Shown: positions 1 through 64,000 of the stretch, in pieces
Layout of the letters: every line of letters begins with the position of its first letter
How positions within the stretch are numbered: position 1 is the stretch's first letter
Origin: Mobula hypostoma
Lineage: Eukaryota
Length of the DNA: 64,000 bases
Assembly (NCBI RefSeq): GCF_963921235.1
Contig: NC_086097.1
Coordinates: forward strand, 12,462,001 to 12,526,000
Reading direction: 5' to 3'
Translations under genes and position numbers: made by a program
Notes under the pieces: model-generated
What the model was told of the DNA's origin: nothing
The model's input: only the letters and a program-made list of their open reading frames with translations
Databases searched by the model: none

Positions 1-582
1 GTATACATGTAAGACATTGGTCAGTCTGCATCTGCAGTATTTTGAGCAGTTTTGGGCCCTTTATCTAAGAAAAGATATGCTGGCATTGGAGAGGATCTGG
101 AAGTAGCCCGTGCAAATGATTCCAAGAATGAAAGAGTTAATGTATGAGAAGTATTTGATAGCTTTGAGCCTGTACTCACTGAGGCTTAGAAGAATGAGGG
201 AAAATCTCATTGAAACCTTTTGAATATTGAAAGGCCTAGATAGAGCGGATGTAGGGAGGATGTTTCCTGTAGTGGGAGATCCCAGGACCGGAAGGCACAG
301 CCTCAGAATGGAACAACACCCATTTAGAACAGAGATGAGGAGGAATTTTTTTAGCCAGGGCATAGTGATTCTGTGGAATTCATTGCCACAGACAGCTGTG
401 GAGCCCAACTCATTAAGGTATATTTAAAGCCAAGGTTGAGACGTACTTGAGAAAGTGAAAGGTTATGGGAAGAAGGCAGGAGAATGGAGTTGAGAGGAAT
501 AGCAAATCAACCATGATAGAATGGTGGAGCAGACTTGATGGACCGAATGGCTTAATTCTGCTCCGATGTCTTATGGACTTAG
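1..582 (+). mobile_element. CR1 LINE 3' fragment (end of ORF2 + 3' UTR), decayed
   Basis: ORF 227-427 has the CR1 C-terminal motif (GHSLR...FRTEMRRNFFSQ...WNSLP); ends in the CR1-type tail aattctgctccgatgtcttatgg. Confidence 0.9.
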
Positions 583-771
583 AGTCGTCGTGTAAAATAA
601 CTGTAGAGGTTTCAATGATAACGTGGTGTCAAAGGTTAGAATATGAAGCTCATAGTCTCACATAAGTGCCATGTAAGGTGATACCACAGACCCTGTTCTT
701 CGTGGAGTGTAAGAATTTATGCTCAAAAAGCTGGTTCAGTGATCACAAGTTTAACACTGCCCATGCAGTTA

Positions 772-1060
772 AATCGGAATCAGAATCAGGTTTAATATCA
801 CTGGCATACCGTATGTCATAAAATGTGTTGTTTTGTGACACCAATACAGTGCAATACATAATATTAAAAATAAATTACAATAAGAAATATATATGCAATA
901 TGAAATTAAATTAAATCAGAAGTGCAAAAAGAGAGCAAAAAATATAATGAGGTAGTGTGCATGTGTTCATTGTCCATTCAGAAATCTGATGGTGGAGGGG
1001 AAGAAGCTGTTCCTGAAACATTAAGTGTGTGCCTTCAAGCTCCTGTATCTCCTCCTTGAT
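772..1060 (-). mobile_element. Rex1/Babar-type LINE 3' end
   Basis: Reverse strand ends gtgatattaaacctgattctgattc, the same tail as the RT-bearing Rex1 copies in this window. Confidence 0.75.
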
Positions 1061-1769
1061 GCTGTTAAATGGCTGGTAGCAAAAAAATTAATCTTAAAGG
1101 GTCAGTATTTTCTGTTCTCTGTTAGAGGTTATGAGTGTATTATCTATAGTCTTTAACACTAATAATTGTTCACGGTCCTTTCAGCAAACAGAAGCAACAT
1201 TTGTGCAATCTGAAGCTCAGTTGTCCCTGCTTTATAAATTAAACATACTTCAGCTACCTGCAGAAATGAATGCATCAGTATCTTTAGAGACACTGTGACA
1301 TGATATCAATATTTAAAACCATCTTCTGCTTGTATTCTGGGTTGTCTGACTTCATTAACAACATTCATCATCAAACAAGAGGGAAGTATATTGTTTTCCC
1401 CTCACTGACTTAATAGCAGCACTCATTTAGACTGCGCAGTTCCAGACAACTTGTCTGGAATTTGACATTTCGGGAAGACAGGGCAGAAAGAGAAAAAGGA
1501 GGTGTGGTAGATTTGTTGATAAAGGGCAAGATCACTGAAGTTGTGAGGCACAAAAAACTGAGACGTTTCGATGGGGTAAGAAATAGTAAAGATGAGAAGT
1601 CCCTAGATAGCCCCAGAGACAGATGTATTGCAGGGCAGAGAAACGTCATAAAAAAAATAGAGGAAAAAAGAGAGAAAAAAAATTGTCTGGTACCTTCAAA
1701 CCTGATGGCATAAATATCAATTGTTTTCTTCCCGTAAACAAACATCCCCACCTTCCTTTTTTCTCCACT

Positions 1770-2078
1770 CTGACCTTCAACTCTTTCTCACCTGCTTTTT
1801 ACTTCCCCCTGGGTGCCCTCCCCTTTCCTTTTCTCCCATGGCCCTCTCTCCTTTCTTATTGCTTAGCCTTCTTCTCCAGCTCTTGACCTTTCCCGCCCAC
1901 CTGGCTTCACCTATCACCTTCCAGCTATCCTTCCCCCCCCCTTCCCCTATCATTTTATCCTGGCATCTCCCCCCCCCCCTTCCTTCTCAGCCCTGAAGAA
2001 GGCTCTCAGCCTGAAATGTCAGCGTTTTCATAGATGATGCCGGAATTACTGAATTCTTCCACATTTTGTGTGTGTAGC
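1770..2078 (+). mobile_element. Penelope-like pseudo-LTR with degenerate hammerhead motif
   Basis: Pyrimidine-rich body, then cctgaagaaggctctcagcctgaaatgtc (1992-2020), then the tagatgctgcc...ttttgtgtgt-type tail shared with GIY-YIG-bearing copies. Confidence 0.75.
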
Positions 2079-2155
2079 TATTAAAAAAAAGAGACCTCTG
2101 CCAAAGATACTAAAATAATCATAGGCAATTTAAAATCTCACATACACTGGACAAG

Positions 2156-2430
2156 TGTGGCACAGTAGTTTAGTGGTTAGCACAATGCTTTACAGTACTG
2201 GCAACCGAGATTCAATTCCTGCCGCTGTTTGTAAGGAGTTTGTACTTCCTCCCCATGACTGTGTAAGTTTCCTTTGGGTGCTCCAGTTTCTTCCAGAGCC
2301 ATACCAGTAAGTATGTTAGTTGATCATTGTAAATTCTCCCATGATTAGATTAGGGTTAAATCAGGGATTGCTGGACAGTGCAGCTTGAAGGGCCACAAGG
2401 GCCTCCTCTGTGCTGTATGTGGATAACGAT
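2156..2430 (+). mobile_element. tRNA-derived SINE (HE1/V-SINE-like)
   Basis: Pol III box-like head (tagtggttagcac...gattcaattcc) and central gggtgctccagtttc; relatives at ~9657-10100, 29810-30070, 33950-34875, 46345-46930 and 27500-27860(-). Confidence 0.75.
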
Positions 2431-3008
2431 AAAAATGTTTTAAAAATCACTTAAAATCATAGTGCTATAGTACAGAAAAGGGCTCTTTAACCAACTCATC
2501 CATGTTGATCGAGAAGTCTATTTGAACTAGCCCCATTGGCCCATTTTTGCCCCGTATCCCTCTAAACCTTTCCTATATATAGTACTTAACTGTTCAACTA
2601 TCTTGTAAGTGTTGTTTTTGTACCTATCAGCAACTTCCTGTGGCAACTTGTTCCCCTGACAAGTCTGACAAGGATAGCCTTGAGGACACATTCGCGCAGT
2701 ATTTTTGCGTGAGTTTTGTAGAGCAAAACAAAGAGGGAGCAACCAATTTTAGATCCGGTATTGTCGAAAGAGACAGGATTAATTAATGATCTTATAGAAA
2801 ACGATCCCCAAGGAAGGGATGGAAGTTCAAATTTAGTTTGAGATTGAGAAAACTGGATCTAAAACAAATGTCCTAAATTTCAGTAAAAGCAAACACAGTG
2901 CTCTGAGGACAAGAGTTGTGGGACCTCAGATGATAAAACAACAACAGTTAAAGTTTTTCAGTGTAAGCATCACTGGAAGGGGCTTCACAATAATGAATTT
3001 AAAAATGC

Positions 3009-3250
3009 AAACACGAGGAAATCTGCAGATGCTGGAATTTCAAGCAATACACACAAAAAATGCTGGTGAACGCAGCAGGCCAGGCAGTATTTATAGGAAG
3101 AGTTAGAGTCAATGTTACGGGCCGAAACCCTTTGTCAGGACTAACTGAAAGAAGAGATAGTAAGAGATTTGAAAGTGGGAGGGGGAGGGGGAGATCTGAA
3201 ATGATAGGAGAAGACAGGAGGGGGAGGGATGGAGCTAAGAGCTGGAAAGT
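3009..3250 (-). mobile_element. Penelope-like pseudo-LTR fragment
   Basis: Near-identical to the reverse complement of 4384-4590; degenerate hammerhead at ~3107-3143. Confidence 0.8.
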
Positions 3251-3890
3251 ATTTAGAGTGATAGTTTGTATATCTCAGCAAAGGTACATTCCAACGAGGA
3301 AGAAAGGTTCTACAAGAAAGAGTCACCACTCAATGCTAAGTACAAAAGTTAAAGATGGCAACATGAAGGAAAACAAAGATGTACAATTTGTGAAGATTAG
3401 TAATAAGCCAGTGGACTGGGAAATGTTAAAATCCAGAATGAACTTAGAAATAGAACATGAAGTATGGAGCATAGAATAGACGTCATCATCATCATTATGT
3501 ACCATGTGATATGGTGTAGGCGATCATGGTCTTTCCATGACCATGATTGTTCTTAGCAAATTTTTCCACCCAAGTTGTTTGCCATACTGCCATTCTCCTG
3601 CACATTACAGCACAAAATAGATGCTTTGCTCATAATATTGTGCTGAAATTTTAACCAATTCCAAGATCAGTCTAACCCCTCTTTCCCACATTGCCTTCCA
3701 TTTTTCTTTCACATGTGTGCCCATCTGTAAATTTTCCTCCAGGTGCTCCAGTTTCTTCTCAGTGTCCAAAGACGTATCAGACTTGGAGAAGACTTGATGG
3801 GCTGAATGGCCTAATTCTGCTGCTATGTCTTATGTCGTATGGTACCAGATCGTAGGTTAATTGGTCATTGAAAACAGTCCCATGATTAGG

Positions 3891-4591
3891 CAACATCTCT
3901 AGGAAGAGGTACAGTTGACATTTCAGGCCGAGACCCTTCGTCAGGACTAACTGAAGGAAGAGCTAGTAAGAGATTTGAAAGTGGGAGGGGGTGGGGGAGA
4001 TCCAAAATGATAGGAGAAGACAGGAGGGGGAGGGATGGAGCCAAGAGCTGGACAGGTGATTGGCAAAAGGGATATGAGAGGGTCATGGGACAGGAGGCCT
4101 AGGGAGAAGGAAAAGGGGGAGGGGGGGAAACCCAGAGGATGGGCAAGGGGTATAGTCAGAGGGACAGAAGGAGAAAAAGGAGAGAGAGACAAAGTATGTG
4201 TGTATATAAATAAATAACGGATGGGGTACAAGCGGGAGGTGGGGCATTAGCGCATGACACTCAGGTTGGAGGAACAACAACTTATATTCCATCTGGGTAG
4301 CCTCCAACCTGATGGCATGAACATTGACTTCTCTAACTTCCGCTAATGCCCCACCTTCCCCTCGTACCCCATCCATTATTTATCCTGTCTTCTCCTATCA
4401 TTTTTGATCTCCCCCTCGCCCTCCCACTTTCAAATCTCTTACTAGCTCTTCCTTCAGTTAGTCCTGACGAAGGGTCTCGGCCCGAAACGTCGACTGTACC
4501 TCTTCCTAGAGATGCTGCCTGGCCTGCTGCGTTCACCAGCAACTTTGATGTGCATTGCTTGAATTTCCAGCATCTGCAGAATTCCTCATGT
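3891..4591 (+). mobile_element. 5'-truncated Penelope-like element with inverted upstream pseudo-LTR, inserted in a SINE
   Basis: 3891-4252 is an inverted pLTR; 4253-4345 encodes the GIY-YIG C-terminus (LRLEEQQLIFHLGSLQPDGMNIDFSNF); 11-bp TSD ccatgattagg at 3880-3890 and 4592-4602. Confidence 0.88.
4460..4495 (+). ncRNA. Minimal type-I hammerhead ribozyme motif (Penelope-associated)
   Basis: agtc-CTGACGA-a-ggg(tctcgg)ccc-GAAA-cg-TC-gact: stem I agtc/gact, stem II ggg/ccc, palindromic ACGT in place of stem III. Confidence 0.8.
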
Positions 4592-5244
4592 CCATGATTA
4601 GGTTAGGGTTGCTGGGTGGTGCAGTTCAAAGGGCTGGAAGGGCCTATTCTGTTGTGTATCTTAAACTGATCAATCAATAAATCAAAAAATAAATAGACTG
4701 ATAGACAGATAGATAAGTAATACTGAGAACATGAGTTGTAGAGTCCTTGAAAGTGAATCCATAGTTTGTGGAATCAGTTCAGAGTTGAGATGAATGTAGT
4801 TAGCCACAATGGTTCAAGAGCCTGATGGTTGAAGGGTAATAACACTTGCTGAACCTGATGCTGTCGGACCTAAGGCTCCTGTACCTCCTTCCCAATGACA
4901 ACAGAGCGAAGGGAGCCTGGCCTGGATGGTAGATGTTTTTGATGATGGATGCTTCATTCTTTTTGCGGTCTCCCTGCCTTTTCATGTGTCTGTCTAAATG
5001 CCTCCTAAACTTTGCTACGGTATCTGCTTTTACTACCTCTCCTGGCAGCGTTTTCCAGCCCCAAGAAACTCTGTGTAAAAAAAACTTGGCTTGCACCATC
5101 TTCTCTAAACTTTCCCTTTTTCATCTTAAACCTGTGCCATCAGGTATTTGGCAAATGGAGAAAAGTATTTGATCTACTCTGTTTCTGCCTCTTAGCAGGT
5201 CAGGCAGCATCTGTGGAAGGTAAAACAGAGTTAATATTTGAGTA

Positions 5245-5780
5245 CACAGAGTCACAGAGTCATAGAAAAGTACAGCACATAAACAGGCCCTTCGGCCCAT
5301 CTAGTCAATACTGAAACCATTTAAACTGTCTGCTCCCATCGACCTGCACTGGGATCATAGTCCTCTATGTCCCTACTATCTACAAACTTCTTGTAACATT
5401 GAAATCGAGCTCACATGGACCGATAGTGCTGGCAACTCAGTCTACACTCTCATGGCTCTCTAAGTGAAGAAGCTTCTCCTCAAGTTTCCCTTCAACTTTT
5501 CACCTTTTGCACTCAGCTCATGACCTCTGGTTGTAGTCCCACCCATCCTCAGAGGAAAAAGCCTGCTTGCATTACCCCTCATAATTTTGCATACCTTTAT
5601 TAAATTTCCTCTGAATCTTTGACGTTCATCCTTGTAAATTTTCTCTGCACTCTTTCAAACTTGTTTACATCTTTCCTGTAGGTGGATGAACAAAACTGCA
5701 CATAATACTCCAGATTAGGCCCTACCAATGTCTTGTATATCTTCAACATAACATTCCATCTTATGTACTCAGTACTTTGT
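5245..5780 (-). mobile_element. CR1 3' fragment
   Basis: ORF 5600-5788 LKIYKTLVGPNLEYYVQF...ERVQRKFTRM; short-repeat tail at ~5245-5270. Confidence 0.85.
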
Positions 5781-5969
5781 TCTGACACTCTTCTATGGAA
5801 CTGGGAAGGAGAAAGTGGCTGCAGGATGTATGGTTTTCATGGATATATAGAAGGTAATTCAGCACTGATGGTTGTTATTACAGAAGTTGTGATGGATAAA
5901 AATGGGAAGTTTTGATGCACCCTTATAGAGCAGTGTGCTGGAGTACTACATAAGAGGCAAAGATTAAGT

Positions 5970-6600
5970 GGATAGCCAGAGCCTCTATCCCAGGGTGGAA
6001 ATGGCTAATACAAGGAGAGTATAGGAGGGGATATCAGAGGTAAGTTTTTTTGTTGCGATTGGTGGGTGCATTGAATACCCTGCCAGGGTTGGTGGTTGAG
6101 GCAGATACGTTAAGGACACTTAAGAGACTATTAGATAGGCGTTAAAGGCATCCATTAGTCTTGCGAGACGATGGATCTGTGCCTGGAAAGTCTTCACTCT
6201 CCAGGGCACAGGCCTGGGCAAGGTTGTATGGAAGACCAGCAGCTGCCCATGCAGCAAGTCTCCCCTCTCCACGACACCAATGTTGTCCAAGGGAAGGGCA
6301 TTAGGACCCATACAGCTTGGCACCAGTGTCGTCGCAGAGCAATGTGTGATTAAGTGCCTTGCTCAAGACACAACACGCTGCCTCAGCTGGGGCTCGAACT
6401 CACGACCTTCAGGTCGCTAGTCCAATGCCTTAACCACTTGGCCACGTGCTCATATGTAGGTAGGCATATGGATGATAGACAAATGGAGGGCTATGCAGGA
6501 TGGAAGGGTTACGTTGAACTTAGAGCAGGTTATAAGTTCAGCACTACATTGTGGGGTCAGTGCCTGTAGAATGTGGTGTTCTTTCTATATGTTCTATGTT
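5970..6600 (+). mobile_element. CR1 3' fragment interrupted by a SINE
   Basis: CR1 C-terminal coding remnants and tail ttctatatgttctatgttct; sequence resumes after 6457. Confidence 0.75.
6141..6452 (-). mobile_element. tRNA-derived SINE with CORE-like block and RTE-type 3' region
   Basis: Reverse strand: box A tggccaagtgg, box B gagttcgagcc, CORE-like gtgtcttgagcaaggcacttaa; imperfect TSD tagataggc/taggtaggc; second copy 46547-46850. Confidence 0.85.
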
Positions 6601-7687
6601 CTGTACAGTTTTGGTCTCCTTATTTAAAGGTTATGCTTGCAACTGAGGCCCTGCAGGTAAGCTTAACTCGGTTGATTTCTGGGTTGAAGGTGTTGACTTA
6701 TGAAGGAAGGTTGAACAGGTTGACTTGTATCCATTGGAGTACAGAAAAATGGGAGGTGATTTATTTAAACATATAAGATTCTGAAAGCACAGATGGTGAA
6801 AGGATGATTACCCTAATATAAATATCTAGAACTGAAAAAGCTGAATTTCAGTACAAAAAATTGTCCTTTATAAGGCGGAATTTCTTCTCTCAGATGGAAC
6901 GAACCTTCACAATTCTCTATTGCAGGGAGCTGTGGAGGTGAAGTCATTAACTATATCCAAGGAACAAAGTTCAAAGTAAATTTAAAACCGAAGTGCTGTA
7001 CAGATATGTCACCATGTGCAACCTGGGGTTTCATTTTCTTGCAGGCATTCACAATAAATACAAAGAAACAAAAACAAGTAAAATAATAATTAAGCAATTA
7101 ATATCAAGAAAATGTGATGAAGCATCCTTGAAAATGAGCCTACATCAGTGTTGGGTGGAGGCTGATAAAAAAGATTACTAGGCAGCCTTATATGGAGAGA
7201 AAATGTAGTTGAGGTCAAGAATAGACCAGCCTGGAAGAACCGATTTGAGAGAATGTCTGGTCTATTGGTCTGGCACTTAATATTCTTGTTTTCTTATGCA
7301 ATTAAAGTTAAACAGCCAAGATACTTTACTTCAGCATTCTATGGGGAATGATCTAAAAGTTCTGTTGAATTCCACATCATGGATGCACCAGGGACCATGT
7401 TCAATTCTAACTTGGGTGATGTTTGTGTGGAGTATATGCATCCTATGTCTGTTCCCCTCCTTTTGTCTTGTTTCTTCTCACATTCTAAAGATAAGCTGAG
7501 ATACCAAATGGCTACTGTAAGGTACCCCCTTCTTTTAATCACCTGGCAAAATGAACAAGGAAATGAGAATCATCCCCCATCATCTGCAGCTCACTATCCC
7601 CCACAACAAGGAGTTCAGCAACTTGTGTGGGACTACAACTAAGGGTCATGGGTTAAGGATGAAAGGTGAAAAGTTTAAGCAGCCTCT

Positions 7688-8471
7688 ATATTAGGTAGAC
7701 CTGTCACCTGCTTGTTAATCCAAATATCTAATCAAGCAATCAAGTTCAGCGTTCAAAGTTCAAAGTACAGTTATTATCGAAGTATGTATACTAAATACAA
7801 CCTTGAGATTCATCTCCTTACAGGTATCCACAAAACAAAGAAACACAATAGAACCCATTAAAAAAGAAGACTGTCAAACTTCTAATGTGCAGAGAGAGAA
7901 AAAGAACAAATCATGCAAACAATAAAAATAAGGAAATAGCATTCAGAAAAGAAAAGGGGGTCTACAGCCACTCAGCCGTGCAGCAACTCAATGCATAAAA
8001 GTATGCAGACGTGGTCAAGAGATTTAGTTGCCGTTCAAGCCAAACAACAGAATGGGGAAGAAATGTGATCTAAGTGACTTAGACCCTGGAATGATTGTTA
8101 GTGTCAGATGGGGTGGTTTGAGTATCTCAGTAACTATTGATCTCCTAGAGTTCTCACACACTAGGATTCTCTAGAGTTTACAACGAATTGTACAAGAAAC
8201 AGAAAAAAAAATCCAGTGAGGGGCAGCTCTGTGCATAAAATCTTTTGTTAATGAATGAGGTCAGAGGAGAATGGCCAGACTTCCTCAAGCTGACAGGAAA
8301 ACATTAACTCAAATAACCACGCATTACAACAATGGCGTGCAGAAGAGCATCTCTGAAACTCATTATGTTGAAGCTTGAAGTAGATGGGCTACAGCAGCAG
8401 AAGACCACAATCACACATTCAGTGGCCACTTTATTAGGTACAGGAGGTCTCTAATAAAGTGGCCACTGAGT
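7688..8471 (+). mobile_element. Tc1-family transposon derivative (transposase N-terminus remnant and terminal TIR hairpin)
   Basis: From ~8053, MGKKCDLSDLDPGMIVSVRWGGLSIS... resembles the Tc1 paired-like HTH; TIR pair tcagtggccactttattag/ctaataaagtggccactga at 8419-8470; Rex1-type tail inserted ~7755-7965. Confidence 0.8.
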
Positions 8472-10319
8472 ATAATTTCTGACCAGCTGACTTTCTCCCC
8501 TTTCCTTTTCTTACCCTTTTAACTTGGGCTTACTTAAAATAATTTCTTTCCTTTAAAATAACTGACTGAGCTGTTGAGAAAGGATGGAATTAATATCTTT
8601 ATTCTAATTTGTTTTATTTCTCTCTCGCACAGATTAAAGCTCTGAACCACATGTTTATTCATTTTGTCCTTTGTCGATGCTTTTCCAGCCACTGGTTCCT
8701 ATTTTGCCCTCATTCACCACTTTGTCCTTCCCCCAAGCCATGCCTTCCACACTTGTCTGTGAAGCAGCCTTAGCCTCCCGTACACTTGCTCTCCTCCTCG
8801 CACCTCAGGGTGTAATTTGCTGCGTCGAAGACGCCAAGAGGCTAAAAGACTAGTTCCTATATCTGGGCAGCACTGATTGGCTGCAGTAGGTGCGGGTTCC
8901 ACTCTTCATTCCTACTCTGGCTAAACTCTTCATTTCCAATCGCACCTCACATGAAGCTGTGTCGCCGTGTCAGTCTGGGTGATAATTGAGGTGAGATCTG
9001 TGCACTGCATGCCGTTTATAAGCGAGAGAGGAGAAATGCCATATATGGTCACTGTTGGAAGGAACCCAGCAGGGGTCAGTTTGCTTTCATCAGTCTGACA
9101 CTGACAGTAATGTGTAAAATTATTACAAAACTGCAGCTGTACAGATCATAGAAAGATCTCCAGTAACCCTCTGTTGCAAAATTGTTCTTAGGCCATGTGG
9201 GGAAGATAGAACATAATTAGGTTAGAATATTAAAATAACCAAGCTCCATTCTTTTTGGGTGGAATTGATGGAACCCTGTTTTAATATTAATTTTAGTAAT
9301 ACGATCTGAAGGAGAAAAGTCACACAGTTTTTAATTCACTAATTTCATTTCATCCAGAATTCAAATGCCTACTGGTCTTGTCTCCTCTGAACGTGTGCGT
9401 TTCTTTCTCCTTCCACTGTTTTATATGGAAACATTTCAGTGCTAGAGGCCAATCCAGCCCTTGTCAGACCCCAGAACGGGATCCAGTCATCCAAGGATCG
9501 ACAGGAAATGGAGACACACGATTCTGCAGATGGAGGGTCCAAGAGCAATAAAAAGAGAGCTGCATGAGAAACTCAACTGGGCAAACCTTTGAGGGTGAAC
9601 ATAGATATCTTTTTAAGTTCAATGGCAGTTCCATATTGTGACAAGCCAACGTCTGTGGGATGACATGGTAGCACAGTGGTTAGCTCAATGCTTCGGGTTT
9701 ACTTTAGCAAGGTGCCCGTATCATGTGATAACGTGTTGGCGTATGCAATGAATGTATTTTACATATAACTCATTATTAATTATTTAAATGAACAAGAATG
9801 CGCAAGCAACTTATATATACACACACACAAGATTACACAAATATTTTTGAAATATTAAATACACAAGTACCAGTGACCCAGGTTTAATTCCCGCTGCTGT
9901 CTGTAAGGAGCTTGACCGTTCTCCCTGTGACCCTGGGTTTTCTCCAGGTGCTCCAGTTTCTTCCCACAGTCAAAAGACATTCCCGGTATGTAGGTTAATT
10001 TGTCACTGTAAGTTGTCCCGTGATTAGGCTATGGTCAAAACGGGGGTTATTGGGCAGTGTGGCTCAAAGGGCTGGAAATGCTCTATCCAATAAATAAATA
10101 ATAATCTAATTTTCTTAAACACAAGAGATTCTGCAGAATCCGAAAATTCAAAGTAGCAGGTCAAGCAGCATCATGGAAATTAATAAACAATCTATTATGG
10201 GTTGAGACTCTTCACTCGAATGATGCCCGACCTGACGAGTTCCTCCAGCGTTTTGCATGTGCTCATCGAATTATCTTAAATGATTGAATAGGTGATAGAA
10301 ACATTTTTGGCATATTGTT

Positions 10320-11668
10320 ACGAACTCACATCGACAGGGATGAATTGTTTTGAGAGGTTGGTCATGACTAGGCTGAACTCTTGCCTCAGCAAGGACCTGG
10401 TCCCACTGCAATTTGCCTATCGCCACAGTAAGTCAATGGCAGATGCAATCTCAATGGCTCTTCACATGGCCTTAGACCATCTGGACAATGCAAACACCTA
10501 TCAGGATGCTGTTCATCGACTATAGCTCAGCATTTAACACCATCATTCCCACAATCCTGACTAAGAAGTTACAGAACCTGGGCCTCTGTACATCCCTCTG
10601 CAATTAGATCCTCGACTTCCTAACTGGAAGGTCACAATCTGTGCGGATTGGTAATAACATATCCTTCTCGCTGACAAACAACCCAGGTGCCCCTTAGGGG
10701 TGTGTGCTTAGCCCACTGCTCTATTCTCTCTATATCCATGACTGTGTGGCTAGGCATAGCTCAAATACCATCCATAAATTTGCTGACGATACAACCATTG
10801 TTGGTAGAATCTCAGGTGGTGACAAGAGGGCGTACAGGAGTGAGATATGCCAACCAGTGGAGTTGTGTCGCAGCAACAACCTGGCACTCAGCATCAGTAA
10901 GACGAAAGAGCTGATTGTGGACTTCAGGAAGGGTAAGACGAAGGAACACATACCAATCCTCATTGGGGGATCAGAAGTGGAGAGAGTGAGCAGTTTCAAG
11001 TCCCTGTGTGTCAAGATCTCTGAGGATCTAGCCTGGTCCAAACATATCAATGTAGTTATAATGAAGGCAAGGCAGTGTCTATAATTCATTAGGAGTTTGA
11101 AGAGATTTGGTATGTCAATACACTCTAAAACTTCTATAGATGTACCTTGGCGAGCATTCTGATAGGCTGCATGACTGTCTGGTATGGGGGGTAGGGGCTA
11201 CTGCGCAGGACTGAAAGAAGCTGCAGAGGGCTGTAAATCTAGTCAGCTCCATCTTGGATACTAGGCTACAAAGTACCCAGGACATCTTCGGGAGTGGTGT
11301 CTCAGAAAGGTAGTGTCCATTACTAAGGACCTCCAGCACCCAGGGCATGCCCTTTTCTCACTGTTACCATCAGGATGGAGGTACAGAAGCCTGAAGGCAC
11401 ACACTCAGCAATTCAGGGTCAGCTTCTTCCCCTCTGCCATCCGATTCCTAAATGGACATTGAACCCATGAACACTACTTCAATTTTTTAATATATATTAT
11501 TTCTGCTTTTTGCTTGATTTTTAATCTATTCAATATATGTATACTGTAATTGATTAACTTATTTATGATTATTTTTTCTTCTTCTATGTTATGTATTGCA
11601 CTGAACTGCTGCTGCTAAGTTAACAAATTTCATGACAGATGCCAGTGATAATAAAACTGATTCTGACA
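10320..11668 (+). mobile_element. Rex1/Babar LINE, 5'-truncated, frameshifted RT
   Basis: CFERLVM...PLQFAYR, LSPLLYSLYIHDC...KFADDTTIVG, KTKELIVDFRK; tail gataataaaactgattctga. Confidence 0.92.
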
Positions 11669-12029
11669 TCTACAGATACAGTATTATTTGAATTTATGAC
11701 TCAGAAAATGACTACCCAGTGTAATCTTATAGGTGCCAAGGAAGAGTCACATTAGAAACATACCAGAATAGTGCTGCAGTTACTGAGAAAGTGCAGTGCA
11801 GTAGGTAAATAATGTGTGAGGGACACGACAAAGTTGAGTGGGAGATCAAAAGCTGAAGAGTCCACCTTTTAGTGTATGAGGAATCCATTCAATAATCCGA
11901 CAGGAGCGGGTTAGAAGCTGTCTTTGAATCTTGTGGTATGTTCTCCTAAGATTTACTATCTTATACCCATCAGAAGAGGGGAGAAATAAGAATGACTGTG
12001 GTGGAAGTTGTTTTCCCATGGAAATTCGT

Positions 12030-12430
12030 ATGTTCATAATGTGCCATGCTGTATGACGTGGGCGATCATGGTCTTGACCATGATTGTTCTTGGAAAATTT
12101 TTCAACAGAAAGGGTTTGCCATTGTCTTCTTCTGGGCAGTGCCTTTACAAGGCTTGTGATCCAAACCATTATCAATACTCGTCGGAGATTGTCTGCCTGG
12201 CGTCAGTGGTCGCATAACCAGGATTTGTGATACTCACCAGCTGCTCATATGACCATACACCACCTGCTCCCATGAGACTGGGACCCTGTGGCCCTGATGT
12301 GTGTGTGTGTGTGTAGGGGCAGGGCCACACAGTTTCTACAGCTTGCTTAATGGTGACCTGCAGGCCAGCGGAGTGAAGGAACACCTTACACTTCCTTTGG
12401 TAGAGACGTATCTCCTCTCTGCCACTCAAG
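12030..12430 (-). mobile_element. Non-autonomous RTE derivative (family B)
   Basis: Reverse strand has the RTE/BovB-like motif gaagaagacaatggcaaacc and a 3' tail encoding ..TMIAHVIQHGT; other copies 3483-3600(-), 17622-17960(-), 25136-26175(+, split by CR1), 34950-35320(-), 40626-41000(+), 61717-62085(+). Confidence 0.75.
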
Positions 12431-13265
12431 GTAGAAGGAAGTATAAATGGAGTTATTAGAGGGGAGGCAAATTTGTGTGATGTTGTTGGCTCCATTCACA
12501 AATCGCTTCCAATTCTTGCTGTCTTGGGCAATGCTGATATGTGATGCATCTGTAAACATTGATAAGAGTCATTGGGGACGTGATGAATTTCCTTAGACTT
12601 TTGAGGAATTAGAAGCATTGGTGTGCCCCCTCCATATATCATACTGTTTATTCCATCAGGTGACTCAAGCTTCTCGTTTTACCACAGAAGCTTTTATCAA
12701 CGCAGGTTCTTAACAAAGTTATATAGAAGTTACAATGAAAAAAATTGCTATTCAGCACCACTGACCCCTGATGATACCTGCATTTCCCACAATCCTTCTC
12801 CCAACATCCATTATCTTAGCTTTACTATCTGTTTTTCTAATCGCTTCTCACTACCTCTCTCACATCTGCTAAAAGACATCTTGGCAATTCACCTCAGCTT
12901 CTGCATATTGTAGCAAGATCAATATTCAAACCACTCTCTGGGCAAAGAAGTAAATGATATGTGGAAATAACTGGAAAATCAAACCCACAAAAAAACCTTA
13001 GTGAATTGTCAGCCCTGTTGGAAACGTCTCATAACTCTTCATTAACAATGAAATACACAAGAGTACAAGAGCTGATGGCAGAATAGGCCAAGTAGTCCTT
13101 GGAATCTGTTCTATCATTTAATATCAGAGCTGATCTTCAACCTCAGCACAACTTTCCTGCCCTATCCCAACAGGCTTCAATTTTCTTTGTCCAAGTACTC
13201 TGAAGTACAAAAGATGTTGCTGTGCAACAAATCTGCCAGCTATTAACATGGTACAATGTTAAGGG

Positions 13266-15795
13266 AAACATAGAAACATAGAAACATAGAAAAAAGGTGC
13301 AGGAGTAGGCCATTCGGCCCTTCGAGCCTGCACCGCCATTTATTATGATCATGGCTGATCATCCAACTCAGAACCCCGCCCCAGCCTTCCCTCCATACGC
13401 CCGACCCCTGTAGCCACAAGGGCCATATCTAACTCCCTCTTAAACATAGCCAATGAACTGGCCTCAACAGTTTGCTGTGGCAGAGAATTCCACAGATTCA
13501 CCACTCGCTGTGTGAAGAAGTTTTTCCTAATCTCGGTCCTAAAAGGCTTCCCCTCTATCCTCAAACTGTGACCCCTCGTTCTGGACCTCCCCAACATCGG
13601 GAACAATCTTCCCGCATCTAGCCTGTCCAATCCCTTTAGGATCTTATACGTTTCAATCAGATCCCCCCTCAATCTTCTAAATTCCAACGAGTACAAGCCC
13701 AGTTCATCCAGTCTTTCTTCATATGAAAGACCTGCCATCCCAGGAATCAATCTGGTGAACCTTCTTTGTACTCCCTCTATGGCAAAGATGTCTTTCCTCA
13801 GATTAGGGGACCAAAACTGCACACAATACTCCAGGTGTGGTCTCACCAAGGCCTTGTACAACTGCAGTAGTACCTCCCTGCTCCTGTACTCGAATCATCT
13901 CGCTATAAATGCCAGCATACCGTTCGCCTTTTTCACCGCCTGCTGTACCTGCATGCCCACTTTCAATGACTGGTGTATAATGACACCCAGGTCTCGTTGC
14001 ACCTCCCCTTTTCCTAATCGGCCACCATTCAGATAATAATCTGTTTTCCTATTTTTGCCACCAAAGTGGATAACTTCACATTTATCCACATTAAATTGCA
14101 TCTGCCATGAGTTTGCCCACTCACCCAACCTATCCAAGTCACCCTGCATCCTCTTAGCATCCTCCTCACTGCTAACACTGCCACCCTGCTTCGTGTCATC
14201 CGCAAACTTGGAGATGCTGCATTTAATTCCCTCATCCAAGTCATTAATATATATTGTAAACAACTGGGGTCCCAGCACTGAGCCTTGCGGTACCCCACTA
14301 GTCACCGCCTGCCATTCTGAAAAGGTCCCGTTTATTCCCACTCTTTGCTTCCTGTCTGCTAACCAATTCTCCACCCACACCAATACCTTACCCCCAATAC
14401 CGTGTGCTATAAGTTTGCACACTAATCTCCTGTGTGGGACCTTGTCAAAAGCCTTTTGAAAATCCAAATATACCACATCCACTGGTTCTCCCCTATCCAC
14501 TCTACTAGTTATATCCTCAAAAAATTCTATGAGATTCGTCAGACATGATTTTCCTTTCACAAATCCATGCTGACTTTGTCCGATCATTTCACCGCTTTCC
14601 AAATGTGCTGTTATCACATCCTTGATAACTGACTCCAGCAGTTTCCCCACCACCGACGTTAGGCTAACCGGCCTATAATTCCCCGGTTTCTCTCTCCCTC
14701 CTTTTTTAAAAAGTGGGGTTACATTAGCCACCCTCCAATCCTCAGGAACTAGTCCAGAATCTAACGAGTTTTGAAAAATTATCACTAATGCATCCACTAT
14801 TTCTTGGGCTACTTCCTTAAGCACTCTAGGATGCAGACCATCTGGCCCTGGGGATTTATCTGCCTTCAATCCCTTCAATTTACCTAACACCACTTCCCTA
14901 CTAACATGTATTTCACTCAGTTCCTCCATCTCACTGGACCCTCTGTCCCTTACTATTTCTGGAAGATTATTTATGTCCTCCTTAGTGAAGACAGAACCAA
15001 AGTAATTATTCAATTGGTCTGCCATGTCCTTGCTCCCCATAATCAATTCACCTGTTTCTGTCTGCAGGGGACCTACATTTGTCTTTACCAGTCTTTTCCT
15101 TTTTACATATCTATAAAAGCTTTTACAGTCCGTTTTTATGTTCTCTGCCAGTTTTCTCTCATAATCTTTTTTCCCCTTCCTAATTAAGCCCTTTGTCCTC
15201 CTCTGCTGAACTCTGAATTTCTCCCAGTCCTCAGGTGAGACACTTTCTCTGGCTAATTTGTATGCTACTTCTTTGGAATTGATACTACCCCTAATTTCTC
15301 TTGTCAGCCACGGGTGCACTACCTTCCTTGATTTATTCTTTTGCCAAACTGGGATGAACAATTGTTGTAGTTCATCCATGCAACCTTTAAATGCTTGCCA
15401 TTGCATATCCACCGTCAATCCTTTAAGTGTCATTTGCCAGTCTATCTTAGCTAATTCACGTCTCATACCTTCAAAGTTACCCCTCTTTAAGTTCAGAACC
15501 TTTGTTTCTGAATTAACTATGTCACTCTCCATATTAATGAAGAATTCCACCATATTATGGTCACTCTTACCCAAGGGGCCTCTCACGACAAGATCACTAA
15601 TTAACCCTTCCTCATTGCTCAAAACCCAGTCCAGAATAGCCTGCTCTTTAGTTGGTTCCTCGACATGTTGGTTCAAAAAACCATCCCGCATACATTCCAA
15701 GAAATCCTCTTCCTCAGCAGCTTTACCAATTTGGTTCACCCAGTCTACATGTAGATTGAAGTCACCCATTATAACTGCTGTTCCTTTATTGCACA
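13266..15795 (-). mobile_element. Young 5'-truncated CR1 LINE with almost intact ORF2
   Basis: ORF 13895-15802 (MGDFN, SDHN, PGNYRPVSLTS, YLDFQKAFDKV, GVPQGSVLGP, FADD) continues in frame into ORF 13349-13861; (tttctatg)n tail at 13266-13292. Confidence 0.97.
13349..15795 (-). pseudogene. CR1 ORF2 (APE C-terminal half + reverse transcriptase) with one premature TGA
   Basis: The two listed ORFs are in the same frame, separated only by TGA at 13895-13897 (AFIAR*FEYRSREVLLQLYKAL). Confidence 0.93.
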
Positions 15796-16239
15796 ATGCC
15801 ATAGTGGTTAAATTATTAGATCATTATTCGATCAACCATCCAGAGACACAAGTTCAAATCTCACCAACGTACTTTGAGCATTTAAATGCAATTCAATAAA
15901 TAACCAGAACTTAAAAACAAAAGATTGTATCAGTATGGTGACCATTATACAGCTATACAAACCTATCGGGTCAAAGTTCAAACCACATTTTATTATGCAA
16001 GTTTGTATAAATTATAAACCTTGAGATTTGAGTGCATACAGGCAGTCACAAAACAAGAAGCCCAAAAGAACCGAATTTAAAAAAAAAGACCAACACCCGA
16101 TGCACAGAGTGAAAGAAAACAAATCAAATCAAATCATGCAAACAATATTTTCTTATATTTTCCACCAATATTTTCTTCATTTTTACTATTCTTCATAGTT
16201 TCTGCCTCAAAGTGGAAGGTAAAGTGGTTGACACTTACC

Positions 16240-16622
16240 ATAAGATCGTAGATATAGGAGAAGAATTAGGCTATTTGGCTCATCGAGTCTGCTTTGCTAT
16301 TTTATCATGGCTGATCCATTTCCCTCTTAGTCCCATTCTCCTGCCCTGACTAATCAAGAATCTATCAATCATTTCCTTAGATATACCAAATGACTTGGCC
16401 TCCACAGCCTCCTGTGGCAACGAGTTCCACAGATTCATCACTTTCTGGCTGAAGAAATTCCTCCTCATCTCTGTTCTAAATGGATATCCATCTATTCTGA
16501 GTCTGTTTCCTCTGTTCTTAGACTCCACAACCAGAGGAAACATCCTCTCCACATCCACTCTCCCGAGGCCTTTCAATGCGTTTCAATGAGAGCCTCCCTC
16601 ATTCTTCTGAATTCCAGTGAGT
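16240..16622 (-). mobile_element. CR1 3' fragment
   Basis: ORF 16280-16576 FRTEMRRNFFSQKVMNLWNSLP. Confidence 0.88.
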
Positions 16623-16929
16623 ACACTGCCCTCTTAGTTGACATTCAGTAGTGTCAAAGTACTACTTTCTTAAGAGTTATATATAAATAATAACTGATAG
16701 AAATTTAGCATTAAATAATTTGAATAATAGTACTTGTGATGAATATTATCGCACGAGTGCATAGCATATTTGAAATTTTTAATATACAAAGTATACTTTT
16801 AAGGTATAAGGTACATTGTGACTTTCTCTGTGGGTAAGAGAAGAGTGTGTCTTTTGGCATTAATTAAGTGTGTATTAGTAAAGTGACACTAATAAAGACA
16901 TCTATCATCGGGGCATGCACGCTTCTCAG

Positions 16930-17510
16930 TACTACATTCTGGACTGAGGTACAGGAGTCCGGAGATGCACACTTGTACACTTTAGGAACAGCTTCTTCAT
17001 GCCTGCAGCTATACTTCATAAGGAGTTTAAGGAGATTCGGTGTGCCCACCAAAGACCCCAGCAAATTTGTGCAGAAGTACAGCGAGGAGCATTCTGACTA
17101 GTTGCGTCACAGCCTGCTATAGGGGCTGTAATGCATAAGATCGAGAGAGGCTGCGGACGTTTCCTGACACAGTCAGTTCCATCACTTCATCAAGCACATC
17201 TTCAAAAGGTAGTGCCACCAAAAGGCAGAAACCCTATCATTCAGTTCCCTCACCATCTGGGTCATGCGGTCTTCTCAAGATGGAGGTACGTGAGGCTGGA
17301 GATGTACATTTTAGGAACAGCAGCTTCTCCTCTACCATCCAATTTCTGAACAGTCCATGAACCCGTGAACACTAACCCCTTTGCGCTATTTACTTGTTTT
17401 GCAGTTATTGTAACTTAATGCTATATTTTATGTCTTGTATGATACTGCTGCAACAAAAGCAACAAATTTCACAATATATGTCAGAGATAATAAACCTGGA
17501 TTTTGACTCT
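16930..17510 (+). mobile_element. Rex1/Babar 3' fragment
   Basis: LYFIRSLRRFG motif; tail gataataaacctgg. Confidence 0.75.
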
Positions 17511-18104
17511 TAAAAAGCCTTCAATATTTTTTCTTCGGAGTAGAATTCTGTGACCTGTATAACGATTTGAGGAACATCAGAAAGCATAGGAAAGACGTCT
17601 AAAGAAGAGATGAATAACCGGTGTTCACTTGTTTGTTATGTGCCCTGTCATATGACGTGGCTGATCATGGTCTTTCCATCACCATGATTGTTCTTGGCAA
17701 ATTGTTCTACAGAGGTAGCTTGCCTTTTTCTTCTTTTGGGCAGTGTCTTTACAAACCAGGTGACCCCAGCCATTATCAGAGATTATCTGCCTGGCATCAG
17801 TAGCATCATAATCAGGACTTGTGATATGCACTAGCTGCTCATACAACCCTCTACCACCTGCTCCTATGGCTTCACGTGTCCCTGATCAGGAGGGCTAAGC
17901 AGGTGCTACATCTTGCCCAAAGATGACCTGCAGGCCCGCAGAAGGAAGGAACGCCTTATACTGTGGGGTATGGACTTCATAATACTGGTAAAAAGATTAG
18001 AGGAGATATAAAGAGTTTTTTTTCTCACAGAGAATAGTGGGAAGCTACAATTCACTAACTGAAAGAGGGAGGCCACTTTTTAGCCGTAAAATTATCTCCC
18101 AGCT

Positions 18105-18279
18105 CTTGATCAAAAAAAAAAGAGTTACAGCTATATAGGTCCCTGGTCAGACCCCACTTGGAGTACTGTGCTCATTTCTGGTCACCTCACTACAGGAAGG
18201 ATATGGAAACTATAGAAAGGGTGCAGAGAAGATTTACAAGGATGTTGCCTGGATTGGCAAGCATGCCTTATGAGAATAA
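18105..18279 (+). mobile_element. CR1 fragment cut by an LTR insertion
   Basis: LEYCAHFWSPHYRKDMETIERVQRRFTRMLPGL. Confidence 0.85.
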
Positions 18280-19662
18280 TGTCATGGTCCGGTCCGTGAA
18301 ATCCGCATTCCGGTTCACGGTCTGGTCCATCAATCCATATTCTGGGTTTTCTCTGTTTTCTCCTGGTTCTGTAGGGTTCCTTAATCGAGGCACCCGATTC
18401 TAGTTTTGGGCTGGCTACATAAATAGCTTCGGGATTCAGCTTCTTTTGCTGGATTGTTCCCTTCCCCTCCCCATCTGAATCCCCGACCTCACCAGTTTCC
18501 CTTGGCAAGTATCTTCGGCAGTCATCCTGGCCCTGCGTCCTAGAAAGGATCCCAGCCCTGTGTCCTAGAAGGGTCCCAGCCCTGCTCTCCAAGAAGGAGT
18601 CCGGGCTCCGTACCCAAGGGCCTAACCGAGCCGAGTCCAAGAGCCGAGCCTAGCCTAGTCCAAGAGCCAAGTCCCGCCCAAGAGTACCCCGCCCAGTCCA
18701 GGAGTACCTCGCCCAGCCCAGTGCTGGAGTTCCCTCATCCGTGCTGGAGGTCCCTCATCCTGTGCTAGAGGTGGTGGGGGGAGATGGAACTGTCATCGTC
18801 TGGTCCGTGAAGTCTGCTTTCCGGGTCACGGTCCGGTCCACCAATCTGTATTCCGGGTTTTCCCTTTTTTCCCCAGTTCCATTGGGCTTTTTAATCGAGG
18901 CACCTGATTCTAGTTTGGGCTGGCTACATAAATAGCTTCGGGATACAGCCTTTTTGCTGAACTGTTCCCTTCCCTTCTCCGCTCGAATCCCCGACTGTTA
19001 CCTCGGCAGTTTCCCCCGGCAAGTATCCTCGGCAGTCATCCCGGCCCTGCATCCTATGAGGGTCCTGGCACTGTGCTCCAAGAAGGATTCCCAGCTCCAT
19101 TCCCAAGGACCTAACCGAGCCGAGCCTAGCCTAGTCCAAGAGCCAAGTCCTGGCCTGGAGTACCTCACCCAGCCCGATGCTGGAGATTCCTCGTCCTGTC
19201 CAGGAGTTTCCTCATCCTGTCCCGGAGTCTCTTGTCCAGTCCAGGAACCCCTAGTCCAAGCCACGTCCAAGAACTTTGTCTAGTCCAAGCCCCATCCAGG
19301 AACCTCGTCTAGTCCAAGCCACGTCCAAGAACCTCGTCTAGTCCAAGAACTTCACCCTGTCCAAGTCAAGGCTTTGTGTTTTCGTCCTGTCCATGTGCAT
19401 TGTCCTGTGCAGGGGTTCCACGTCCAGTCCTGTAGCCACGTCTTGTCCTCGTCTAGATCCGGGGTCCGAGCCCGAGTCAAGACCCAGGTTTGGGGTCCCT
19501 GTCCAGTCTCTGGCTTGGAGCCCTAGCCCAAGCTCCTAATTCCAAGTTCCTTGTCTCGTCCAGGGCCTGTGTCCATGTCCAGCATCGTTTCTTCCTGACT
19601 CCCTTTGCTTTCGTGATAAACCTTGTCCTATTCCTAGTACTTCAGTGTCTGTGTCTTGCATT
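18280..19662 (+). mobile_element. Two tandem Gypsy-type LTR copies separated by a polypurine tract
   Basis: TGTCA starts at 18280 and 18791 followed by ~400 bp of homology; cacctg...acataaatag promoter-like block; purine run 18767-18789 directly before the second TG; internal ccaagt/cctcgtc short repeats. Confidence 0.7.
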
Positions 19663-21190
19663 TCTCCTTTGGATCCTCCCAGTTTCTCCAAGTTCAAGGG
19701 GTAGCCGTGGGCACCTGCATGGGCCCCAGCTATACCCATCTTTTCTTTGTCTACATAGAACAGTCAATATTCCAAACCTTCTCCAGTAATACTTCCTAAC
19801 TCTTACTCCACTGCATTGATGACTGGATTGGTGCTGCTTCATGCACTCATGCTGAGCTTGTTAATTTTGTCAATTTTGCCTCCAACTTCCAGCCTGCCCT
19901 TAAGTTCACTTGCTCCATTCTAACACCTCTCTTCTTGTTCTTGATCTCTCTGTCTCCATCTCTGGAGACAGACTGTCTGCTGACACTTCCATGGCTATCT
20001 TGCCTATACCTCTTCCGACCCTGTCTCCTGTAAAAATGTTGTTCCCTTTCCTCATTTCCTTTGTCTCCCCTGCTTCTGTTATCAGGATAAGGCTTTCCTT
20101 TCCAGCTGATCAGAGATGTCCTCCTTCTTCAAAGAATGGAGTTTCTCTTCCTCCACCATTGATACTGCCTTCACCCAGATCGCCTCCAGACAACTGTGCT
20201 CACTCCATCTTCCTGCTGCCTTAAGAGAAATAGAGTTCCTTCTGTCATTACCTACCATCCCATGAGTCTCAGCATCCAATATATCATTCTCTGCAACTTC
20301 CACCACCTTCAACAAGGTCCTACCACCAAATATGTCTTTACTCCCACACCCCCGTGCCCCCCCCACTCGTTGCTTTGCATAGGGATCGCTTTCTCCACGG
20401 TTCCCCTATTCGTCCCTTCCCACTAACCTCCCTCCTGGCACAAATCCCTGAAAATGAGGGAAATGCCGCTCCTGCCCATGCATTCAGGGCCTCACCTCCC
20501 TCACCACCATTCAGGGCCCTAAACAGTCCTTCCAGGTGAGGCAGCCCGTCGTCTGTGGACCTGTTGGGGTCGTCAATTGTATTTGGTATTCCTGGTGCAG
20601 CTTCCTGACGATTCGTGAGATCCGACGTAAGTTGGAGGAATGCTTTGTCGAGCACCCCTGCTTCATGCACCAAAAGCAAAATATCCCAGTGGCTGATCAT
20701 TTAAATTCCTCATTCCCATTCTGACATGTTGGTCCATGGCCTCCTCTTCAGCCATGATGAGGCCACTCTCAGGGTGGAGGAGCAATGACTCATATTCCAT
20801 CCAGGTAGCCTCCATTCTGGTGTCATAAACATTGATTTCTTTTTCTGGTAACTTTCTTTTCTTTTCCCCTCCTCTTTCCTGTTTTTCTTTTCCCCACTGG
20901 CCACTTACCTCTTCTCCTCACCTGCCTATCCCCTCCCCTAGATGCCCCACCTCTTTCCCTTTTTCTTATGGTCTGCTCTCCTCTCCTATCAGATTCCTTC
21001 TTCTCCAGCCCTTTACCTTTCCCACCTACCTGGCTTCTTCTCCCTTCCTTTCCAGTTATGATAAAGGATTTTTGAACAAAATGTCAACTGTTTATTCATT
21101 TTCATTGATGCTACCTGACCTGCTCAGTTCCTCCAGCATTTAGACTATGTTGCTCTAGATTTCGAGCATCTACAGTATCTCTGTGTTTAA
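19661..21190 (+). mobile_element. Penelope-like element: decayed RT + GIY-YIG + pseudo-LTR
   Basis: FSFGSSQFLQVQGVAVGTCMGPSY (PLE RT motif) at 19661; VVNCIWYSWC... GIY-YIG remnant 20536-20850; pLTR with decayed hammerhead ~21052-21090. Confidence 0.88.
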
Positions 21191-21278
21191 GTATTTAAAT
21201 TGCCACAATCTGCAAAGTTTGGGCCAAAAACTGTACGATTAACTTTGATAGTTCCTTTGCAGCCAGAATAGATTAAAT

Positions 21279-21447
21279 GGTTTCCAAGGTTGTCCAGCTG
21301 AGGAGTGGTAGTGGGACAAGCTCCCACTACCTAAAAGTGCTCCTTATGGCATGCGCCTCAAATAGCCTCTGACAACCAAGTCCAACTCCTGGCCTTCTCG
21401 TGTGGCTTAGCCTCTAAGCCGGGCGGAATTTTTTCTACTGACAGGAG
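21279..21447 (+). ncRNA. Candidate HDV/CPEB3-like self-cleaving ribozyme
   Basis: P2 ctcctg/caggag, P3 gcc/ggc, L3 ttctcgt (ttcacat in a sister copy), P1' ggaatt (ggaacc in a sister copy), J4/2 ctga; hand-folded only. Confidence 0.5.
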
Positions 21448-21912
21448 AAGGGGCGAAGGCGGGTCCTGGCACCTTAAAACCAGTGCTTCGGGTAGATGGA
21501 GCTCGTCAGCCTGGGAAGGCAGTCCATCTAAGAGAGGGAAAACTCTGATTTCAAACCCCCGCTGCCTTGCGGCCATACCCACTCATGGGAAAGGCTTCGG
21601 GAGTAAACCCTGAAGACAAATCCGGAGCTGGAGTCCCTAAGGCAGTCCGACGTTGCCTTCAACCTCGTTCTGGCAACTCCTGCGATGACACTGCTGCCAA
21701 GCTGTATCGGCCCTTGCTCTTACCTTGGACGACATCGATGTTGTGGAGAGGGGAGACTTGCTGCATGGGCAACTGCCGGTCTTCCATAAAACCTTGTCCA
21801 GGCCTGTGCCCTGGAGAGGACGCTCCAGCGTTGCCTCACCGCGATGGCACAACATGAAACAAGACTTTCCAGGTGCAGATCCATGGTCTCATGAAACTAA
21901 CGGATGCCACCA
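21282..21912 (+). mobile_element. Apparently full-length non-autonomous RTE-type element (family A)
   Basis: 12-bp TSD agattaaatggt at 21270-21281 and 21913-21924; RTE-like UTR motif ctaagagagggaaaactctgatttcaaacc; no ORF; relatives 41647-42941(+) and 48167-48712(-). Confidence 0.8.
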
Positions 21913-23589
21913 AGATTAAATGGTCTGAATGGACTCCTTTTGTGCCATATTTTTATGATTCTTTTAGTTTATCCACATGGTCTCTGAGGACTGCAGGAAG
22001 AAATCTGTTTTCTTGCTATAGTCCAGTGAATTAATTGAAGAGCTTTGAGTCAACTCATTAACACCTCAAGCAGACTAGAATTTCCTCCTGTCTAGAATTG
22101 TCATAAATGTTGTGATAAGGCAGCCCATTCCATATTTAAATCTGATTTACTACCTGGAATAGTAAGAAGCTCTTTTTGCATTTCACTCAGATAAATGGGT
22201 ATTTTATGAACATTTATTGGCTGCCATCATAACTGCACAATCTTGAATGAGCAAGTAAAGTATTCTTGAGCATTTGATGCCTTTAGTAAAACCATTTCCA
22301 GAGATGACAAAAACCGACAATCTAATAGTGTATGAAGAAGGGGCACTGTCATATTTAAACAGTGCAGAGTGACCTAATTCATCCTTACACCAGCCAATTA
22401 TGCAGAGGCTTCATTTCTTTGAATATGAAGATGTCTTTGATTATAGCTTTTTCAAATAATTATTTTAGATTGTTTTTTTCTTGTATGTGTTTTAATATGT
22501 ACCTCACAGATGCAGAAGTGTCATTTGTCGCATAAAATAGAAGAGGGCGGTATAACCTCTGAATACCCACTTAAACTGGGCTGGAAGAACTAGTCATTCA
22601 GACTGAGTAGTCCCAGCCAACTTGCCTGAAACTCGCAATAAGCCTCCCAAATCCTCCCCTTTTCAACACTCGCTGAATGTAGAGAATTCATCATCTCCTC
22701 CAAAATATATACTTCTGTCAGCCACCACAATAGACTAATGGTAGCAGCAATAATTATTTTTCTGCGTAACATATACTTTATTTCCTTAAGAATCATTTTA
22801 GTGTTTTCATAGACATATCTGTTTTGGAAATTTTCTTTCTCTCTTTCAATACATTCTTTCCACTTTTAAAAATTTTAATAGCTTTTCATTTCAATTTAAC
22901 CCTTCTGATTTTTTAAATTTTGTAAGATATAATTATTTGCTATATTTGATCACAAAACTCACAAAGGTGACATTTCTTACCTACATGTAGTCAGTTACAG
23001 ATGTGCTATAAAGATCCTGTTGACAGCAGCGGGGAGCAAATGTTAAATACCAAGCTGCAGTTCAACGTGACCCTTTTGAAGGGTGTCCAAAATGATTAGA
23101 TGTCAGTTCTTAACAGAGCATGTTAGTCACATCTAGAGAGAGTTAGAAAGGGCAGTAGCAGACAAGACCATTGAATCTTGCTCAATTTAATATCCTCTGG
23201 GATTCTCTATTCTCAGAGAATGCAGGAATTTGAGTGAAGAGATAACCAGGTAGTTTTTTTATATATATATATATAAGGGATTTAGGAATTCACTGCTTGA
23301 ATGAGGAACAGTGATAGAAACCCTCATCTATATTTGAAAAGTGTTGCGTCTGGGTGAACTCCTAAGGAAACGTATCTTACAAGTTTGCAGATTGAGAGGT
23401 AGGAAGTGGATGACCCAAGGAGCTCATTATTGCCCAGATCGAGCACAGAAGGCAAATCTTGTGCCATAAATTTCTATGATCCCATGACTTGTTACTGTAG
23501 ATAAGGTATAGCCTTGAGTAGACATAACCTACTCCTACGTCTTCACGTCTTATGGTCTTAAACTATACTCAAAGAAAACTAAGACAAGT

Positions 23590-23818
23590 GACGTTCTGGA
23601 AATCCAGAGTAACACATATAAAGTGCTGGAGGTACTCAACAGGTCTGGTAAAATCTATGGTGAGGAAGAAAGAGATGACATTTCAGGTCAAGACCCTTCA
23701 TGATGAGTTCTGATGAAGGGTCTCAGCCTGAAACATTGACTGTTTATTCATTTCCATAGAAGTTGCCTGACTTGCTGAGTTCCTCCAGCATTTTGTGTGT
23801 TACTCTGGATTTCCAACA
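23590..23818. mobile_element. Palindromic mini-Penelope (two pLTR ends back to back)
   Basis: Arms of ~105 bp are reverse complements; the centre holds hammerhead motifs on both strands (23676-23703 minus, 23706-23742 plus). Confidence 0.75.
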
Positions 23819-23836
23819 TAGAGTCATAGAAAAGTA

Positions 23837-24098
23837 AAAGGTAAAGGTACGTCGCATCCGGAGTTTCTTCGGTTAGTGGACGACTTCCCTCCACGCCTCT
23901 CTGACGTAGTGTGGAAGCGCGTACGAAGCAAGTTACAGCAGTGGTTTGCCATTGTCTTCTGCCAGGTGAGTTTCCAAAGAGATCACCAGCTCGTAACCCA
24001 GCATGGATGGAAAGCGTGCAGGGAAGCCGGCTGGATTCGAACTCGGGACCTTTCGTCCCGAAGTCCGCCACTGATGCCACTATGCCACCAGCCGGGTC
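23837..24098 (-). mobile_element. tRNA-derived SINE with RTE-type motif and (acctt)n-like tail
   Basis: Box A tggcatagtgg, box B gagttcgaatcc; gaagacaatggcaaaccact; perfect 12-bp TSD catagaaaagta at 23825-23836 and 24099-24110. Confidence 0.88.
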
Positions 24099-24415
24099 CA
24101 TAGAAAAGTACAGCACAGAAACAGGACCTTCAGCCCACCTGGTTCATGCTGAACCATTTAAACTGCCTACTCCCATTGACCTGCACCAGGACCATAGCCC
24201 TCCATATCCCTGCCATCTACGTATCTACCCAAGCGTTTCTGAACACTGTAATTGAGCTCACACACACCACTTGTACTAGCAGCTCGTTCTACATGCTCAT
24301 GACCCTCTGAGTGAAGAAGTTTCCCCTTGTGTACCCTTAAACCTTTCATTTTCACCCTTAATCCATGACCACTAGTCGTAGTCCCTTCTAACCTAAGTGG
24401 AAAAAGCCTGCTTTT
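24099..24415 (-). mobile_element. CR1 3' end (host of the SINE)
   Basis: Matches the CR1 3' end at 5245-5580. Confidence 0.8.
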
Positions 24416-25368
24416 ACATCTGCAGAATCTCTTATATTTATGTTCTTGAAATTTAGAATGGCTTTGGTTGAAGCATGTTCTATTTTGTTCTTAATAACTT
24501 TAGTTATATCTTTCAGTCACAACACCTTCACTTTTATCCATCCCATGACAGTGATATCCATGGCAGCATACTGTTTAGCCGTAAGTTTGGAGTTCATTTC
24601 CAATCACTGTCCATGTTCTCCCCATGACCGTGTTGGTTTCCACATTCCAAATTTGTATGGTTAGGGTTAGTCAGTTGTGAGCATCCTATCTTGGTGGCAA
24701 AAGCATTGTAACACGTACGGGCTGCCCAGCACAGTCCTCACTGATTTGATTTGATGCAAACAAAGCACTTTTAAATGTGACAAATCATGAAAATACTGCA
24801 TGTGATGCTGTCATTCACAAAGTTCACATTCATTATAAGACTGTGAATCATAACCCTTTTGTATGTTAATCTGACTTTCAGTATACTTTCAGTTCTAACC
24901 CCAGCAATGTCACAGATTTCACCATTAAGAGAAAGCTTACGGTTGGTTTCAGCTGGTTCCGCTGTTGGCCCCATCTCCGTAATAATGCTATTTCTGTTCA
25001 AGGTTCTACCACATCTCTCTATTTGATTTTTGTACATATACTAAAACCTAAGTTACTAAACTACAACATGCTCATAGTTACAAGCAACAAAATTCTCAAC
25101 AGGACAATAACAAGAATATAATATAAGTAAGACTTGGGTGGTGGGGTGAGATATATCTCTACCAAAGGAGGTGTAAGGCACTCCTTCCCTCTGCTAGCCT
25201 GCAGGTCACCCTTGGGCAAGGTGTAACACCTACTATTGGCCCCCACTCAGGGTCGCATGAAGACATGGGAGCAGGGGGTGGATGGTTGAATGAGCAGTTG
25301 GTGCTTATCTCATCTTAGTTATACGAACACTGCTGCCAGGCAGACAATCTCTGAAGGGCATTGATAAT

Positions 25369-26015
25369 AAGACAGTAAGACCATAAGATACAAGAGGAGA
25401 ATCAAGTCTGTTCTGCCATTTCGTCATGGCTGATCCAATTTTTCTCTCAGCCCCAATCTCCTGCCTTCTCCCTGTATCATGCTCTGATCAATTAAGAATC
25501 TATCAACATCTGCCTTAAATATACATAAAGACTTGGTCTCCACAGCTGCCCGTGGCAAAAAATTCCACAGATTCAACAATCTCTGGCTAAATAAATTCCT
25601 CCTAATCTCTGTTTTAAAAGGATCCCTTTCTATTCTGCTCTGAGACTGTGTCCTCTGGTTTTAGACCCGTTCACCATTGGAAACATCCTCTCCACATCTG
25701 CTCTATTAAGGCCTTTCACCATTCAATAGGCTTCAATGAGATCACCCCTTATTCTTCTTGAATTCTGGTGAATACAGGCCCAGAGCCATCAAATGCTCTT
25801 CATGTGACAAGCTATTCCATCCTGGAATCATTTTCATGAACCTCCTTTGAACACTCGCCAGTTTCAGCACATCCTTTCTAAGGTGAGAGGCCCAAAACTG
25901 CTCATAATACTCCAGGTGAGGCCTCACCAGTGCTTTATAAAGTCTCAACATTACATCGTGCTTTTCTATTTTGGTCTTCTTGAAATGAATGCTAACATTA
26001 CATTTACCTTCCTCA
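25369..26015 (-). mobile_element. CR1 3' fragment nested in an RTE-derived element
   Basis: ORF 25742-25951 LYKALVRPHLEY; family B sequence stops at 25368 and resumes at ~26030. Confidence 0.88.
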
Positions 26016-26778
26016 CCCAGACTGAACCTGCATAATGGCTGGGTTCACCAGTCTTGTAAATACACTGCCTGGAAGAAGACAATGGCAAACCCAAAATTTT
26101 CCATGAACAATCATGGTTAAAGACCAGGATCACCCATGTGATAGACATAGTACATAATAATGATGATGATAATGATAATATATTCTTTTCACAATTTATA
26201 GTGTTTTTTATTATTAATTGCACTGTACTGTTGTTGCAAACAACAAATTTCACAACATATGCCTGTGATTTTAAGCCTGATTCTGATTCTGACAGACCCC
26301 CATCACCTAGAACATGTTCTTTTCTCATTACTACCAGCAGAGAGGAGATACTGAAACCTGAAGACACACACTCAATGAGGGTAATGGGGCTATTATACTA
26401 CAGAGTCTTGTGCAGCAGGTTCCTATTAAATTTTGCTTCTCTCACCTTAGAACATATGTCTTCTATTTTCTTGATCTCCAGCCCTGGGAAAGAGACTGCA
26501 TACATTCACCCTATCCAGGCCCCTCATAATTTTATACACCAAAGATCATAGTGTCTCACACTCCAGTGGATAAAGTCTCCCACTATATCTGATTGAATGG
26601 TGGAGCAGACTCGATGGGCTGAATAGACTAATTCTGCTCTAATGTCTTATGATCTCAGAGTTTTAGGAACAGCTTCTTCCCCTCCATCATCAGATTTGAA
26701 TGGCCCATGAACCCATGAACACTATTTTGAGCTTGTGGCACTATTTAGTTATTTTGATAGATTCTTATTGTAACTTAT

Positions 26779-27358
26779 TACCGGTTCCGGTTTGGCCGCC
26801 GGCCGCTCGACCATAATTTTCGGTTGGGCGCCGGATGCTTGGAGAGATTCGGCAGGGGACGAGTGCCCGGTGCTCGGCCGGGGGCTGTGATCGAGTGGTC
26901 GGCAGCTTGGGCCAGCTGCCCCACCGGACTTAGTCTGGTGAGGAGGGTGTGAGGACACCCAGCAGGACTGAAAAAAAACAAGACCTGACAAAGGGTGGAT
27001 GAGCTCCTTGTGAGCCAATGGCCATCTTCCGTGGAAGAGATTAAAGCCTCACCATGTATCTATGAATTGTATGCTATGCACCTAGTTAGAAGAGACATGA
27101 TGAACTTGGGCGCTGCCCCGTGTGTCTGGACCTGCCCAAGGCCTCCGCCTAAGGAAGGGCCGAGCTCGAAGAAGCGGCCACGGCTGGAGGCTGACACGGC
27201 CTCGGGCTCAAGTTTGGCAGGGGCAGCGGCGGGCGGTGCCAAGGCAGCCAGCAAGAACAAATTGGAGGAGAGCCTGTACTCGGTGCTGTCACAAGATCGA
27301 AGAAGATGGAGGTGCATAGCCACCAAACCCAGATTCGGGACGGCACCCACTGACTAAC
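26779..27358 (+). mobile_element. GC-rich non-autonomous retroelement with RTE-type tail and captured gene fragment (family C)
   Basis: TSD tgtaacttat (26769-26778)/tgtagcttat (27359-27368) inside a Rex1 3' UTR; 3' end encodes QDRRRWRCIATKPRFGTAP, resembling RTE ORF termini (DRxxWR...GT). Confidence 0.7.
27112..27289 (+). pseudogene. ZFTRAF1: Circularly permuted fragment resembling the ZFTRAF1/CYHR1 N-terminal coding region
   Basis: 27154-27289 = EGPSSKKRPRLEA...KNKLEESLYSVL; 27111-27149 in another frame = (R)[12 protein letters not shown]; human ZFTRAF1 as I recall it reads PPKKRLR...[26 protein letters not shown]. Confidence 0.8.
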
Positions 27359-27939
27359 TGTAGCTTATAGTGATTTTTATGTCTTGCTCTGAACTGCTGC
27401 TGCAAAACAACCAATTTCACAAACTATGTCAGTGATAATAAACTTGATTCTTCCATGCTTCCCAGTAATCATCAGTATGATGCGGCAGCTATGAACTCTA
27501 TCAGAGAGACACAACATGGACACAGCCCTCCCAGCCTACCAGCTCCACTCCAACCATCAACCACCACCCAGTCGCACTAATATTAATCCCGTTTATTTAT
27601 TCTCCCCTTATTCTCATTAACTCTCTCCCTCCCTCCTCCAGATTTTACCAGTCACTTACACATTAGGAGCAATTAACAGTGGCCAATTAACCTCGCAACC
27701 TTCGCGTCCATGGGACAAAGACAGAAACAAGGGCAGCCAGAGGAAATCCACACAGCCAGGAGGAGATCCTGCAAACTCTACACCGTTGGCAGTTGATGTG
27801 AGGACTGAGAACCGGTCTCTGGTGCTTCGAGGCCATGGCACTACAAACTGTGCCACTCAGTATGAAGAACAAAAATACTGAGGAACACAGTCAATGGCCA
27901 ACTCATTGTGCACATCTGTTTAACGCTCTTTAACGCAAA

Positions 27940-28560
27940 TCAAGTCAAGTCAAGTTTATTGTCATTTTGACCATAAGCTGCTGGTACAGTACACAGTAAA
28001 AACAAAATAACATTCCTCCAGGACCCTGGTGCTACATGAAACAACACAAAACTACACTAGACTATGTGAGACAGCACAAGGCTACTCTAGACTATGTAAA
28101 ACAACATAAAAACTACACTAGACTACAGACCTACACAGGACTACATAAAGTGCACAAAACAGTACAGGGCAGTACAATAATTAATAAACAAGACAATAGG
28201 CACAGTAGAGGACAAATTACAATATAATAATAAATGATGTAGATGTCAGTCTAGACTCTGAGTATTGAGGAGTCTGATGGCTTGGGGGAAGAAACTGTTG
28301 CACAGTCTGGTTGTGAGAGCCCAAATGCTTCGGTGCCTTTTGCCAGATGGCAGGAGGGGAAGAGTTTATCTGAGGGGTGCGTGGGGTCCTTCACAATACT
28401 GTTTGCTTTGCGGGTGCAGCGTACGGTGTAAATGCCTGTTATGGCGGGAAGAGAGACCCCGATGATCTTCTCAGCTGACCTCACTATCCGCTGCAGGGCC
28501 TTGCGATCCAAGACGGTGCAATTTCCGAACCAGGCAGTGATGCAGCTGCTCAGGATGCCC
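27940..28560 (-). mobile_element. Rex1/Babar 3' fragment
   Basis: ORF 28251-28511 DRKALQRIVRSAEKIIG...SIVKDPTHP; (acttg)n tail. Confidence 0.88.
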
Positions 28561-28564
28561 TCGA

Positions 28565-29200
28565 TATCTCATCAGCTAATAATGTGACAGCAACTCGATG
28601 CAGAAAAGCATACAAACACGTTCAAGAGGTTCAGTTGTTGTTCAGATCAAACATCAGAATGGAGAAAGAAACATGATCTAAGTGACTCTGGCTGTGGAAT
28701 AACTGTTGGTGTCAGACAGGATGGATTAGGTATCTCAGAAACTGCTGGGATTTTTATTTATTTAGTGATGCAGCATGGTATATATAGGTCCTAAGGCCCT
28801 TTGAGCCACGTCACCCCAGCAACCCTCGACAGCCCTGATTTACCCTAACCTAATCATGGGATTATGTCTTTTTCATGCACAACAGTCTCTAGGGTATACA
28901 GAGAATGGTGTGAAAAACAAGAAAAAATAGCATCCGGTGAGCAGCAGTTCTATGGGCAAAAGCACATTGCTATCAGAGAGATCAGAGGAGAATGGCCAGA
29001 CTGTTTCAAGATGACAAGAATGTGACAGTAACTCAAATAACCACGTGTCACAACAGTGGTATGCAGAGCAGCCCCTCTGAATGCACAACACGTCAAACCT
29101 TGAAATGAGCGTTCTGCAGCAGCAGAAGATCATGAACATGCGCTCAGTAACCACTTTATTAGCTATAGGAGGTACCTATAGCTCAGTGGCCACTGAGCGT
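28565..29200 (+). mobile_element. Tc1-family derivative, second copy
   Basis: Colinear with 7980-8470; terminal TIR hairpin 29141-29199; short SINE/LINE tail inserted ~28760-28870. Confidence 0.8.
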
Positions 29201-30424
29201 ATCAATCAGTCTGGTAGATGAAATTCTTCACATATACCTGGCCAGTTTTGAAGTTGTGTGTGCTTGTGTGGGAGTGGAGTTGTGGGTAGGAATTGGAGTG
29301 GGTGTTAACATCAAACTCAGTGCCTTGGCACCTCGGTATAAATGTGTAAAGTGTTACTGATGTTTGTGTGAGTTATGTGCATGGTTTTTTGAGGACTTTT
29401 TATGAAAAGATGATATAACCTTATTAAAAAAAAACGCTTTAATGCTCTGAGCTTTTTCTCAGGAGATGAAGTTATTATTGGTTTTGGTTACCCCTCAGAC
29501 AGCCTCAGTTCACAATGGTTGCTCATGTGCTTGACTACACTCTACCATACGAATGAGGGGAATTCACGGTTCAAAGCTGATTTGAATACAGTCCAATAGA
29601 AATACTCTAAACTGAGGTTTTTAAGCATTGACCATATTTAAGTATGGATTTTATTTTATTTTTCCCTACTTTAGAAAACAATATGGAAACTTGGGGGCAA
29701 GCCAGGTTTCCACTGTTTCAGTGCCTTGAAGGAAACCAATGTGGTTTTAGCAATTTAGATTTGGCCTGCAACTGACAGAAGATTAACCTTCACAGATTAA
29801 TTTTTTTTAGGGTGCCATGGTAGTGTAATTGTTAGCTAGGAGCATTGGAATACAGAATTCAATTCTCGCGCCGTCTGTACACTCGCCCCATGACTGCGTG
29901 GGTTTCCTCGCTAGGCTCTGGTTTCCTCCCACATTCCAAAGGTGTACCAGTTAAGTAGGCTAATTGGTCATTGTAGATTGTCCTGTGATTAGGCAAAAGT
30001 TAAATAGGTGGCTTGCTGGGCAGCATGGTTTGTTCTGAGAATTACCTGTTCCAAGCTGTATCTCTAAATTAAAGAAATATAAATTTTTTGATGCAAACGA
30101 AAATTTCTACTCATGCTCCAAACTCCAATATGCTTGGTGGTCACAGCACAGCTAATTTACAACAACATACTGTATAAAGGAGTGCAGATGCTCTAAATTA
30201 ACATGAAGGGCTGAATACTGCTGGCACAACTCAACAGGCTGTTTGATGTGTCAATATCTTCAGTCAGCTCCAGCGTTGAGGTCTTGGTTGGATTACTCTT
30301 TGTCTGGGAACGCAATCTTGACCTTCCTGCCATGGGTAATCTTACCAGGATATAAGTGCCAGATGACCGAACTCCAGACAGCATTGTTCTTGGGATCTCT
30401 GGAACTCAGAATCCTCTCCCACCA

Positions 30425-31930
30425 TGATGTTTTGAATTTACTTTATTATTTACATCCTTCAAATACATGAGGAGTAAAAAATCTTTACGTTATGTCTCCG
30501 TTCAAATTTACAATGTGCAATTATAGTAATAAATATTATGTACAACAGGATATTCAATATAACACAGAAAAACAGTTGTGTCAGCATGAATTAATCAGTC
30601 TGATGGCCTGGTGGAAGAAGCTGTCCCGGAGCCTGTTGGTCCTGGCCTTTATGCTGCGGTACTCTATTCTGGATGGTAGCAGCTGTTTGGGGTGTCTCAG
30701 GTCTCCAATGATCCTTTGGACCCTTTTTACACATCCGTCTATGTAAATATCCTGATTAGTGGGAAGTTCGCATCTACAGATGTGCTGGGCTGTCTGCACT
30801 ACTCTCTGCAGGGTCCTGTGATCGAGGGAAGTACAGTTCCCATACCAGGCAGTGATGCAACCAGTCAGAATGCTCTCAATTGTGCCCCATAGAAAGTTCT
30901 TAGAATTTGGTGGGGGTGGTGGGCCATACCAAACTTCTTCAAACGTCTGAGGTGAAAGAGGCGTGTTGTGCTTTTCTCACCACACAGCCAGTACGTACAG
31001 ACCAGGTGAGATCCTCAGTGATGTTTATGCCGAGGAACTTGAAACTGTTCACCCTGTCAACCCCAGATCCATTGTTATCTATAGGGGTTAGCCTGTCTCC
31101 ATTCCTCCTGTAGGCCACAATCAGCTCCTTTGTTTTTGCAACGTTGAGGGAGAGGTTGTTTTCTTGATACCAGTATCAGGGTGATGACTTCCTCTCTGTA
31201 GGCCACTTCATTATTATTTGAGATTAGGCCAATCAGTGTAGTATCATCAGCAAATTTAATTAGCAGATTGGAGCTGTAGGGGCTGACACCATCATGGGTA
31301 TACAGAGAATAAAGGAGGGGGCTTAGCACACAGCCACGAGGGCCATCAGTATTGAGAGTCAGAGGGGCAGAAGTGGGGGAGCTCACTCTGACCACCTGCC
31401 AGCGATCTGACAGGAAGACCAGGATCCAGCTGCATAAGGCAGGGTGAAGGCCAAGGTCTCTGAGCTTCCTGTCGAGCCTGGAGGGAATTATGGTGTTGAA
31501 TGCTGAACTGTAGTCCAAGAACAGCATTCTCACATAAACATCCCTCTTCTCCAGATGTGTAGGGACAGTGTGTAGAGTTGTGGCTAATGAATCATCTGTC
31601 GATTGGTTGTGACAGCAAGCGAATCGTAGGGGGTCCAGTGTGGGTGGCAGTATGCTGCAGATGTCGTCCATGTCCCGCCTTTCAAAGCAATTGCTTATTA
31701 TTGAGGTGAGTGTGATGGGACGCCAGTTGTTCAGATATGTTACCTTGGTCTTTTTAGGTTCAGGAACAATGTTGGATGTTTTGAGGCATGAGGGCACTCT
31801 ACACTGGGAGAGGGAGAGATGAAAAATGTCTGTAAACACACCTGCCACTTGTGCCACGTGCATCCTGAGTACTCGCCCGGAGATGCCGTCCGGTCCCACA
31901 GCCTTGCGACTGTCCACCCGTTGAAAACTC
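30425..31930 (-). mobile_element. Rex1/Babar LINE RT region, frameshifted
   Basis: ORF 31075-31917: [64 protein letters not shown]. Confidence 0.93.
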
Positions 31931-32437
31931 CTGTGTACTTAGGCCTCAGAGATGACCAAGCTGCCAGTTGCATCATCTGAAGATCTCCTCAGGTGTTCAG
32001 GATTGGTAACGATCCTAGGAGAAGAGCTAGACCTGTAGACCTCTAATGACACTTAGATAGGTTTCGAAGAGGCTTGGCTTTCTTCGGGCCACAGATTTTG
32101 GCAGAGAAATTGGCCGAGTGTTGTTGGACATCAATATTATGAAGTGTAAGGAAACCAGTGTGGTTTTAGTAATTTAGATTTGATATGATGGTGCATCAGT
32201 TACAAACAATTGAAAATCATGTTGTAGCATCTTGATGATCATATTGTTACTAAAATCTAGAGTTTATTATCCAAAGAATAATAGTTGCTATTGTGGTTCA
32301 AATAGTAATTAAGTGTCTTTGCTCTTTGACACATCATTACAAACCCTTGAATAAGTTACTCTAATAGTTCAGTGATTACTTATTAAAACATGGTACAACA
32401 TTCATTACGTTTTGAAGTCTTATCCTTAACGCTAACC

Positions 32438-33110
32438 AGAATCAGAATTAGAATCAGAATCAAAATCAGATTTAGTATTACTGCCTTATGTGATGAAATT
32501 TGCTCTTTTGCGGCAGCAGTACAGAGCATTTACATGATGAAAATCTATAAATTACAACAGGAAAAAAATATATAGTTATATACATAAAATTAAATTAAAC
32601 AAGTCGTGCAAAAAGAGAGCAAAAACATAATGTAGTATACCTGGGTTCATTGTCTATGGTGGAGGGGAAGAAGCTGTTCCTAAAATGTTGAGAGTACGTC
32701 TCTTCAGGCTCCTGTACCTCTTTCTTGATGGTAGCAATAACTGAGGACATGTTCTGGGTGATGGGTGTCCTTAGTGATGGATGCTGCCTGTTTGAGGAAT
32801 TGCTTTTTGGACATGCCCCCTGTGATCGGGAGACTGGTGCCCGTGATGGATCTTTGCAAGCTGAGTTTGCAACTTTCTGCATCTTTTTCCGATCCTGTGC
32901 CGTGGCCTCTCCATACCAGGAGGTAATGCAGTCAGTTATAATGCTCTCCGCAATACATCTGTAGAAATTTGCTAGAAGTCTTTGGTAACATACCAAATCT
33001 CCTCAAATTTCCTAATTAAATTATTCTCTGTAATTCTTAGTAATTCCATCAATATGTTGGGGCCAGGATAGATCTTCAGAGATGTTAACACCCGAGAACT
33101 TGAAACTGCT
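32438..33110 (-). mobile_element. Rex1/Babar 3' fragment
   Basis: NFYRCIAESIITDCITSWYG; (ttctga)n tail at 32438-32470. Confidence 0.85.
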
Positions 33111-33644
33111 GCATTAAAATACTTTGAAGAGTTTTAAAACCAAATACCATCAAAATACAGAAGGGACTTACTTATATGTATTTTTATCTTCACTTTCGCA
33201 AATTACAGAACACTTTGCAGTAAACAGATTTCATTTGGCAGCGCAATCATTATTTTATGTAGATAAATATATATCTTTATGAAGTAATTATTGTAGGCTG
33301 TCATGTTGTTCAAAGTATTCCCTTTGATGAATATCTTATTCAATTAAGTGTGCTATTGATTGAAATCTGTAAGTCTTGAAGGAAACTGCTCTCCAGTAGG
33401 ATATGGACTGAAATATCCACTTCTCTGGCTCCTTCATTCCCCTTTATCTCTCTCCAATCCGAATCTTCTAGAGGTTGCTGTTTTGTTTCCCAGCAGCCTG
33501 GTCATGTGTACACCAGGGAAGAGTGGTGTAATTCAAGCCCTTCCGCTTCTTACATTGAATTCTGTTTGCTTCCAATCTAAGTAGGATATTCTCACCAGAA
33601 ATATCAAGAAGTTACATATGAATTCTGTTCTTAATTCAGTCTCA

Positions 33645-33912
33645 GTCACTTTACCACCCCACTAGCCTCCGAGTCCAGCACATAATTCTCCACAACTTAT
33701 GCCATCTCCTATGGGATCCCACAGCCCAGCACATCTTACTCTCCCCCCAGTTTTCCACTTTACGCAGGGATCACTCACTCCGCAACTCCCTTGTCCATTC
33801 GTCGCTCCCCGCTGATCTCCCTCTTGGTACTTTTCCTTGCAAGCTGAACAAGTGCGACACCTCCTTCCACACTGCCATTCAGGGCCCCAAACAGTCCTTC
33901 CGGGTGAGGGAC
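33645..33912 (+). mobile_element. Penelope-like internal fragment
   Basis: Homologous to 20230-20540 and 43700-43900 (cagggccccaaacagtccttc). Confidence 0.75.
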
Positions 33913-34112
33913 TGTGGGCAACTGGGCTGACTGATAAGGAAACTGAAATGATGGCACAGTAGCCTAATGGTTAGCACAACACTTTGCAGTGCCAGTAATC
34001 ACCAATCGGGGTTCACTTTTTGTTGCAATCTATAAGGTGTTTGGAGATTCTCCCTGGGACCAGATGTGTTTCCTCCTGGTGCTCCAGCTTCCTCCCACAG
34101 TTGAAAGATGTA

Positions 34113-34704
34113 TGGAAGCCTCAGGCTCGGTCAGCACGTGTTCGTCTCGGGGAAAACAACTTCTGGCCCCGCCAAACTGAGAAATCTTGTTTGTGTGGAT
34201 GCTGCATGATGTGTCGCCCGGTTACAAATCTGCACCACAAAATATCCGACAGTACACCATGTGCAATGAAGTGACTAAACTTTATAAGTCTTAATCTGGA
34301 TCTAGGGTTAGCAAAGAAAATAAAAAGTAGAAGGGCCCATTCAATGGAAAAAGTCAAAAGTGCACGTTGGAGCTTACTGCTACGGCTATACATTAACCAT
34401 TGACCTCCTCCGAGTGTCACTGATCTTCAGACCCTCGCGCCTCAGTCCACTCCGTCTGGTGGTCTACCAGCTCTTTCCACACGCGTCTTCCTTTACCTTC
34501 TCTCACCGACAAAAGACCATGAAAATCCCTCTTCCAGACTTACGAGAAAGAACAACATTTCTCCTATTGGATATCATACATTCCAAAGTCCTGTTATCTC
34601 TAGTCATAACCCAAACATTGCTGCTACAAAGAAACCATTGCATTAGCAGTGAAACATTACAGAGAGGCCATTACATTAGCAGTGAAACCTTACAGCGTGT
34701 TACA
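34113..34704. mobile_element. Solo LTR (592 bp) nested in a SINE
   Basis: TG...CA termini with 4-bp TSD tgta (34109-34112, 34705-34708); flanks rejoin into one SINE; internal direct repeat cattagcagtgaaac. Confidence 0.75.
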
Positions 34705-36004
34705 TGTAGAATATGGATTAGGGTTTCTGGACATGCTATGTAGGTACCAGAAGTGTGACAATACCTATGGACTTCCCCAGCACAGCTTCGGACTCTGATG
34801 GTTGTTAACACAAAAATTACATTTCATTGCATGTTTCAATGTTTCGGTATCCATATGAGAAATGAAGTTAATCTTTAAAAAAAGACTACGTAGATGTATT
34901 ACTTCTTAGAGCTTCATCACCTGTGCTGAACTGTTTGAAAGAGATTGTTCGTCTGTTGTGTGCCTTATTGTATGATGGAGGAGAGCATGGTCTATCCATG
35001 ACCATGATTGTTGTTGGCAAATTTTTCTGCAGAAGTGGTTTCTTCTGGGCAGTGTCTTTACAAGACAGATGGCCCCAGTCTTTATCAATACTCTTCAGGG
35101 ATTGTTTGCCTGGCGTCAGTGGTCACATAACCGGGACTTGTGATATGCACCAGCTGCTCATACGACCATCCACCACCTGCTCCCATGGCTTCACGTGACC
35201 CTGACCATGGGGCTAAGCAAGTGCTACACCTTGCCTAAGGATGATCTGCAGGCTAGTGGAGGGAAGAAGCTACTTACACCTTCTTTGGTAGAGACATATC
35301 TTTATTCCTTCACCCTATTGAAAGGGATATCCAATTCATAGAATAATAGTATTGTTTGATTTTCCCCATCAAACCCAAGACTACCCTTGCTCTCTGTTCA
35401 TAACCAAAACCATAACAGTATTTTTTTAAACATGCATCTAATTCACTTCTGAAAGTTACATTAAATCTGCTCTCAACTTGACTTTTGGCAGTGCAATTCA
35501 GATAGTAACATCATGAATGTATTAGAGAGCTAGACAAAGGGAAGCAATTCTTATCATACAGTATGGGATTTTTTTCATTAGAGGAAAAGTTTACAGTGAA
35601 ATATGCAGTTAAGAAAATCTGTAGGAATAATTTTCAGTCATAAACAAACTGAAGATTCTTGAGTTATATTGAAAATAAGCCCAATAATAACATGTAAAAT
35701 GTTTCTTTGGTGTCGACATATTAATAATACCAATAATGATAATGATAATACAAACACTGACACTTCACAAGATTTCAGTTTAATCTGTTTACTAACACAA
35801 CCCTATATTTAAGCTTGAATTAACTGTGCCTTTGTTGGCAATAACCTATATTTAGGTTTGCCTTTCCTGATTGTACCTCATTTATTTTTTTTAGTCAATA
35901 TATATTTCACAGCTGTATTCCAATCTGCAAATAAAGCATATGTAAAGTATGAGGAACAAAAAATTATAGTTTTGATACGTTGTGTAATACCTAACAGGCT
36001 ACAA

Positions 36005-36750
36005 TACAATTCAAGTCAAGTTTATTGTCATTTAACTATATACATGTATACCATCAAATGAGACACCATTTCCCTAGACCAGAGTGTAAAGCACAGTAGT
36101 ACACATAACACATATATAATACACAATAGCTCATGAGATAAGAATTAAATCTACAAATGAATTATGCATAAAGTCATAGAGAAGTACAGGACAGAAACAG
36201 GCTCTTCAGCCCATCTAGTCCATGTTGAAACCACTTAAACTGCCTACTCCCAGTAACGTGCACCAGGACCAAAGCCCTCTATACCCCTACCATCTATGTA
36301 CCTATCCAAACTTTGCTTAAAAATTGAAATTGAGCTTGCATGCATCACTTGTGCTGGGAGCTCATTCCACACTCTCATGACCTTCTCACGATAAACAAAG
36401 TAATGTGCATGAATTAGATACTGTAGAGTACAGTACAAACTATCCAGTGGCACTTCAAATGCGATGGGGCAGGGAGTGCAGTAACCTCATGTTCTGAGGG
36501 AAGAAGCTGTTTCCCATCCTGACTGGCCTTGTTTTTATGCATCAGAGTCTCCTGCCTGATAGCTCCAGTGCTCCCATATCAGAAGGAGATGCAGCTTGTT
36601 CGGATGTTCTCAATGGTGCTCCAGTAAAATTCAGTTAAGATGGGGGTGGGGGAAGTGGGAGAGCCTCACTTGCCTCTATCCTTTCAGGAAGAGGAGGTGC
36701 TACTGTTCGTTCTTATTCAGGGAGGTGATATTGAGGGACCAGGTGAGTTT
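36005..36750 (-). mobile_element. Rex1-type 3' fragment with nested CR1 3' end (36172-36385)
   Basis: tcaagtcaagtttattgtcat tail as at 27940; nested piece encodes RVWNELP. Confidence 0.7.
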
Positions 36751-37789
36751 AGTCATATTACAGTAGTTAGATGCTAGCACCTAGATATTGTCAATAGCTC
36801 AAGGATGGTCTTTATTTTTAAAATGTTGCTTTTCACATTATATGGAGGTAAGTCCTCCAGGTACAATTAGTTGCAATTAACTCGGCTGGGAATAAAAGAA
36901 TAAAATTGCTTTAGAGGTGAAGAAATATGCGACACCACGACCTTATTTTGTCCTCTCCCATAAACTGCTGTTTACCAAAGAAAATAATTATAATGACAGA
37001 AGTATAGAACAATACAGGAACTTTAAGGAATATTGCAGGTTAATGAAGTAATTTACCAGATTTACAAAATTCGTGCTTCTGTATTTTTCCAGATCAAGTG
37101 GTAAAAGCAAGGTTAGAAATATTATGACAATATTATTTATGCTGTTCTGCGGGAGCTTAGTCATATTTACTGTACATCCTGCCTCCTAGAACTGGCAACT
37201 GTTTACATAAGACAGCAGTGAGATTGGCAGTCGGCATTGTATTCCCTCTCTGACTCAGAGGTGTTGTTAATAATATGGGGGCCTGATTTTTCTATCTGAC
37301 ACAGAGAGGGGAGGCAGTGGGTAGGATTTAGTGTCGTGGGATTGTTAACACCCAACTGAGAAGTTTACAGTCTTAGCCAAAGGATAATTGCCTGCAGTTT
37401 CTTCACGAAGCCTTACAAGTACTGAGTGCGAACTCTGTTTCTGCATGGATTTATGCTGACCATTTGTAGGAATTATGGTGGGGTGGGTGAGTACGTTCCA
37501 CATGACTTTTTTTTAAATGTATTCTTCTATTAGGATTTGGATGTCACCAACAAGGCCAGTATCTCATGTCCATCCCTAACTACCCTTAAGAAGGTGTTAG
37601 TGACAATGTTCTGAAATTGTTGTGGTCCTTCTTCTGCTGCAACAGAGCGTAATGTAGAAGATAGAACATTGCACAGTACAGCACAGGTACAGACCTTTCG
37701 CCCCACGGTCGTGCCAAACTAATTCAGTTAGTCATTGGTTATTAATCCCGTCTCCCTAAGCTATGTCCTTATTCTTCCATTTTCCTCAT

Positions 37790-38358
37790 ATTGGCTGGCT
37801 GAATCACAGTCTGGGATGGAAGCACCAATGCTCTTGAATGGAAAATCCTACAAAATGTAGTGGATCCAGTCCAGTCCGTCATGAGTAAAGCCCTCTCAAC
37901 CATTGAGCACAGCTACATGGAGCACTGTCGCAGGAAAGCAGCATCCATCATCAGAGACCCCCACCACCCAGGACATGCTCTCTTCTCGCTGCTACCATCA
38001 GGAAAAAGGTACAGGAGCCTTAGAACTCACACCGCCAAGTTACCACCCTCAACCATCAGGCTCTTGAACCAAAGGAGATAACTTCACTCAACCTCTCTTG
38101 CTTTGCAACCAATAGACTCGTTTTCAAGGACTCTTCATCTTATATTCCCTAAATTTATTGCTTATTTATTTATTTTTATTGTTCCTTCTTTTGGTATTTG
38201 TGCAGTTTGTTGTCTCATGATACCGGTTGAATGTTCTTGTTGGTTGGTCTTTCACTGATAGTTATCATTCTATAGATTTGCTGAGTATGGCCACTCTCAG
38301 GGTTATATATGATGACGTATATGTACTTTGACAATAAAATTTACTTTGAACTTTGAAC
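37790..38358 (+). mobile_element. Rex1/Babar 3' fragment
   Basis: KAASIIRDPHHPGHALFSLLPSGKRYRSLRT; (actttga)n tail. Confidence 0.88.
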
Positions 38359-38589
38359 ATGCATGTGCGAATCTAAACGTCTCTTAAATGTCCCTGTTGT
38401 ATCTGTCTCTGGCGCCAACCCAGGCAGCTGATTCTTGACACACACTCCTCTCTGTGTAAAAAAAACTTGCCCCTCACAGGTGGTGGTGTACCTCCGTACT
38501 TGCTGCCTTGTCCCTTCTTGGGTAGTCGACATTGTGGGTTTGGGAGGTACTAGCTCGGTAACTGCTATCTATTTTGCTGGTGGTAGAGA

Positions 38590-39205
38590 CAACAGGCCCA
38601 GTGTACAAAAGGTTTATAGAATATGAAAACAAAGATATAATCTTAAGGCTTTATAAGGCTTGGAGTATTGTGAGCTGCTTTGGGCCCCTTATCTAAGAAA
38701 GAATGTGTTGACATTGGAGAGGGTTCAAAGGAGGCTCACAAAAATGATCTGGGATAGAAATGCTTATCATATGAGCAGTGTTTGATGGCTCTGAGCCTGT
38801 ACTCGCTGGAATTTAACAGAATGAGCAGGAACTCTTTGAAACCTATCAAATGTTGAAAGGCTTAGATGGAGTGGATGTGGAGCGAATGTTTTCTGTAGTG
38901 GGGGAGTCTGGTACCAGTGGCCACAACGTCAGAATCGAGAGACATCCATTTAGAGTGGCGATAAGGAGGAATTTCCTTAACCAGAGGGTTGTAAATCTGT
39001 GGAATTCATTGCCACAGGTGGCTGTGGAGCCTAAGTCATTAGGTATACTCAAGGCAGAGGTTGAAAGAGTCTTGGTAAGTCAGTTGTGAAAGGTTACTGG
39101 AGAAGGCAGTAGAATAGGGCTGAGAGGGAAATAGATCAACCATGATGAAATGGTGGAGCAGACTCGATGGGCCAAAGGGCCTAATTCTGCTCCAATGTCT
39201 TAATG
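38590..39205 (+). mobile_element. CR1 3' fragment
   Basis: ORF 38850-39089; tail ctaattctgctccaatgtctt. Confidence 0.88.
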
Positions 39206-41646
39206 TCGTACGGAATGAAGTTTTAGGGTGATGACCAGAATACCGCTCCATTAGATTGCTCTAGTCTTGCTGGTTTTGAGCTTCCTGAAATTTGGACCAT
39301 CCTTATATAGGAAAGAGGAGAATGCTCCATCACAACACTGACTTGTGCCTTTTCCCTCACACACCTCCTATGATGTATATATTTATTTATTTATAGGTAC
39401 AGTGCTGAACGGGCCTTTCCCCCAATGAGACACACTGCAAGCACCACACTGATTTAATCCTAGCCTAATCACAGGAAAATTTACAATGACCAAATAACCT
39501 AATAACCTACCAATGTTTTGAGCCAAGACCTTCATCGGGACTGAGGTATAGAAGAAATTATATAGAACATAGAAACTGTAGCACAGTATGGGAACTTCTG
39601 CCCCTGATGTTGGCCAACTACTTAACCTATCTAAGATCATTCTAAACTTTCTCTCTCACATAGCCCTCTATTTTTTTTATTATCCATCAAATCAAATCAA
39701 GTTTAATTATCAGTCAACCATACATGGATACAACCGAAAGAGACAGTGTTCCTCTGGGGCTGAGGTGTAAAATATGCACAGCACATACAAAATAGTGATT
39801 AAAGCAAAACATAGTCACACAAGAAAACACATATATAGCCCAAGACCGTGAGTGAAATGTCCTGCAAATTGATGGTACAGTTCCTGGCAATCCAGCCTGT
39901 CATTGCACTGACCGAACACTGGAGGGCAGCCCGCCCAAATGAGCACGGATGCCATGCTGCACCGTCCTGGTGTATCCTCACTTGGACTGCAGCAGCAGGC
40001 AAGCCCACAGCTTAAGGCCTAGTCTTCGCTACAAACATTGCATCAAATATTATATTGAGGTAAGTGGGGTTCCTTACATTGCCTTCCTCTCCAGAACATA
40101 TGGATTCATCTAAATTGCAATATTGTGCACAATGCATTGAGTGTACTTGGTCACGTGCAACAATTCTCAAAGTGCCACCAACTAATGTGACATATGTAAC
40201 ATTATAGTAATATGTATCATTTGTAACATCATAGAAAGTTCGAGGGTGTCAGGAGGTGAATCATTTGTCACAGGATAACCAACTTCATACCTGCTATTGA
40301 AGCCACAATATTAATGACCAGTTGTGTTCAACAATCATTCTAATTGCTTGCATCCATCATCCTCTTATTGCTACCATCAAAGAAGGTATGGGTTTCTAAA
40401 GACACACACTCAGTGTTTTAGGAGCAGCTTCTTCCCCTCTGCCAACAGATTTCTGAATCTATGTACACAAACCCACTTTTGTTTTACTGTTCTTGCTCTC
40501 CTAATTTAATTTAATTTTTAAAAATATATTTATTGTAATTTATAGATCTTTTATTATTATGTAATGCAATTTACTGCAGTCACAAAACAACAAATTTCAT
40601 GACATATGCAAGTGATATTAAAACTGGTGGTGGCAAGGTGTAGATATATCTCTACCAAAGGTGGAGTAAGGCGCTCCTTCCCTCTGCTAGCCAGCAGGTC
40701 ACCCTTGGGCAAGGTGTAGCACCAGATGAGCCCCACGATCAAGGTCACACAAAGCCATGGGAGTAGATGATGCATGGTTGTGTGAGCAGTTGGTGCATAT
40801 CACAACACCTGGTTATGCGACCACTGATATCAGGCAATCTGCAAAGAGTATTGATAATGTTTGGGGTCACCTGTCTTGTAAAGACACTGCCCAGAAGAAA
40901 TCCATGTCAAACCACTTCCGTAGAAAAATTTGCCAAGAATAGTTATGGTCACGGAGACCATGATCACCCACGTTATGATACGACACATAACAAACGAATA
41001 AACCTAAATGACATTAGGGAATATGGTGATAGTTATGCTATCGAATGCCACAGATAGTAGTTAGGTTATCTTTTCATGTTTGTTATGGCTGTCACTTAGC
41101 AAAAGTGTCATATGATGTCACGGATTTCCCTCATCTTGAAATGAAAGATGATTCCCCTGCAGGAAGCTCAGGACAGTTTTGCCCTTTGACCTGTCTCAAG
41201 GAAATCTTTCCCACTGAGCATGGTCAATCTAATGGAAGAAGTTAGAAAAGTCAATGGGAGCATGGGCAGCTGAAATCTGAGTCTTGTTGCTTACTCAGAA
41301 GATGCACAATGAAAAATTCAACAAGAACATGGAGAGCATGAATCAAAATCAAATGGCATGCATCAAAGGCTCTGAGTGGAATGTTAACCTGAAAGTCAGC
41401 TTGCTGGAACATCTGTCTCTGTGATCAGGCAGATCTTGTGTGGGAGAGGCTGTGTCATAGGCATGCAGCATTCAGCTGAATAATCAGATCCAACATTCAT
41501 ATCCCATGAGTTTTTGGAAGAGGAAATATTCACTCAAACCTTTTCAGGGTCAAAGGTTCTTCCCTGAAATTCTAATCTGTACCGTGTAGTCTGTAAATGG
41601 GAGCTTAACCCCATTACCACTCCAGCTATAACAACCTTAAGTTTCT

Positions 41647-42941
41647 TTAAGGTTGTTATAACCAGTGGTGGTAATGGAGATAAGCTCCCACTACATATTA
41701 AATCCTCCCAGTGGCATGCAAATCTTGTGCAGGATACCCTAAAGGTTAACCTCCAGGTTGTATTGGTTATGAAGAAGGTGAATGCAATGTTGGCATTTAT
41801 TTCTAGAGGTACAGAATATAAGAGCAGGGATGTGATGTTGAGGCTCTCTAAGGCACTCGTGAGATCACACTTGGAGTATTGTGTGCAGTTTTGGGCTCCT
41901 TATTTTAGAAAGGATATACTGACATTGGAGAGAGCTCAGAGAAGATTGACAAGAATGATTCCAAGAAAGAAAGGGTTACTATATGAGGACCGTCTAGAAG
42001 CTCTTGGGTATTCCCTGGAGTTCAGGAGAATGAGGGGTATCTCATAGAAACATTCTGAATGTTAAGAGGCCCGAACAGATTAGATATGGCAAAGTTATTT
42101 CCCATTATCGGGGAGTCTAGGACAAGAGGGCACAACTTCAGGATTGAAGGATATCCGTTTAGAGCAGAGATGTGGAGAAATTACTTTAGTCAGAGGGTGG
42201 TAAATCTGTGGAATTTGTTGCCACGAGCGGCTGTGGAAGCCAAATCATTGGGTGCATTTACGGCAAAGATAGATAGGTTCTTGATTAGCTAGGGCATCAA
42301 AAGGTATGGGGTGAAAGCAGGGGAGTGGGGATGACTGGACGAATTGGATCAGCCATGACTGAATGGCGGAGCAGACTCGATGGGCTGAACGGCCCACTTC
42401 TGCTCCTATATCTTATGGCCTTATTGTCCTAAATAGCCTCTGATAACCATCTCCTGGCCTTCACATGTGGCTTAGATATTAAGCCTGGTGGAACCATTTC
42501 TACTGACAGGAGAAGGGGCAAAGGTGGATTACTAATGCCTTAAAACCAATCGGTTCGGGCAGATGGGGCTTGTCAGCCGTGGTTGGCAACTCATCTAGGC
42601 AAAGGAAATCTCAGAACTCAAGCTTTTGCTGCCTTGAGGCTGTAGCCACTCATGGGGAAGGTTTCAGGTGTAAACCCCAAGGAAACGTCTGGAGCTGGAG
42701 TTCCTAAGGCAGTCCTACTTTGAGTTCAATGCTGACTGGCTACTCCTGCCACGCTGCTAGTGTCCAACTGTGTCCATCTCTGCTGTTCCTTCAAACTCAT
42801 CAGATGCGTGGAAAGGGAAAGATTGCTACATGGGCAACAGCTTGTTCTCCATATCATACTGCCCATAATTGCATGTCTGGACTGTCTATCTAGACAGCCA
42901 GGACGCATCATCCATGGTCGACCTCAAATGATGGAGGCCTC
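41647..42941 (+). mobile_element. Family A RTE-type element split by a CR1 insertion
   Basis: 41647-41720 and 42430-42780 align with 21286-21360 and 21360-21710; different 3' tail, shared with 48167-48300(-). Confidence 0.75.
41721..42428 (+). mobile_element. CR1 3' fragment
   Basis: ORFs 41727-42047 and 42059-42292; tail ctcctatatcttatggccttat. Confidence 0.92.
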
Positions 42942-43329
42942 AGACTGTGTCTTTGCTTACAAACACATTGTAACACAGAGTTACAGGGGGAGCTTTCATG
43001 AACTAGAAGTTTTGTCCCAGTGCAAAAGAGGTTGAGGGGACATTGTGGCCAAAAGGGCCTGTTTTATTCTGTATCTCTAAAACAGATAAATAAAAACAAA
43101 AGGGATTTTTTTCGCTCAGATAGTGGTGAGAGTGTGAAATGAGCTGTCAGTGGAAACGGTGGCGGGTTTGATTTCAATATTGACGAGAAATTTGGATAGA
43201 TGTATGGATGGGAGGGCTATGGAGAGCTATGTTCAGGTACAGGTAGATGGGATGAGGCAGACTGATAGTTTGGTACAGACTAGCTTGCGTGCTGCAGTGC
43301 CATGTCTCTCTTGACTCTATAATTCACCA

Positions 43330-44582
43330 TTTATTCCATGGTTCACTGTCATCTTCCCTCAGATTCTTTCTTCTTTAGCCCTCTACCTATTCAACCTTTC
43401 ACCTCCCACCAGTTTTTCAATCCCCACCTTCCCCCTCACCTGATCTCATCTGTCACCTACCAGCTTGTACTCCTCCCTGCCTCCCCCAATTCTTTTTTTG
43501 GATTCAGCCCCCTTCCTTTCCAGTGCTGATGAAGAGTCTCAGCCCAAAACATTAACCATTTATTTACCTCCATAGATGCTGCCTGATCTGCTCAGTTTCT
43601 CCAGTATTTTGTATGTCCTGCCCAAAATCTAGATAGTGCCTTTCACTACCTCAAGGCATCCTACAGTGCTTTGCAGCTCATAAAAAATTATGAAGCAATA
43701 GCACCAAGCACATTTTCCTCCCCCCACCCACCTTTCTGCTTTCCGCAGGTATCACACCCTACGCAACACACTTGTCCATTCGTCCTTCCCCACTGATCCC
43801 CTCCTGGCACTTATTCTTGCAAGCAGAACACGTCCTACACCTGCCCCTACGCCTCCTCCCTCACTACCATTCAGGACCCCAAACAGTCCTTTCAGGTGAG
43901 GCGATATTTCACCTGTGAGTCTGTTAGGGTCATTTATTGTATCTGGTGCTCCTGGTGTGGCCTCCTGCACATCGGTGAGACCCGACTTAGATTGGGAGAC
44001 TGCTTCTCCGAGCAACTACGCTCTGTCTGCCAGAACAAGCGGGATCTCCCAGTGGCCACCCATTTCAATTCCACTTCCCATTCCGATATGTCCATCCCTG
44101 GCCTCCTCCACTGCTGCAATGATGCCACACTTAGGTTGGAGGAACAACTCCTTATATTCCATTTGGGTAGCCTCCAACCTGAAGGCATGAACATCGATTT
44201 CTCAAACTTCTGGTAATGCCCCCCACACTCCCCCCGCCCCCATCACCATCTCCCATCCCCTTTTCCTTCTCTCAGCTTATCTCCTTGCTTGCCCCATCGC
44301 CTCCCTCTGGTGCCCCTCCCCACTTTTTCTTTCTGCCATGGCCTTCTGTCTCTTTCACCAATCAACTTCCCAGCTCTTTACTTCATCCCTCCCCCTCCAG
44401 GTTTCACCTATCACCTTGCGTTTCTCTCACCCTTCTCCACCCACCCCCCCACAACATCTTTTAAGTCTACTCCTCAGTTTCTTTTCTCTAGTCCTGCTGA
44501 AGGGTTTCGGCCTGAAACATCGACTGTATTTTTTTCTATGGATGCTACCTTGCCTGCTGAGTTCCTCCAGCATTTTGTTTGT
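43330..44582 (+). mobile_element. Penelope-like: upstream pLTR (43330-43620), then GIY-YIG region and downstream pLTR
   Basis: ORF 43896-44216 VIYCIWCSWCGLLHIGET...VATHFN...EEQLLIFHLGSLQPEGMN; hammerhead variants at 43521-43557 and 44490-44525. Confidence 0.9.
43896..44216 (+). pseudogene. GIY-YIG endonuclease domain of a Penelope-like element
   Basis: VIY..CxxC..(Y/H)IGET, His motif and terminal G-M-N motif; upstream RT is absent. Confidence 0.88.
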
Positions 44583-44867
44583 GAAGCAATAGAATAATAT
44601 TCTTGTTAACTTCTGCTAAACTAAAAATCAAACAGTGTCTGAGACAATATTCTAGTGCATGGCTCTATGATTCTGGATAACAGCTCACAGAATTATTCCA
44701 CTCTAGGAGGGAAGAGCAATGAGGCCCCATGCTCCTCCTTTTCCTCATTAGCCTCTTCTGATTGTGGAGAAAATCTGCAGTTACATGAGCTGGAATCTTC
44801 CATTACACAGCTGTGCAGAGCACTTGTTAACAGGTTTATTTAACTCTGCTGTTCAGATTCATGGGTG

Positions 44868-45150
44868 CTTTTCTTTCTCTCTCTCTCTCTCTCTCGCTTT
44901 CTCTGTAACTCACTTACTCTATCATTCCCACAAAACTTCTCTCTTTAACTCTCTTTTTTCTGTCTCTCTTCTTCTTTCTTTCGGTTTCTGTCTCTTTGTA
45001 TCTTTATTTCTCCCTTTCTCTTCTTTTCTCTCTTTCCCTCTCTCTAAAAAACTTACTCTCTCTTTCTCTCCTTCTTTCTTTCTTTCTTTCTCTTACTCTC
45101 TTTATCTCTCTCCCCCCCAACCTTCTCTTTTTCTCTATCTTTCTACATTC
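44868..45150. repeat. CT-rich low-complexity / (CT)n tract
   Basis: Almost entirely pyrimidines on the + strand. Confidence 0.9.
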
Positions 45151-45889
45151 TCGATTTGCTTTGGTGATCACAAATCTGGCTCTTACAGGCTAACTGCCTC
45201 TGTTTTATTAATTTATTGAGCTAATTGGAAATCCTTATTGCTGCTATCAGTCTAGCCCTGGTGGCCAATTAGAGGGTTGGATACCTTGTATGAACAATAG
45301 GGTCAATCTGCCCACTTGCACTTCTTGCTGTCAATGTCCATGCTCGGATTTATAGCTGGTGAAGGATTACTGTGTTTTCCTTTGAAATGTTGGGGAGCTT
45401 CCTGGGTTAAACTGAGTACATATAAAGACCATGATCACCCACATCATACAACACGGCACGTAATGGTGCCCACAGTTCAATTTCATCCTGCTAGAAACAA
45501 ACAGTGCTGGGATTATTTTTCACAGCATTAATTAGTCATGACTTTCTGAAAAGGGGGCAGGATTATTTGTTTTATACTTGTTTTATGACACCAGGGATTA
45601 TTTGATAAAGACAACACTAGGCAAGGTGAAGAATGGTAAAGCTTCCTTCCAGCCCCGAGGAACAACTATAAAAGGGAGTAAGAGGACTCCAAGCACCTTG
45701 TGATCACTTGCCCAGCTGTTGATCTCAACATTCTCTTAAACAGCAGCCTTGAGCCTGCTGGCTTGCTGACAGTGACTGTACTTCAAAGAGCTTCTCGCCA
45801 TGCTTGACTTTAAAAAAAAAACTGCCAGCTGTGAAAGAGCTCTCAAGCTGACACCCTTCAACCAGTGATACGTGGATAAGAACTGGAAG

Positions 45890-46180
45890 AAGGAAAACCT
45901 TACATTTGAGGTTCTTTGATGACCTCATTCCCCAAACAGCCAATGAAGCATTTTTGAAGAGTTCTCGCATTGTAATGTAGGAAAAAGAGACAGCCAATTT
46001 GCACACAGCAAGCTGCTGTGAGATAATGACCAATTTGCCTGCTTTAGTAATGGATTTTGTGCGAGGGGTAACATTTTGGCTAGGGAGGACATTTTTTCTG
46101 TTTGAAATAGTGACTTGTAATCTTTTATATCAAACGGACAGTTAAGATATTCATTGTCTGATATATCCCCAGCATCAAGG
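45890..46180 (-). mobile_element. Ancient Deu-domain SINE remnant (SacSINE1/AmnSINE1-like)
   Basis: cagccaatttgcacacagcaag...gataatgacca...gaaatagtg...tctttta matches my recall of the reverse-complemented Deu-SINE. Confidence 0.6.
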
Positions 46181-46546
46181 ACACCTTCAAAAGGCTATGG
46201 CTCAGAAAGGTGGCATCCATCATTAAGGACTCCCATTACCCAAGACATGCCCTCTTTTCATTGGTCCGGTAGGGAGGAGGTACAGGAGCCTGAAGGCACA
46301 CACTCAATGTTTCAGGTATAGCTTCTTCCCCTCCTCCAGCAGATGGGGCGGCATGGTAGCATGGTGGTTGGCACAATGTATTACAGTACAGGTGACTCGG
46401 GTTCAATTCCCACCACTGCCTGTAAGGAGTGTGCCTTCTCCTTGTGATCATGTGGGTTTCTTCTGAGTGCTCCAGTTTCCTCCCACAGGCTAAAGACGTA
46501 CCGGTTGGTAGGTTAATTGGTCATTGTAAATTGCCCTGTGATTATA

Positions 46547-46850
46547 GGCATCTGTTAGTCTCATGAGACTATGGATTTGCGCCTTGGAAGGTTTTCAAGG
46601 TGCAGGCCTGGGCAAGGTTGTATGGAAGACCAGCAGTTGCCCATGCTGCAAGTCTCCCCTCTCCACAACACCGATGTTGTCCAAGGGAAGGGCATTAGAG
46701 CCGATACAGCTTGGCACTGGTGTCGTCGCAAAGCAATGTGTGATTAAGTGTCTTGCTCAAAGACGCAACACGCTGCCTCAGCCAAGGCTCAAACTAGCAA
46801 CCTTCAGATCACTAAACAAGCGCCTTAACCACTTGGCCATGCGGCAACAC
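46547..46850 (-). mobile_element. tRNA/CORE SINE with RTE-type 3' region, nested in an HE1-like SINE
   Basis: Colinear with 6141-6452. Confidence 0.85.
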
Positions 46851-47212
46851 ATTGGACTGGGATTAAATTGCTGGGTGGCGTGGCTCAAAGGAACAGATGC
46901 ACCTATACCAGCACTGTATCTCAATAAATAAAGAAATAATTTTAAAAATGGATGATAAGCCCATGCACACGTATACTACCTCACTTTTTTATGATTACAT
47001 ATTGTAATGTACTGCTTCCACAAAACAACAAATTGTATGACAAGTGATATTAAACCTGACTCTGATTCTGGTATATCACAAGAAATTGAATTGGAATTAG
47101 AAATCCTTTATTATTGTCACAAGTACTGAGATGTGGTGAAAAGCTTGTCTTTCATAGTATATAGAACATGGAACATGTTAGAGACACAAGAGTCTCTGCA
47201 GAACCTTTAGAG

Positions 47213-47291
47213 CAGTGTTTCCCAACCTCTTTTATGCCATAGACCAATACATTAAGCAAGGGGTCCCTAGACCCCAGATTGGAAACTTCTG
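47213..47291. mobile_element. 79-bp hAT/Charlie-type MITE
   Basis: Imperfect TIRs cagtgtttcccaacct/agattggaaacttctg; perfect 8-bp TSD ctttagag at 47205-47212 and 47292-47299. Confidence 0.85.
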
Positions 47292-48166
47292 CTTTAGAGC
47301 TAACGAATAACTCTAATGTTAAGTAGGAAAGATGGGACCATGTACATTTACGTAAACATGCGCACAGAGCACATTCATTTTCATGCCTGTATGTTCCAAC
47401 TTACCACACTCCAGCCTTTGCCTCCACCTTCGTCCTCCCCTCCCCAGCTCAATTTATCTACCTGTCTTTTCCCATTATCTGCCTCCATCAACTTGTGATT
47501 CCCAACTCCATCCATTTCCATCCCCTACCTTTCTCCATCTGCCTTTCATCCTTCACCCTTCCACTGTCCACTCATCATCCACTGGTCCCACCTCACTTCT
47601 TCTCCTCTCCTCCTTCACAGGCTATCCTCCCTCTCTGCTCTCAGGCTTGAGTTTCTCCAGCAGATAGTTTGTTGGTTTCAATTCTAGCATCTGCAGTCTT
47701 TTGTATCTATAGACATGCGTTTGAAGAACACACTGTACATCAGTGATAATTAATCTGATTCTGATTCTGTGCATACACGTGTCTTTGTATACGACAACAA
47801 ACATGACTTTGACTTTGAATTTATGATCTTGGTTCTAGATTCCACAGATGAGTGATATTTTCCTTCTATGCACCCTTTTAAGCCTTGTAAGAATTTTGCA
47901 AGTTTCACTGCTTTCATTAAAACACAGCTTCTGAAACAATCCACTTTCTTCAAGATGGTAGAAAGGGCTTCTCTTTGCAAAGGCAGGACCTTTGACTGTG
48001 CAAGTCTCCCTTCAAACTGAGCTAAGGTATCAGAGTTAGAATCAGAATCAGGTTTATTATCACTGGCAAATGTCATGAGATTTGTTGTTTTGTGGCAACA
48101 ATAAAGTGCAGTATGTAAAAAATATATAAATTATAATTATATTGTTTAAATTATAATTACATTGTT

Positions 48167-48712
48167 GAGGTCTCTGTCGGTTAGGGTCGACTGCGGATAT
48201 TGCACCCTTGCTGTCTAGATATGCAAGCCTGGCCAGTGCATTGTTGCCCATGTAGCAAGCTTCCCCCGCCATGCATCTGATGAGCCCAAAGGAATGGCAG
48301 AGACTGATACAACTTAGCACCAGCAGCATCGCAGGAGTTGCTAGTCAGCATTGAATTCAATAAAGGACTGCCTTAGGGAACACCAGCTCCAGATTTTTAC
48401 CTCGTGGTTTACTCCTGCAGCCTTCCCCATGAGTGCGTATAGCCCCAACGCAGCGGAAGTTTGAGATCCGAGTTTTCCTTCACCTAGATGACCTGCCGAC
48501 CATGGCTGACGTGCCTCCATCTGCCCAAAGTGGCTGGTTTTAAGGTGCCCATTCTCCTGTCAGTAGAAATGGTTCTGTCAAGATACATATGAAGGCCAGG
48601 AGCTGGACTTGGTTGTCAGAGGTTATTTGAGTTGCACGCCATTGAGAGCATTTAATAGGTAGCGGAAGCCTATCCCCATTACCACCCCTGGCTATGACAA
48701 CCTTAAGAAAAA
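48167..48712 (-). mobile_element. Family A RTE-type element
   Basis: Reverse complement aligns with the 5' part of 21282-21912 and with the 3' tail at 42780-42941. Confidence 0.75.
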
Positions 48713-49481
48713 TTATGTCCTTCCTTTTCTTGCCATACGTCCACATTGCCTGATAGACTCTATCCCTGTTCCTGTGAGCATTGCACCTGCTCAGAGTGGC
48801 CATTGTGATTGTGCCTGAGTACAGCAGAAGCATTAGCTATTATTACAGGAACTTACAGACAATTGCCTGAGCTTAGCCAAAGACAGCCCAATGCTCAGCC
48901 GCAAAACTCCCTGTTCCATGGGGAGTTTGAAACTTGAATAAGGACACACAACTACACCACTCAGGCTTCACCAGCTAAATTTTCTGGCGGTTCTCATTTT
49001 GTTTGAGACTAAAAGGCAGCATTCCATCATGACTCCTTGTTTATATGGGTAATTTAGTGTGGATTCGCCACCTTAGGTCAGCTGGCTAAATGCCCAACTT
49101 CGCATTCAAGCGAAGCAAAGCACAAATGTTCTGCTTTAGTAAGTTTGCCTTTTAGTAATTAGACCAGGAGGAGGCATTAGGGGCTGTATTTGGGCTTTAC
49201 AGTCTGCAGAAGAAAGCAGCAGAAAGGGCTAATTATTGGCCTGCCATTGTCTGCTCGGAGACATTTAGTTAAAAAAAAATCAAATGATTTTGTTTGCTTA
49301 ATGACAGATGGAGATCACTTTCACATTCCTAGAGCATTTGACTGTCTAAAATGCTTTAGGATAATAAAATTAAATTAAGAAGGACAATTGTTATGAATGT
49401 CAAGTGGGATCATTTTCCAAAATATTATATTATATTGACCATTTATGGAGCTGTTTTCTAAATGCAGTACAAGTGTGTATA

Positions 49482-49550
49482 GAGTACTGTACAAAGGTCT
49501 CAGGCACACATATCTATAGCTAGGGTGCCTAATACCTTTACACAGTACTG
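49482..49550. mobile_element. Tc1/mariner-type mini-MITE
   Basis: TIRs agtactgtacaaaggtctcaggcac/gtgcctaatacctttacacagtact flanked by TA; sister copy 51859-51958. Confidence 0.7.
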
Positions 49551-49881
49551 TAGTAATTTTATGTATTGCACTGCACTGTTGCCACAAAAAAAAACTTATT
49601 TCATGACATATGTGAGTGATGATAAGCCTGATTCTGATATGGGTTTCTATTGTGAACTGAGAGTGGGAATGGGGCAGGGAGAGGGAAATCATGGTTGAGA
49701 AAAGGAGAAGGGAGAGGGGAGGGAGCTGGAAGCACCAGAAGAAGGGTCTCAGCCCGAAATGTCGACTGTTTACTCTTTTCTATAGATGCTGCCTGACCTG
49801 CTGAGTTCCTCCAGCATTCTGTATGTGTTGGTCTGGATTTCCAGCATCTGCAGACATTTTCGAGTGTGTGATTGTCCACCA

Positions 49882-51635
49882 GAGAGACGTGGAAAAGTGT
49901 GTATGGAACCCGAGGAGATACCAGAGATACATAATGACTACTTTGCTTCAGTATTCACTACGGAAAAGGATCTTGGCGATTGTAGGGATGACTTACAGTG
50001 GATTGAAAAGCTTGAGCATGTAGATATTAAGGAAAAGGATGTGCTGACGCTTTTGGAAAGCATCATGTTGGATAAGTCTCCAAGACCGGATGAGGTGTAC
50101 CCCAGGCTACTGTGGGAGGCAAGGGAGGAGATTGCTCAGCCTCTGGCAATGACCTTTGCATCATCAATGGAGACAGGAGAGGTTCCGGAGGATTGGAAGG
50201 TTGCAGATGTTGTTCCCTTATTCAAGAAAGGGAGTAGAGATAGCCCAGGAAGTTATAGACTAGTGAGTCTTACTTCAGTGGTTGGTAAGTTGATGGAAAA
50301 GATCCTGAGAGACAGGATTTGCGTACATTTGGAGAGGCATAACATGATTAGGAATAGTCAGCCTGGCTTTGTCAAAGGCAGGTTGTGCCTTACGAGCCTG
50401 ATTGAATTTTTTGAGGATGTGACTAAACACATTGATGAAGGTAGAGCGGTAGGTGTACTGTATATGGATTTCAGCAAGGCATTTGATAAGGTACCCCATG
50501 CAAGGCTTATTGAGAAAGTAAGGAGGCACTGGATCCATGGGGACCTTGCTTTGTGGATCCAGAACTGGCTTGCACACAGAGGTAGAGAGTGGTTGTAGAC
50601 GGGTCATATTCTGCATGGAGGTCGATGACCAGTGGTGTGCCTCAGGGATCTGTTCTGGGACCCCTACTCCTCGTGATTTTTATAAATGACCTGGATGAGG
50701 AAGTGGAGGGATGGGTTAGTAAATATGCTGATGACACAAAGGTTGGAAGTGTTGTGGATAGTGTGGAGGGCTGTCAGAGGTTACAGCGGGACATCGATAG
50801 GATGCAAAACTGGGCTGAGAAGTGCCAAGTAGAGTTCAACCCAGATGAGTGTGAGGTGGTTCATTTTGGTAAGTCAAATATGATGGCAGAATATAGTGTT
50901 AATGATAAGACTTTTGACAGTGTGGAAGATCAGAGGGACCTTGTGGTCTGAGGTCATAGGGACACTCAAAGCAGCTGCGCAGGTTGACTCTGTGGTTAAG
51001 AAGACATACGGTACATTGGCTTTCATCAACCATGGGATTGAGTTTAAGAGCAGAGAGGTTATGTTACAGCTGTATAGGACCCTGGTCAAACCCCACTTGG
51101 AGTACTGTGCTCAGTTCTGCTCACCTCACTACAAGAAAGATGTGGCAACTATAGAAAGGGTGCGGAGGAGATTTACAAGGATGTTGCCTGGATTGGGGAG
51201 CATGTCTTATGAGAATAGATTGAGTGAACTCGGCCTTTTCTCCTCAGAGCGACGGAGGATGAGAGGTGACCTGATAGAGGTGTATAAGATGATGAGAGGC
51301 ATTGATCATGTGGATAGTCAGAGGCTTTTTCCCAGGGCTGAAATGGTTAACACGAGAGGGCACAATTTTAAGGTGCTTGGAAGTAGGTACAGAGGAGATG
51401 TCATTGGTAAGTTTTTTACGCAGAGAGTAGTGAGTGCATGGACTGGGCTGCCGGCAACAGTGATGGAGGCCGATATGATAGGGTCTTTTAAGAGACTCGT
51501 GGATATGTACATGGAGCTCAGGAAAATAGAGGGCTGTAGGTAATCTTAGGTAATTTCTAAGGTAAGGACATGTTAGGCACAGCTTTGTAGGCTGAAGGGC
51601 CTGTATTGTGCTGTAGGTTTTCTACGTTTCTATGT
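49882..51635 (+). mobile_element. 5'-truncated CR1 LINE, RT with frameshifts
   Basis: Overlapping ORFs 49786-50598, 50589-50951 and 50896-51543 carry consecutive CR1 RT motifs (DFSKAFDKV, GVPQGSVLGP, YADD); tail tttctacgtttctatgt. Confidence 0.95.
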
Positions 51636-51858
51636 CCTGTGTTCTGCAATGATCAAAAACCAATTATTTGGAATCAAATGACTTGCCTAGTATCGCGTGG
51701 CTAGGTGCATCTGCACCTACTCCAACCCCTTCACCCCTGGCACATCTTCTCTGCCACCTGTCACATACCCCTTCTGCAATGCTTCACCTTCGCCATTCAC
51801 AACATTCTTTGCTCTTGCAAGATTTACAAACTCACTGTCTATTCCATGTTGACCAATA

Positions 51859-51958
51859 TAGTACTGTGCAAAAGTCCTAGGCACCATAGCTATATATATC
51901 TATATCTATCTCTCTATCTAATCTATATATATGTTTCTAAGACCTTTGCACAGCACTG
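51859..51958. mobile_element. Tc1/mariner-type mini-MITE with internal TA/TC microsatellite
   Basis: agtactgtgcaaaagtcctagg...ctaagacctttgcacagcactg followed by TA. Confidence 0.7.
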
Positions 51959-53844
51959 TAGTATCAATTTTTACTTGGTTCCAGAATGTGACATGGAAGG
52001 AGTTGAATCCTTACTGTGACATAAAGACAGGCATCTGCCAACCCCTGAACACATCATAAAAACAAAGTGTGCATGGGAACACAGTGGCTAAAGTACTGGA
52101 TTAGCAGCCAGAGTTTGAGACCAGTGATTCAGAGATGCAAATTCAAATTCCACCATAGTAGTAATCAAACTAAGCAATCTGAAATTCAAAATAAAATCTC
52201 TTAAAGATTTATTTATTTACTTCTTGGGATACAGAGCAGAATAGACCCTTCTGGCCCTTCGAGCCACGTCTTCCAGCAATCCCCCAGTTTAATCTTAGCC
52301 TAATCACAGGCTATTTACAGTGAACGATTTCTGAGTTGCGTATGGTGACATATCTGCACGTTGATAATAAATTTGCTTTGCACTTTGAACCTGCTAACTG
52401 GTATGTTTTTGGATTGTGGGAGGAAACCGGAGCAACTGGAGGAAACCCAAGTTGTCACAGGGAGAACGTACAAACTCCTGATAGGCAGCAGCAGGAACAG
52501 AAGTTAACTATTCAATCTATCATGTACAATCGTCCACTTTCATACCCTTTCCCCATAAACACACGATCCCTTGTACCTCCCCCTTATATTGAGACAGAGA
52601 CTCCTTGCTCTGGGGCAAGAGCTTCCAGACACTGAATTCTCAGTGAAGAAATTCTACTTCATTTCCTTATTTCAGTTTTAAATATGTGTCCTCTTATTCT
52701 GAAATCATGCTTTTCGATTCTTGATCCTCCTATCAGAGGATGCAACTCTCAGTATTTATCCTGCCTAACCCCCCCCCCCACCCCACCTTTCACCGAGGAA
52801 CATCACCTTGTTGTGATGGAGAGGACTGTGAAATGAAATCCTGAGAGTAATGCTCTCTGGAGCTTAGCTTGTGGTAGGGTCACCCACGGCGGTAAGGTCA
52901 AGGGCAAAGAGTGATCCATCGAAGACCTCAGCAGTGGAACATGCGGAAGATGATGGTACATCACAACAGCAGTGAAGGGTCCCCAGTCATTTTGCATTCC
53001 ATGTCATGGGACGCTGACCCTGATCTGTCAAGGACCCTGTGGTAGCTGCCTATGCATCAGTCACCCCATGTTAAACAGTCCTCTTAGGAGAAAATCATAC
53101 TCAACCCAAGTGATCACACTGGTTCTACTGCTAATACTATTACCTCCCATAAAAATTGTGTATGTTTTAATAAAATCACCCCTCATTCAATATTCAGGAT
53201 TGTTTGATGCCATTTCAGTACACAAGTGTAAGGAGAGCGAAATAATTCTTGCTCCAATTTTAATACAGCACAAAAAACCCACAAAGAATAAAACACACTA
53301 TAATAATAATAATAAACACAATAAATATAAATACATCAGATAGCTTATATACATAGATTGATTGTATATCTGTAAAGTGATGCCAGGCACCAGAATGTCT
53401 GTACAAAAGATGACTGACAGGAGATGATAAAGTCGTGGTGGTGAGGGGTGTTTTAGTGGGTGGAGGTGTTGATCAGTTTCACTGCTTGAGACAAATAACT
53501 GTTTTTGAGTCTGGTGATCCTGGCATGGAGTTCTCCAAAAAGCTCCAATGAATAGAGTTCTAGTCTGTTTAACCATTCCGCATTGGATAATCCCTTCATG
53601 TCGAAGGTCATTCAATGACATTTTGACTTCTCCCTGAGCCACCTCCAATTAAACAGTGCCTTTCCTTAATCAGGAGCACCAAAGTTGCTCACTCTACTGT
53701 ACCCGCACTTGTGCCTTGTACAGCTATAGTAAGATTTTATGATAGAAGAGGCTGCAGATGCTGTAGTCTGGAGCAACAAAGAACCTTCTGGAGGACAAGC
53801 TGATGATTCCTTTGCCACCACAGATGGTGTTTGGCCCATTCTGA

Positions 53845-54525
53845 CCTGTTTGTCCATGGCCTCCTCTACTGCCTTGATGATGCCACTCTTAGGTTGGAGG
53901 GGCGCACCTCACATTCCCTCTGGCTATCCTCCAAGCTGGTGGCATGAGCATCAATTTCTCTAAGTTCTGGTAATTTTTCCCCTCCCTCCTTCCCTCTTCG
54001 ACCATTCCCCATTCTGGTTCCATTCTCATGCCTTCTCTCTCCTTACTGTCCTTCAGCTCCTCCTAGTGTCCTCCTCCTTCTTTCTTTCTTTTCCAATATT
54101 TTTATTGATTTCTATATAGAAGAATACAAAGTCCAAGAGAATACATATTATAAAACAAAAGAAAAAATATAATAATACCAGATACAGTACTTCTTCTTAT
54201 TCCCCCATTGTCCACTCTCCTCTTTTCTCAGATTCCTTCTTGTTCGGCCCTTTGTCCTTCCCACCTATCACTTCTCAGCTTCTTATTTCACCTCCCTTTC
54301 CCCAACCCACCTGGCCTCACCTATCTCCTTTTAGCTTGTTCTCCTTCTCCTTCCCCAGCCTTCTTACTCTGGTTTCTTCCCCCTTCCTTTACAGTCTCGA
54401 TGAAGGGCCTCGGCCCAGACCATCGACTGTTTATTCATTTCCATAGGTATTTCCAAACCTGTATTCCACCAGCATTTTGTAAGCGTTATTCTAGATTTCC
54501 AGCTTCTGCAGAATCTCTTGTGTAT
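53845..54525 (+). mobile_element. Penelope-like 3' fragment
   Basis: GIY-YIG C-terminal remnant 53850-53970; pLTR with decayed hammerhead 54392-54428. Confidence 0.8.
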
Positions 54526-55534
54526 GTGATTTGGTGTTCGACGTGCTGAGTTCCTCTTGCTGATTGTTGTGTGGAAAGATTTCCCTATTTTTATATTCCA
54601 ACCTCCTTGAATACATTGGCCTTCTCTACCAACTACAGGGCTTGTGTGGTGGCTTTCTAGCTTTCTTTTTTTAGAGGAACAGCATGGCAGCAGGCCTGTC
54701 TGGCCCAACAATTCCATGCCACCCAATTACACTCATGCTATTTAAGAACAGTTTCAATAATTTGTTTCCCCATTAAAGGAAGGCTGTAAAAGTATTCCCA
54801 ATTAGAAAAGCACAGAAGACCTGAGGAAGCTCTTTAGGAACATTGGATTAGCATCACATATCAAATTTATTCTTCTCCAGCCTTTTACCTTACCTATCAC
54901 CCGCATCTTGTGTGCGTGTGTGTGTGTTCCACTGAAGTCGGTGAAACCAGTTTTGCACACTTGGCGCTACGGATCTAAGGAAGAAGTGCGAAGCACTTCA
55001 ACCCACCTAGTCCACCTCACCATCGACAATATTTCTAATAACCCTGAGTTAGGGTGGTCAGTGTTTCCCTCACTCAGAGTTTTCCAATGAAACCTCAGTC
55101 TGAATGTAAGAACTTGGTTTCTTTAGATCAATAAGTGTAACACCAGCAGATTCAGCCTGCAGGACAAGGCTCGAAAGCTACTTGGAGTTGTTGATGGCTG
55201 TTAAACATAAGGACGTCTGACAATTTAATAAGCCCATTCCTTCATTAATCGAAAGCCCTAACGATGCTTTAAACTAGTTCAACAACACAATTGCAATTCA
55301 TCAACCCTTGCTGGAAATGCAATGGAAAAGCATATTTAGAACATGGAACACACAGCATAGAACAGTACAGCACAGTACTGACCCTTCAGCCCACAATATT
55401 GTGCCAACCTTTTAACCTATTCCAAGATCATTCCAACTCTTCCTTCCCACATTGCTCTCCATCTGCTTACATCACTGTGCCAATGTATGAGTCAATTAGA
55501 TGCCCCTTTTGTATTCGCCTCTATCACCACCCCG

Positions 55535-55765
55535 GAAGACCCACCCCCTCCCCTTCCCGTTCCCTCTCAGGACCACTCTCTTGCCCCACCCCCTCCCCTG
55601 GACCACACCCCTCTCCTACTTCTTCCCTCGCTCCTCTCCTTCTCCGACTACCCTCCTCCCTAGAACACCCTCCACCACACTCGCCCAACTCCCCAGCCTT
55701 CCCCCGCCCCTGGATTATCCTGCCCTTTCCAACTCTACTTCTCTCTCCCCTCCCTCCCTCCCCTC
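55535..55765. repeat. C/T-rich low-complexity tract
   Basis: Runs of cctc/ccc. Confidence 0.8.
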
Positions 55766-57516
55766 TGGAACCAAAAAGTATATGGGAAGGATGGAAGTTA
55801 GGAAAATGTTTTCTTACAGGAGAGACATGGTACTGACCATGGAATCATTTGTCCATCTCACAAGGCTCACCACAACCGGTAACTAGGTATACGGGCCAGC
55901 GGAGATTACTCAGCTATCGAGTAGGACGGGGGACTCTTCAGAGACTAGCAGCCAGTATGACAACCAGTCAATCTAAACAACAAGTTGGACCAATATAAAC
56001 ACGAGCACTTGGCAGAAACAACACTCAATTGCGCACTGAAGCTATCACCTCGACTGGTAACGAAATGTTTGCGACCTGAACCTCTGGGCTCAGAAAACAG
56101 CCCCATAAACAATTGTCTATCTCAATTTGCCTCTGAACTGATTTTCTCATTATCCAGGTTTTGCACGTGTGTCTGCGAAAGTGCTGCTGAATTTCAATCA
56201 TTCCATTCTTCTGTTCAACTGGTTTAAAGTATCATTAGAATCCTTGATTAATGAAGGAGTAGGTTTATTAAACTTTCAAACAGCCTTATGTTTAACAGCC
56301 ATCAATAACTACAATCAGCTTTTAAGTTTTGTCCTGCAGGCTGGAACTAACTTAAATTGCGACTGTCAGTACTACATTTAATGATGCCGAAATAACTTCA
56401 GATTCTCATAGTAAAGCTGAAATTTCATTGGGGCTGGAGTTACATATAGGCCAAGATAGCAGATTTCAATTGTTAAAGGATGCTAATGAACCAGATGTTT
56501 TTTTTAAACGACAATACAATAATTTCATGGATTACGGAGATAAGCGCTGTTGACAACATTCTTTAATGACTTAGAGGAAGTCAGCGAACATACATTTGTC
56601 AGATTTGTGAATGACACCACAATAAATGGAAAGGCAATTTGTGAAGACAATGCAAGGAGCTCACAGCAAGATGTTGATCGGGTACATCAGTGGGAAAGAA
56701 GTTAGGGAACGAAGTGTAGTGTGGGAAGATATAAAATGGTTGACTTTTGAAAGAAGAACAGAAAGCAGCACGTTGCTTAAATGAAGAAAAATTGCAGAAA
56801 GATTCTGTTCAGAGGGATTGAGGATTCCTGAGCATGAAAGCGCGGTAGTGTAGTGGTTAGCATAACACTATTGGAGTGTCAGCAACTGGGGTTCATTTCC
56901 GACGATGTCTATAAGGAGTCTGTGCGTTCTTCCCATGTGGCTTTCCTCTCACATTCCAAAGGTGTCCAGCTTAGTAGGTTAGTCACCCTGACCTGTAAAA
57001 GTGTCGTGCTAACTGTTACAATACTGCGGTGCCTTGCCATGTAACTCAGACCCTCGAGTCCTGGCAACATTCTCATAAATATGACATACAACATTCTGAA
57101 ATTAATATTGCCGCCCTGAAAGAGCCATGATGGCCAGTTTAAAAAATGACATGGTACGTACATCTTTTCAAAGTGCACATCAGAAGAATGTCATGTTTGC
57201 TGATCAGGAAATGACTTGGTCTGACAACTCAGTGACCTCCTGTGTGGACATATTAGATGCTTGCGGAATCAGTGAATTAGTGATTGCCTTGAATCTGGGC
57301 CTTAATCTCAACATCTGCAAGATGAGGGATCAACCTTCCGGTGGCCCAATCAGCAGGAGGAGCGGGCCACAGCGATGAGGTTTTTCGCAAGTCAGCGACG
57401 CTTGTTTAAAAGTACAAAAAGGACAAGCAGGGCGGCTGTAGTTGGGAGTAGGCCAGTGGTGAGAGAAGAAGTGTCAGGCTTTGGCTCAAAGGAGGCTTCA
57501 GCTCGAAAGAGGTAAG

Positions 57517-58360
57517 TGTCACGGTCCTGATCGGTTATTCCCTAGGTCCCTTTAAATTTACCTTGTGTCACGATCAGGACCATTGACTCCTTGTTTTCCT
57601 TAATTCATTGTTTCCCCGTGTTTCTTGGGCTCTGTAATTAAAGGCACTTGAGTCTCAGCTGAATAAGCAGTACTTAGTGTGGGGCTTACAGCTACTCGCT
57701 GCTAGATCGTCATCAGACATCACCGAAGCAAAAAGAAGCAAGTCACCCTGCCGGAACGAGCCAAGTTACCTCGCTGGGGCTACTCAAGTCTTCTCCCCGA
57801 AGCGAGTGCCAGTAAGCCGCCTCTCCTCACTGGAGCCACCCGGTTAAGTTACCTTGCCTGATCGAGCTGCTAAACTACCTCGCCGGAGCGGGTCCATCAA
57901 GTTAACCCTCCGGAGTGAGACTAGAGCTGCTATCTGTAGTTCCTGGGCCGTGTCAACAGATTGCCACTACTTGGAGCCATTTCGTGTCAAGGTACGAACT
58001 GTCTATTGTTGTGTGGTACCGTCTCTTCGTGTCCTCGTCTCCACTGAGTAGGTCCGGCCATTTTGCTGCTACTCTGAGTTAAGAACTGTCTCCTTGTGTC
58101 TTTGTCTCCACTGGGTAGGTCCGGCCGTTTGCTGCTACCCTGAGTGGGAAACTGTCTCTTCGTTTTCTCGTCTCCACTGAGTAGATCCGGCCATTTGCTG
58201 CTACTCTGAGTTGGGGATTCCTGTCTGTCAGTCTTCTGCATCCTGTGTCTAAAAGAAGATTCCCGGCTCTGTGGCCTGTACCCAAGGAGGGGCCCCGGCT
58301 CAGTGTTCCATGTCCTGTGTCTAAGAAAGATCCAGGTTTTGGTGCTCCGAGTTCCAAGTC
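57517..58360 (+). mobile_element. Gypsy-type LTR fragment inserted in the CR1 5' region
   Basis: Starts TGTCACGG; layout similar to the 18280/18791 LTRs (e.g. cctgtgtctaagaaagatcc); 3' TG..CA end not found. Confidence 0.6.
58021..58215. repeat. ~66-bp tandem repeat, 3 copies
   Basis: Unit gtctcttcgt...ctccactgagtaggtccggcc...tgctgctactctgagt starts at ~58021, 58088 and 58154. Confidence 0.85.
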
Positions 58361-60304
58361 GGGAATGCATTCAGCTGTAGCTCCTTGAAGACTGTGTTAG
58401 GGATCTGGAGTAGCAACTGGATGACCTCCGGCTTATACGGGAGAGTGTGGAGATAATCGATCAGAGTTACAGGGAAATAGTCACCCTGAAGTTGCAGGAG
58501 GAGAGTTGCTGGGTGACTGTCAGGAGAAATGGAAATGCGAATTAGCAGTTAGCACAGAGCACCCCTGTGGCCATTCCCCTCAATTATGAGGATACTGTTA
58601 TGGATACTGTTGTGGGGGATGTCTTTCCAGGGGAATTCCATGGAGACCAGGTTACGGGCACTAAGCATGGATCCGTGCTGCAGGAGGGAAGGAACAGGGA
58701 AGCGGTAGTGATTGGGGACTCGATGTTCAGTGGAACAGACAGGAGATTCTGTGGATGTGAATGGGACATCCGAATGGTATGCTCTCTCCCAGGAGCCAAG
58801 ACCAGGGATGTCTCGGATTGCGTCCACAGCATCTTGGTGGGGATGGAGAGCAGCCAGACGTCTTTGTACATATTGCTACCAATGACATAGGAAGAAAAAG
58901 CAAAGAAGTCCTGAAAAGAGAATTTAGAGAGCTAGGTAGAAAGCTGAGAAGCTGGACCTACAGGGTAGTAATTACTGGATTTCTGACTATACCACACACC
59001 AGTGAGGGTAGAAAAAGGATGAACTGGCAGTTTAATGTGTGGCTGAGAAGCTGGTGCAGGGAGCAGGGCTTCAGGTTCTTGGATCATTGGGATCTCTTCT
59101 GGGGGAGGTATGATCTGTTCAGAAGTGACGGGTTACGCCTGAACTCGAGGGGACCAATATTTTCGCGGGCAGGTTTGTTAGAGCTGTTAATTTGGCGGGG
59201 GTCGGAACTGGAGCGAAGGTGCTGAGGATAGGATGGATGATAAAAAAACAAAGATAGCATGAAGCCAGACTGTCAGGAAGGGCAGGCAAATGATAGGACA
59301 AAATTGCAGCCTGCTGAATGCATATCAGTGCATTAGGGATGCAAAATCATAAAGGATAGCAAATTCAGTAGTCGAAGTGTTATACCTCAATGCATGGAAT
59401 GTATGAAATAAGGTGGAGGATCTGGTTGCACTACTACAAATTGCCAGGTATGACGTTGCGGCCATCACTGAATCGTGGCTGATTGTTCTCTTGAATGTCC
59501 AAGGTTACACATTGTATCCGGAGGGACAGGAGGGGAGGCAGAGGGGGTAGCGTGGCTCTGTTGGTAAAAATTCAGATCACTAGAAAGGTGTGACATAGGA
59601 TTGAAAGATTTTGTATCTTTGTGAGTTGAGTAAAAGGAGCCTGATGGCAGTTATATACAGGCCTCCGACAATAGCTGGGATGTGGACCACAGATTACAAT
59701 GGGAGATAGAAAAAGCGTGTCAAAAGGGCAATGTTATGATAATCATGGGAGATTTCAACATGCAGGTCGATTGGGAAAATCAGGTTGGAAATGGTTCTCA
59801 AGACAGTGAGTTTACTCAATGTCTATAAGATGTTTTTTTAGAGCAGTTTGTTGTTGAGCCTACTAGGGGAACAGCTATACTTGATTGGGTGTTATGCAAT
59901 GGACCAGAGATGATTAGGGAGCTTAAGGCAAAAGAACCCTTAGGAGCCAGTGATCACAATATGATTAAGTTCAAATTGAAATTTGATAGGGTGAAAGTAA
60001 AGTCTGATGTAGCATTATTTCAGTGGAGTAAAGGAAATTACAGTGGTATAAGAGAGGATTTGGCTAAAATGAATTAAGAGGTGATGCTGGCAGGGATGAC
60101 AGCAGAGCAACAATGGCGTGAGTTTCTGGGAAAAATGACGGAGGTGCAGGATAGATGCATGCCATCCTTTAAGTTCCCTTTAATCTAATTAGAACAGTTT
60201 CAGGGACTGAGTTCAAAGTTCTAAGTACATATTAGTCACATGTCCTACCCTGAGATTCATTTCCTCTCACCATTCACAGTAAATCCACGAAACACAGTGG
60301 AATT

Positions 60305-60985
60305 TGTTACCACAGGTAGCTGTGGAGGCCAGGTCACTGGGTGTATTTTAAGTGAAGATTCATAGTTCTTGACTGACCAATGCAACAAAGTCTAGGGGTA
60401 AAGGCTGGGAGTGGCACGGAAGAGGGGAAAAAAGGATCAGGCATGATTGAATGGCGGAGAAGTCTCGTAGGACCAAATGGCCTAATTCTGCTCCTATGTC
60501 TTATGGCTTTATGGTCTAACCTGACCCCAGCTAGCCGAGCATAAACAACAGAAAGCCTGCCTGAGTTTTAGGGAAAGGTGGAATAGGTTAGAACTTAATT
60601 CCCTTGAGCATAGGAGAATGATTTGAGATTTGATAGAGGTATACAACATTATGAAAGCCACAGCGAGGAAAATGCAGGCAGACTTTTTTCCCCTGAGGTT
60701 GAATGAGATTAGAACATGAGGTCATGGATTAAGGGTGAAAGGTAAAATGCTTAAGGGGAATATGAAGAGTACCTTCCTCACTCAGAGGGTGGTGAGAGTG
60801 TGGAATGAGCTGCCAGAAGAGGTGGTTCTATTTAAACATATAAGAGAAATTTGGATAGGAACATGGATAAAAGGGGTATGGAGGGCTATGTTCCAGGTGA
60901 CGGTCTATTGGACTAGGTAGAGTAACAGTTCAGCATGGACTAAATAGGCTGAAGGGTGTCTTTCTGTGCTGTAGTGCTCTGTGAC
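60305..60985 (+). mobile_element. Two CR1 3' fragments (60305-60515, 60560-60985)
   Basis: Tail cctaattctgctcctatgtcttatgg; FLTQRVVRVWNELPEEVV. Confidence 0.8.
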
Positions 60986-62204
60986 ATGTATCACTTCACA
61001 ACTACCTTCCTACCCTGTCAGGCATGTCCTTCCCCATCTGTGGAAGAGTCTACAGCTCCTCTATTCATCTCAGCTGAACTGGAGTAGATGCAGGTTGTCC
61101 TCAATACCAAAGGATGAAGAGGAAGAATTTAAATGCCAGTAAGTGTTACTAAATCTGGCCTGTTCCTCACCACTGGCCAGGTTAAGATCAGCTCACCCAA
61201 CAGGAAGCACGTCTGAAATCTTTATGGAATGGAAGCTCCGGCAGCCTCTTACTCTGTCCAAGGGAGTCAGCATTATGCAAAGTTCAAATAAATATATTTG
61301 CAGAAACATGTCAGTGCTAAGATTATGCCATTTTATCAGCTGGCAAGCAGATGCCAAATGTTTTCATGGGGTTTGAGGATCACAGATGCTCCTTTTAGGT
61401 GTGAGTTAAAGGATGAAACTCAAGTCAATTAAATACAGAAATATTTCCTTAAGAAACCAGCTTAATGTGCTTTAGTCATCAAAGGCATGGGTGGTTTCAG
61501 CCTATTTCATTCAGGCAATAGACATCTCTTTAGTATTCAGTTTTCTCCAATTTTATTTAAATATTTCATGTCTTTTTTGTTTAGAGCATTTGTAAAGCTC
61601 TTTGAATATTGTTGAGTAAAGATCACAGTGCAGAATAGAACTAAATTTCAGAGAGACACAGTCTTAAATTAATTAATCCCACTGAAATGTTAATAGTATT
61701 TCCTAACGTGATACATGGGTAGTGTGGTGGAGATATGACTCTACCACGGACGTGTAAGGTGCTCCTTTCCTCCACTAGCTTGCAGTTCAACCTTGGGCAA
61801 GGAGTAGCACCTGCTTAGCCCCCCAACCAGGGTCATGTTAAGCCATGACAGATGGATATATGAGCAGCTGCTGCATATCACAAGTCCTAGTCATGTGACC
61901 ACGGACACCAGGCCGACAATCTCTGAAGAGGATTGATAACAGCTGGAGTCACCTGTCTTGTAAAGGCACTGACCAGAAGAAGGTAATGGCAAACCAATTG
62001 TGTAGAAAAATTTGCCATGAACTATGATGGTTATGGACGACAATGATCGTCCATGTTGTACAACATGGCACATAACGAACGACCGAATGCAATATAGCTA
62101 TATCTGAATTGGTATACTGTTCTCTATTGGTGACAGAAAGGAAGAGTTATTCCCTCCAATGTTCCTGACAGTTTGTCCATATGCCTATCTGATGTGACAT
62201 TATC

Positions 62205-62775
62205 ATGATTATTATGATTATGATTTTGAGGACACGCAGTCCCTTTTTATTGTCATTTAGTAATGCATGCATTAAGAGATGATAAAAATGTTTTTCCAGA
62301 ATGATATCACGAAAACACATGACAAACCGACTTAAAAACTAACAAAAACCACATAATTATAACATATAGTTACAACAGTGCAAAGCAATACTGTAATTTG
62401 ATAAGAACAGACCATGGCACAGTAAAAGTCTCAGAGTCTCTCGAAGTCCCATCATCTTATGCAGACGGTAAACCCCCAGCACCACCAACTTGCCGATGCA
62501 GCATCCCGGAAGCATCCGACCACAGTCTGACTCCAAGTCCGTCGGAAAACTCCGAGCCTCCGACCACCTATTCAACACCGAGCACCGAGCACCGTCTCTG
62601 CCGAGCGTTTCGACCCCAGCCCCGGCAACAGGCGATACGCAAAGCCGAGGATTTGGGGCCTACGTCTCCGGAGATTCTCAATCGCACAGTAGCAGCAGCA
62701 GCGAAGCAGGCATTTTAGATGTTGCTCTAAATGTTCCTCTGCGCTTTCACGGCTGTCCCCATCAAACCCGGATGG
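62205..62775 (-). mobile_element. Non-autonomous retroelement with (ataatc)n tail, GC-rich 5' part
   Basis: (tatgat)n at 62205-62226 followed by a Rex1-like ttattgtcattt tail; no recognisable ORF. Confidence 0.5.
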
Positions 62776-62842
62776 ATTATCTCCATCCTGTCATTTGGAA
62801 TTGGCTACCTGTTCCAACTTGTAAAAAAGACTCCCCGGATAA

Positions 62843-63510
62843 CCAGAATCAGAATCAAAATCAGGTTTAATATCACCAGAATATGTCATGAAATTTGTTG
62901 CCTTTGCAACAGCAATACAATACATACATTATAATAGAAATTTTAAAAACCGTGAATTAATGTATATACATTAATTAGTTAAGTTATATAATTAATGTGA
63001 AATAAAAATAAAAGTGTTGAGGTAGTGTTCACGAGTCAATGCCCATTCAGAGGGGAAGAAATTGTTCCTGAATCACTGAGTGTGTGCCTTCAGGCTTCTG
63101 TACTTCCATCCTGATGGTAGCAATGAGAAGGGGGCATGACGTGGGTGATGGAGGTTGCCTTTTTGAGGCATCACTCCTTGAAGGTGTCCTGGTTACTATG
63201 GAGGCTAGTGCCCGTGATGGAGCTGACAAAGTTGACAACCCTCTGCAGCTCAGTTTGATCCTTTGCAGTAGCCCCCCTCCACTCCATACCAGATGGTGAT
63301 ACAGCCAGTTAGAATTCACTCCGTAGTTCATCTGTAGAAATTTGTGAGTGTCATTGGTGACGTACCAAATCTCCTCAAACTCCTAATGAAATATAGCTGT
63401 AGTCATGCCTCCTTTGTAACTGCATCAATATGTTGGGTCCAGGATAGAGCCTCTGAGATAGCGATCCTCAGGATCTTGAAATTATTCACTCTTCCCATTT
63501 CTGATACATC
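62843..63510 (-). mobile_element. Rex1/Babar 3' fragment
   Basis: RVNNFKILRIAISEALSWTQHIDAVTKEA; (ttctga)n tail. Confidence 0.85.
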
Positions 63511-64000
63511 TAAGAGATCACTCCAGGGAAAGTTATCTCCAAATATCAGCTCCAACAGTCCAGTTGGAGAAAAGGAAAAAAAGAAATTATTGTTCTCATT
63601 AAGAAGAGGAATCACCAGATTTTGTCATTTCCCTGAATTTGCATATTTTATTTCTCACTTTTGCTTTCCACTAATGGCTTTTGAAAGAAGTGCCTTTTTC
63701 CAATCCTGTCAACTGAGTGACCCTTCCCAACCAGACTTGAATCAGGTAGTCCTGAGAAATGATCTCGGATTCTAATTCTCTTTATCATGGTCTCCTGTTG
63801 TGTCTAAAAAGGCCAATGAGGTAGATTTGAAAATTAGATGGAAATAGATATAGGAGACAGTTGATGCCATATTTAAGGAGATCGGACTAAATTAATGTAG
63901 TAATGGACCATCCATCATTGTTATTGGACTTGCTCTCATTTGCGTGAGCAAAACTGGTTAAAGATGAGACATGTTGCAAATGTCAGTGAACGGTTGGCAT

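Follow-up and report, generated by a model that had tools for sequence, protein, structure and literature searches.

An internally deleted LINE derivative of Mobula hypostoma carries a circularly permuted segment of ZFTRAF1 exon 1 in hundreds of genomic copies

Results

The window, i.e., the whole 64,000-nucleotide stretch of DNA analyzed, contained a full-length copy of a non-autonomous retroposon, the central part of which consisted of two pieces, A and B, of the first exon of the ZFTRAF1 gene arranged in reversed order. Taken together, the pieces represent a single 178-bp host segment that has been circularly permuted exactly, with 0 bases lost or gained. They are flanked by the two ends of a LINE which, judging by its sequence, is of the RTE type, and the resulting element has been mobilized by target-primed reverse transcription to approximately 750–1800 places in the genome. 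The element combines known kinds of structure, namely an internally deleted LINE derivative and a circle-like retrocopy (Table 1).

Table 1. Features of the retroposon copy and its flanks (positions in the window; L024, host ZFTRAF1 locus)
Feature	Position	Strand	Description
5' target-site duplication copy (TGTAACTTAT)	26769..26778		9 of 10 bases identical to 27359–27368
Full-length copy	26779..27358	+	~575-bp non-autonomous retroposon, internally deleted derivative of a LINE of putative RTE type
Head and left arm	26779..27111	+	Derived from 5'-terminal sequence of the partner LINE; terminates in ...ATGATGAACTTGGGC
Open frame, 86 codons	27097..27357	+	From the putative start codon of the LINE through pieces B and A to the last 22 codons of the LINE and stop
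Piece B, gene-downstream part of ZFTRAF1 exon 1	27112..27151	+	L024 1553–1514, 37/40 identical
Piece A, gene-upstream part of ZFTRAF1 exon 1 (EGPSSKKRPRLEAD...)	27152..27289	+	L024 1691–1554, 126/138 identical
Right arm	27290..27358	+	Final ~76 bp of the partner LINE
3' target-site duplication copy (TGTAGCTTAT)	27359..27368		

The permuted segment of ZFTRAF1 exon 1

The translation of positions 27154–27291 (EGPSSKKRPRLEAD...KNKLEESLYSVLS) matched one named protein, ZFTRAF1 isoform X2 of Pristis pectinata (P0002), with an E-value of 1.2 × 10−6 among 5.8 billion proteins and 32 of 48 residues identical in BLASTP. The genome's own ZFTRAF1 gene was found at G000:C5 with four exon matches (86–98% identity), and pieces A and B aligned with its exon 1 with E-values of 2 × 10−53 and 3 × 10−12, respectively. 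The protein match and the DNA match to the species' own exon confirmed the ZFTRAF1 origin proposed in the initial annotation. The same annotation had described the fragment as an exact permutation of two pieces that are neighbors in the host gene, and this was borne out: the host stretches adjoin at L024 1554|1553, and in the element they follow each other in swapped order. Measured against the permuted host segment, the majority consensus of 26 copies showed 3 differences in 178 positions without any indel, and the window copy showed 15 in 178. The native host order, searched genome-wide as a 26-mer with up to 2 mismatches, was present at one place, the ZFTRAF1 gene itself, which, as had been anticipated, does not carry the permuted order; the native junction was recreated in no copy.

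The internal junction was present as first described, but at 27151|27152 rather than at about 27150, where it reads gcctccgccta|aggaaggg. The motif cta|aggaaggg was kept in 26/26 aligned copies, the base four places upstream varying in a few of them, and the number of copies with 1–6 extra bases at this closing junction was 0. The microhomology for which a check had been suggested amounted to 0 nt, as the host sequence goes on with cc on one side of cta|agg and gg precedes the other. All three novel joins of the element are blunt, with neither microhomology nor filler. Exon 1 ends at L024 1510 and is followed by gt, so that piece B stops 4 nt short of the splice donor; the closing junction links the base 4 nt upstream of this donor with one situated 145 nt into exon 1. 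Since neither side is a splice site, the segment is most probably not a copy of a spliceosomal circRNA. The host piece lies wholly within the GC-rich exon 1, contains no intronic or upstream sequence, and is in the sense orientation relative to the LINE.

The point at which the 178-nt unit was opened coincides with the center of a predicted 6-nt hairpin loop (unpaired probabilities 0.77–1.0) and with the center of a short inverted repeat, GGTGC..GCACC. The predicted fold of the segment had a z-score of −1.85, with 7 of 200 shuffles folding equally well; its 5' and 3' ends were not paired with each other, and approximately 15% of its bases were located in hairpin loops. Because the fold is not significantly stable and the ends are unpaired, it gives no support to a self-closing structure.

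Copies and mobility of the carrier element

A first look at the genome yielded 1825 candidate copies of the window element. The 39 other copies scored against the window copy, its own row being excluded, were 88–91% identical to it, while the identity of family copies to their own consensus was 92.5–96%. A 21-mer spanning the permutation junction (up to 2 mismatches) occurred at 740 genomic places versus 0 for the reversed control, the matches listed (100 of 740) being spread over 7 contigs, and the tail motif was present at 1094 genomic places. The identical permutation and the identical three junctions were found in 26/26 aligned copies, which agrees with the multicopy family of common permutation envisaged in the initial annotation; since all copies have the three blunt junctions in common, the chimera was born once.

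Exact flanking target-site duplications of at least 8 bp were detected in 14 of 26 copies, compared with 1.6% of 500 mismatched-pair controls. Four of the 26 copies were strongly 5'-truncated (starting at element position 103 or beyond) and kept the common 3' end. The element tail is (TGAC)n, decayed in the window copy, which was inserted into an older interspersed repeat. Dispersed copies, target-site duplications, 5' truncations and the tail substantiate the earlier view of the carrier as a retroelement; the mobilizing enzyme is presumably that of the partner LINE, acting through recognition of the common 3' end.

Searches with blastn and tblastx revealed no further copies of the element or LINE relatives within the 64-kb window or in the locus flanks. 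An insert-free ancestor, in which the end of the left arm is followed by the start of the right arm within 0–20 nt, gave 0 exact matches. In the 86-codon frame, piece B is read in a shifted frame and piece A in the ZFTRAF1 frame; a Pfam search of the element's open frame (122 aa) returned no family, and none of 27 candidate predicted proteins of 67–214 aa resembled it. A 294-aa open frame at G000:C78, considered as a longer form of the element, was rejected as a read-through from a copy of the element into an adjacent GIY-YIG (Penelope-like) ORF. The assembled contigs of four sequencing runs, presumed to be RNA, that aligned with window positions 26300–27900 were mostly short repeat contigs, uninformative as to start, strand, expression level or gaps in coverage.

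The partner LINE and the two arms

In copy L060, the partner LINE spans 3.2 kb, and the stretches corresponding to the two arms lie approximately 2.9 kb apart (3976 to 6917), where the element has only the 178 bp of host sequence. The arms are the two ends of a 3.2-kb LINE, of which approximately 2.9 kb of interior has been replaced by the host piece. Consensus positions 115–326 (window about 26888–27100) matched LINE 5' ends at 84–89% identity, over the full span in 11 of 13 sampled 5' ends and from consensus 201 or 213 only in the remaining 2; a 14th fetched locus was left out of this count, being the query copy L060 itself. The match resumes after a 10-bp gap and reaches ...CTGGGC, and the matched 5' ends lie approximately 2.9 kb upstream of the tail. 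The first ~110 bp of the element are only partly LINE-like and contain an inverted copy of positions ~113–141 (25/28 bases). ARAGORN found 0 tRNA genes in the head, and comparison with Rfam gave two sub-threshold matches only (21.5 and 18.5 bits versus gathering scores of 83 and 40); on these grounds, an origin of the head from a polymerase III gene or another RNA family was rejected.

The right arm comprises the last 22 codons of the LINE (SQDRRRWRCIA..GTAPTD), the stop codon and the decayed (TGAC)n. The last ~76 bp and (TGAC)n are common to truncated and full-length LINE copies at 92–97% identity, and divergence starts exactly there; the loose, LINE-type end of a contig from run X8 (assembled contigs, presumed RNA) likewise starts exactly at 27290. 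Three of the 15 sampled tail-bearing loci were LINE 3' ends reading ...GRQRTTWYDNVRQWTGLSYAEARKR(V/A)QDRRRWR...APTD*. The possibility that the arms are contiguous in the LINE ('DELGPQDRRRWR') was rejected, as they are ~2.9 kb apart and the LINE tail is preceded by ...AEARKR(V/A).

The C-terminal ORF of the LINE matched RVT_1 (E-value = 8 × 10−22), and its closest database relatives were proteins of ~1000 aa with endonuclease (PF03372/PF14529) and reverse transcriptase (PF00078) domains, on contigs of 3.2–3.7 kb; no Pfam endonuclease domain was found in the decayed copy L060. The stop codon is located among the first TGAC units of the tail, so the 3' UTR is very short and terminates with a simple repeat instead of poly(A), as in RTE-type elements. 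These sequence features make the partner a probable LINE of the RTE type, a clade whose elements measure about 3.2 kb and have one ORF of ~1000 aa specifying an AP-type endonuclease and a reverse transcriptase.

Discussion

Origin of the chimera

That a single break of one molecule produced both outer ends of the host piece is strongly suggested by the exact unit length: the two ends are adjacent bases of the gene, the native junction recurs in no copy, and no copy has 1–6 additional bases at the closing junction. The initial annotation had proposed the capture of a circle; the exact unit length does fit a linearized circle of RNA or DNA, although a once-nicked linear RNA copied by end-to-end template jumps fits equally well. 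Simple double template switching, its alternative proposal, does not suffice, as the element is an internally deleted LINE of putative RTE type, which calls for no fewer than three joins.

The most probable explanation, in our assessment, is an end-to-end jump of the LINE reverse transcriptase to a ZFTRAF1 RNA that had been broken once and was either a circle with a nick or a folded fragment with a nick. The enzyme would first have copied a broken 3' fragment of the LINE RNA and then switched, end to end, to the 3' terminus (...GCUGU) of a ZFTRAF1 exon-1 RNA singly cut in a hairpin loop; it would have continued through the meeting point of the ends of the 178-nt piece (GUCUA|AGGAAGGG) to the far side of the cut (GCUGC...) and jumped from there onto a 5' fragment of the LINE RNA. 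A single cut would account for the copying of exactly one unit. An event at the RNA level is favored by the common sense of the host piece and the LINE and by the location of the piece within exon 1, its end lying 4 nt from the 3' end of the exon. Blunt joins produced by end-to-end template jumping are known for the R2 non-LTR reverse transcriptase, and the three blunt joins of the element correspond to this pattern. Such template jumping is treated in PMC3414825; for an RTE-type enzyme it is assumed here by analogy with work on R2 and L1. The position of the opening point in the center of a predicted hairpin loop also agrees with the model, although this argument is weak, given the share of bases in loops and the insignificant stability of the fold.

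Several observations weigh against template jumping. The assembled contigs, presumed to be RNA, showed no present-day circle or nicked fragment, and reads from family copies would mask a circle of host origin. A linearized DNA circle that underwent end joining would be just as likely to give blunt joins, one-unit length and an opening point at the center of an inverted repeat, and the sense orientation is a mere 2-fold argument. No mutual pairing is predicted for the ends of the 178-nt piece, and the cleavage sites have no common sequence. As regards the way in which these ends met, it is possible, and tentatively suggested, that they were held together merely by folding and bridged by an extra template jump; it is somewhat unlikely that they had already been covalently joined, in an RNA circle of non-spliceosomal origin in which a nick arose afterwards.

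The main rival, which we regard as unlikely, is capture at the DNA level: a microDNA-sized circle of the first exon of ZFTRAF1 would have been cut once and end-joined between two double-strand-break ends of a genomic LINE copy with the loss of 2.9 kb, and the locus would then have become the master copy. Small extrachromosomal circular DNA, on re-integration, is expected to leave a circularly permuted insert, and the permutation of exactly one unit, the three blunt joins and the inverted repeat at the opening point, which could form a DNA hairpin, are all in line with this. So is the size class of ~180 bp: microDNA is usually defined as 100–400 bp in length and derived from GC-rich genic 5' regions, and the 178-bp segment of a GC-rich 5' exon agrees with this definition. 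The junction microhomology that belongs to the same definition is lacking, however, as 0 nt are common to the two sides. In addition, orientation with the LINE transcript would be due to chance (1 in 2), as would the placement of the 3' boundary beside the exon end (roughly 5 in 300), and intronic and upstream sequences are absent from the piece. These points (junction, orientation and boundary) speak against the microDNA version of the initial annotation. Eickbush and Eickbush, in discussing their internally deleted elements, favored non-homologous DNA recombination (PMC3414825), which lends this rival some weight.

A spliceosomal circRNA is very improbable as the template. The donor CCAG|gt would have to be back-spliced to a cryptic acceptor in exon 1 (ctggag|gaaggg) and the master copy would then have to lose CC, so that basal copies should show the junction ...ctaccaggaaggg. 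In favor of this reading, the distance between the end of the piece and the donor is just 4 nt, and ~35 nt before piece A begins, the host sequence has a run of pyrimidines and a branch-like motif, ctaac. Pseudogenes that derive from circRNAs and retain the back-splice junction are also on record (PMC4897178). Against this, cta|aggaaggg is the junction in every aligned copy and at the 740 places, with none carrying extra junction bases; a first exon has no natural acceptor, use of the closer AG (cgcag|g) would have been more likely, and the 2-bp deletion is ad hoc.

Coincidence is just as improbable, i.e., that independent internal template switches, in line with the alternative of the initial annotation, took place on a linear ZFTRAF1 mRNA and the exit happened to adjoin the entry. 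Template-switch chimeras are common among the products of LINE enzymes, and the exact adjacency of two independent break points would nevertheless be expected in approximately 1 of 200–500 cases, given the exon length. In vivo jumps to U12 and tRNA have been reported (PMC3414825). The remaining explanation, that the permuted order already existed in the host, in a paralogue or in an ancestral allele of ZFTRAF1 with a tandem duplication, and was then copied, is close to refuted for this genome, where no evidence for it was found: the present-day exon 1 is a single colinear copy, the native junction occurs once, the junction matches listed (100 of 740) are all outside the ZFTRAF1 locus, the 26 aligned copies show element flanks, and the exact unit length is left without explanation.

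Across the RNA and DNA versions, a specific reading may be considered in which a covalently closed, non-spliceosomal 178-nt circle from ZFTRAF1 exon 1, either RNA ligated end-to-end or nucleosome-sized DNA, was opened once and copied or ligated between the ends of the putative RTE-type LINE, giving rise to the body of a family of ~1000 copies. This is plausible but somewhat doubtful.

Comparison with known systems

The closest relatives in structure are the Short Internally Deleted Elements (SIDEs) of Drosophila, R2Dwi_SIDE and the R2/R1 hybrid SIDEs, described by Eickbush and Eickbush in 2012 (PMC3414825). The element has the features that define them, i.e., the 5' end of a LINE, its 3' end with the tail, an absent coding interior and target-primed mobilization. 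According to that description, SIDEs and the present element are both ~0.5 kb long, take both ends from an autonomous LINE, lack its open reading frame and are mobilized via the common 3' end, with no polymerase III gene ancestry; in R2Dwi_SIDE (529 bp), the central 197 bp are likewise non-LINE. The differences, as far as SIDEs are characterized there, are that the filler of the present element is recognizable as a circularly permuted part of a host coding exon, that its parent is apparently an RTE-type LINE inserting genome-wide rather than a ribosomal-DNA specialist, and that it has reached hundreds to thousands of copies.

A second point of comparison is provided by circRNA-derived pseudogenes, for which Dong et al. 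(2016, Cell Res 26:747, PMC4897178) reported the exon 6–exon 2 junction of circRFWD2 at 33 mouse loci; these authors also name reverse transcription across an open, folded RNA with nearby ends. A non-colinear host exon order, one junction at many loci and an association with retroelements are shared with this family. The pseudogenes in that report have canonical back-splices between whole exons, whereas here both sides lie inside the first exon at non-splice positions and the closing junction lacks the GT-AG of a back-splice; moreover, the insert is exactly one unit and forms the body of a retroposon with LINE arms in >700 copies.

The element also differs from conventional SINEs in having no polymerase III-derived head, as the ARAGORN and Rfam results indicate. 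SINEs derived from RTE elements, reportedly treated by Malik and Eickbush in 1998 and by Kojima in 2018, are likewise said to be non-autonomous and to borrow from an RTE-type LINE its short 3' end together with the tail of simple repeats; here, there is no tRNA, 5S or 7SL head, its place being taken by the 5' end of the LINE itself. Chimeras formed by template switching of LINEs are also known (U6-L1, mRNA-L1), usually as single dead copies with the cellular part colinear at the 5' end. In the present case, the cellular part is internal, permuted and enclosed between both LINE ends, and the chimera became a prolific master copy. Common to both are the joining of a sense cellular RNA to the 3' part of a LINE, the blunt or nearly blunt joins and the flanking target-site duplications, and similar R2 5' junctions with U12 snRNA and tRNA are recorded in PMC3414825. 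Among the openly accessible papers listed, no description was found of an exon in permuted order within a SINE or SIDE.

Significance

For most non-autonomous retroposons, the origin of the middle section is obscure, whereas here the arms, from a named LINE, and the core, from a named exon, can be traced base by base, and all three joins are preserved across hundreds of copies. An exact one-unit permutation implies that the template was a molecule broken once, i.e., a circle or a nicked folded RNA; as such, it is a rare natural footprint and a concrete substrate for tests of template jumping by RTE-type enzymes. The family also bears on how circle-like retrocopies may form without back-splicing.

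Through this family, a conserved part of a coding sequence (ZFTRAF1 residues ~64–125) has been dispersed over the genome of M. hypostoma in ~1000 copies. Reads across the permutation junction would resemble a back-splice, and the family could therefore confuse the annotation of both the gene and circRNAs. It could in principle also couple transposon silencing to ZFTRAF1. If the closed-circle reading is true, this would be the first natural case of a circle-derived host coding sequence amplified as the core of a mobile element, and silencing by small RNAs directed at the family would carry near-perfect complementarity of up to 138 nt to a conserved host coding region.

ZFTRAF1 Origin and Exact Circular Permutation

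The central part of the element copy consists of a single 178-bp segment of ZFTRAF1 exon 1 in exactly circularly permuted order. The initial annotation had read here a coding piece preceded by a displaced piece of the same gene, which agrees with the sequence: translation of positions 27154–27291 gives EGPSSKKRPRLEADTASGSSLAGAAAGGAKAASKNKLEESLYSVLS, and the piece just upstream is read in another frame, in which 12 residues are followed by a stop. A search with a 46-residue query, limited to the longer proteins among 5.8 billion, returned as its sole match the sawfish (Pristis pectinata) ZFTRAF1 isoform X2 (E 1.2e-6; 32/48 identities across residues 65–112 by BLASTP), in which the 10 residues concerned are followed immediately, and colinearly, by 15 others. 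The source genome assembly (G000, 3.48 Gb) carries its own ZFTRAF1 on contig C5, with four exon matches of 86–98% identity, and the BLASTN matches of both pieces to its exon 1 (locus L024), together with the protein match, bear out the proposed gene identity. The two stretches abut in L024 (1554 and 1553 are contiguous) and in the window, with their order swapped, so that they are neighbors in the host gene with no base lost or gained, as had been claimed; the internal junction exists, but its position of ~27150 had to be shifted to that in the table. Between the majority consensus of 26 copies and the permuted host segment, there are 3 mismatches in 178 positions and no indels; therefore, the source was ZFTRAF1 of the source lineage itself.

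Table. Features of the element copy and its surroundings (window positions; ^ marks a break; L024, host ZFTRAF1 exon-1 locus; L060, near full-length LINE copy)
Feature	Position (strand)	Counterpart	Sequence or evidence
Element copy	26779–27358 (+)		
Left arm	26779–27111	LINE 5′ end	
Join 1		left arm to piece B	...TTGGGC^GCTGCACC
Piece B	27112–27151	L024 1553–1514	BLASTN, 37/40 identical, E 3e-12
Join 2 (closing junction)	27151^27152	piece B to piece A	...CCG(C/T)CTA^AGGAAGGG
Piece A	27152–27289	L024 1691–1554	BLASTN, 126/138 identical, E 2e-53
Join 3		piece A to right arm	...GGTGCTGT^CGCAAGATCG
Right arm	27290–27358	LINE 3′ end	
LINE alignment row		element row	...GAGACATG-CGTTGTGCAG-ATGAACCTGGGC^CCCTTGCG...
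Element alignment row		LINE row	...GAGACATG-ATGAACTTGGGC^GCTGCACC...
5′ inverted copy	~26793–26820 and 26886–26915	consensus 15–42 and ~113–141; L060 3788–3761	25/28 bases
Inverted repeat at opening point	27289^27112	L024 ~1546–1561 (minus)	GGTGC-TGTGCT-GCACC; 5-bp stem, 6-nt loop
12-mer in piece A	27163–27174		AGCTCGAAGAAG
12-mer in right arm	27294–27305		AGATCGAAGAAG
Older-repeat tail, first copy	26202–26354 (+)		...ctgctgcaaaacaaccaatttcac...gataataaac..gattct
Older-repeat tail, second copy	27374–27450 (+)		site of the element insertion
Abundant repeat	26570–26731		
Open frame in element	27097–27357 (+)		86 codons
Open frame	25742–26044 (-)		100 codons
Open frame	28251–28568 (-)		105 codons

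Element Family and Its Mobility

The 580-bp stretch is multicopy, with 1825 first-look candidates in the assembly. When 40 of these were scored, one being the window copy, the other 39 were 88–91% identical to it; the copies were 92.5–96% identical to their consensus. A 21-mer across the closing junction, counted with up to 2 mismatches, was found at 740 places (361 on the plus and 379 on the minus strand), versus 0 for the reversed sequence used as a control, and the tail motif was found at 1094. The permutation and the junctions were shared by 26/26 aligned copies, and the expectation of a multicopy family with a common permutation was thus confirmed.

The copies terminate in ...CACCCACTGAC(TGAC)n and have variable flanking direct repeats, exact over at least 8 bp in 14/26 copies versus 1.6% of 500 mismatched-pair controls; 4/26 copies are 5′-truncated, starting at element positions 103–203, with the 3′ end intact. 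The (TGAC)n tail, the flanking repeats and the 5′ truncation are signs of target-primed reverse transcription. The window copy was inserted within an older repeat, with a 10-bp duplication containing one mismatch. Locus L046 (G000:C1:244466666-244468300) is a rearranged copy in which consensus 11–193 is joined to 458–502, and the element 3′ end (490–586) lies ~800 bp further on. A classical SINE identity was rejected: the element head contains no tRNA gene and no Rfam family accounting for it.

Elsewhere in the window, the extremely abundant repeat reached a summed DNA-contig word depth of ~1.4 million (run X8) versus tens in the unique flanks, and many contigs omit ~283–290 bases between ~26375 and ~26665. 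The two minus-strand open frames (..LYKALVRPHLEY.. and ..ITAWFGNCT..RKALQRIV.., respectively) are presumably C-terminal parts of other LINE reverse-transcriptase ORFs. At locus L031 (G000:C78:36063000-36072000, minus 4861–5715), a 285-codon frame with a GIY-YIG-like motif (..GLLYIGETRRRLGDHFAEH..), which we take to resemble a Penelope-like element, adjoins an element copy and accounts for the 294-codon "open frame" there.

Partner LINE and Internal Deletion

Among 15 sampled loci with the tail motif and without an exact junction match, 12 were element copies (5 near full length, 6 5′-truncated and 1 rearranged), and 3 were LINE loci, reading ...GMIEGKRERGRQRTTWYDNVRQWTGLSYAEARKR(V/A)QDRRRWRCIAANPGFGTAPTD and a stop upstream of the common last ~68 bp, with the stop codon falling within the TGAC repeats. 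The 3′ kilobase of this LINE yielded 352 first-look candidates (93–94% identity), and its C-terminal 348 residues matched RVT_1 (8e-22). Database relatives of its ORF are proteins of ~1000 residues with an AP-type endonuclease and a reverse transcriptase, on contigs of 3.2–3.7 kb, some of them named craniofacial development protein 2 or endonuclease-reverse transcriptase; from this architecture, we take the 3.2-kb LINE to be RTE-type.

In L060, bases 3763–3976 match element consensus 115–325, and bases 6917–6992 match the element tail. Of the other sampled LINE 5′ ends, 11/13 match consensus 115–326 at 84–89%, and 2/13 match partially, from 201 or 213; a 14th locus, L061, was left out, being the query copy L060 itself. 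The LINE 5′ region gave only 62 first-look candidates. From the alignment of the element with the LINE and the matches of both arms, the element is therefore a derivative of the LINE with an internal deletion. It retains the LINE 5′ end in rearranged form (with losses of ~100 bp, 7 bp and 10 bp and an inverted duplication at the very start) and the last ~76 bp, with ~2.9 kb of the interior swapped for the 178-bp ZFTRAF1 piece. The extreme 5′ end repeats a LINE 5′-UTR segment in inverted orientation, resembling a snap-back or twin-priming footprint; this repeat was not detected in the window copy, where it has decayed.

By its layout, with both LINE ends and no interior, the element belongs to the Short Internally Deleted Elements (SIDEs) described by Eickbush and Eickbush (PMC3414825), among which R2Dwi_SIDE likewise has a center, of 197 bp, that is unexplained. 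In its workings, it resembles a template-jump chimera turned master copy. No account of an exactly permuted host exon as the core of an amplified retroposon was found in the literature searched, with repeat databases and subscription journals outside the scope.

Joins, Opening Point and Template

Comparison of each side with the LINE and host continuations revealed neither microhomology nor filler bases at any of the three joins; the microhomology to the host exon sought at the internal junction was likewise absent. The host piece, co-oriented with the LINE, begins within exon 1, 145 nt past the translation start, and stops 4 nt short of the exon-1 3′ end (...GTCTA^CCAG^gtacag), which is confirmed by protein colinearity (...VYQ in exon 1, CTNGH... 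in exon 2). The opening point of the ring, GCUGU^GCUGC, falls at the midpoint of the 6-nt loop of a predicted hairpin (GGUGC-UGUGCU-GCACC) in both the 178-nt and the whole-exon folds (unpaired probabilities 0.77–1.0); the stability of the 178-nt fold is unremarkable (z -1.85), and no pairing between its two ends was predicted. A 12-mer common, with one mismatch, to piece A and the right arm lies at no junction and is probably due to chance.

In ZFTRAF1, the bases at the two ends of the host piece are neighbors, and two independent break points would abut roughly once in a few hundred; therefore, a single break had opened the template molecule. Its origin was probably at the RNA level, which is favored because of the sense orientation, the position wholly within an exon and 4 nt short of its 3′ end, and the uniformly blunt joins. 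The first splicing step would release a first exon that ends at the exon-1 boundary, which may be the link to the host piece. Tentatively, a linear 178-nt RNA may have been nicked once, its two parts remaining together; reverse transcriptase would then have entered at the nick, run off the 5′ end, jumped to the 3′ end of the sibling part and copied back to the nick. A similar alternative is named by Dong et al. (PMC4897178) for their own cases. A nicked RNA circle, which would have been copied from its 3′ to its 5′ end via end-to-end template jumps, is conceivable but rather doubtful.

That a DNA circle was cut once and end-joined into a LINE copy lacking 2.9 kb is unlikely: it would account equally well for the palindromic opening point and the bluntness of the joins, but the absence of microhomology at the closing junction counts mildly against it, and the orientation and exon confinement favor RNA. 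A circRNA made by the spliceosome, with 2 bp lost later, is very improbable, since no splice site lies on either side of the closing junction and no copy has 1–6 extra bases there; as this junction proved not to be a back-splice junction, the element was also excluded from the circRNA-derived pseudogenes as these have been described. Coincidental template switches are equally improbable, given how rarely independent break points abut. Hardly any weight can be given to a rearrangement that had already permuted the host gene, because the native junction occurs at one place in the genome, ZFTRAF1 itself, which also upholds the view that the host order is not permuted.

Sequencing Runs, Open Frame and Amplification

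Near-identical host exon 1 was present in assembled contigs from runs of two coded organisms, A and B. Contigs from four runs were aligned to window positions 26300–27900, and DNA contigs of both organisms span the element 3′ junction into the same flank (X13, 0 differences across 27323–27900; X8, 14 differences across 27311–27900); therefore, this insertion is common to A and B. A loose end of LINE-type sequence in X8 starts exactly at 27290, confirming the right-arm boundary. The closing junction was crossed by short contigs in X1 and X3, runs guessed to be RNA, which is at most a weak hint of element transcription.

The 86-codon frame of the window copy starts at the putative initiator ATG of the LINE, passes through piece B out of frame and then through piece A in the reading frame of ZFTRAF1 itself, and continues in frame to the last 22 LINE codons and stop. 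A 122-codon stop-free frame is kept in many copies; no family and no similar predicted protein were found for the open frame. Its retention may be due to chance (~1 in 9), or it may help the RNA to meet the LINE protein at the ribosome.

The chimera arose once and retained both the LINE 5′ end, which presumably serves as a promoter, and the LINE 3′ recognition end. The element has out-multiplied its parent, with 740–1825 places versus 62 LINE 5′ ends and 352 LINE 3′ ends.
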